In this document: in pieces, positions 1 through 32,875 of the stretch
Layout: each line of letters starts with the position of its first letter
How positions within the stretch are numbered: position 1 is the first letter of the stretch
Origin: Solirubrobacteraceae bacterium
Lineage (GTDB): Bacteria; Actinomycetota; Thermoleophilia; Solirubrobacterales; Solirubrobacteraceae
Direction: 5' to 3'
NCBI GenBank assembly: GCA_036782855.1
Contig: DAIPYF010000004.1
Coordinates: forward strand, 1 to 32,875
DNA length: 32,875 bases
The notes under the pieces: generated by a model
The model's input: only the letters and a program-made list of their open reading frames with translations
What the model was told of the DNA's origin: nothing
The model's database searches: none
Made by a program: the position numbers and the translations under genes

Positions 1-967
1 CGATGTAGCTGTGGCCGGTGATCCAGCCGACGTCGGCGCTGCACCAGAAGACGTCGGTCTCCGGCTTGACGTCGAAGACGTGCCGGAACGACCAGGTCAC
101 GCCCGTGAGGTAGCCGCCGGTCGTGTGCTGGATCCCCTTCGGCTTCGCCGTCGAGCCGGACGAGTAGAGGATGAACAGGGGGTGCTCGGCGTCGAGCGGC
201 TCGGCCGGGCACTCCGGGTCGGCGGCCTGCAGCGCCTCGTGCCACCAGACGTCGCGGCCCTCGCGCATCTCGCACGCCTCGCCGGTGTGGCGGACGACCA
301 TGATCGTCTCCAGGTGCGAGAGGTCGCGCATCACGCGGTCGACCTCCGCCTTGACCGGCGCGGTCTTCCCCTTGCGCCGGCCGCCGTCGGCGGTGATCAG
401 CGCGCTCGCGTTGCTGAACGCCATCCGCTCGTGCACCGACTCCGCGCTGAAGCCGCCGAAGACGACGTTGTGCGGCGCGCCGATGCGCGTGCACGCGAGC
501 ATCGCGACGACGACCTCGGGAATCATCGGCAGGTAGATCCCGACGACGTCGCCGGGGCCGATCCCGCGCGCCTTCAGCGCGTTGGCGCAGCGCTGGACGT
601 CGGCGAGCAGTTCCGCGTAGGTGATCGCGCGCGACTCGCCCTCCTCGCCGTGCCAGTGCAGCGCGACGCGGTCGCCGAGGCCGGCGGCGACGTGCCGGTC
701 CAGGCAGTTGTGCGAGACGTTGAGCTTGCCGCCGGAGAACCAGCGGTAGAACGGCGCGTCCTCGTCCTCCAGCGCGTGCTCCCAGGGCTCGAACCAGTCG
801 AGCGCCCGCGCCTGCTCCTCCCACCAGCCCACCGGGTCGCGCTCGGCGGCCTCGTGCACGGAGAGGTCCTTGACCAGCGCGCCCGCGACGAAGTCCTCCG
901 GCGGGTCGAACCACTCGCGCTGCAGCAGCGCCTCGAGCTCGGCTTCCAGCGTGGCGTCATCGGACAT
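1..967 (-). CDS. acs: Acetyl-CoA synthetase (AMP-forming), N-terminal ~322 aa; gene continues past the window start
   Basis: Absent from the ORF track because it is open at the window edge. Minus-strand translation from ATG at 967 gives MSDDATLEAELEALLQREWFDPP...LFILYSSGSTAKPKGIQHTTGGYLTGVTWSFRHVFDVKPETDVFWCSADVGWITGHSYI. It has the acyl-adenylate motif YSSGSTAKPKG and the Acs-typical TGGYL and DVGWITGHSY blocks. AGGA lies about 9 nt upstream of the ATG. Confidence 0.9.
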   Translation of the reverse strand, partial: MSDDATLEAELEALLQREWFDPPEDFVAGALVKDLSVHEAAERDPVGWWEEQARALDWFEPWEHALEDEDAPFYRWFSGGKLNVSHNCLDRHVAAGLGDRVALHWHGEEGESRAITYAELLADVQRCANALKARGIGPGDVVGIYLPMIPEVVVAMLACTRIGAPHNVVFGGFSAESVHERMAFSNASALITADGGRRKGKTAPVKAEVDRVMRDLSHLETIMVVRHTGEACEMREGRDVWWHEALQAADPECPAEPLDAEHPLFILYSSGSTAKPKGIQHTTGGYLTGVTWSFRHVFDVKPETDVFWCSADVGWITGHSYI

Positions 968-984
968 GGGCGGATCCTATGCCG

Positions 985-1638
985 TCAGAGCCACCCCAGT
1001 CCCACACCGAAAACGAGGGCGAGGACGACATTGATCGCCGCAAGGCCGCCCAGGCGCCGCCAACGCGCCCGCTGGTCCGGCGCGTCGTACACCCACGCGG
1101 CGTAGAGGTAGAACCAGAGGTACCCGAAGACGAAGACCAGCGGGACGAACGGTGTGTTCCACCACCAGTAGTCCCAGTGGAAGGTGCCCGTCTCGTGGAG
1201 GAACAGCTCGACGAGCACGCTCAGCAGCGACATGCCGAGCGCCATCGTCAGCCGGTTGGGCATGCCGAGGATCCGGACGCTGCGGTCGGCCGGCAGGAAC
1301 TTCGCGTAGACGATGCCGCCGAGGGCGAACATGAAGGAGATCTCGAGGTTCAGCCCGACGAGGAACTGGTAGGCCGTCGGCCCCGTCGTGGCCCAGAGCG
1401 GGGCGCGGTCGGAGACCTCGAGGATCACCGAGTTGAGGATCTCGTTGAACCAGTCGGCGAGCCAGACGGCGAGGCCCGCGGCGACGATGTCGAGCCGGCC
1501 GCGCTCGACCTCGTTCGCGTAGATCACGAAGACGATCGCGAGCAGCGCGACCGCATACCACTTGAATTGCGTGGGGTCGCGGACGAGCTCCTGGGCCTGG
1601 AGCGTGACGTCGGAGCGGGTGGCGAGAAGGGTCGTCAT
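985..1638 (-). CDS. Integral membrane protein, unknown function
   Basis: 217-aa ORF with ATG at 1638. It has several hydrophobic helices (YAVALLAIVFVIYA, FMFALGGIVYAKF, LGMSLLSVLVELFL, FVPLVFVFGYLWFYLYAAW, LAAINVVLALVFGVGLGW) and normal amino-acid composition, unlike the overlapping shadow ORFs. Its stop is 17 nt upstream of the acs start on the same strand. No family recognised. Confidence 0.7.
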   Translation of the reverse strand: MTTLLATRSDVTLQAQELVRDPTQFKWYAVALLAIVFVIYANEVERGRLDIVAAGLAVWLADWFNEILNSVILEVSDRAPLWATTGPTAYQFLVGLNLEISFMFALGGIVYAKFLPADRSVRILGMPNRLTMALGMSLLSVLVELFLHETGTFHWDYWWWNTPFVPLVFVFGYLWFYLYAAWVYDAPDQRARWRRLGGLAAINVVLALVFGVGLGWL

Positions 1639-1704
1639 GGCGCGCGAACGCTATGGCCCCGATCCGGCGCGTGTATCCGGGGAAGGCCGTAGGAGTGCGC
1701 GCGG

Positions 1705-2628
1705 CTACTTCTTGCGCTTCTTGCGCCGCTGCCCCTGCGTGAGGCCGTCCGTCGGCGACGGGAGCGTCGGGGCGGGGGTCTCCGGCGCGGGGGCGGGGCC
1801 GCCGCGGGCGGCCGCGCGGGCGTCGCGCGCCTCGCGGGCGCTCGGCCACGGCTCCGCCTCTCCGGACGTCCAGGCGGGAACCGGGCTCGGCCAGCGACCG
1901 GCGATGAGGAAGCCGACGGCGCCCAGCCAGAACGCGCGGATGATGCCCTGCTGGTCGAGCGGCAGGACGAAGGTGGCGCCCGCGATCATGCCCAGGATGC
2001 CCATGAACCGGGTGAGCAGCCCGACGCGCATCGCGTGCAGCGCGACGAGGACGAACGCGAAGCCGAGGCTCAGCGAGCCGAGCAGCTGGAGGATCGTCCC
2101 GGCGACGATCGGGCCGGACCCGATCGCGTCGAGGGCGTCGGAGTTCGTGGCGTCGGCCGCGAGGTTGCCGCCCTCGATGACCCGCACGACCCCGACGACG
2201 CCGGTGCCGACGGCGTACGTGACGGCGCCGACGGCGATCGCGATGAGCGCGACCTGCGAGAGCTGCCCGCCGCGCGCGCGGGTGGCGCGGTAGAGGAACG
2301 CGAGCACGACGAAGATGAACAGCGCGCCGAGCGCCGAGAGCAGCGGGCCTGCGGCGTACTCGAGCTGGTTCTCGCCGATGTGGCGCAGCTGCCCGACCGC
2401 GCGGCCGGCGGGGATCGCGGTCCCGGCGGCCAGGTCGCCGAGCGCGTCGTTGATCGTGACGACCTGGTTCTCGAGGTCCGGGAGCTTTCCGAACGCGATC
2501 CCGCTGATGACCGCCCCGGCGAGCGTGAGGATCGCGGCGAGCCACGCGGAGACGGCTGCGCGCATGCGCGTCGCGCCCTCCTGGGCGAGCGTCTCCTGCG
2601 GCGGGGCGGGGATGATCGGTGCGGCCAT
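1705..2628 (-). CDS. Multi-pass membrane protein with Pro/Ala-rich, Lys/Arg-terminated C-terminal tail
   Basis: Track ORF 1705..3045 trimmed to the in-frame ATG at 2628 (MAAPIIPAPPQETL...). The upstream 139 codons are Arg/Ser-rich and overlap the CBS gene on the opposite strand. The remaining 307 aa have about 6 hydrophobic segments and end ...TDGLTQGQRRKKRKK. No family recognised. Confidence 0.65.
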   Translation of the reverse strand: MAAPIIPAPPQETLAQEGATRMRAAVSAWLAAILTLAGAVISGIAFGKLPDLENQVVTINDALGDLAAGTAIPAGRAVGQLRHIGENQLEYAAGPLLSALGALFIFVVLAFLYRATRARGGQLSQVALIAIAVGAVTYAVGTGVVGVVRVIEGGNLAADATNSDALDAIGSGPIVAGTILQLLGSLSLGFAFVLVALHAMRVGLLTRFMGILGMIAGATFVLPLDQQGIIRAFWLGAVGFLIAGRWPSPVPAWTSGEAEPWPSAREARDARAAARGGPAPAPETPAPTLPSPTDGLTQGQRRKKRKK

Positions 2629-2683
2629 CGGAGCGGGGAGTCTAGGGAGCGCCGCGTCCGGGAGCGGGTAGCATCGCCGAACG

Positions 2684-3133
2684 ATGGTGATCCGCGACAT
2701 CATGACCCGGACCGTCGTCACGGCGGCGACCCACACGTCCGTGCGCGAGGTCGCCGAGATCATGCGCGAGCGCAACGTCGGCGGCGTCGTGCTCTGCGCC
2801 GAGGACGGGGCGCCGGTGGCGTTCATCACCGACCGGGACGTCGCGGTGAGCGTCGTCGCCGCCGGGCGTGACGCGCTGGCCGCCGCGGGCGAGCACGCGT
2901 CGTCACCGGTGGTGACCGGCGAGCCCGACATGGACCTCCGCGAGGCGGCGACGCTGATGGCCCGCTTCGGGATCCGCCGGCTCCCCGTCCTCGAGGACGG
3001 ACGCCTCGCCGGGATCGTCACGCTCGACGACATCGCCGTGCGCACCGCGGATCCCGAGCTTCAGAGCCACCTCACCGCGACGATCACGCGCAGCGCGCTG
3101 CCGGAGTTCTACTTCCATCAGCGGGGCGGCTAG
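2684..3133 (+). CDS. CBS-domain pair protein
   Basis: 149 aa. It has two CBS-like repeats: IMTRTVVTAATHTSVREVAEIMRERNVGGVVLCAEDGAPVAFITDRDV and SPVVTGEPDMDLREAATLMARFGIRRLPVLEDGRLAGIVTLDDI. ATG at 2684. Confidence 0.85.
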   Translation: MVIRDIMTRTVVTAATHTSVREVAEIMRERNVGGVVLCAEDGAPVAFITDRDVAVSVVAAGRDALAAAGEHASSPVVTGEPDMDLREAATLMARFGIRRLPVLEDGRLAGIVTLDDIAVRTADPELQSHLTATITRSALPEFYFHQRGG

Positions 3134-3244
3134 CACCGACCCCCGGCGCTCCGAGGAAGGGGCCTCGGGCAGCGTGGCGAACCCCGTTTCGTCGAGGGCC
3201 GCGGAACGCTCGTCGCCGAGCCGCGGGGCCCGACACCCGGGAAC

Positions 3245-3943
3245 ATGCGCGTCGCCACCGGTATCACCGCAGCCCTGCTCGTCGCCGCGTTTCCCGCCGG
3301 GGCGCCTGCGCGCACGGACGCTCCGACGCCGAAGACCGCGCGCGCGTTCACGGCCGCCCACGGGCGCACGCTGAGCCTCGGGGTCCGCGGCAGGGACGTG
3401 CGCCGGCTCCGCCGCGACCTCGTCCGGCTCGGGTACCTGCCGCCGCGCGCGTTCGGACCGACCTACGACGAGCGCGTCATGCACGCCGTCACCGCGCTCC
3501 AGAAGTGGGAGAACCTTCCTCGTGACGGCACCTTCGGCACGAGCGCACGCCGCGCGATCAGGCGTCTGCGCATGCCGCGCCCCGAGCTGCAGCTCAACCG
3601 GAGGCTGCGCGCCGAGGTGCTGCTCGACCGGCAGCTGCTGCTGATCATCCACGGCGATCACGTGATCCGCGCGGTGCCGATCTCGAGCGGCGTGGGCGGC
3701 GGCACTCCGGCCGGCACGTACAGCGTCTCCTCCAAGTCGCCGAACAGCTGGTCCAAGCGCTTCAAGGTGTGGCTGCCGTGGGCGAGCTACTTCAACGCCG
3801 GGATCGCCTTCCACGGCTACCCGGACGTCCCGGTGACCGCGGCCTCGCACGGCTGCGTTCGCGTGCCGCTGAAGTTCGCGCGCGAGATCTACCGGCAGCT
3901 GCCGGTCGGCACCCGCGTCGACGTGATCACGACGAGCTTCTAG
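3245..3943 (+). CDS. Secreted L,D-transpeptidase (YkuD domain) with N-terminal peptidoglycan-binding domain
   Basis: 232 aa. Signal-like N-terminus MRVATGITAALLVAAFPAGAPA. PG_binding_1-like segment RRLRRDLVRLGYLP...VTALQKWENLPRDGTFG. YkuD catalytic motif FHGYPDVPVTAASHGCVRVP. Confidence 0.85.
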   Translation: MRVATGITAALLVAAFPAGAPARTDAPTPKTARAFTAAHGRTLSLGVRGRDVRRLRRDLVRLGYLPPRAFGPTYDERVMHAVTALQKWENLPRDGTFGTSARRAIRRLRMPRPELQLNRRLRAEVLLDRQLLLIIHGDHVIRAVPISSGVGGGTPAGTYSVSSKSPNSWSKRFKVWLPWASYFNAGIAFHGYPDVPVTAASHGCVRVPLKFAREIYRQLPVGTRVDVITTSF

Positions 3944-4680
3944 ACCGCGCCGCGCACCGCGCCCACGACGTCGCCGTCGACGGCGCGCCGCGCACCGGGA
4001 ACCAGCTCCGCCAGCGCGTCGGCGGCCTCAACCGTCGCCGGGGACGATCCCGGGCCGGTGACGACGACCAGGGGCTGGGTGATCGCGCGCAGGGCGCCGC
4101 GGGTGACGGGCAGCGTCGCGAGCCCGGCGACGTCGGCGTAGAACGCGGCGTGCGCCGTCTCGGCCCGTTCGCGGTCCGCCTCACCCACGCGCCCGCCGAG
4201 ATGCCGGGCGACGCCCGCTCGCGGCCCGCCCTCGGCGACCGCGATCCGCAGGCCCTCCTGCCAGTCCGACAGCTCGCGCGCGGCGTCGGGCGCCAGCGCG
4301 TACAGGGGAGGGTCGACGAGGACGGCGGCGCGCGCGAGCTCGCCGTGACGCAGCAGCAGGTCGAGCGCGATCAGCGCGCCGAAGCCCTCACCCGCGACGA
4401 GCGCACCCGTCGCGTCCAGCCCGCGCAGCACCGCGGCGGCATCCTCGGCCTGCTCCGCCACGGTCGTCCCCAGATACGGCTCCGGCGCATCGCTCCCGTC
4501 ATACCCGCGTCGCGAGTACGTGATCACGCGCGCGCCGGCGCCCGCCGCCGCGATCTCCATCGCCGGCGACGCGAGCGCGATGTGGTCGCTCGCGAGCCCG
4601 TGGATGAGCAGGACCGGTGGGCCCGCCCCATGCTCCGCATACGCCAGGTCGACGCCCGCTCCGGTGACGATCGGGGACAC
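3940..4680 (-). CDS. Alpha/beta-hydrolase-fold protein (catalytic Ser apparently absent)
   Basis: Track ORF 3940..5337 trimmed to the in-frame GTG at 4680 (VSPIVTGAGVDLAYAEHGAGPPVLLIHGL...). Upstream codons are Arg-rich and overlap other genes. The typical HG oxyanion region is present, but the nucleophile elbow reads GEGFG instead of GxSxG. The start is uncertain because no SD is visible. Confidence 0.7.
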   Translation of the reverse strand: MSPIVTGAGVDLAYAEHGAGPPVLLIHGLASDHIALASPAMEIAAAGAGARVITYSRRGYDGSDAPEPYLGTTVAEQAEDAAAVLRGLDATGALVAGEGFGALIALDLLLRHGELARAAVLVDPPLYALAPDAARELSDWQEGLRIAVAEGGPRAGVARHLGGRVGEADRERAETAHAAFYADVAGLATLPVTRGALRAITQPLVVVTGPGSSPATVEAADALAELVPGARRAVDGDVVGAVRGAV

Positions 4681-4695
4681 GGGTACGATTGAAGC

Positions 4696-4971
4696 ATGGA
4701 AGGCATGGGCGGTTTCGGAGATCTGTTCGGCGACCCGGACGAGCTGCAGAAGCGGATGGCGGAGTTCGCCGAGCAGCTGCAGGGCCAGCAGTCGCTGGCG
4801 TGGGCGGACAACGCGATCAAGCTCGCGGTCGACATGACGGTGGCGGCGATCAACCGCGTCAACGTCCAGGGGACCACGAACGAGCAGGCGGAGCAGATCC
4901 GCGCCGTGATGGCCACGGTCTTCCCGGAGGCCGTGACGCTCGTGCGCGAAGCCCGCCAGGGCCTGCGCTAG
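4696..4971 (+). CDS. Small conserved-looking protein, possibly YbaB/EbfC-like nucleoid-associated protein
   Basis: 91 aa with very high third-position GC throughout and normal composition. The N-terminus MEGMGGFGDLFGDPDELQKRMAEFAEQLQ, followed by IKLAVDMTVAAINRVNVQG...QIRAVMATVF, resembles the YbaB layout (Gly-rich start, coiled helix, then beta segment). The family assignment is by eye only. Confidence 0.55.
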   Translation: MEGMGGFGDLFGDPDELQKRMAEFAEQLQGQQSLAWADNAIKLAVDMTVAAINRVNVQGTTNEQAEQIRAVMATVFPEAVTLVREARQGLR

Positions 4972-5993
4972 CGCGGCGCGGCGCGGTCGGCGGCGCGATG
5001 CGCCCTGCCCGCGGCGGCGACGTCGCCGAACGACCGGAATCCGAAGATGAAGAACAGCGCTCCGAAGCCGATGCCGAGGGAGACCACGGCGATCGCGATC
5101 TGCTGTCCGACCGAGTAGGCGGCGACGGTCGCACCCGCCGCGGTCCCGGCGAAGACCTTCACGAGCAGCGCCTGCTGGACCCCGGCACCGCCCGGCGTGA
5201 ACGGCACGAGCGCCGCGACCGCGTTGATCCCGAGCACGAGCAGGACGTTGCGCACGGACCCGCCGACGCCGAACGCGTCGAGCAGCAGCCAGAAGGCCGT
5301 GCAGCGCAGCAGCCAGCCGGCGAACTGCACGAGCCACACCTCGCGCACGTAGCGCGGGCGGTCGAACAGCACGGTCAGGCCCTGCCGCACGTTGAGCCAG
5401 AACGCGACGACGCGCCGTGAGAGGAACGCGAACAGGGCGAGGATGAGAACGGCGAGCCCGGTGACGACGAACAGTGTCAGCTGCGGGTTGGAGGCGAAGA
5501 ACGACAGGTCGAACGCATCGAGGTCCGAGAAGTCCGGGGGCTTGGGGAAGACGCCCTGGCTGAACGCGAACAGCAGGACCGGGATCGCCATCGTCAGGTC
5601 GAAGATCTGCTCGACGCCGAATGCCGCCACGACCGCCGGGTAGCGTGAGTTCGGGACGGACGTCTTGACGAGGAACAGCTTGATCACGTCGCCGCCGCGT
5701 GCCGGGACGACGTTGTTGAACCCGTACGCGGCGATGTAGGCGCCCCAGATCAGGCGGTAGGGGATGCGTTCGTCGGGGTAGGCGGCGCGCAGCGTGTTGT
5801 GCAGGGCCTTCGCGCGCAGCGACAGGTAGCCGACGAACGCGACCATCCCGAGCAGCAGCGGGACGAGGCTGACCGACGCGAGGCTGTCGAAGAAGCTTCC
5901 GACCGCGTCGAAGAAGTTCCCCGCGCCGTCAAGGATCGAGGCGAGCGCCACGGGGGCGAGGGTATAGCGCCCGCCCGGCCGCGCCCGCGACAC
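4968..5993 (-). CDS. Flippase-like / lysylphosphatidylglycerol-synthase-TM (UPF0104) family membrane protein
   Basis: Track ORF 4968..7271 trimmed to GTG at 5993 (VSRARPGGRYTLAPVALASILD...); an alternative GTG lies at 5951. The upstream part is antisense to purT. It has multiple TM helices and family-type motifs NVVPARGGDVIKL and VPFTPGGAGVQQA. Confidence 0.8.
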   Translation of the reverse strand: MSRARPGGRYTLAPVALASILDGAGNFFDAVGSFFDSLASVSLVPLLLGMVAFVGYLSLRAKALHNTLRAAYPDERIPYRLIWGAYIAAYGFNNVVPARGGDVIKLFLVKTSVPNSRYPAVVAAFGVEQIFDLTMAIPVLLFAFSQGVFPKPPDFSDLDAFDLSFFASNPQLTLFVVTGLAVLILALFAFLSRRVVAFWLNVRQGLTVLFDRPRYVREVWLVQFAGWLLRCTAFWLLLDAFGVGGSVRNVLLVLGINAVAALVPFTPGGAGVQQALLVKVFAGTAAGATVAAYSVGQQIAIAVVSLGIGFGALFFIFGFRSFGDVAAAGRAHRAADRAAPR

Positions 5994-6014
5994 CGTGGGT
6001 AGGCTGCCCGGCTC

Positions 6015-7226
6015 ATGGGAATCGTGATCGGAACGCCGGAAACCCCTGGCGCCGTGCGGCTCGTCCTCCTCGGCTCGGGTGAGCTGGGGCGTGAGGTCGT
6101 CCTGGAGGCCAAGCGGCTGGGCTGCGAGGTCGTCGCGGTCGACCGCTACGCGGGAGCGCCGGGGATGCAGGTCGCGGATCGCGCGGCCGTCGTCGACATG
6201 GCCGATCCGGCGGCCCTGCGCGCCCTGCTGGAGGAGGAGCGCGCGCGGCCGTGCGCCGAGCTGCTCGTCGTCCCCGAGATCGAGGCGATCGCCACGCCGG
6301 TCCTCGAGGAGCTGGAGGCGGACGGGCTGCGCGTCGTGCCGACGGCGCGCGCAGCGCGGCTGACGATGGACCGCGAGGGGATCCGCCGGCTCGCGGCGGA
6401 GGAGCTCGGCCTGCCGACGTCGCCCTATCGCTTCTGCGACAGCCTCGACGAGCTGCGCACCGCCGTCGCCGAGCTCGGGACGCCGTGCGTCGTCAAGCCC
6501 GTCATGTCCTCCAGCGGCAAGGGCCAGTCGGTGGTCCGCGCACCGGAGGATGCCGCGACGTCCTGGGAGTACGCGCAGACGGGCGGGCGCACCGGCGCGG
6601 GCCGCGTCATCGCCGAGGGCTTCGTCGACTTCGACTACGAGATCACGCTCCTGACCGTGCGCCACGCGGGCGGCACGTCGTTCTGCGCGCCGATCGGGCA
6701 CGTGCAGGTGGACGGCGACTACCGCGAGAGCTGGCAGCCGCAGCCGATGTCGGACGCCGCGCGGGCGCGCGCCGCCGAGATCGCCGCCGCCGTGACCGGC
6801 GCGCTCGGCGGCACCGGGATCTTCGGGGTGGAGCTGTTCATCCGCGGCGACGAGGTGCTCTTCAGCGAGGTCTCGCCGCGCCCGCACGACACGGGCATGG
6901 TCACGATGGCGACGCAGGCGCTGAGCGAGTTCGCGCTGCACGTGCGCGCCGTCCTGGGGTTGCCCGTGCCCGCGGGTGAGGTCCCGCTGCTGGCGCCGGG
7001 GGCGAGCGCCGTCGTGCTCGCGGACGGACCCGGGGACGCGCCGTCGTACAGCGGCCTTGCGGAGGCGCTGGCCGTCGGCGACGACGTGCAGGTGCGCCTG
7101 TTCGGCAAGCCCGACGCGCGGCCGGGCCGGCGGATGGGCGTCGCGCTCGCCGCGGGCGCGGACCTGGACGGCGCGCGCGACCGCGCCCGCCGGGCCGCCG
7201 CCGCGGTCCGCGTGCACGCGGACTGA
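6015..7226 (+). CDS. purT: Formate-dependent phosphoribosylglycinamide formyltransferase (GAR transformylase 2)
   Basis: 403 aa ATP-grasp protein: [76 protein letters not shown], and RMGVALA near the C-terminus. This is the typical PurT layout. Confidence 0.92.
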
Positions 7227-7238
7227 GGCGCCGGGCGC

Positions 7239-8378
7239 GTGCACGGTCAGGACCGCGACCCCGTCGTCCACCGCCGGCGCCCCGTCTGGCCCGAGCCGCC
7301 GGCCGTCGACGAGACCGAGCGCGCGCGGCTGGAGGCCCTGGCCGAGGCCGAGCTGGAGGAGCGCGAGCGCGGTGCCCCGCGGCGCACGGTCCGCCAGATC
7401 GTCCGCATCACGCTGCTGCTGACGCTCGTCCTGCTGACGCTCTACGTCCTGGGCCCGGGGCTCGTCGAGGTGCTGTCGTCGGCGCCGCGCCTGCGCGAGA
7501 TCGGCTGGTGGTGGTTCCCGCTGATGCTCGGGCTCGAGGTCGGGAGCTTCGCGTGCCTGTGGCTCGTGATGTGGGTCGCGATCCGGCGCGCGAGCCTGTG
7601 GCAGATCGCGACCTCACAGCTCTCGAGCAACGCGTTCGGGCGCGTCGTCCCGGGCGGCGGGGCGGCGGCGGGCGCCCTGCAGTACCGGATGCTGGTCGAC
7701 TCCGGCGCGCCGCGCGGCGCGACCGCGACCGGCCTGACGGCGGCGAACCTGCTGACGTTCGGCGTCCTGCTCGGCCTGCCGCTGCTCGCGGTCCCGGCGA
7801 TCCTCGAGGGCCGCGTCGACGAGGGGATCCGCTCGGTGCTCGTGTGGGCGGCCATGATCCTGCTCGCGCTCGTCGCCGGCGGCATCGTCCTCGTCGTCAC
7901 CGACCGCCCCCTGCGCCGCATCGGCGCGATCGTCCAGCGCGTGCGCAACCGGCTGCGCCCGAGCCGCCCCCCGCTGACCGGCCTGCCCGCGCGGCTCGTG
8001 GAGGAGCGGGACCTGATCGTGCGCGTCGTCGGGGCACGCTGGCAGCTCGCCCTGGCGGGCTCGCTGGGGAAGGCGCTCCTGGACTTTGCCGTGCTCGCGG
8101 TGGCGCTGCAGGCCGTCGGCGCGGACGCGCCGCTCTCGCTCGTGCTGCTGGCGTACTTCACCGCGCAGCTGCTCGCCCAGGTCCCGATCACGCCGGGCGG
8201 GCTGGGCTTCGTGGAGGCGGGCCTGACCGGTTCGCTGGCGATCGCCGGGGTGGCGGGCGGCGACGCGGTGCTCGCGACGCTCGCCTATCGCCTGTTCTCG
8301 TACTGGCTGCCGATCCCGTTCGGGGGCCTCAGCTGGTGGCTCTTCCGTCGCCGGCACCCGGCCGGCGGTCAGGGCTGA
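7239..8378 (+). CDS. Second flippase-like / UPF0104 family membrane protein (paralogue of 4968..5993)
   Basis: 379 aa with a GTG start at 7239 and high third-position GC from the first codon. It has a charged N-terminal region, then TM helices. Family motifs are NAFGRVVPGGGAAAGALQYRML and VPITPGGLGFVEAGL. Confidence 0.8.
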   Translation: MHGQDRDPVVHRRRPVWPEPPAVDETERARLEALAEAELEERERGAPRRTVRQIVRITLLLTLVLLTLYVLGPGLVEVLSSAPRLREIGWWWFPLMLGLEVGSFACLWLVMWVAIRRASLWQIATSQLSSNAFGRVVPGGGAAAGALQYRMLVDSGAPRGATATGLTAANLLTFGVLLGLPLLAVPAILEGRVDEGIRSVLVWAAMILLALVAGGIVLVVTDRPLRRIGAIVQRVRNRLRPSRPPLTGLPARLVEERDLIVRVVGARWQLALAGSLGKALLDFAVLAVALQAVGADAPLSLVLLAYFTAQLLAQVPITPGGLGFVEAGLTGSLAIAGVAGGDAVLATLAYRLFSYWLPIPFGGLSWWLFRRRHPAGGQG

Positions 8379-9037
8379 AGGCCCAGGCGCGCCCAGAGCG
8401 CCGGGTCCTCGAGCGACCCGAACTGCGCGTCCACGAGGCCGTCGAGCGACACTCCCGGCACGGACGGGACGCCGAGCACCGCCATCCCCGCGGCGCGGGC
8501 GCTGGCGGCACCCGTGGGCGAGTCCTCGAGTACGACGCACGCGCCGGCCTCCACGCCGAGCGCCGCGGCCGCGGCGAGGTAGGGGTCCGGAGCGGGCTTG
8601 CCGTTGGGCACCTCGTCCCCGGCGACGGTCGCGGCGAACGCGTCAGTGAGCCCCGAGCCGGCGAGCGCGGCGTCGACGATCCGCCGCGGCGAGTTGGAAC
8701 AGAGGGCGAACGGGATCAGCGCCGCGCCGAGCGCCGCGAGCAGCGCGCGGGCGCCGGGCATCGGCTCGCAGCCGGCGGCCAGCTCCTCGACGACGAGGTC
8801 GCCGAGCTCGTGGAGGACCGCCGGTCCCGTCCCGGGCTCCAGGTCCAGCATGCCCTCGAGCTTCGCGGCGGCGATCGGCCCGGCCGAGCCGACGAGCTCG
8901 AGCTTGTGGGCGTGGGTGAACGTGCGCCCGTGGCGCTCGAACAGGGTCACCTCCGCGCGCGTCCAGACGGTCTCGCTGTCGAGCGTCAGGCCGTCGTTGT
9001 CGAGGATCACCGCAACGGGACGGTGCACGACGCTCAT
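8369..9037 (-). CDS. HAD-superfamily hydrolase (beta-phosphoglucomutase/phosphatase-like)
   Basis: 222 aa. Motif I is VAVILDNDGLTLDSE (DxDG). Also present are CSNSPRR (motif II Ser/Thr), GKPAPDPY (motif III Lys) and VLEDSPTG (motif IV). Its ATG (9037) overlaps the antiporter stop in an ATGA. Confidence 0.85.
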   Translation of the reverse strand: MSVVHRPVAVILDNDGLTLDSETVWTRAEVTLFERHGRTFTHAHKLELVGSAGPIAAAKLEGMLDLEPGTGPAVLHELGDLVVEELAAGCEPMPGARALLAALGAALIPFALCSNSPRRIVDAALAGSGLTDAFAATVAGDEVPNGKPAPDPYLAAAAALGVEAGACVVLEDSPTGAASARAAGMAVLGVPSVPGVSLDGLVDAQFGSLEDPALWARLGLQP

Positions 9038-10257
9038 CCCGGCCCGCCCTCCGGGACCAGGCCGTCCATGTCGTCGCGGCGGGCGAGCATGACCCGCAGG
9101 GCCGGCGGCACGATCAGCGTCGTGACGATCGCCATGCCGACGATGACCGCGAACAGCCGGTCGTTGATGACGCCTTCGGCGGCGCCGATGCTCGCCACGA
9201 TGATGCCCACCTCGCCGCGCGGAATCATGCCCACGCCGACGACGAGCGCGTCGCGGGCACCCAGCCCGCGCGCTCCGAGCCAGCCGCCCGCGAGCTTCGT
9301 GACCACGGCGAGCGTCGTGACGCCGGCCAGCAGCAGGAGCGTCGCGCCGTCGGCGAGCGCCCCGAGGTCGAGCTGGATGCCGATCGCCGCGAAGAAGAAC
9401 GGCGGGAAGAACGCGTAGAGCGGACCGACCTCGTTCTCGACCGCGTCCCGGTCGGGCGACTCGGAGATGACCATGCCGGCGAGGAACGCGCCGATGATGC
9501 CCGCGAGGCCGACCTCGCCCGCGACGACCGCCAGGCCGAGGCAGAGCAGCACCGCCGGCAGCAGCGGGGAGTCAGCGAACCGCGGCACGGTGAGCAGGCC
9601 GGGGCGGCCGCGCAGGAGCGACCCGCCGCCGAGCGCGACGAAGGCGACGAACGCGAACGACAGCCCGGCCGTCAGGGCGATGCCGGCTGCGTCCACCGAG
9701 CCGTCCGCCGCGATGCCCACGGCGACCGACAGCACGAGGATCGCCAGGATGTCGTCGACGACGGCGGCGGCCAGGATCGTCCGGCCGGGCCGGGTGCGGA
9801 CCGCGCCGAGCTCGGCGAGGACCGCGGAGGTGATGCCGACGCTCGTGGCGACGAGCGCGGCCGCGAAGAACGCCGAGGTCGCCGTGTCCTCCCCGCGCAG
9901 CTCACCGAGCGCGAACCCGGCGATGCCCGGGAACACGACGCCGAGCACGGCGACGAGCAGCGCCGTGCGCCCGACCGACCGCAGGTCCGAGAGGCGCGTC
10001 TCCAGCCCGACCCAGAACAGCAGGAAGATGACGCCGAGCTCGGAGAAGACCCCGAGCACCTCGCCGAGGTCCACCAGGCCGAGCACCGACGGGCCGATGA
10101 CGACGCCGGCGAGGATCTCGCCGACGACGGTGGGCTGATGGATGCGCTTGAACAGCTCGTCGCCGAGCTTCGCGGCGAGCAGGACGACGAACAGATCGGT
10201 GAGCGCGCCGACGGCGTCGGTGGATGCGGCGAGGGGGAACAGGAGGTCGGGCGTCAC
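9034..10257 (-). CDS. Cation:proton antiporter (CPA2 / Na+/H+ exchanger family)
   Basis: Track ORF 9034..11580 trimmed to GTG at 10257 (VTPDLLFPLAAS...), 11 nt after the methyltransferase stop. 407 aa with about 11-12 TM helices. Typical N-terminal block is RIHQPTVVGEILAGVVIGPSVLG. The upstream part of the track ORF is out of frame with the methyltransferase gene. Confidence 0.85.
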   Translation of the reverse strand: MTPDLLFPLAASTDAVGALTDLFVVLLAAKLGDELFKRIHQPTVVGEILAGVVIGPSVLGLVDLGEVLGVFSELGVIFLLFWVGLETRLSDLRSVGRTALLVAVLGVVFPGIAGFALGELRGEDTATSAFFAAALVATSVGITSAVLAELGAVRTRPGRTILAAAVVDDILAILVLSVAVGIAADGSVDAAGIALTAGLSFAFVAFVALGGGSLLRGRPGLLTVPRFADSPLLPAVLLCLGLAVVAGEVGLAGIIGAFLAGMVISESPDRDAVENEVGPLYAFFPPFFFAAIGIQLDLGALADGATLLLLAGVTTLAVVTKLAGGWLGARGLGARDALVVGVGMIPRGEVGIIVASIGAAEGVINDRLFAVIVGMAIVTTLIVPPALRVMLARRDDMDGLVPEGGPG

Positions 10258-10268
10258 CGATGTGGAGC

Positions 10269-11444
10269 CTATGCGGCGCGGGCGGCCGGCCCGGCCGCAT
10301 CGTCCCCGGGCAGGCCGGCGGTGACGGCGGCCACCGCGGCCGCGCTCGGGCCGACGACCCACAGCGTCTCGTGGTTGCGCACGTGTGAGACGGTGCCGAC
10401 GCGGTTGCCCGCGGGGTCGTGGATCCCGATGCGCGCGCCGACATAGCGGGGGCGCTCGACGGTCACCGCGCGGACGTGCCCGCGGTCGGCGAGCAGGCCG
10501 GCGAGGTCGCGCGCGTCGTGGAAGCCCTCGTCGCTGAACGACAGGACGATCCAGGGCGCGTCGAGCGACGTGATGAGCCGCTCGAGCGCGCCCCACGCCT
10601 CGCGGGTGCGGTTGAACGGGCTCTTCGTCGTCCGGCAGTCCACGCGCTTGCGGGCGACGCCATAGGCCTCCGGCGCATCCCACCGCATCAGGGTCTCCCA
10701 CACGTGGTAGTTCGAGTAGTAGGAGTGCTGGTTGTACGGCGGGTCGAGGTAGACGAGGTCGGTGCCGGTGAGCGCCGGCGCCAGGTCGAGCGCGTCGAGC
10801 CGGGTGACGGTCCCCGGCGGGCCGTCCACCGCGGCGGGCTCGCGCAGTTCGAGGTCGCGACGCGAGCGCGGCGCCCACTGCTTGACGTAGGCCATCTGCA
10901 GGCCGCAGGTGGAGTCCACGCGGTCGGCGGCCTCGAGCAGGCTCGTCAGCAGCGCGCCGCGCTCGATCGGCGTGACGTCGAGCTCGTCGATCGCGTCGCG
11001 GATCGCGTCGATCCGCCGGCCGTTGCGGGGCTGGAAGAAGCGCGCCTCCTCGCAGAAGGTCCGGGTGACATAGCCGTCGCGCCCCGGCAGCGCGCCGAGC
11101 TCGGCGAGCAGGCCGCGCAGCCGCGTGCGGTCGAGCGTCACGTCGTCGGCGGCGATGTAGGCCTGGCCGAGGGCCTCGCTGTAGGTGGCGAGGTCGTTGC
11201 TGTGGACGACGAGCCCTGACCGGCGCAGCTCCTGGCCCACGCGCGTCGTGCCCGCGAACAGGTCGCACGCCGTGCGCGCGGGGATGCGGCGCGCGAGCTC
11301 GCCGATCAGCGGGACGAGCTGCCGCTTGGAGCCCAGGTACTTGACCACCGGTGGGAGCGTACGGGCGGTGCGGGACGTGCGGCGCCCGGGGGCGCGTGCG
11401 GTAGGTTCGATCGCGGTGTGCCGGGAAGACTGGTCGGCGATCAC
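10269..11444 (-). CDS. DNA N6-adenine methyltransferase, D12 (Dam) class, no adjacent restriction gene
   Basis: KYLGSKRQLVPLI (Dam-family N-terminal box), DLFAGTTRVG (SAM motif I) and DLVYLDPPYNQHSYYSNYH (catalytic DPPY). The start is ambiguous. The longest ORF begins at GTG 11507. I prefer GTG 11444, which is preceded by AAAGGGG and leaves a 68-bp divergent intergenic region. GTG 11348 is also possible. Confidence 0.85.
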   Translation of the reverse strand: MIADQSSRHTAIEPTARAPGRRTSRTARTLPPVVKYLGSKRQLVPLIGELARRIPARTACDLFAGTTRVGQELRRSGLVVHSNDLATYSEALGQAYIAADDVTLDRTRLRGLLAELGALPGRDGYVTRTFCEEARFFQPRNGRRIDAIRDAIDELDVTPIERGALLTSLLEAADRVDSTCGLQMAYVKQWAPRSRRDLELREPAAVDGPPGTVTRLDALDLAPALTGTDLVYLDPPYNQHSYYSNYHVWETLMRWDAPEAYGVARKRVDCRTTKSPFNRTREAWGALERLITSLDAPWIVLSFSDEGFHDARDLAGLLADRGHVRAVTVERPRYVGARIGIHDPAGNRVGTVSHVRNHETLWVVGPSAAAVAAVTAGLPGDDAAGPAARAA

Positions 11445-11512
11445 GTTGTCGACCCCTTTGGGAGTTCCGTGCCCGATCTGACGCCGCACCCGACACCCGC
11501 CGGACACGGCTG

Positions 11513-12763
11513 ATGTTCTTCGCCGTCGCCCTGTTCCTCCTCGTCCTCGCCGTCATCGCGTCGGAGCGGGTGGATCGCACGAAGGTCGCGCTGATCGGGG
11601 CGACGCTCGTCGTGTTGACGCAGACGCTCGATCAGGAGGGGGCGATCGAGGCGATCGACTGGAACACCATCGGCCTGCTGACGGGCATGATGGTGATGGT
11701 CCGCCTGACGGAGGCGACCGGGGTGTTCACCTGGCTGGCGATCCGCTCGGGCCAGTGGTCGGGCGGCCGGCCGCTCGCGGTGGTGCTCGCGTTCAGCGTC
11801 ACCACGGCGGTCCTGTCGGCGTTCCTCGACAACGTCACGACCGTCCTGCTGGTGGTCCCGGTCACGTTCCTGCTCGCGGACGCGCTCGACATCGATCCGA
11901 TACCGCTGATCATCGTCGAGATCATGGCGTCGAACGTCGGGGGCACCGCGACGCTGATCGGTGATCCGCCGAACATCCTCATCGCAGGCCACACGGGCCT
12001 GTCCTTCGGCGCGTTCATCGCGAACCTCGCCCCGATCGTGGTCGTGACGATGGTCGTGATCGTCCCCGGCCTCTACCTCGCGTTCCGCAGCCGTCTGCAG
12101 GTGACGCCGAAGGCCCGGGAGCGCCTGCTCGCGCTGGACGCGCGCGGCTCGATCGACGATCCGCAGGAGGCGCGGCGGACCGTTCCGATCCTGGTGCTGA
12201 CGATCCTCGCGTTCTTCCTGCACAAGGCCCTGCACCTGGAGCCCGCGACCGTCGCGCTGGCCGGCGCGAGCATCATGCTGCTCGTGTCGCGGCAGCCGAT
12301 GCAGGAGACGATCGGCGGGATCGAGTGGCCGACGCTGTTCTTCCTGATCGGCCTGTTCGTCCTGGTGGGGTCCCTCGAGGAGACCGGGGCGCTCGGCGAG
12401 GTCGCAGACGGGATCGCCTCCGTGACGGGAGGCGACCGCGTGGCGGAGCTGCTCGGTGTGCTGTGGGCGGCGGCCGCCGGATCGGCGGTCGTCGACAACA
12501 TCCCGTTCACCGCGGCGATGATCCCCGTCGTCGACGAGCTCGGCGGGGCTGAGGACGACGCCTACTGGTGGGCCCTCGCGCTCGGCGCATGCTTCGGCGG
12601 CAACGCGACGATCATCGCGGCCGCCGCGAACGTCACCGCCTCCGGGATGGCCGCGCGCGCCGGGTCGCCGATCACGTTCATGACGTTCCTGCGCTACGGG
12701 CTGCCGGTGACGGCCGTCTCGCTGGTGCTCGCCACCGCGTACGTCATGCTGCGGTACGTATGA
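11513..12763 (+). CDS. ArsB/NhaD-superfamily anion permease (SLC13/YbiR-like)
   Basis: 416 aa polytopic membrane protein. Its N-terminus is ...ASERVDRTKVALIGATLVVLTQTLDQEGAIEAIDWNTIGLLTGMMVMV. It also has GGTATLIGDPPNILIA and, in the second half, FGGNATIIAAAANV, which suggests an internal repeat. Confidence 0.85.
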   Translation: MFFAVALFLLVLAVIASERVDRTKVALIGATLVVLTQTLDQEGAIEAIDWNTIGLLTGMMVMVRLTEATGVFTWLAIRSGQWSGGRPLAVVLAFSVTTAVLSAFLDNVTTVLLVVPVTFLLADALDIDPIPLIIVEIMASNVGGTATLIGDPPNILIAGHTGLSFGAFIANLAPIVVVTMVVIVPGLYLAFRSRLQVTPKARERLLALDARGSIDDPQEARRTVPILVLTILAFFLHKALHLEPATVALAGASIMLLVSRQPMQETIGGIEWPTLFFLIGLFVLVGSLEETGALGEVADGIASVTGGDRVAELLGVLWAAAAGSAVVDNIPFTAAMIPVVDELGGAEDDAYWWALALGACFGGNATIIAAAANVTASGMAARAGSPITFMTFLRYGLPVTAVSLVLATAYVMLRYV

Positions 12764-13224
12764 GCGGCACGGACATCGACCACCTGATCCGGCGTGATGC
12801 GCCGGTCCTGCGCGTCACCGATCCGATCGCATCGGGTGTGCAGGCGCTGCTCGATGCGGGACTCCCCGCGCTTCCCGTCGCCGACGAGAGCGGACATCTC
12901 GCCGGGATCTTCGGTGAGCGCGAGTTCATCGAGGCGCTGTTCCCGGGCTACCTCGGGCAGCTGCGGCACACCGCCTTCGTCCCGCGGTCGCTCGACGACA
13001 TGCTCGAGCGCCGGCAGACGTGTCGCGAGGAGCCCGTCGGCAAGCACATGAACCGCGAGCGGATCCACGTCAGCGCCGCAGGCTCGGAGATCCAGATCGC
13101 CGAGCTCTTCCTCCACCATCGCGTGCTGATCATCCCCGTCGTCGCAGGCCGGCACGTGGAGGGACTCATCACCCGCCGTGACTTCTTCGCGGAGGCGGCC
13201 GGGCGGCTGCTCGCGAGCACCTGA
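12760..13224 (+). CDS. CBS-domain pair protein, translationally coupled to the permease
   Basis: Track ORF 12568..13224 trimmed to ATG 12760, which overlaps the permease TGA (ATGA). 154 aa with two CBS-like units (LRVTDPIASGVQALLDAGLPALPVADESGHLAGIFGEREF and ...IAELFLHHRVLIIPVVAGRHVEGLITRRDF). Confidence 0.8.
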   Translation: MSGTDIDHLIRRDAPVLRVTDPIASGVQALLDAGLPALPVADESGHLAGIFGEREFIEALFPGYLGQLRHTAFVPRSLDDMLERRQTCREEPVGKHMNRERIHVSAAGSEIQIAELFLHHRVLIIPVVAGRHVEGLITRRDFFAEAAGRLLAST

Positions 13225-13259
13225 CGGCGCGCGTCGTCCCGCCGGTCCTGCGCTCGGTC

Positions 13260-15230
13260 TCAGCGCCGGGGCTTCGCCTTCTTCGCGGTGCAGGTGCGGT
13301 AGGTGCGTGTGCCGGTGATGGTGCGTCCGTCGGCGAGTCTGACGCGGATGTTCACCTTGACTGGGCCCTTGGGGAGGTTGCGCAGGTCGACGGGCGCGGT
13401 GAAGCGGGCGCGCTTGACGGTCTTGACGCGCTTGCCGTTGACGCGGACCTCGGCGGAGGTCACGCCCACGCCCTTGGGGACGCGCAGGCGGATGCGGAAC
13501 TGGCGGCGGCTGACGCACCTCTTCGTCGAGGGGAGCGTCGCGAGGGATGTGAACCGGACGGCCGCGGGCTTGGCCGCGGGCGTGGCGGGCGCGGGCGCGG
13601 GCGGTGGCGGTGGCGGTGGGCCGCCGGCGGGGGCGGGTGGCTGGGGTGTGATCGTCAGGTTGACGGTGGCGGGGGGTGAGGTGCCCGCGGCGTTGGTCCC
13701 GGTGAAGGTGAACGCGTCGGTGCCGCCCGGCCCGGGGTTTGCGGCGAACGTGACGCGTCCCAGTGCCTGGTCGATCGGGCCGAGCGCTCCCAGTGCGGGG
13801 GCGGCTGCGATCGCGCGCGTGTCGACGGTCCCGGCGCACGGGAGGTCGACCGTGACCGTCGCGGCGGCCTGCGCGGCGGCGGTGGTGGACGTGCAGGTGG
13901 GGGGTACGACGCCGACCGCGGCGGCGAGGCCGCTGTCCCGCCACCACGACAGCGCGAGGTCCCCGTTCGGGTTGGCGCTGAGCCACGTCCCGTAGACGTC
14001 GGTCCCGCCCGCTGCGACGTCGACCGGCGTCGTCCAGGCGCCAGACGGCGAGGCGTGCGCCGCCTGGACGACCGGCTCGGTGCCGTTCGAGCGATTCCAG
14101 GCGACCGTCGCGTTCCCCGCGCGGTCGAGGATGGCCGCGGGATAGAGAGCGTTCTGGCCTGTGGCGGACAGGTCGTCGGCGGTCACCTGCCACGCGCCGC
14201 CGGCCGGCCGGCGCTTGGCGCGGATCAGCACGTTGACCCCGTTCGTCTGCTGCCATGCCGCCAGTGCCTGCCCGTCGGGGTCGACGGCGATCTGCGGCTC
14301 ATTGGTCGTCGTCGCGGCGCTCGACAGGAAGTCCGGCAAGCTCCACGACCCGCCCGCGGGACGCGAGGCGGTCTCGACCCGGAAGACGCCGGAGAAGCGG
14401 CGCCAGACGGCGGTCGCGGTCCCGCTCGCGTCCATCGCCACGCTCGCGTCGCCCACGTTGCCCGGCGCTCCGCTGACCGTCACCGGGGCGTCCCACGCGC
14501 CGCCGGCATCCCGGCTCGCCGTCAGGACCACCGTCGGGGACTGGGTCCAGACGGCCGTCGCGCGGCCGCTGTCGTCGACGGCGATGCGCGGCAGCGCCTC
14601 ACCGCTGGTCACGGGAGCCGTCGTCAGTTCCGTCGGGGCCTCCCACGCGCCCTGCGCGGAGCGCCGTGCGCTCACGACGCGGTAGCCGGCGCCATAGTCG
14701 GTGAACTGCCAGACGGCCGTCACGGCGCCGCCCGGCGCGACCGCCAGATCCTTCCGGTCAACGGCGTCGGGGCTGACTGCGGGCGCGGACACCGCCTCGA
14801 TGGCCCCCCACGGCCCACCGCGCGGCCGTCGTACCGACTGGAAGACCGTGGTGTTGTCCCCGATCCCGTCCTGGTCGTAGTACTCCCACACCGCGGTCGC
14901 CGTTCCCGCGTCGTCGATCCTGATGATCGGCTCGCCCACGTAGTGGTCGGTGATCGCGGGCGTCAGGTCGACCGGGGCGGTCCACGCGCCGCCCGGCGGG
15001 CGCTGCGCGAACCGCAGCACGCTTCCCGATGGGACGTTCGCGTTCCAGACGGCGAGCACCGTCCCGTCCGCGTCGGTCGCCGTGGTCGCGCGCCCGATGC
15101 TCGGCGGGGCCACGTCGGCCGGTGCGAGCCACACCGGCGCGGCGGCGGCCGGCGCCGACAGCGCCAGCGTCAGTATCAGCACTGTCAGCGACAGGCGGGC
15201 CGGCCGACCCGCGCGAACGTCCGTGGTCAC
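13260..15230 (-). CDS. Secreted repeat protein: ~8 propeller-like repeats, Ig-like segment, poly-Pro linker, Cys-bracketed C-terminal beta domain
   Basis: 656 aa. Signal peptide ARLSLTVLILTLALSAPAAAAP. The recurring ~45-aa unit is ...GGAW..P..L...P.IAVD..G.ATAVW (DDAGTATAVW, DDSGRATAVW, DASGTATAVW, DPDGQALAAW, DRAGNATVAW, and others). The linker is PQPPAPAGGPPPPPPPAPAPATP. The C-terminal domain is KRCVSRRQFRIRLRVP...TRTYRTC. No family name recognised. Confidence 0.8.
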   Translation of the reverse strand: MTTDVRAGRPARLSLTVLILTLALSAPAAAAPVWLAPADVAPPSIGRATTATDADGTVLAVWNANVPSGSVLRFAQRPPGGAWTAPVDLTPAITDHYVGEPIIRIDDAGTATAVWEYYDQDGIGDNTTVFQSVRRPRGGPWGAIEAVSAPAVSPDAVDRKDLAVAPGGAVTAVWQFTDYGAGYRVVSARRSAQGAWEAPTELTTAPVTSGEALPRIAVDDSGRATAVWTQSPTVVLTASRDAGGAWDAPVTVSGAPGNVGDASVAMDASGTATAVWRRFSGVFRVETASRPAGGSWSLPDFLSSAATTTNEPQIAVDPDGQALAAWQQTNGVNVLIRAKRRPAGGAWQVTADDLSATGQNALYPAAILDRAGNATVAWNRSNGTEPVVQAAHASPSGAWTTPVDVAAGGTDVYGTWLSANPNGDLALSWWRDSGLAAAVGVVPPTCTSTTAAAQAAATVTVDLPCAGTVDTRAIAAAPALGALGPIDQALGRVTFAANPGPGGTDAFTFTGTNAAGTSPPATVNLTITPQPPAPAGGPPPPPPPAPAPATPAAKPAAVRFTSLATLPSTKRCVSRRQFRIRLRVPKGVGVTSAEVRVNGKRVKTVKRARFTAPVDLRNLPKGPVKVNIRVRLADGRTITGTRTYRTCTAKKAKPRR

Positions 15231-15273
15231 GATCCACTCCCCCTGGGATGCCAGACACCGTGACCGTACACCA

Positions 15274-15290
15274 CGCCCGACCGTCGGGCG
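15274..15290 (-). terminator. Hairpin downstream of rnj (candidate intrinsic terminator, no clear U-tract)
   Basis: CGCCCGA-ccg-TCGGGCG, a 7-bp GC-rich stem lying 7 nt after the rnj stop. On the minus-strand RNA it is followed by UGGUGUACGG. Confidence 0.4.
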
Positions 15291-15296
15291 GGGGCT

Positions 15297-16994
15297 TCAG
15301 ACCTCGATGACGATCGGGAGGATCATGGGGCGGCGGCGCAGGCGTTTGTAGACGAACTCGGCGAGGTCGTCGTGCAACACCTGCTGGACGAGCTCGACCT
15401 CGTGGATGTCGTTGTCCGAAGCGCGGTCGAGGGCCGCTTCGATGGTCTTGCGGGTCGCCTTGATGAAGGCCTTCTCGTCCTCGGTGAGCGGGATGCCGCG
15501 CAGGACGATCTCGTGGTCGGCGAGCGTGTCGCCGGTGTCTGCGGAGACGGTGGCGACGACGAAGAGGATCCCGTCGGCGGAGAGTTCGCGGCGGTCGCGC
15601 AGCGCGGCCTCGGCCGGGTCGCCGAGCTCGATCCCGTCGACGAACGTCATGCCGGACTGCACGCGCTCTGCGAAACGCGCCCCCTTGGCGGTGATCTCCA
15701 GCGGCAGGCCGTTGTCGCCGCGGAAGATGTTGTCGCTCGGGATGCCGACGGCTTCCCCGAGCTGGGCGTGCAGGCGGATGCGCATGTGGTCGCCGTGGAC
15801 CGGCATCAGGTACTTGGGCCGGGTCATGTTGAGCATCAGCTTCAGCTCTTCGCGGTGGCCGTGACCGGAGGTGTGGATCGGCGCGTCCTTGTTGGTGACC
15901 ACGTCGCAGCCGATGTGGAAGAGCCGGTCGATCGTGTCGTTGACGGCGCGCTCGTTGCCCGGGATCGAGTTGGCCGAGAAGACGACGGTGTCACCGGCGT
16001 GCAGCTTGACCTGGCGGTGCTCCTCGTAGGCCATGCGGCGCAGCGCCGCGAGCGGCTCGCCCTGCGAGCCGGTCGTGATGATCACCAGCTCCTCGTCGGG
16101 CACGCCGCCGAGGCTGCGCGGCTCGACGAGCATCCCGCTGGGGATTTTCACGTGGCCGAGGTCGCGGCCGATGTTCACGTTCTTGACCATCGAGCGGCCG
16201 AGGAGCGCGACGCGACGCCCGAGCGCGTCCGCGGCGTCGATGACCTGCTGGACGCGATGGATGTTCGAGGCGAAGCAGGTCACGATGATCCGCCCCGAGC
16301 ACTTCGAGAAGACCGTCTCCAGCTGGGGGCCGACCTCGGACTCCGACAGCGCGAACCCTGCGCGGTCGGCGTTGGTGGAGTCCCCGCACAACAGCAGCAG
16401 CCCTTCATCGCCGAGGCGCGAGAGACGGCTGATGTCGGCGGGCCTGCCGTCGACCGGGGTCTGGTCGAAGCGATAGTCGCCGGTGAAGAACACCTTGCCC
16501 AGCGGCGTGCTCAGGATCACGCCGGCCATGTCCGGGATCGAGTGGGTGAGGTGGACGAGCTCGATCTCGAACGGCCCGGCCTTCACGACCTTCCCAGGGT
16601 CGAGCTGGCTGGCCTTGGTGTGCAGCTTGTGCTCCTCGAGCTTGGAGTTGGCCATCGCCACCGTCAGGTGGCGCCCGTAGACGACCGGCACCGCGTCGCC
16701 CAGCTCCCGCAGCACCCACGGCAGTGCGCCGAGATGGTCCTCGTGCCCGTGCGTGATCACGATCGCCTCGACCTTGTCGCGGCGGTCCTTGAGGTAGGTG
16801 AAGTCCGGCAGCACCAGGTCGATGCCGTGCATCTCCGCGGTCGGGAACCGGACTCCGCAGTCGATCACGACGATCCGCCCGTCGTACTCGACGATCGACA
16901 TGTTCTTGCCGATCTCCCCGAGCCCGCCGAGCGGCAGCACCCGCAACGTTCCGCCCTTCCCGGGCGGCTTCCTCGATCGTCTGCGGTCTGTCAT
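15297..16994 (-). CDS. rnj: Ribonuclease J (metallo-beta-lactamase / beta-CASP)
   Basis: Trimmed from the TTG at 17036 to the ATG at 16994, which is preceded by GGAAGGA. The N-terminus is LRVLPLGGLGEIGKNMSIVEYDGRIVVIDCG. Also present are the HxHxDH motif ITHGHEDHLGALP, beta-CASP region motifs (FTGDYRFD, TSGHGHREEL) and the C-terminal domain. Confidence 0.92.
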   Translation of the reverse strand: MTDRRRSRKPPGKGGTLRVLPLGGLGEIGKNMSIVEYDGRIVVIDCGVRFPTAEMHGIDLVLPDFTYLKDRRDKVEAIVITHGHEDHLGALPWVLRELGDAVPVVYGRHLTVAMANSKLEEHKLHTKASQLDPGKVVKAGPFEIELVHLTHSIPDMAGVILSTPLGKVFFTGDYRFDQTPVDGRPADISRLSRLGDEGLLLLCGDSTNADRAGFALSESEVGPQLETVFSKCSGRIIVTCFASNIHRVQQVIDAADALGRRVALLGRSMVKNVNIGRDLGHVKIPSGMLVEPRSLGGVPDEELVIITTGSQGEPLAALRRMAYEEHRQVKLHAGDTVVFSANSIPGNERAVNDTIDRLFHIGCDVVTNKDAPIHTSGHGHREELKLMLNMTRPKYLMPVHGDHMRIRLHAQLGEAVGIPSDNIFRGDNGLPLEITAKGARFAERVQSGMTFVDGIELGDPAEAALRDRRELSADGILFVVATVSADTGDTLADHEIVLRGIPLTEDEKAFIKATRKTIEAALDRASDNDIHEVELVQQVLHDDLAEFVYKRLRRRPMILPIVIEV

Positions 16995-17139
16995 GTCCGT
17001 CCTTCCAGCCGGCCGCGTCTCGGCCGGGAGTCTCAAGATCTCTGCGTGGCGTGAGAGTAGGGCACCGTGCAGCGTTCGCGGACGCGGCGTCCACGCGCGT
17101 CGGCGAGCTCCGGGAGACCCTCGCCACGGCCGGTCGGGA

Positions 17140-17613
17140 CTACCCGCCGGCGGCGAGCTCCTGCAGCGCCGCGAGCACCTGCTCGTCGTGCGTCGCGGGC
17201 TTGACCTTCGGGATCACGTGCCGCACGACCCCGTCGGCGTCGATGACGAACGTCGCGCGCACCGCGCCCCAGTACGTCTTGCCGTACATCGACTTCTCCG
17301 CCCAGACGCCGTAGGCCTCGCAGGCCTCGTGATCGGCGTCGGCGAGCAGGGTGAAGTTCAGCTCCTCGGCGTCGTGGAACCGCTTCACCTTCTTCACCGG
17401 GTCGGGGGAGACGCCGAGGACGACGGCGCTCGCGTCCTCGTACGCGGGAAGGTGGTCGCGCACGCCGCACGCCTGCGTGGTGCACCCCGGCGTCGAGGCG
17501 CGCGGGTAGAAGTAGAGGACGACGTTCCTGCCGCGCAGGTCCGAGAGCGTGACGGGCGCGCCGTCCTGATCGGGGAGCGTGATGTCGGGTGCGGCGTCGC
17601 CGGGCTCGAGCAT
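17140..17613 (-). CDS. bcp: Thioredoxin-dependent thiol peroxidase (Bcp/PrxQ peroxiredoxin)
   Basis: 157 aa. LEPGDAAPDITLPDQDGAPVTLSDLRGRNVVLYFYPRASTPGCTTQAC, with the peroxidatic and resolving Cys 5 residues apart. GAAAGGA lies upstream of the ATG. Confidence 0.9.
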   Translation of the reverse strand: MLEPGDAAPDITLPDQDGAPVTLSDLRGRNVVLYFYPRASTPGCTTQACGVRDHLPAYEDASAVVLGVSPDPVKKVKRFHDAEELNFTLLADADHEACEAYGVWAEKSMYGKTYWGAVRATFVIDADGVVRHVIPKVKPATHDEQVLAALQELAAGG

Positions 17614-17706
17614 GTGGGGGTCCTTTCGGGGCCGGTTCTGGAGGTCCGTCGACCATACGGGCGGGCCCGACGGGTTGGCCCATCCGGCGGCGAACGCTGA
17701 GCGGCC

Positions 17707-18558
17707 CTACTTCAGCAGTCGCGACAGCCGGCGGTCCTTCAGCACCCGTCCGCCGGTCTGGTCGGCCGGGCAGTAGCAGAGGACGTGGCTCACGTAGTGG
17801 ATCGCCTCGATCGTCGTGCCGCAGCGCGGGCACGGCTCGCCGGCGTGGCGGTGCACCTGCAGCGGCAGCGGCAGCTTGTCCGGGATCGGGAGCGTGACGA
17901 CCTGCTCGTAGTGCTCGATCGCTGCGCCCAGGCGACCGACGACGGCCTCCCGCAGCGCGGTCGCCTGCTCGTCGTCGAGGTCGCCCGCACGCTGGAACGG
18001 GGACAGGCGGGCCGTCCACAGGATCTCGTCGGCCCAGGAACGGCCGATGCCGGTGATCACGTGCTGGTCGCGCAGGACCGCCTGGAGCGGGCGCGCGCCC
18101 TCCGGTGCGAGCAGCTCGCGCAGCGGCGGCGGGTCCGGCCACGCCTCGGGGCCCAGGCTCGCGATCGCCGCGTCCTCCTCGACCGCCGCGGTCGGAAGGA
18201 GCTTCACCCACGCGGCCTGCCGGGTCCCGAACTCGCGCAGCCGCAGCTCGCGCCCGTCGGTCAGGCGCACGAGCAGCCGCGAGGTGCGATCCCGCGGACC
18301 GGCCTGCTTGTCGAAGAGCTGCAGGCGCCCTGCGGACATCAGATGCAGCAGCAGCGACAGGTCGCCGGTGACGTCGACGACGAGGTGCTTGCCGCGACGG
18401 CGCACCCCGGCGACCGCGCGTCCCGCGAGCGTGTCGAGCGGCGGGTCGAACGTCTTCAGCGCGTTGATCCCGGGCGCGAGCGCCGACGCGACCTCGGCGC
18501 CCCGCAGCGCCGCGTCGAGGCGGCGGGCCGTGATCTCGACCTCCGGCAGCTCGGGCAC
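17707..18558 (-). CDS. Fpg/Nei-family DNA glycosylase / AP lyase
   Basis: 283 aa. The canonical N-terminus MPELPEVE, RRGKHL, the H2TH region (LRDQHVITGIGRSWADEILWTARLSP) and a C-terminal Cys cluster CPRCG...CYCP are present. Confidence 0.88.
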   Translation of the reverse strand: MPELPEVEITARRLDAALRGAEVASALAPGINALKTFDPPLDTLAGRAVAGVRRRGKHLVVDVTGDLSLLLHLMSAGRLQLFDKQAGPRDRTSRLLVRLTDGRELRLREFGTRQAAWVKLLPTAAVEEDAAIASLGPEAWPDPPPLRELLAPEGARPLQAVLRDQHVITGIGRSWADEILWTARLSPFQRAGDLDDEQATALREAVVGRLGAAIEHYEQVVTLPIPDKLPLPLQVHRHAGEPCPRCGTTIEAIHYVSHVLCYCPADQTGGRVLKDRRLSRLLK

Positions 18559-18704
18559 GTGGCCGAGTGTGACAGCGGAGTCCCTATCCTGGGCGCCGCC
18601 GTCGTACGCCGTGACCGTCAGGGGGGAAACCTGGGCGGGCCGGCACTAGGGCATGTATGCCCGACTCCCGCACCCGCGGGATCCCCTTCCAAGGAAGGTC
18701 CCAG

Positions 18705-21497
18705 ATGTCGCTCTCCGCGTTCACCGATGCGCGGCGCCTCGGCGCCGTCCCCGCAGCGCTGCTGCTCGCGCTGCTGCTCGCGCTCCTCCTGGCGCCCGTC
18801 GCGCAGGCGGGCAGCTTCACCGTCCGCGCCTGCGATGCGACGAACACGAATCGCTCGTGGACGGCGGTCGGCGATACGAACCTGATCGCCTCGGACGCGT
18901 CGTGCCTGGCCGACGCCATACGCGGCATGAAGGTCCGCAACAGCCTGCGCGCCCCCGGTGGGGCTCCGGTGCTGGCGCCCCAGACCGTGCTCGGCGGGCT
19001 GCAGGTCACGGCGACGAACGGCACCGCCATCGTCGGCCTGCACGCCGATGCGACCGCGTACGACGAGATGGGCAGTTCGGGCGTGGAGGGCTGGCGGTCC
19101 GGGATCCGCGTCGACGCCAGGCACGACGTCTGGTGCGCCTTTCAGCAGGGGTGCTCGTGGATCGGTCCGCCGACGCGGCGGATCGACCTCGGGCTGAACG
19201 TCGGAAGCGTCCAGCTGATCGCGTTCTGCTGGCTGATGACGGGCTGCCAGCGCGACCGCGTGCGCGCGGCCGCCACGCTCAAGGACATCACGATCGACGT
19301 GCGCGACGACCTGCCGCCCGCGCTCACGGTGAAGCGCGGGGGCCTGTGGGGCGGCGGGGCGTGGCTGCACGGGAACGCGTCACTCGGGATCGACGGCGGG
19401 GACAACGCGGGCGTGCGCTTCCTGACGATGGAGGCGGGTGGACTGCACTTCGGCGGGCGCGAACTGCCGTGCGACTACTACACGATGCACCCCTGCCCGG
19501 GCGAGGCGTCCCTCGACGCCTCGATCGACACGAACCGCCTGCCCGACGGCCCGAACACCGTCGCCGCGCGCGTGACCGACGCGGGCGGCACCGCGGTCGA
19601 GCAGCGCTCGACCGTGTACGTGGACAACGGCGCGCCGACCGTCGGCACACCCGAGGCCCGCGGTGGCTCGGACTGGCGTGCCGCGAACGTCTTCGAGCTC
19701 GGGATCGACGCGCGCGACGTGGCCCGCGGGTCGGGCGTGCGCAGCGTGGCGTGGGAGGTGTGCCGGCTGGATGGCACGGGGTGCTTCTCCAGGAACGCCG
19801 CGGGCTCACCGTCGAGTCTCGCTGTCTCGGTCCCCGGTGGCGGTGAGTGGAAGGTCCGCGCCTGGGCCACCGACGCCCTCCGCGAGGGTCCCAAGAGCGG
19901 CTGGTCGGCGGCGCTCCGGTTCGACCCCGAGGCACCGGGCGCCGCACGTGTCGACGCCGGCGACCGGTGGACGAGCGCGGCCGACGCGGCGCGCGTGTCC
20001 GTCGATCTCCCCGGCATCGAGCCTCGCGGCCCCTCCGGCATCGCCGGCTACGCGGTCGCCCGCGGCGACGCGGACCCGGGGACGGCCGTCACCCACCGCG
20101 GCGAGCGCGCCGTCGTCGACCTCGGAGCGCTGCCCGAAGGCGTCACGAAGGTCCGCGCCCGCGCGATCAGCGGGGCCGGCGTCTCGTCCGGCCGCGTCGG
20201 CGAGGGGCTCGTGCGGATCGACCGCACCCCGCCCGGCGTCCGGCTGAGCACCGACGGCGCGCCGCTGATCGCCTCCGAGGGCGAGTGGCTGCGCCAGGGG
20301 GTGCGGCTCACCGCGCGCGCGACCGACCAGGCCCAGCTCTCGGGCATGGATCCCGCTCCCGAGGGCGAGCCGCTCACGCGCGGCGGCTACCTCGAGTACC
20401 AGGTGGACGACGCGCCGGCCGTCCGTGTGCGCGACGACCTCGTCACCGTCGACCTCCCCGACGACGGGCTGCACGTCGTGACCGTCCGGGCCGTCGACCG
20501 GGCCGGCAACGTCAGCGACCCGCAGCGCGCGACCTTTCGCGTCGATCGCGGCGCGCCGTCCGGGACCGTCGAGCGCATCGACCACCTCGCGCCGCGGCGG
20601 CTCCGCGCGACCGTCGCCGAGGAGTGCATCGACTCCGTGCTGCTCGAGCTCCGCGCCGAGGGCGGCCGGGAATGGAAGGGCTACCCGGCGCAGGCCGAGA
20701 AGCGCGCCGTCACCGGCGTCGTGCCCGACGACCGCCTGCCGGCCGGCGACTACGTGGCGCGCTTTCGCGTCCGCGACTGCGCCGGGAACGAGGGGTTCAT
20801 CTACTACGGCAGCGCGGTGTATCCCCTGGGCCTGCGCCTGCCGCTGCGCGACACGCTCGTGCTCGACGCCGGGATCACCGCCGGCCGCGCGCGCGGCGCC
20901 GCACGCGCCACCGTCCGCACCGGCACGCCCGTGCTCGTCCGCGGGCGCCTCACCACCGTCGACGGGCGCTTCGTGACCGGGCGGCGCGTCGAGTTCCAGG
21001 AGCGCATCGGCACCGGGGACTGGCGCCTGCGCGCAGCGCGCGTCACCGACGACACCGGACGCGCGTCCGCCACGCTGCGGCCCGGCCCGAGCCGGCGCAT
21101 CCGGCTCGTCGTCGCGGGCACCGAGCAGACCATCGGTGCGGCGAGCCGCACGCTGGCCGTGGCCGTCCCCGCGCGGGCGACGCTGCGCGCGAGCCGCCGG
21201 AGCCTGCGCAACGGGCAGGCCGTGCGCTTCACGGGCCGCATCCTCGGGGGGCACGTGCCCCGCAGCGGACGCGAGCTGGAGCTGCAGGGCTACAACCCGC
21301 TCAAGGGCCGCTGGCAGCCCGTTCGCACCCAGGGACTGCGCACGACCCGCACCGGCCGCTACGGCACCACGTACCGCTTCACCGCGACGGTCGGGGCGAC
21401 CGTCACGTACCGCTTCCGCGTGCGCGTCGCGCCGCGGCCGGACCACCCGTTCGCCGAGGGGTTCAGCCGCGCGGTCCGCGTGACCGTCCGCGGCTGA
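18705..21497 (+). CDS. Large secreted Cys-rich protein with Ig-like/beta-sandwich repeats, unknown function
   Basis: Track ORF 18657..21497 trimmed to ATG 18705, which is preceded by AAGGAAGG 7 nt upstream. Signal peptide LGAVPAALLLALLLALLLAPVAQA. There are 12 Cys, mostly in the N-terminal third. Repeated segments of the type ...VTVRAVDRAGNVSDPQRATFRVDRGAP... are typical of bacterial Ig-like domains. Confidence 0.8.
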   Translation: MSLSAFTDARRLGAVPAALLLALLLALLLAPVAQAGSFTVRACDATNTNRSWTAVGDTNLIASDASCLADAIRGMKVRNSLRAPGGAPVLAPQTVLGGLQVTATNGTAIVGLHADATAYDEMGSSGVEGWRSGIRVDARHDVWCAFQQGCSWIGPPTRRIDLGLNVGSVQLIAFCWLMTGCQRDRVRAAATLKDITIDVRDDLPPALTVKRGGLWGGGAWLHGNASLGIDGGDNAGVRFLTMEAGGLHFGGRELPCDYYTMHPCPGEASLDASIDTNRLPDGPNTVAARVTDAGGTAVEQRSTVYVDNGAPTVGTPEARGGSDWRAANVFELGIDARDVARGSGVRSVAWEVCRLDGTGCFSRNAAGSPSSLAVSVPGGGEWKVRAWATDALREGPKSGWSAALRFDPEAPGAARVDAGDRWTSAADAARVSVDLPGIEPRGPSGIAGYAVARGDADPGTAVTHRGERAVVDLGALPEGVTKVRARAISGAGVSSGRVGEGLVRIDRTPPGVRLSTDGAPLIASEGEWLRQGVRLTARATDQAQLSGMDPAPEGEPLTRGGYLEYQVDDAPAVRVRDDLVTVDLPDDGLHVVTVRAVDRAGNVSDPQRATFRVDRGAPSGTVERIDHLAPRRLRATVAEECIDSVLLELRAEGGREWKGYPAQAEKRAVTGVVPDDRLPAGDYVARFRVRDCAGNEGFIYYGSAVYPLGLRLPLRDTLVLDAGITAGRARGAARATVRTGTPVLVRGRLTTVDGRFVTGRRVEFQERIGTGDWRLRAARVTDDTGRASATLRPGPSRRIRLVVAGTEQTIGAASRTLAVAVPARATLRASRRSLRNGQAVRFTGRILGGHVPRSGRELELQGYNPLKGRWQPVRTQGLRTTRTGRYGTTYRFTATVGATVTYRFRVRVAPRPDHPFAEGFSRAVRVTVRG

Positions 21498-21511
21498 GGA
21501 GCCCCAGAACG

Positions 21512-21541
21512 CCGAGAGCCCGCCGGTGGGCGGGCTCTCGG
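21512..21541 (+). terminator. Strong hairpin terminator after the secreted-protein gene
   Basis: CCGAGAGCCCGCC-GGTG-GGCGGGCTCTCGG. This is a perfect 13-bp stem with a 4-nt loop, 15 nt after the TGA at 21495-21497, followed by GGCTCAGGTCTT. Confidence 0.7.
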
Positions 21542-21550
21542 GGCTCAGGT

Positions 21551-21717
21551 CTTGGGCGGTGTGGCGGCGCCTTGAGACTCATCACGCCGCCTTCGGCGGC
21601 GGCGCTGCCTTGGGCGGTGTGGCAGCGCCTTGAGACTCATCACGCCGCCTTCGGCGGCGGCGCTGCCATGGGCGGTGTGGCAGCGCCTTGAGACTCATCA
21701 CGCCGCCTTCGGCGGCG
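21551..21717. repeat. Three head-to-tail copies of a 58-bp hairpin-containing unit (non-coding minisatellite)
   Basis: Units lie at 21551-21608, 21609-21666 and 21667-~21717. Units 1 and 2 differ at one base. Unit 3 differs at positions 2 and 16 and then diverges in its last ~8 nt. The unit is cttgggcggtgtggc[g/a]gcgccttgagactcatcacgccgccttcggcggcggcgctgc. Confidence 0.9.
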
Positions 21718-21738
21718 TGTCCTGCCGGGGGGCCGTGG

Positions 21739-22620
21739 CTAGGCGGCCTCGCGCAGGGCCGCGACGCGGTTCTGGCGGGCGAGGCGGTTCAGCGCGCGCT
21801 CCTCGAGGCGCTGGGCCTCCGCGGTGCTCACGCCGAGCTTGCGACCGGTCTGGGCGACCGTGTGCGGCTGCTCGCCCTTGCGCCCGAAGCGCAGCTCGAT
21901 GACCTGACGTTCCTCGGCCGGCAGCTCCGCCAGCGCCTTGTCGAGCTGGTCGGCGACGTCGTCGCGGCCGACCTCCTCCTCGGGCGTGAGGGCGTTGCTG
22001 TCGAGCAGCTCGCCGAGTGATGCCGAATCGTCGTCGCCGACGCGCGCGTCGAGGCTTGCGGGACGCGAGTCCAGCTTGCGCAGGCGCTCGACCTCGTCCG
22101 GCTCGAAGCCGGTCTCGGCCGCGATCTCCTCAGCGGTCGGGTCGCGCTCGAGCTTCGCCGCCAGGTCGGCCGCGACGCGGTCCACCTTGCGGGTCTGCTG
22201 CGCCACGTTCGCGGGCAGGCGGACCGTGCGGGCCGTGTTGTCCAGGCCGCGCTGGATCGCCTGGCGGATCCACAGCGTCGCGTAGGTCGAGAAGCGGAAG
22301 CCCTTGCGCCAGTCGAACTTCTCCGCGGCGCGGATCAGGCCGATCATGCCCTCCTGGACCAGGTCGGACATGCCGAGCCCCAGTCCCTGGTAGCGGCGGG
22401 CGATCGAGACGACGAGGCGCAGGTTGGAGTTGATCAGCAGCTCCTTGGCCCGCAGGTCGCCGCGCTCGATGCGCTTGGCGAGTTCGAGCTCCTCCGCCGG
22501 CCGCAGCAGGCGGTACTGCGCCGCGCGGCGCAGGAGCTGGTCGACCGGGTCGGCGACCGTGGTGGGCTCGCGGATCTCGTCCGGAAGGTTCTTCGAAAGT
22601 GTCAGTGTGGTGAGTTCCAT
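21739..22620 (-). CDS. Sigma-70 family RNA polymerase sigma factor, principal-like (group 1/2-type regions 1.2-4.2, no region 1.1)
   Basis: 293 aa. Region 2 is [65 protein letters not shown]. Region 3 is [13 protein letters not shown]. Region 4 is [15 protein letters not shown]...[25 protein letters not shown]. Confidence 0.9.
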
Positions 22621-22641
22621 ATATCCGATCCTCGAAGTCGG

Positions 22642-22670
22642 ATTTTAGCGCAAAGTGGTTGCGGATGCAA
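22642..22670 (-). promoter_or_regulatory. Candidate sigma-70-type promoter for the sigma-factor gene
   Basis: The minus strand reads TTGCAT (22670-22665), a 17-nt spacer, then TAAAAT (22647-22642). This would give a ~15-20 nt leader containing GAGGA before the ATG at 22620. Confidence 0.55.
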
Positions 22671-23061
22671 CGTCCTGCTCCGATCCGCGACACCGGTCAC
22701 CCGTCGTTGACGGGCATCCGTGCCTTCCGGAGAGGGGTGCGACTGCGCAAGCCGCGAGCCCGCGCATACTTCCGTACGGTCGTAAAGCACACCTCAAGCC
22801 TGACGGCGCGCCCGGGCCACGTACGGATTCCTACACCGCGGGTTCGCGAATGATACGGCAATTCCTGCGATTCTGCAGGGCGGGGGACGGGCATGGCACC
22901 GGTGGAACGGCCGCGCGGGCGAAAAGGAGCGGTGAACGCGCCGGGATGGCGCGTCCGCGGGCGCCGGCTGCGGGAAATCCCCATCCCCGGCGGCGGCTCG
23001 CGGGAGTAGGCTCGCGGGCAGGAGAGGGGGCGCCTCCGGATGGGGCGCCACGACGAACGAC

Positions 23062-24579
23062 ATGCGACAGCTCACGAGCCTCGACGCCCAGTTCCTGGCG
23101 CTCGAGAACAACAGGACCCACGGCCACGTCGGCAGCCTGGCCGTCTATGACCCGGCGACGGCGCCCGGAGGCGTCGTCACGGTCGGCGACCTGCGGCGAA
23201 TGCTGCGCGAGCGCCTGCACCTGCTGACGCCGTTCCGGTGGCGGCTCGTCGAGGTGCCGTTCAGCCTCGACCACCCGTTCTGGGTCGAGGAGACCGAGGT
23301 CGACCTCGACTACCACGTGCGCGAGATCGCGCTGCCGGGCCCCGGCGACCTGCGTCAGCTGGCCGAGCAGAGCGCGCGCATCTTCGAGCGCCGCCTCGAC
23401 CGCAGTCGCCCGCTGTGGGAGATGTACCTCATCCACGGCGTGGACGGCGGATCGAAGGTCGGCCTGCTGTCGAAGGTCCACCACGCTGCGCTCGACGGCC
23501 TCTCCGGTGCGGAGATCCTCGTGACGCTCATGGACCTGGAGCCCCAGGGACGCGAGATCCCGCTGCCCGAGCCGGGGCGGGTCAAGGACACCGTGCCGAG
23601 CCGCTTCGAGCTGCTCGCCCGCGGCCTCACCGCCACGCCTCGCCACTCGGCCAAGGCGCTGCGCGCGCTGCCGACGACCCTCCCGAACCTCGACCTCGTC
23701 CCGACGCTGCGCAGCATGCCCGGCGTCAACGTCGTCTCGAGCGCCGCCCGCCGCGTCGCGGAGCTGCTGCCCGGCCAGCACGACGACCTCCTCGTCGAGC
23801 GGATGCTCGCCCCGAAGACGAGCCTCAACCGGCGGATCTCCGCCCACCGGCGCTGCGCGTTCACGACGGTTTCGCTGAGCGACGTCAAGCGGATCAAGAA
23901 CCACTTCGGCGTGACGGTCAACGACGTCGTCGTCGCGATCACCGCGGGCGCGCTGCGCGAGTGGCTGCTCGTGCACGACGAGCTGCCCACCGACCCGCTG
24001 CTCGCCATGGTCCCGGTCTCGGTGCGCCTGCCCGAGGAGTTCGGCACGTACGGCAACCGCGTGTCGATGATGACGGTGCCGATCCCCACCAACGAGCACG
24101 AGCCCGCCCGGCGGGTGCAGGCCGCGCACGAGGCGATGGACCACGCGAAGGCGCGGCACTCGACCACCCCACGCATGCTCCTGGAGGAGGCCAACGAGGG
24201 CATCCCGCCGTTGATGCTCGCCCGCACGGCGCAGACGCTGCTGAACGTCGCCGCCGCCGGGACACTGCACCCGCCGCTGAACGTCGTGATCTCGAACGTC
24301 CCGGGCTCGCCGGTCCCGCTCTACTTCTGCGGCGCCCGTCTGGAGGCCAACTACCCGCTGTCGGTGATCACCGACGGGATGGGGCTGAACCTCACGATCC
24401 TCAGCTACGAGGACCGCATCGACTTCGGGATCGTCGGGGACCGCGAGGAGGTCCCGGACGTGTGGTTCCTCGCCGAGGAGGTGCAGCACGCCTTCCAGGA
24501 GCTGCTCGACCTCGTGCCGCGCAAGGCGGCGCCGAAGAAGAAGGCCGCGCGCAAGCCCAAGGCCACGCGCGCGGCGTAG
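23062..24579 (+). CDS. Wax ester synthase / acyl-CoA:diacylglycerol acyltransferase (WS/DGAT)
   Basis: 505 aa. The N-terminus is LTSLDAQFLALENNRTHGHVGSLAVY. The catalytic HHxxxDG motif is KVHHAALDGLSG. The C-terminal half has NDVVVAITAGALREWL and VISNVPGSPVPLYFCGA. The tail is Lys-rich: PRKAAPKKKAARKPKATRAA. Confidence 0.9.
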   Translation: MRQLTSLDAQFLALENNRTHGHVGSLAVYDPATAPGGVVTVGDLRRMLRERLHLLTPFRWRLVEVPFSLDHPFWVEETEVDLDYHVREIALPGPGDLRQLAEQSARIFERRLDRSRPLWEMYLIHGVDGGSKVGLLSKVHHAALDGLSGAEILVTLMDLEPQGREIPLPEPGRVKDTVPSRFELLARGLTATPRHSAKALRALPTTLPNLDLVPTLRSMPGVNVVSSAARRVAELLPGQHDDLLVERMLAPKTSLNRRISAHRRCAFTTVSLSDVKRIKNHFGVTVNDVVVAITAGALREWLLVHDELPTDPLLAMVPVSVRLPEEFGTYGNRVSMMTVPIPTNEHEPARRVQAAHEAMDHAKARHSTTPRMLLEEANEGIPPLMLARTAQTLLNVAAAGTLHPPLNVVISNVPGSPVPLYFCGARLEANYPLSVITDGMGLNLTILSYEDRIDFGIVGDREEVPDVWFLAEEVQHAFQELLDLVPRKAAPKKKAARKPKATRAA

Positions 24580-24582
24580 GCG

Positions 24583-26064
24583 TCAGCCGCCGCGGCGCAG
24601 GAGCGCCGCGACCTGGCGCGCCGCGCGCTCGCCGCTCTCGACCGCGCCCTCCAGATAGCCCTGGGCGCGCGTGGACGTGTGCTCGCCGGCGAAGACGATC
24701 CGCCCGGCCGGCCGCTGGAGCAGGCCCCAGTACTTCGTGACCTGCCCCGGGCGGAAGGCGGCGTACGACCCGCCCGCCCAGCGGTCACGATCCCACGCGT
24801 CGAGCCATGCCTCGCCGGTGAGCGCTCCGCTGATGCCGGGCGCGACCCGCTCGAGCTCAGCGAGCGCGTCGCGCACGAGGCCCGGGGGCGCCGGGGCGTG
24901 GGGGGCGGCGGCCGGCAGCGCGCGCGCGGCGACCCCGCCGGTGAAGAGCGTGAGCAGTCCCTCACGGACCTGCGGGCGCTGCGCGAGGGAGCTGTCCCAC
25001 GTCTGCAGCGCCGGGTCGTCGGCGAGCAGGTTCCCCGACCAGTCGCCGAAGGCCGGAGGGCGCTCCTTCAGCCCGAGCAGGAGCTTCGCGTTCGTGCCCA
25101 TGCCGAGGTCGGCGATCATCCGCCGGTAGGGGTCCGGAAGGGCGACGCCGGACAGGTCGGCCTCGCGCAACGCCGGAAGTGGCTGTGCGAGCACGATGAC
25201 GTCCGCCTTGACCGGGTTGCGGTACCGGTCCATGAGCATCTCGAAGCGGCCCGTGGAGGTTCGCCGCAGCCCCTGCATGGCCGACCCGACGCGCAGGGCG
25301 CGCTCCGGCAGTCGCGCGGCCAGGATCCGCGGGATCTGGTCGTTGCCGCCGCGCACGTGGAAGCGTTCCTCGGCGCCGACGTCCGGGCCGGTGTAGGCCT
25401 GCACGAGCGCGATCGCGCTCAGGTCCTGCGGGTCGAGGCCGAAGGTCCCGGTCAGCTCGGCGCTGACGGCGCGCCCGAGGAGCGCGTCGCTGCCGCCCGG
25501 GACGTTGGCCTGCAGCCAGTCGCGGGCGGACCGCTCGTCGAGTGCGCGCGCCGGGGCGGTCGCCGTGCCCGCGCGGTAGCTGCCGATGCGCGCGGCCTCC
25601 GCCTCCAGGCGGGCGACCATCGCGGGGAAGCCCGCGGTGGCGGCCGCCTCGGTGCGGCGCCGGCCGTCCAGGACGACCGCGTCGCGCGCGTCCTCGCGGC
25701 GCTCTGCGGCGAGGCGGTCCTCGAGCTCGAGCCCCAGTTCCGCCGCGAGCGCGCGGATGCGGCGGTGATCGGTGTCGATGAGCTCGCCGCCGTGCTCGCC
25801 GACGAGGCCCGGCACGACCGTGCGGGTGGACCAGCAGCGGCCGCCGACGCGCTGCTGGGCCTCGAAGACGCGGGAGGCGATGCCCGCCTGACGCAGGCGA
25901 TGAGCGCAGGTGAGCCCGGCGAGGCCGGCGCCGACGACGACGACGCTCGGCGCGTCGGCGGTCTCGGCCGGCGATCCGCACGCGGCCAGCACGCCGCCGC
26001 CCGCGGCGACGCCGGCGAGCGTGGCGCCACGTCCCAGGGCCTCGCGCCGGGTGATCCGCTCCAT
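24583..26064 (-). CDS. Flavin-containing amine oxidase, predicted Tat-exported lipoprotein
   Basis: 493 aa. The N-terminus MERITRREALGRGATLAGVAAGGGVLAACGS carries a twin-Arg and the lipobox LAAC. The dinucleotide fold is VVVVGAGLAGLTCAHRL...FEAQQRVGGR. The C-terminal FAD motif is IVFAGEHTSTRAQGYLEGAVESG. Confidence 0.85.
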   Translation of the reverse strand: MERITRREALGRGATLAGVAAGGGVLAACGSPAETADAPSVVVVGAGLAGLTCAHRLRQAGIASRVFEAQQRVGGRCWSTRTVVPGLVGEHGGELIDTDHRRIRALAAELGLELEDRLAAERREDARDAVVLDGRRRTEAAATAGFPAMVARLEAEAARIGSYRAGTATAPARALDERSARDWLQANVPGGSDALLGRAVSAELTGTFGLDPQDLSAIALVQAYTGPDVGAEERFHVRGGNDQIPRILAARLPERALRVGSAMQGLRRTSTGRFEMLMDRYRNPVKADVIVLAQPLPALREADLSGVALPDPYRRMIADLGMGTNAKLLLGLKERPPAFGDWSGNLLADDPALQTWDSSLAQRPQVREGLLTLFTGGVAARALPAAAPHAPAPPGLVRDALAELERVAPGISGALTGEAWLDAWDRDRWAGGSYAAFRPGQVTKYWGLLQRPAGRIVFAGEHTSTRAQGYLEGAVESGERAARQVAALLRRGG

Positions 26065-26113
26065 CGCCGCGGGACGGTAGCGCGGCCTCGCCGGGAGCGC
26101 CCCGGCCTGCGCC

Positions 26114-26141
26114 TTGACACAAGTAAATACTTAGCTATACT
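26114..26141 (+). promoter_or_regulatory. Near-consensus promoter in an AT-rich island, with short direct and inverted repeats
   Basis: TTGACA (26114-26119), a 16-nt spacer, then TATACT (26136-26141). RBS AAAGGA lies at 26158-26163, before the ATG at 26169. ATACTTA occurs twice, 10 bp apart (26127-26133 and 26137-26143). AAGTA-aa-TACTT is an inverted repeat at 26121-26132. By manual count, 26114-26150 has 12 G+C in 37 nt. Confidence 0.6.
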
Positions 26142-26168
26142 TATTCCCGTACCGAAGAAAGGACACCC

Positions 26169-26417
26169 ATGTCATCCGAAGACATCACTCCCGAGCAGCA
26201 CCCCGCAGGTGAGACGCGGCAGGTCACGGTCGACGTGCCGGCGCATCGCGTCGCGCAGTTCGAGCGCTTCCACCAGCGGTTCCTGCAGATGGCCTCCCAT
26301 TGGGACGGCCAGGTCGGCAACGAGGACCTGCGCGGCCCACGTGGCCGGCGCGGACGCGGTCGCCACGGTGGCGGACGTTGCCGCGGCCGCCATCCCGGCG
26401 CGGAGCGCGCCGCCTGA
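26169..26417 (+). CDS. Small hypothetical protein (82 aa) with Arg/Gly-rich tail; N-terminal motif shared with the next gene
   Basis: It has a good promoter, RBS and ATG. The first ~55 codons have high third-position GC (MSSEDITPEQHPAGETRQVTVDVPAHRVAQFERFHQRFLQMASHWDGQVGNEDL). The last ~27 codons (RGPRGRRGRGRHGGGRCRGRH...) have weaker codon bias, so the 3' end and frame are uncertain. Confidence 0.45.
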   Translation: MSSEDITPEQHPAGETRQVTVDVPAHRVAQFERFHQRFLQMASHWDGQVGNEDLRGPRGRRGRGRHGGGRCRGRHPGAERAA

Positions 26418-26881
26418 TGGCCGACAAGCCCGTGACGGTCGAGGTCCCGGAGGACCGCGTGCCCGAGTTCTACCTCTGGTTCGCGGCCTTCCTGGCGGCG
26501 CCGGCGGGCCCCGTTCCGCCGCGCGGCGGCCCGCGCCGCGGCGGGCCGGGCCCGCCGTGGCGCCACCACGACCGGCGGGCCTGGGCCGCGGGCGACATCG
26601 ATGACGCCCGCTGGCTCTACGGCCGGCTGTCGGACCCCGCGCGTGAGCTGTTCGACCTGCTGATCGACACCCCCGGTGAGCGTCACTCGGGCAACGACGT
26701 CGCCACGCGGCTCGGGCTCGACAAGGGCGCGCACGGCCTTGCGGGCATCCTCGCGTGGCCGGGTCGCTGGTGCCGCAAGCTCGGCCTCGACTTCCCGATC
26801 ACGACGGCCGCCCGTGACGACGGCGGCACCGACTACCTCATGGAGCCGGAGATCGCGGAGCTGTTCGGCCGCGCCCGTTAG
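26417..26881 (+). CDS. Hypothetical protein (154 aa), N-terminal motif plus possible winged-helix-like C-terminal domain
   Basis: ATG 26417 overlaps the upstream stop (TGATG). Third-position GC is very high throughout. The sequence runs MADKPVTVEVPEDRVPEFYLWFAAFL, then a Pro/Gly/Arg linker, then ARWLYGRLSDPARELFDLLIDTPGERHSGNDVATRLGL...GLAGILAWPGRWCRKLG. The track start at 26300 adds only Arg-rich sequence. No family name recognised with certainty. Confidence 0.65.
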   Translation: MADKPVTVEVPEDRVPEFYLWFAAFLAAPAGPVPPRGGPRRGGPGPPWRHHDRRAWAAGDIDDARWLYGRLSDPARELFDLLIDTPGERHSGNDVATRLGLDKGAHGLAGILAWPGRWCRKLGLDFPITTAARDDGGTDYLMEPEIAELFGRAR

Positions 26882-27678
26882 GCCACGGCGATGGCGACGT
26901 GCGTCGCCATCGCCGCCGCCAGCCCGGTGTCGTCCTCGAACGGCGCGAGCGCCGGCAGCGCCGCCTCGCGCAGCTCGGCATCGCGTCCCGGCGGCATCGT
27001 CGCGAGCGCGAGCGCCAGCGGAGAGCCCTCGCTGAAGGACCGCACGAACTCGGCCGCCGACGCAAAGCGCGCGATGTACTCCACGCGCACCACCTCGACG
27101 GCCGCGAACCCCGCGCCCTCGAGCAGGCCCGCGAGCAGGTCGCCGTCGTCGAACGTGAACGGTGCGGCGCCGACGCCCGCCAGGTCCGGCTCGTGCGGGG
27201 CGATCGCCGCCATGTACGCCTGGTGCGCCGTCTGGTCGGTCAGCGCCGTCCAGCAGGCGACGAGCGCCCGGCCGCCCGGGGCCAGGACGCGCCGGAACTC
27301 CCGCGCGCCCGCCTCGCGGTCGGGGAGGAACTGGAAGCCCTGCTGACAGGTGAGGACGTCGAACGACGCGTCCTCGAACGGCATCGCGGTCGCGTCGCCC
27401 TCGATCCACTCGGCGCCCGTGTCGCCCGCCACCCGCGCGGCGACCGCGAGCATGCCCGGGGTCATGTCCAGACCGGTCAGCCGCGCCAGCGGGACGCCCG
27501 TGGCCGCCGCGGCGCGCGGCACGACGCCGGTCCCGCAGGCGACGTCGAGCAGACGGTCGCCCTCGCGCAGCCCGGCGCGGGCGATGAGGTCCGCGGCATA
27601 GAAGCCGAAGAACGCCGGCACCATCAGCTCTTCGTACACGGACGGGAAGTCGCCCGCGGCGCCCCATTGCATTCCCAT
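26878..27678 (-). CDS. Class I SAM-dependent methyltransferase (Methyltransf_11-like, small-molecule type)
   Basis: 266 aa. Motif I is RLLDVACGTGVV. The post-I acidic residue is in GLDMTPGML. Also present are FDVLTCQQGFQFLPD and VLAPGGRALVACW. Confidence 0.85.
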   Translation of the reverse strand: MGMQWGAAGDFPSVYEELMVPAFFGFYAADLIARAGLREGDRLLDVACGTGVVPRAAAATGVPLARLTGLDMTPGMLAVAARVAGDTGAEWIEGDATAMPFEDASFDVLTCQQGFQFLPDREAGAREFRRVLAPGGRALVACWTALTDQTAHQAYMAAIAPHEPDLAGVGAAPFTFDDGDLLAGLLEGAGFAAVEVVRVEYIARFASAAEFVRSFSEGSPLALALATMPPGRDAELREAALPALAPFEDDTGLAAAMATHVAIAVA

Positions 27679-27703
27679 GGGGCGATCCTACGGTTCGCGC
27701 GAG

Positions 27704-28732
27704 CTAGCTCGTCGCGGCGGGTGCATCGGTCGGCGCCGACGGCGCGATCGCGTCGGCGAGGTCGCCGGCCGGCCACGCCTGCCACGGAAAGGCGCGGCGC
27801 GCGTGCCGCAGCCGGTAGTGCAGCGCACCGTGGGCGTTCATGCCGTGCCACGCGGCGTGGGTCGTCAGCGACATCCTCGGGATCCAGTAGCGCTCGCCGA
27901 CCGGGTCCAGCGGCCGCGCGGGCAGCAGCTCGACGTCCGCGGCGACGTGGCCCTCGCCGTCCTCCAGCGAGAGCCGGGCGAGGACGCGGCCGTTGCGGTC
28001 GCACACCTGCGACTCGCCGACCATCACGGTGCGCCAGGGGATGCCGGGGCCCAGCGGCGTCTCGCCCGCGACCGGGCCGACGTGCGCGGCGTGCGCGACG
28101 GGCACGCCGGTGATGCGCGCCACCTGGCCGGGCAGCTCGCGGGCCTGGCGCCGCCAGGTCGCGTGCTCGCGCTCCGACCACCAGCGCAGGGGGCCGGGCC
28201 AGTTCAGGGGCATCGAGGGCCAGCACATCCCGCCGATGACGACCTGGGCGCCGCCGGCGCGCACGCGCGCGGCGGTGCGGTTGCGCGCCCACTCCCAGCC
28301 GGACATGAGGCCGACGGTCGCGCCGAGCGTCTCGCAGCGCACGACGCCGTCGTCATCGCCGCCGACGTAGTAGTTCTGCTCCCAGGCGGTCGGGATGTCC
28401 TTGTCGTGCAGGTGCACGGCGCCGTCGGGCTCGGCGAGCACGTAGGTGCCGTACGCGTCGCCGCCGCGCACGGCCAGGAAGCCGCCCGCGATCACGCAGT
28501 CGAGCTCGCGAGCGAGGCGGGTGAGCAGCTGGAACGGCTGTCCGTCGACCGGCCGCGCGGCCCCGCGCAGGATCTTCGCGTAGACATTCGGGCTCGTGCA
28601 CGCCTCCGGCACGACGACGACGTCGGCCCCGTGCTCGCGGTGGGCGTCGCGGACGAGGTCCTCGATGCGCGCGAGGTTGCGCTCGACCGCGCCGAGCTCG
28701 AGCGCGGGCTGCACGACGGCGATGCGGGTCAC
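27704..28732 (-). CDS. Carbon-nitrogen hydrolase (nitrilase superfamily) fold protein; nucleophile Cys apparently replaced
   Basis: Track ORF trimmed to GTG 28732, which overlaps the upstream TGA (GTGA). The sequence starts VTRIAVVQPALELGAVERNLARIEDLV...GADVVVVPEA (catalytic Glu block). HLHDKDIP is the Lys block. The expected G-x-x-I-C-[YW]-[DE] position reads GLMSGWEW. Confidence 0.78.
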   Translation of the reverse strand: MTRIAVVQPALELGAVERNLARIEDLVRDAHREHGADVVVVPEACTSPNVYAKILRGAARPVDGQPFQLLTRLARELDCVIAGGFLAVRGGDAYGTYVLAEPDGAVHLHDKDIPTAWEQNYYVGGDDDGVVRCETLGATVGLMSGWEWARNRTAARVRAGGAQVVIGGMCWPSMPLNWPGPLRWWSEREHATWRRQARELPGQVARITGVPVAHAAHVGPVAGETPLGPGIPWRTVMVGESQVCDRNGRVLARLSLEDGEGHVAADVELLPARPLDPVGERYWIPRMSLTTHAAWHGMNAHGALHYRLRHARRAFPWQAWPAGDLADAIAPSAPTDAPAATS

Positions 28733-30168
28733 GACGGCACCGCCGTCAGGTCGGGAGCGGTCGCCGTGGGGCGCGCCGTCCGCGGGACGGGCGGCGCCGG
28801 CCATTCCGCGCCGGGGTGGTCGGATCCGGCCACCGGCCGCGCGCTGCGGAAGCGGCCCGCGCGCGCCTCGGCGATGATCCCGAGCTCGGTGCGCAGGTCG
28901 GCGACGGCGCGCGCGACCGTCTCGCGCCGCGGGCGCTCGCCGCGTCGCAGCGCGGCCCCCGTCGCGCGGGCGAGCCGCGGGAGGGGCGCGATCTGCTGGG
29001 GCGTGCGGGCGCGCCCGAAGAGGTCGCTGAGATCCGGCTCGAGCGTGCGCCCGGCGTCGCGGACCAGTTCGCGGATCGTCGGCGACGGGCGCTCGACGCG
29101 CGTGTCGGAGTTCGCGAAGTGGTAGGCGGGCATGCACTCGCGGTCCCGGCGCGCCTCCCATGCCCGGGTCGCCAGGTCGACCGCGACCGGGTCGTCCAGG
29201 ACGGGCAGGACGCTCTCGGCCAGCGTGCGGCCGGCCCACAGGGCATCGCGCATGCCCTGGCCGGTGACGGGGTCCTTGAAGTGCCCGGCGTCGCCCGCGA
29301 GCGCCCAGCCGGGGCCGGACGACGCGCGGAAGAACGCGGGCGTCTCACCGGTCGAGCGCAGCTTCGAGCCGGGCGGGGCGCCGGCGACGCGGTCGGCGAG
29401 ACCCGGGTGCTCGCGGAGCTTGCGCGCCCAGTAGCCCTCCGGGTCGGCGCGCGCCTCGCGCACCTCGTCGCGGTGGCCCATGAAGAGGATGAGGATCCGC
29501 CCGGCCGGCGCGGTCGGAAAGGCGAACGCGATCGAGTCGCCCTCGCGCCACTGGTACTCGGTCTCGGCGTCGCGCGTGCCCGCGCGCGGGTCGTCCAGGT
29601 AGCGGAAGACGAGTCCCCGGCCGTTGCGCGACATCCGGTAGGGGGTCCACGAGCCGACGAGCGAGGACACCGTGGAGCGACGGCCGTCGGCGCCGACGAC
29701 GAGCGTCGCCTCGATCTCGCGCCGCTCGCCGTCCGCGTCGCGGTAGCGCACGCCGGCGACGCGACCGGCCCGCCACAGCACCTCGTCGACGGTGCAGCCC
29801 TCGCGGATGTCGGCGCCCTGCTCGCGGGCGGCCTCGACGAGCTGGACGTCCTGGAGGTCGCGGGGGATGCAGAGGCCGAAGTCGATCCCGTCGTCGGCCG
29901 GTCGCAGCCGCTCGACGCAGACGGCGCCGTCGGCCTCCAGCCGGACCCAGCGGACGAGCGACGGGTTCAGCGCGAGGATGCGCGGGAGCGCCCCGAGCTT
30001 GGCCAGCTCGCTCGCGCCGGCGGGCTGGAGGACGTGGGTCGAGAGCTGGTCGGAGGGGAAGCGCATGCGGTCGAGGACGACCACCCGGCGGCCCGCGCGT
30101 GCGAGCGGCGCGGCGGCCGCGGTGCCCGCACACCGCGCACCGACGATGACGACGTCAGCCTGCTCCAT
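28729..30168 (-). CDS. FAD-dependent monooxygenase / oxidoreductase (FAD_binding_3-type)
   Basis: Trimmed to ATG 30168, which is preceded by GGAGGAGAGGGAG. The N-terminus is MEQADVVIVGARCAGTAAAAPLARAGRRVVVLDR (GxGxxG-type fold). Also present are VVGADGRRS and GDAGHFKDPVTGQGM. No WxWxIP halogenase motif was seen. Confidence 0.85.
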   Translation of the reverse strand: MEQADVVIVGARCAGTAAAAPLARAGRRVVVLDRMRFPSDQLSTHVLQPAGASELAKLGALPRILALNPSLVRWVRLEADGAVCVERLRPADDGIDFGLCIPRDLQDVQLVEAAREQGADIREGCTVDEVLWRAGRVAGVRYRDADGERREIEATLVVGADGRRSTVSSLVGSWTPYRMSRNGRGLVFRYLDDPRAGTRDAETEYQWREGDSIAFAFPTAPAGRILILFMGHRDEVREARADPEGYWARKLREHPGLADRVAGAPPGSKLRSTGETPAFFRASSGPGWALAGDAGHFKDPVTGQGMRDALWAGRTLAESVLPVLDDPVAVDLATRAWEARRDRECMPAYHFANSDTRVERPSPTIRELVRDAGRTLEPDLSDLFGRARTPQQIAPLPRLARATGAALRRGERPRRETVARAVADLRTELGIIAEARAGRFRSARPVAGSDHPGAEWPAPPVPRTARPTATAPDLTAVPS

Positions 30169-30210
30169 CTCCGTCTCCCTCTCCTCCGGCCTCGGCGAAC
30201 GCGCGGCAGC

Positions 30211-30238
30211 TTGACGCATCCCGGGCGAAATGTACAGT
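30211..30238 (+). promoter_or_regulatory. Candidate promoter for the TetR gene in the divergent intergenic region
   Basis: TTGACG (30211-30216), a 16-nt spacer, then TACAGT (30233-30238). The -10 box lies downstream of the longest-ORF ATG (30230). If this promoter is real, translation starts further in, for example at GTG 30248. Confidence 0.35.
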
Positions 30239-30961
30239 GCTTCAGAAGTGAACCTTCTTGCAGAAAGCAATGCCACGCGCGGTGCGCGGCGGCGTGTGCG
30301 CACCCGCACCGCGATCCTCGACGCGGCCGAGCGCTCCTTCGCCGAGTCCGGCTACCGGCGCACGCGCATGGAGGACGTGGCCGCGCAGGCCGATGTCGCC
30401 GTCGGCTCGATCTACGCGCACTTCGGCAACAAGGACGGTCTCTACCACGCGCTCGCGGGGCGCGCCGTTGAGCTGTTCGGGCGCTATCTGCGCGAGGCCT
30501 ACCGCCCGGAATGGACGCCCCTGGAGCAGGTCGTCGCCTGCGGGGACGCCTACCTGCGCTTCCACGTGGAGCATCCCGGTGCCTTCCGGTTCCTGGCGTT
30601 CGAGGGCGTCGAGACCGACGCGCCGGTCGCCGACCCCGAGCTGCGCGCACGCGCCGCCGCGGGCGTCGACGCGCTGATCGCCGAGTTCGAGGGGAAGATC
30701 GCGGAGGCGGTCGCGGCCGGCGAGGCCCGTGCCGTGGATCCGCGCCTGGTCGGGCGCTTCCTGTGGGGCGCCTGGAACGGCGTCGTCGCGCTCGGGCTGC
30801 GCGGTGACGGGATCGCGCTCAGCGAGGACGACATCCAGGCGGCGCTGCAGCAGGCCCGTGACATCGTGCTCGCCGGTCTCTGCGCGCCCGCGGCACGGGA
30901 TGCCGACGGCGTCCCGCTGGCGCGGCTGCGCACGACGTCATCGCCGCCGGACGCCGCGTAG
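30230..30961 (+). CDS. TetR/AcrR-family transcriptional regulator
   Basis: RTRTAILDAAERSFAESGYRRTRMEDVAAQADVAVGSIYAHFGNKDGLY is a typical TetR N-terminal HTH. The gene is divergent from the monooxygenase operon. The true start may be GTG 30248 or GTG 30296. Confidence 0.85.
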   Translation: MYSASEVNLLAESNATRGARRRVRTRTAILDAAERSFAESGYRRTRMEDVAAQADVAVGSIYAHFGNKDGLYHALAGRAVELFGRYLREAYRPEWTPLEQVVACGDAYLRFHVEHPGAFRFLAFEGVETDAPVADPELRARAAAGVDALIAEFEGKIAEAVAAGEARAVDPRLVGRFLWGAWNGVVALGLRGDGIALSEDDIQAALQQARDIVLAGLCAPAARDADGVPLARLRTTSSPPDAA

Positions 30962-31106
30962 CCCCGCAGTCCGCGTTTGTCCGGGTGTACAAACGGCGCC
31001 GCGCCGTCTTGGACACCGGTCGAACGACCCGCGTGACCGCGGCGGCGATCCTCCCCCGGTCGTCCGGCCTGTCCCCAACGCGCCGGGCCTGAGGAGGAGG
31101 GTCACC

Positions 31107-31463
31107 ATGAAGCTCGTGATCGGCATCGTCCGTCCCGAGAAGACGAATGACGTGCTCGAAGCCCTGTACCGCGCCGAGGTGCGCGGGCTGACGATGACGC
31201 GCGTCCAGGGCCCCGGCGGCGAGCTCGACCGCGTCGAGACGTACCGCGGCACGACGGTCCGGATGGGCCTCGCCGAGAAGACGCGGATCGAGATCGCGGT
31301 CTCCGACGAGTTCGTCGACGCGACCGTCGACGCGCTCTGCGCCGGGGCCCGCACCGGCGAGGTCGGCGACGGCAAGATCTTCGTGGTCCCGCTCGACCGC
31401 GTCGTCCGCATCCGCACCGGCGACCAGGACGCCGGCGCGGTGACGCCGGTGGACGCCGCATGA
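31107..31463 (+). CDS. glnK: P-II nitrogen regulatory protein (GlnK/GlnB family) with divergent T-loop
   Basis: 118 aa. MKLVIGIVRPEKTNDVLEALYRAEVRGLTMTRVQG...ETYRG...RIEIAVSDEFVDATVDALCAGARTGEVGDGKIFVVPLDRVVRIRTG. RBS GAGGAGGAGG lies upstream. Its TGA overlaps the amt ATG (ATGA). Confidence 0.9.
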   Translation: MKLVIGIVRPEKTNDVLEALYRAEVRGLTMTRVQGPGGELDRVETYRGTTVRMGLAEKTRIEIAVSDEFVDATVDALCAGARTGEVGDGKIFVVPLDRVVRIRTGDQDAGAVTPVDAA

Positions 31464-32770
31464 CCCTCGCGATCACCGCGGCGATCGACACGGGCGACAC
31501 CGCCTGGATGCTCGCCGCGACGGCGCTCGTCCTCCTCATGACCCCCGCACTCGGCCTGTTCTACGCCGGGCTGGTGCGCTCGAAGAACACGCTGAACACG
31601 TTCATGATGTGCATCGCGGCGCTCGCGATCGCGCTCATCACCTGGGTGGTCATCGGGTACTCGCTCGCGTTCGGCGGCGACGGCCCGATCATCGGCGGCC
31701 TCGGGCACGCGTTCCTCCAGGACGTCACGCTCGAGCCGCGCGACGGGCAGACGATCCCGCACCTGCTGTTCATGGCCTTCCAGGCGACGTTCTGCATCGT
31801 CACGACCGCGCTCGTGTCGGGCGCGGTCGTGGAGCGGATGCGCTTCGGCCCGTTCCTCGTCTTCTCCGCGCTGTGGTCGGTGCTCGTCTACGCGGTGCTC
31901 GCGCACTGGGCGTTCGGCGGCGGCTGGCTCATGGAGGGCGGCACGCTCGACTTCGCCGGCGGCGTGCCGGTCGAGATGGCGTCCGGCTTCTCCGCGCTCG
32001 CGGCGGCGCTCGTCGTCGGCGCGCGCAAGGACTACGGGCGGCAGGCGCTGCTGCCGCACAACGCGATCTACGTCCTGCTCGGTGCCGGCCTCCTGTGGTT
32101 CGGCTGGTTCGGCTTCAACGGCGGCAGCGGGCTGACCGCGAGCGGCGTGAGCGTGCTCGCGTTCGTCAACACGCTCATCACGCCGGCGTTCGCGCTCGCG
32201 ACGTGGTTCGTGCTCGACCTGCTGCGCGCGCGCAAGGTGACGGCGATCGGCGCGGCCACCGCGATCATCGTCGGCTGCGTGGGCATCACGCCGGCGGCCG
32301 GCTACATCAGCCCGGGGTGGGCGATGGCGCTCGGCGTCGTGGCGGCGCTCCCGAGCTACGCGATCATCATGTGGCGGCCGCGCACGCACGTCGACGAGAC
32401 GCTCGACGTCCTCGGCGCGCACGGCGTCGCCGGGCTCACCGGGATGCTGTTCCTCGGGCTCGTCGCGCAGGTCGGCTGGAACGGCGGCCTCGGGGACGGG
32501 CTCCTGTACGGCGACGCGAACCAGTTCCTCTGGCAGCTGATCGCCGTGATCGCGGCGCCCGTCTACGCGTTCGGTATGACGTTCGCCCTGCTCAAGCTCA
32601 TCGGGGCGTTCGCGCCGCTGCGCGTGAGCGAGCGCGACGAGGCGCTCGGGCTCGACGTCGTCAGTCACGGCGAGGAGGCCTATGTCACCGGCGAGGGCGC
32701 GCTGCTGCTCGAGCCGGACGAGATCTGGGCCGAGCGCCGGGCGGCGCCCGAGCCGGCGGGCGCGGGGTAG
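31460..32770 (+). CDS. amt: Ammonium transporter (Amt family)
   Basis: 436 aa. GDTAWMLAATALVLLMTPALGLFYAGLVRSKN, LDFAGGVPVEMASGFSALAAALVVGARK, WFGWFGFNGGS and VLGAHGVAGLTGMLFLGL are canonical Amt blocks. Confidence 0.92.
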   Translation: MTLAITAAIDTGDTAWMLAATALVLLMTPALGLFYAGLVRSKNTLNTFMMCIAALAIALITWVVIGYSLAFGGDGPIIGGLGHAFLQDVTLEPRDGQTIPHLLFMAFQATFCIVTTALVSGAVVERMRFGPFLVFSALWSVLVYAVLAHWAFGGGWLMEGGTLDFAGGVPVEMASGFSALAAALVVGARKDYGRQALLPHNAIYVLLGAGLLWFGWFGFNGGSGLTASGVSVLAFVNTLITPAFALATWFVLDLLRARKVTAIGAATAIIVGCVGITPAAGYISPGWAMALGVVAALPSYAIIMWRPRTHVDETLDVLGAHGVAGLTGMLFLGLVAQVGWNGGLGDGLLYGDANQFLWQLIAVIAAPVYAFGMTFALLKLIGAFAPLRVSERDEALGLDVVSHGEEAYVTGEGALLLEPDEIWAERRAAPEPAGAG

Positions 32771-32875
32771 GCACCGCGGGCCCCCGAACCCCGGCCGTCC
32801 CGGCTGTAGCATCGCGGCGGTGCCCCTGCCCTCGTGGATGATCGGTCAGGAGGCCCACCCGCTGCCACCGCTCGC

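Follow-up and report, generated by a model that had tools for sequence, protein, structure and literature searches.

Between the 3' ends of two converging genes in the window (the whole stretch of 32,875 nt that was analysed, from a Solirubrobacteraceae bacterium) there are three nearly identical head-to-tail repeats that contain palindromes. What kind of object is this array, and does it do anything for the genes on its two sides? We regard it as a minisatellite (VNTR) restricted to this locus, which originated in one Solirubrobacteraceae species when ~58 nt of the spacer were duplicated in tandem, with no function evident beyond redundant 3' hairpins; we put the probability of this reading at roughly 80%. 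The array is an ordinary bacterial minisatellite, young and species-specific, and not a new kind of element. As it stands, it leaves the general picture unchanged.

The features of the locus are as follows (coordinates in the window, then the strand; features that belong to no particular strand are called unstranded).

18705-21497, + strand: upstream convergent gene for a bacterial Ig-like secreted protein, 930 aa (from the ORF list)
21512-21541, unstranded: hairpin T, CCGAGAGCCCGCC-GGTG-GGCGGGCTCTCGG, perfect 13-bp stem, terminator-like, common to both genes
21551-21608, unstranded: repeat unit 1, sigma-distal, G at position 16
21571-21584, also 21629-21642 and 21687-21700, unstranded: linker (tail) CTTGAGACTCATCA, adjoining hairpin A
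21585-21601, unstranded: hairpin A copy 1, CGCCGCC-TTC-GGCGGCG, 7 bp, dG -12.8 kcal/mol
21601-21629, unstranded: hairpin B copy 1, GGCGCTGCC-11 nt-GGCAGCGCC, unit 1/2 junction, dG -18.3 kcal/mol
21609-21666, unstranded: repeat unit 2, 57/58 identical (98%) to unit 1
21643-21659, unstranded: hairpin A copy 2, 7-bp form
21659-21687, unstranded: hairpin B copy 2, GGCGCTGCCA-9 nt-TGGCAGCGCC, 10 bp, unit 2/3 junction, dG -19.4 kcal/mol
21667-21717, unstranded: repeat unit 3, sigma-proximal, 51 nt in the TRF register
21699-21719, unstranded: hairpin A copy 3, CACGCCGCC-TTC-GGCGGCGTG, 9 bp, dG -17.1 kcal/mol
21739-22620, - strand: sigma-70 family sigma factor gene, 293 aa, TAG stop at 21739-21741

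The 3' end of the Ig-like gene (+) thus faces the 3' end of the sigma gene (-) across the array, in a genome region with a G+C content of 71-81%. The reading frame of the Ig-like gene is already open from 18657 and ends with a TGA stop at 21495-21497; in orthologous contigs the gene is called at 923-930 aa. Its product matches Pfam Big_13 (E = 3e-10) and, weakly, an OmpL47-type domain. The sigma factor has regions 1.2, 2, 3 and 4. The distance from the end of the array to the sigma stop codon (21739-21741) is 21 nt, close to the earlier estimate of about 20. Open reading frames that cross the array (e.g., 21630-21902) were rejected as genes: they consist of one peptide repeated in shifted frames and overlap the sigma gene in antisense. 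The array is non-coding, as had been proposed from the sequence alone.

Tandem Repeats Finder (TRF) reports a period of 58 at 21551-21717, with 2.9 copies, 98% matches, no indels and a score of 320, which makes this by far the strongest tandem array in the window. Together with the unit comparison it bears out the sequence-only reading, which had seen three near-identical 58-bp repeats and a single G/A difference, at position 16, between units 1 and 2. If unit 3 is taken as 21667-21724, its identity is 86% in the unit-by-unit comparison, with the last 7 nt diverging; against unit 2 its sole difference is T->A at position 2, after which the unique flank TGTCCTG follows. The 31-mer CTTGAGACTCATCACGCCGCCTTCGGCGGCG occurs 3 times in the window and in none of 100 shuffles. 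A CRISPR array has conserved repeats with unique spacers between them. Here the entire 58-nt period is repeated at 98%, without any unique spacer.

Hairpin A was found in every unit, with the 9-bp stem in unit 3, exactly as first described. Copy 3 (arms 21699-21707 / 21711-21719) begins 19 nt after the sigma stop codon and is the original copy, directly 3' of the sigma gene. On the sigma-sense strand the loop of hairpin A is GAA and the linker reads UGAUGAGUCUCAAG, lies directly 3' of the hairpin and is relatively A/U-rich. In relatives the linker is kept beside hairpin A, with the invariant pattern TGA..T.TC in the alignment. The linker also includes a near-palindrome, TGAGACTCA. Across 11 orthologues 94.9% of the cells of hairpin A are paired, and three pairs show compensatory double changes; the stems include CACGCCGCC, CACACCGCC/GGCGGTGTG, CAGGACGCC/GGCGTCCTG and CGTCGCC/GGCGACG. 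None of 500 shuffles reached the observed covariation score, and slid controls pair at ~30%. Since hairpin A covaries across orthologues, we regard it as an old conserved 3' stem-loop.

Hairpin T (arms 21512-21524 / 21529-21541) has an imperfect outer helix that extends to 21504-21549, and as an isolated RNA it is predicted to fold with dG -29.3 kcal/mol. The perfect 13-bp hairpin after the + gene had been recognized correctly; the array starts 9 nt after it rather than 10. Hairpin T is present once, in the same place, in every orthologous locus, and substitutions in its stem are limited to a few low-coverage or divergent contigs among relatives with ~80-99% nucleotide identity to the window. 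It was also considered as a dispersed palindrome; this was rejected, as it occurs once per locus.

Hairpin B does lie at both unit junctions at the positions first given for it, but the description of the two copies as alike needs correction: copy 1 (arms 21601-21609 / 21621-21629) has the 11-nt loop, whereas copy 2 (arms 21659-21668 / 21678-21687) has a 10-bp rather than a 9-bp stem and a shorter loop. The structure exists only at duplication junctions and is absent from single-copy relatives; in unit 1 the corresponding half of the stem is left unpaired. Among dinucleotide shuffles, only 1.4% contained a second perfect stem of at least 9 bp, so hairpin B exceeds what composition would lead one to expect.

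The origin of the unit is apparent from the orthologous loci. Three contigs with 92% identity over 2 kb (L067, L070 and L071) have an 84-nt spacer in which the module is present once, and the L067 spacer is colinear with the window after two units are removed from the latter. The ancestral single copy is represented in the window by unit 1 plus the flank next to the sigma gene, and unit 1 is colinear with this spacer. In a more distant relative (L054, 86% identity), the spacer is colinear too and hairpin A is present once, with an identical sequence. In both L067 and L054 the order is sigma stop, hairpin A, conserved tail and conserved hairpin T. The idea of an amplified terminator module therefore holds, in that close relatives have one copy of hairpin A and its tail here. 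Because the unit is colinear with a single-copy orthologous spacer, nothing was inserted from elsewhere: the array is a local duplication of resident sequence. Some other close relatives have a spacer of 29-47 nt without hairpin A.

Duplications have also occurred at the same site in other species. In L051, a ~35-nt unit that ends in hairpin A is present three times; in L050, a second copy, now degenerate, lies at a spacing of ~38 nt, and 13 nt are also duplicated. These tandem duplications differ from the 58-bp array and are independent of it. Thus the locus provides a clean natural case of a conserved 3' stem-loop region that seeds repeated independent tandem duplications (58 nt in two to three copies here, ~35 nt in three in L051, ~38 nt in two in L050), and it illustrates that a new hairpin can evolve where two duplicated units meet.

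Copy number was compared within the species, an uncultured soil/sludge actinobacterium with activated sludge among its metagenome sources, using eight contigs from other samples with 98.96-99.84% nucleotide identity to the window over 1.8-15 kb. Three copies are present in the window and in L001, L010 and L075. Two contigs, L002 and L003, carry two copies and lack one 58-nt unit, each being exactly 58 nt shorter; both come from short reads assembled in MEGAHIT style (k141), a procedure that may in principle merge tandem copies. L005 and L036 are fragments of the 3-copy type that end inside the array. Accordingly, 199 nt separate the sigma stop from hairpin T in the 3-copy state and 141 nt in the 2-copy state. 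Neither a 1-copy nor a 4-copy state was found among the same-species contigs examined.

Sequence features of the 2-copy contigs speak against such a merging of copies. L002 represents a distinct haplotype, and L003 contains junction k-mers that are absent from the 3-copy sequence. At the variable base of the linker, every unit of the window and of L003 has G, whereas the two units of L002 have A, as do the outgroups L054 and L067. Units are thus homogenised within a haplotype and differ between haplotypes, which is concerted evolution, and there were at least two copy-number changes inside a population diverged by less than ~1%. Both the suggestion of a VNTR-like minisatellite and that of recent amplification or concerted evolution are upheld by these data. 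In practice, copy number (2 vs 3) and the unit SNPs make the locus usable as a strain marker for this uncultured Solirubrobacteraceae population.

VNTRs, for example those of Mycobacterium tuberculosis, are tandem repeats that gain or lose copies when strands slip or through unequal recombination (PMC12817950). The array resembles them in its head-to-tail units of tens of bp (the usual range being ~10-100 bp), in the near-identity of the copies, in its intergenic position, in a copy number that differs between closely related genomes (2 vs 3, as seen in short-read metagenome assemblies), and in the homogenisation of units within a haplotype. It differs in being a single locus of one uncultured Solirubrobacteraceae species, and in having a unit made from a terminator-like stem-loop, with new hairpins at the unit junctions.

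The duplicated piece comprises hairpin A, its conserved, relatively A/U-rich tail and ~20 nt of downstream spacer. The array could have formed in the following way. Replication slippage, or else unequal recombination, probably produced the first duplication, acting between two direct repeats of weak similarity that flank the module (CCACGGCCCCCCGG... and CCACACCGCCCAAG... in the sigma sense). The junction may then have become complementary to the last part of the unit before it, giving rise to hairpin B, and when the unit changed in this way was duplicated again, three copies would have resulted. The sigma transcript would now meet hairpin A up to three times along with two junction hairpins, and then hairpin T; read-through from the opposite, Ig-like gene would meet the same structures. 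At most, the effect would be to provide redundant sites of pausing or termination, or barriers to 3'-exonucleases. We find it most economical to see the array as a nearly neutral by-product of a hairpin region that is prone to duplication.

An intrinsic (Rho-independent) terminator consists of a stable GC-rich stem-loop and a U-rich tract directly 3' of the stem. Hairpin A is such a stem-loop, a short way past the sigma stop, and hairpin T is another; the U-tract is missing, the tail being only relatively A/U-rich. A consensus scan of 21200-22000 found no terminator-like site (canonical hairpin plus T-run), and for this reason we use the word "terminator" in a positional and structural sense. 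In other respects the locus resembles bidirectional and tandem terminators: GC-rich stem-loops stand in series right behind the stop codons of two converging genes, both genes share hairpin T, and compensatory changes keep the structure of hairpin A. Tandem terminators are distinct from each other, whereas this series came from the recent duplication of a single hairpin, and its activity is a prediction.

The serial hairpins might nevertheless have been selected as reinforcement or as an insulator, which would cut read-through, polymerase collision or antisense interference, or would stabilise the 3' end of the sigma mRNA, with copy number tuning expression. We consider this unlikely, while recognizing that several observations point to it. 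What was duplicated is precisely the conserved 3' stem-loop with its tail, duplication has lengthened this spacer independently in several related species, and hairpin B acquired its perfect pairing following the duplication, a structure that composition alone makes improbable (the 1.4% of shuffles given above). Moreover, one base pair of hairpin B differs between haplotypes in a compensatory way (T:A in the window and in L003, C:G in L002), which hints at selection or a templated mechanism rather than pure drift. There is also a precedent: in E. coli, stem-loops between convergent genes were reported to set where polymerases collide and where bidirectional termination occurs (bioRxiv 10.1101/2022.10.23.513370). 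However, a single copy, or the short spacer devoid of hairpin A, suffices in close relatives, copy number varies within the species, the consensus scan found no U-tract, and hairpin B of L002 contains an A.C mismatch. If copy number does affect termination, the locus would offer a natural series of one, two and three modules for asking whether transcripts of high-G+C actinobacteria are terminated or stabilised by hairpins that lack a U-tract.

A stronger version, in our view quite improbable, is that the array is a selected copy-number-tunable 3' device, in which reversible gain and loss of modules, together with a hairpin B kept by compensatory change, would set the leakage between the sigma gene and the surface-protein gene. 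If true, it would place a contingency-type switch at gene 3' ends, not at promoters or coding 5' ends.

Even less credit should be given to a functional structured RNA, whether 3'-UTR-derived or an independent sRNA, or to a protein- or RNase-binding array. The 251-nt region does fold better than shuffles (z = -4.8 on the + strand and -7.0 on the - strand), but these z-scores are inflated by the tandem palindromes and by hairpin T, which the folded stretch takes in. The hairpin-linker-hairpin layout recurs as modules, and the linker, with its near-palindrome, is kept beside hairpin A in relatives; yet every part can be traced to an ordinary single-copy spacer. Rfam gave no matches (cmscan, 20500-23500, both strands, E up to 1), the consensus scan found no promoter-like site in 21200-22000, and the repeated state, variable in copy number, is confined to one species. 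We therefore do not retain this suggestion of the sequence-only reading. A hammerhead was considered separately, in connection with the motif CUGAUGAG right after hairpin A in relatives, and was rejected because GAAA does not follow the next helix and Rfam has no match.

It is extremely unlikely that the array is one clustered site of a dispersed repeat family of the MIRU, REP/BIME or MITE kind. MITEs have many dispersed copies, terminal inverted repeats and a target-site duplication. REP elements, to which the array is similar in being made of extragenic GC-rich palindromes at gene ends that can form mRNA 3' stem-loops, exist in hundreds of dispersed copies of alternating orientation, whereas the present unit is single-locus and strictly head-to-tail. 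MIRUs were described at 41 scattered loci, without obvious palindromes and with small ORFs (Supply et al. 1997, as summarised in PMC5056196); they are direct repeats oriented with adjacent co-directional genes (PMC5056196). The likeness that had been noticed is real as regards the unit (58 bp, within 40-100 bp), the direct tandem arrangement, the intergenic position, the actinobacterial host and the variable copy number. However, the array is dominated by palindromes (7-9 bp in each unit and 9-10 bp in the junction hairpins), lies between convergent genes, shifts the frame with its 58-nt period and is found at one locus only.

The searches for dispersed copies, which apply equally to MIRU, REP/BIME and MITE families, gave no true match. 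The 19-mer core had 20 single matches in unrelated phyla among 185,579 GTDB species genomes, with 7-18 of 39 flanking positions identical; with such random flanks we regard these as chance matches. In the JGI metagenomes the 21-mer was found in L036 only, at the same locus, and the scan of viral contigs gave one chance match. With nhmmer, two units searched against 64 sequences (542 kb of related loci) had significant matches at the orthologous site only. As this species is covered by the window contig and short metagenome contigs, these results leave copies elsewhere in the same genome possible. The lack of dispersal and the colinearity with the single-copy spacer both argue against such a family, and MIRU-like status is not sustained. 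Several short-read contigs break inside the array, as they would at dispersed repeats, but a tandem array that exceeds the k-mer in length would break them just as readily; the array accounts for the ends of this organism's short-read contigs immediately downstream of the sigma gene. The sequence-only reading had added that a unit occurring nowhere else and lacking conservation in relatives would be just a recent local duplication of a terminator. This is largely what we found for the unit and the array, but hairpin A itself is conserved with covariation.

An assembly artefact, i.e., spurious tandem copies or spurious differences in their number, is a negligible concern: metagenome assemblies are the sole source of the data, the k-mers are shorter than the repeat, and several contigs stop within it, but the identical 3-copy array with the same unit SNPs in the same order was recovered in four independent assemblies by different assemblers (SPAdes-style NODE contigs for L001 and L075, k127 for L010), and the 2-copy versions have SNP haplotypes of their own.

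Each unit also contains three AAGGC motifs. A CsrB-like CsrA-sponge RNA was considered and dropped, as these motifs reflect an internal degenerate copy of hairpin A within the unit (CACACCGCCCAAGGCAGCG vs CACGCCGCCGAAGGCGGCG, 16/19 identical).

The array is a local duplication of resident sequence with variable copy number and homogenised units; its hairpin A is conserved and covarying, and its hairpins B were born at the unit junctions. TRF places it at 21551-21717 (period 58 nt, 2.9 copies, 98% matches, no indels, score 320, versus 82 for the runner-up tandem array in the 32.9-kb window). TRF, the in-register comparison of units and the inverted-repeat coordinates agree with the array and the hairpin positions described in the sequence-only reading. 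The 31-nt core of the unit occurs three times, and not once in 100 shuffles. The features of the region, in window coordinates, are as follows.

21495-21497, + strand: stop codon TGA of the gene for a 930-aa secreted protein with an Ig-like domain
21512-21541: hairpin T, a perfect 13-bp hairpin
21551-21608: repeat unit 1
21609-21666: repeat unit 2, identical to unit 1 at 57 of 58 positions
21667-21724: repeat unit 3, the same as unit 2 save for position 2, up to the last 7 nt
21585-21601 and 21643-21659: hairpin A, 7-bp copies (CGCCGCC-TTC-GGCGGCG)
21699-21719: hairpin A, copy with a 9-bp stem
21601-21629: hairpin B, copy 1, 9 bp, across a unit junction
21659-21687: hairpin B, copy 2, 10 bp, across a unit junction
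21739-21741, - strand: stop codon TAG of the sigma-70 family gene

Hairpin T is separated from the array by 9 nt, and the array from the sigma stop codon by 21 nt. The G+C content of the array (71%) is near that of its surroundings. A consensus scan around the array revealed neither a sigma-70 promoter nor a hairpin-plus-T-run terminator. The sigma-sense RNA is predicted to fold into hairpin A with its 9-bp stem, a linker left unpaired and hairpin B; beyond these, the repeated GGC/GCC-rich arms are predicted to pair in alternative ways.

Contigs that carry the orthologous locus, from the same species or its relatives, are designated by L-numbers. The loci of relatives were compared in sigma-sense orientation. 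The stretch from the sigma stop to hairpin T is their sole variable part, from 29 to 199 nt long, and takes the following forms.

L067, L070, L071 (92% identity to the window over 2 kb): single-copy spacer of 84 nt
L054 (86% identity to the window): one hairpin A, identical in sequence
L055, L056, L057, L066, L068: one hairpin A with other stems
L039-L049, L053, L073, L074: an unrelated short hairpin, CGCGCCC-TCA-GGGGCGCG, replacing hairpin A
L058, L062, L063: spacer nearly absent
L051, 10883-11002: another tandem repeat, about 35 nt in three copies (ACGGCCCCCTGGCAGGACACGCCGCC..AGGT), extending over the spacer plus the 5' half of hairpin A
L050, 10883-10995: a 13-nt duplication (CACGGCCCCC[GT]GG) and a degenerate second hairpin-and-tail copy about 38 nt downstream

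The single-copy spacer consists of GGCAGGACA, hairpin A, the tail GAUGAAUGUCAAGG and GGCGCCGCCACUCCGCCCAAGACC, followed by hairpin T, and equals the window spacer less two units (199 - 116 = 83). The duplications in L050 and L051 are different, independent events in the same spacer of other species. The spacer is thus a recurrent hot spot of tandem duplication, the 58-nt array being the form of this one species.

Eight same-species contigs (L001-L005, L010, L036, L075) were collected by way of their sigma protein, which is the same or nearly the same as in the window; across 0.5-15 kb their nucleotide identity to the window is 98.96-99.84%. Three units, with identical SNPs in identical order, are present in the window, L001, L010 and L075, which come from different samples and assemblers; the fragments L005 and L036 are of the three-unit type. 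L002 and L003 have two units and are exactly 58 nt shorter. Thus copy number varies inside a population less than about 1% diverged. Several de Bruijn contigs end within the first unit, as is to be expected where a tandem array exceeds the k-mer in length. The junction variants of the two-copy haplotypes differ (the loop ends in CAA in L003 and in CAT in L002), and the three-copy array has both; the simplest history would include at least two independent copy-number changes.

At one linker position, the three units of the window and the two units of L003 have G, and the two units of L002 have A, as do the outgroups L054 and L067. Junction features are common to all haplotypes, so the first duplication is older than the haplotype split, and the G variant must have spread between units by expansion and contraction or by gene conversion. 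This is in line with the earlier suggestion of recent amplification or concerted evolution.

Hairpin A is an old feature whose structure is under constraint. When 11 orthologues are aligned over its nine pairs, 94.9% of cells are paired, and compensatory double changes occur at three pairs (8 cells), for example in the stems CACACCGCC/GGCGGTGTG, CAGGACGCC/GGCGTCCTG and CGTCGCC/GGCGACG. The covariation score was not reached in any of 500 column shuffles, and sliding the partner by 1-3 columns brought pairing to about 30%. The 3' tail of the hairpin maintains the pattern UGA..U.UC and is the sole relatively A/U-rich stretch nearby; by the consensus scan it is not a canonical U-tract. In relatives with short spacers it lies directly between hairpins A and T, so that the tail is 3' of A in the sigma sense and its complement 3' of T in the opposite sense. 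This layout is as expected for paired terminator-like hairpins of convergent genes.

Hairpin T (GAGAGCCCGCC-loop-GGCGGGCTCTC) is found in all orthologous loci, one per locus (31 loci, e.g., L039:10927-10948 and L058:4270-4290). Its arms are near-invariant down to about 80% nucleotide identity, with single stem substitutions in a few contigs, while the 3-6-nt loop and the surroundings vary freely; hairpin T is therefore conserved by sequence and not by structure alone. Its single occurrence per locus rejects a dispersed palindrome.

Hairpin B is new. Its 5' arm (GGCGCYGCC in sigma sense) is already present in single-copy forms, and its 3' arm (GGCAGCGCC) exists at unit junctions only, where the ancestral flank GGCAGGACAC became GGCAGCGC-C. 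When the 41 nt that lie outside hairpin A are shuffled with their dinucleotides preserved, 1.4% of the shuffles contain another perfect stem of 9 bp or longer. The haplotypes differ at one pair in a compensatory manner, the window and L003 having T:A and L002 having C:G; hairpin B of L002 also has an A.C mismatch (dG -15.3 vs -18.3 kcal/mol). The pairing could reflect selection, and could equally stem from templated, quasi-palindrome-type correction in replication. The loop and 3' arm of B (CACACCGCCCAAGGCAGCG) read directly as a degenerate copy of hairpin A (CACGCCGCCGAAGGCGGCG; 16 of 19 positions identical), and the sigma-proximal flank (CCACGGCCCCCCGGCAG) is weakly like the unit end (CCACACCGCCCAAGGCAG). 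These modest similarities suggest earlier duplication rounds and imperfect direct repeats flanking the module as a possible substrate of slippage or recombination.

The 19-nt core of the unit, with the known variant allowed, gave 20 single matches in 185,579 species genomes; they belong to unrelated phyla and agree at just 7-18 of 39 flank positions, and are therefore attributed to chance. The 21-nt core matched nothing among 241 million JGI metagenome records except L036, i.e., the array locus itself, and the single match in viral contigs was also judged to be chance. An nhmmer search with two units against 542 kb, including roughly 20 kb surrounding every orthologous locus, gave significant matches only immediately 3' of the sigma gene. 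If this species is represented among the genomes scanned, its representative lacks the core. For the species itself the scans covered the contigs at the locus, and additional copies outside them in its genome are unlikely.

The array probably originated by replication slippage or unequal recombination, the standard source of copy-number change in bacterial tandem repeats (PMC12817950). Hairpin A and its tail may serve the sigma gene itself, by terminating its transcript or stabilising the 3' end, with hairpin T as a putative common backstop. Additional modules could provide more pause or termination sites or exonuclease barriers, and might help to set where polymerases from the convergent genes collide, a role described for bidirectional terminators in E. 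coli (bioRxiv 10.1101/2022.10.23.513370). We argue that the array is a by-product, near-neutral or at best slightly beneficial, and not a distinct device, because relatives do with a single module or without any, the number of copies is not fixed and the U-tract is absent. For the same array to be a copy-number-tunable 3' insulator under selection seems to us very improbable.

Two of the roles offered earlier are retained. The array is an amplified module of a putative terminator, since the hairpin-A spacer module is resident as a single copy in L067, L070 and L071; and with two or three units in same-species contigs it behaves as, and by definition is, a generic bacterial VNTR or minisatellite. 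Its placement and structure are similar to those of tandem or bidirectional intrinsic terminators, whose U-tract it lacks. MIRUs occupy 41 scattered loci, have no obvious palindromes, are oriented with neighbour genes and contain small ORFs (PMC5056196); none of these four features holds here, and the MIRU-like role was dropped. So was the small structured RNA, as Rfam gave no family match at the array region (E up to 1), together with the protein- or RNase-binding array. Nor does the array belong to REP/BIME, MITE, CRISPR or any Rfam family. It is useful as a strain marker and is a tidy case of duplication-prone terminator spacers.

Several minor observations concern the neighbourhood. In L064 (3883-3931) the stem-loop 3' of the sigma gene is GCGCCGCC-TTC-GGCGGCGC with the tail ACTCAAGACTCATC; the loop and the 9-mer AGACTCATC are reversed relative to the sigma-sense copy of the window (GAA loop, GATGAGTCT) and the order is maintained, which suggests a loop or segment flipped in place, in an ambiguous alignment. 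L058 (4291-4455) has an additional conserved non-coding segment of about 165 nt between hairpin T and the stop of the Ig-like gene (GGGCTGCCGCGCCCGGCGCAGCAGTCGAACCCGGGTTCGGGCC...GGAATAGGGAAACCGGAGC...), present also in L059 and L061 and, diverged, at L063:1302-1405; a search of Rfam (E <= 0.1) yielded nothing for it. The sigma ORF of L065 (3001-4008), called as 335 aa, lacks the usual stop codon and crosses hairpin T (3935-3956) into the neighbour gene in antisense; this could be a true mutation or an assembly error. The tail 3' of hairpin A contains GATC or GATCGATC in several relatives (L052:2043-2056, L068:1429-1442) and GATGAGTC in the window. Most such loci have a D12-class (Dam-like, PF02086) adenine methyltransferase gene about 4-7 kb away (e.g., L050:15394-16509), which may be a coincidence. 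Finally, G+C falls to 54-55% at 22550-22700 of the window, compared with 70-80% elsewhere; this stretch adjoins the sigma gene start (22620) on its upstream side and probably represents that gene's promoter and 5' leader.
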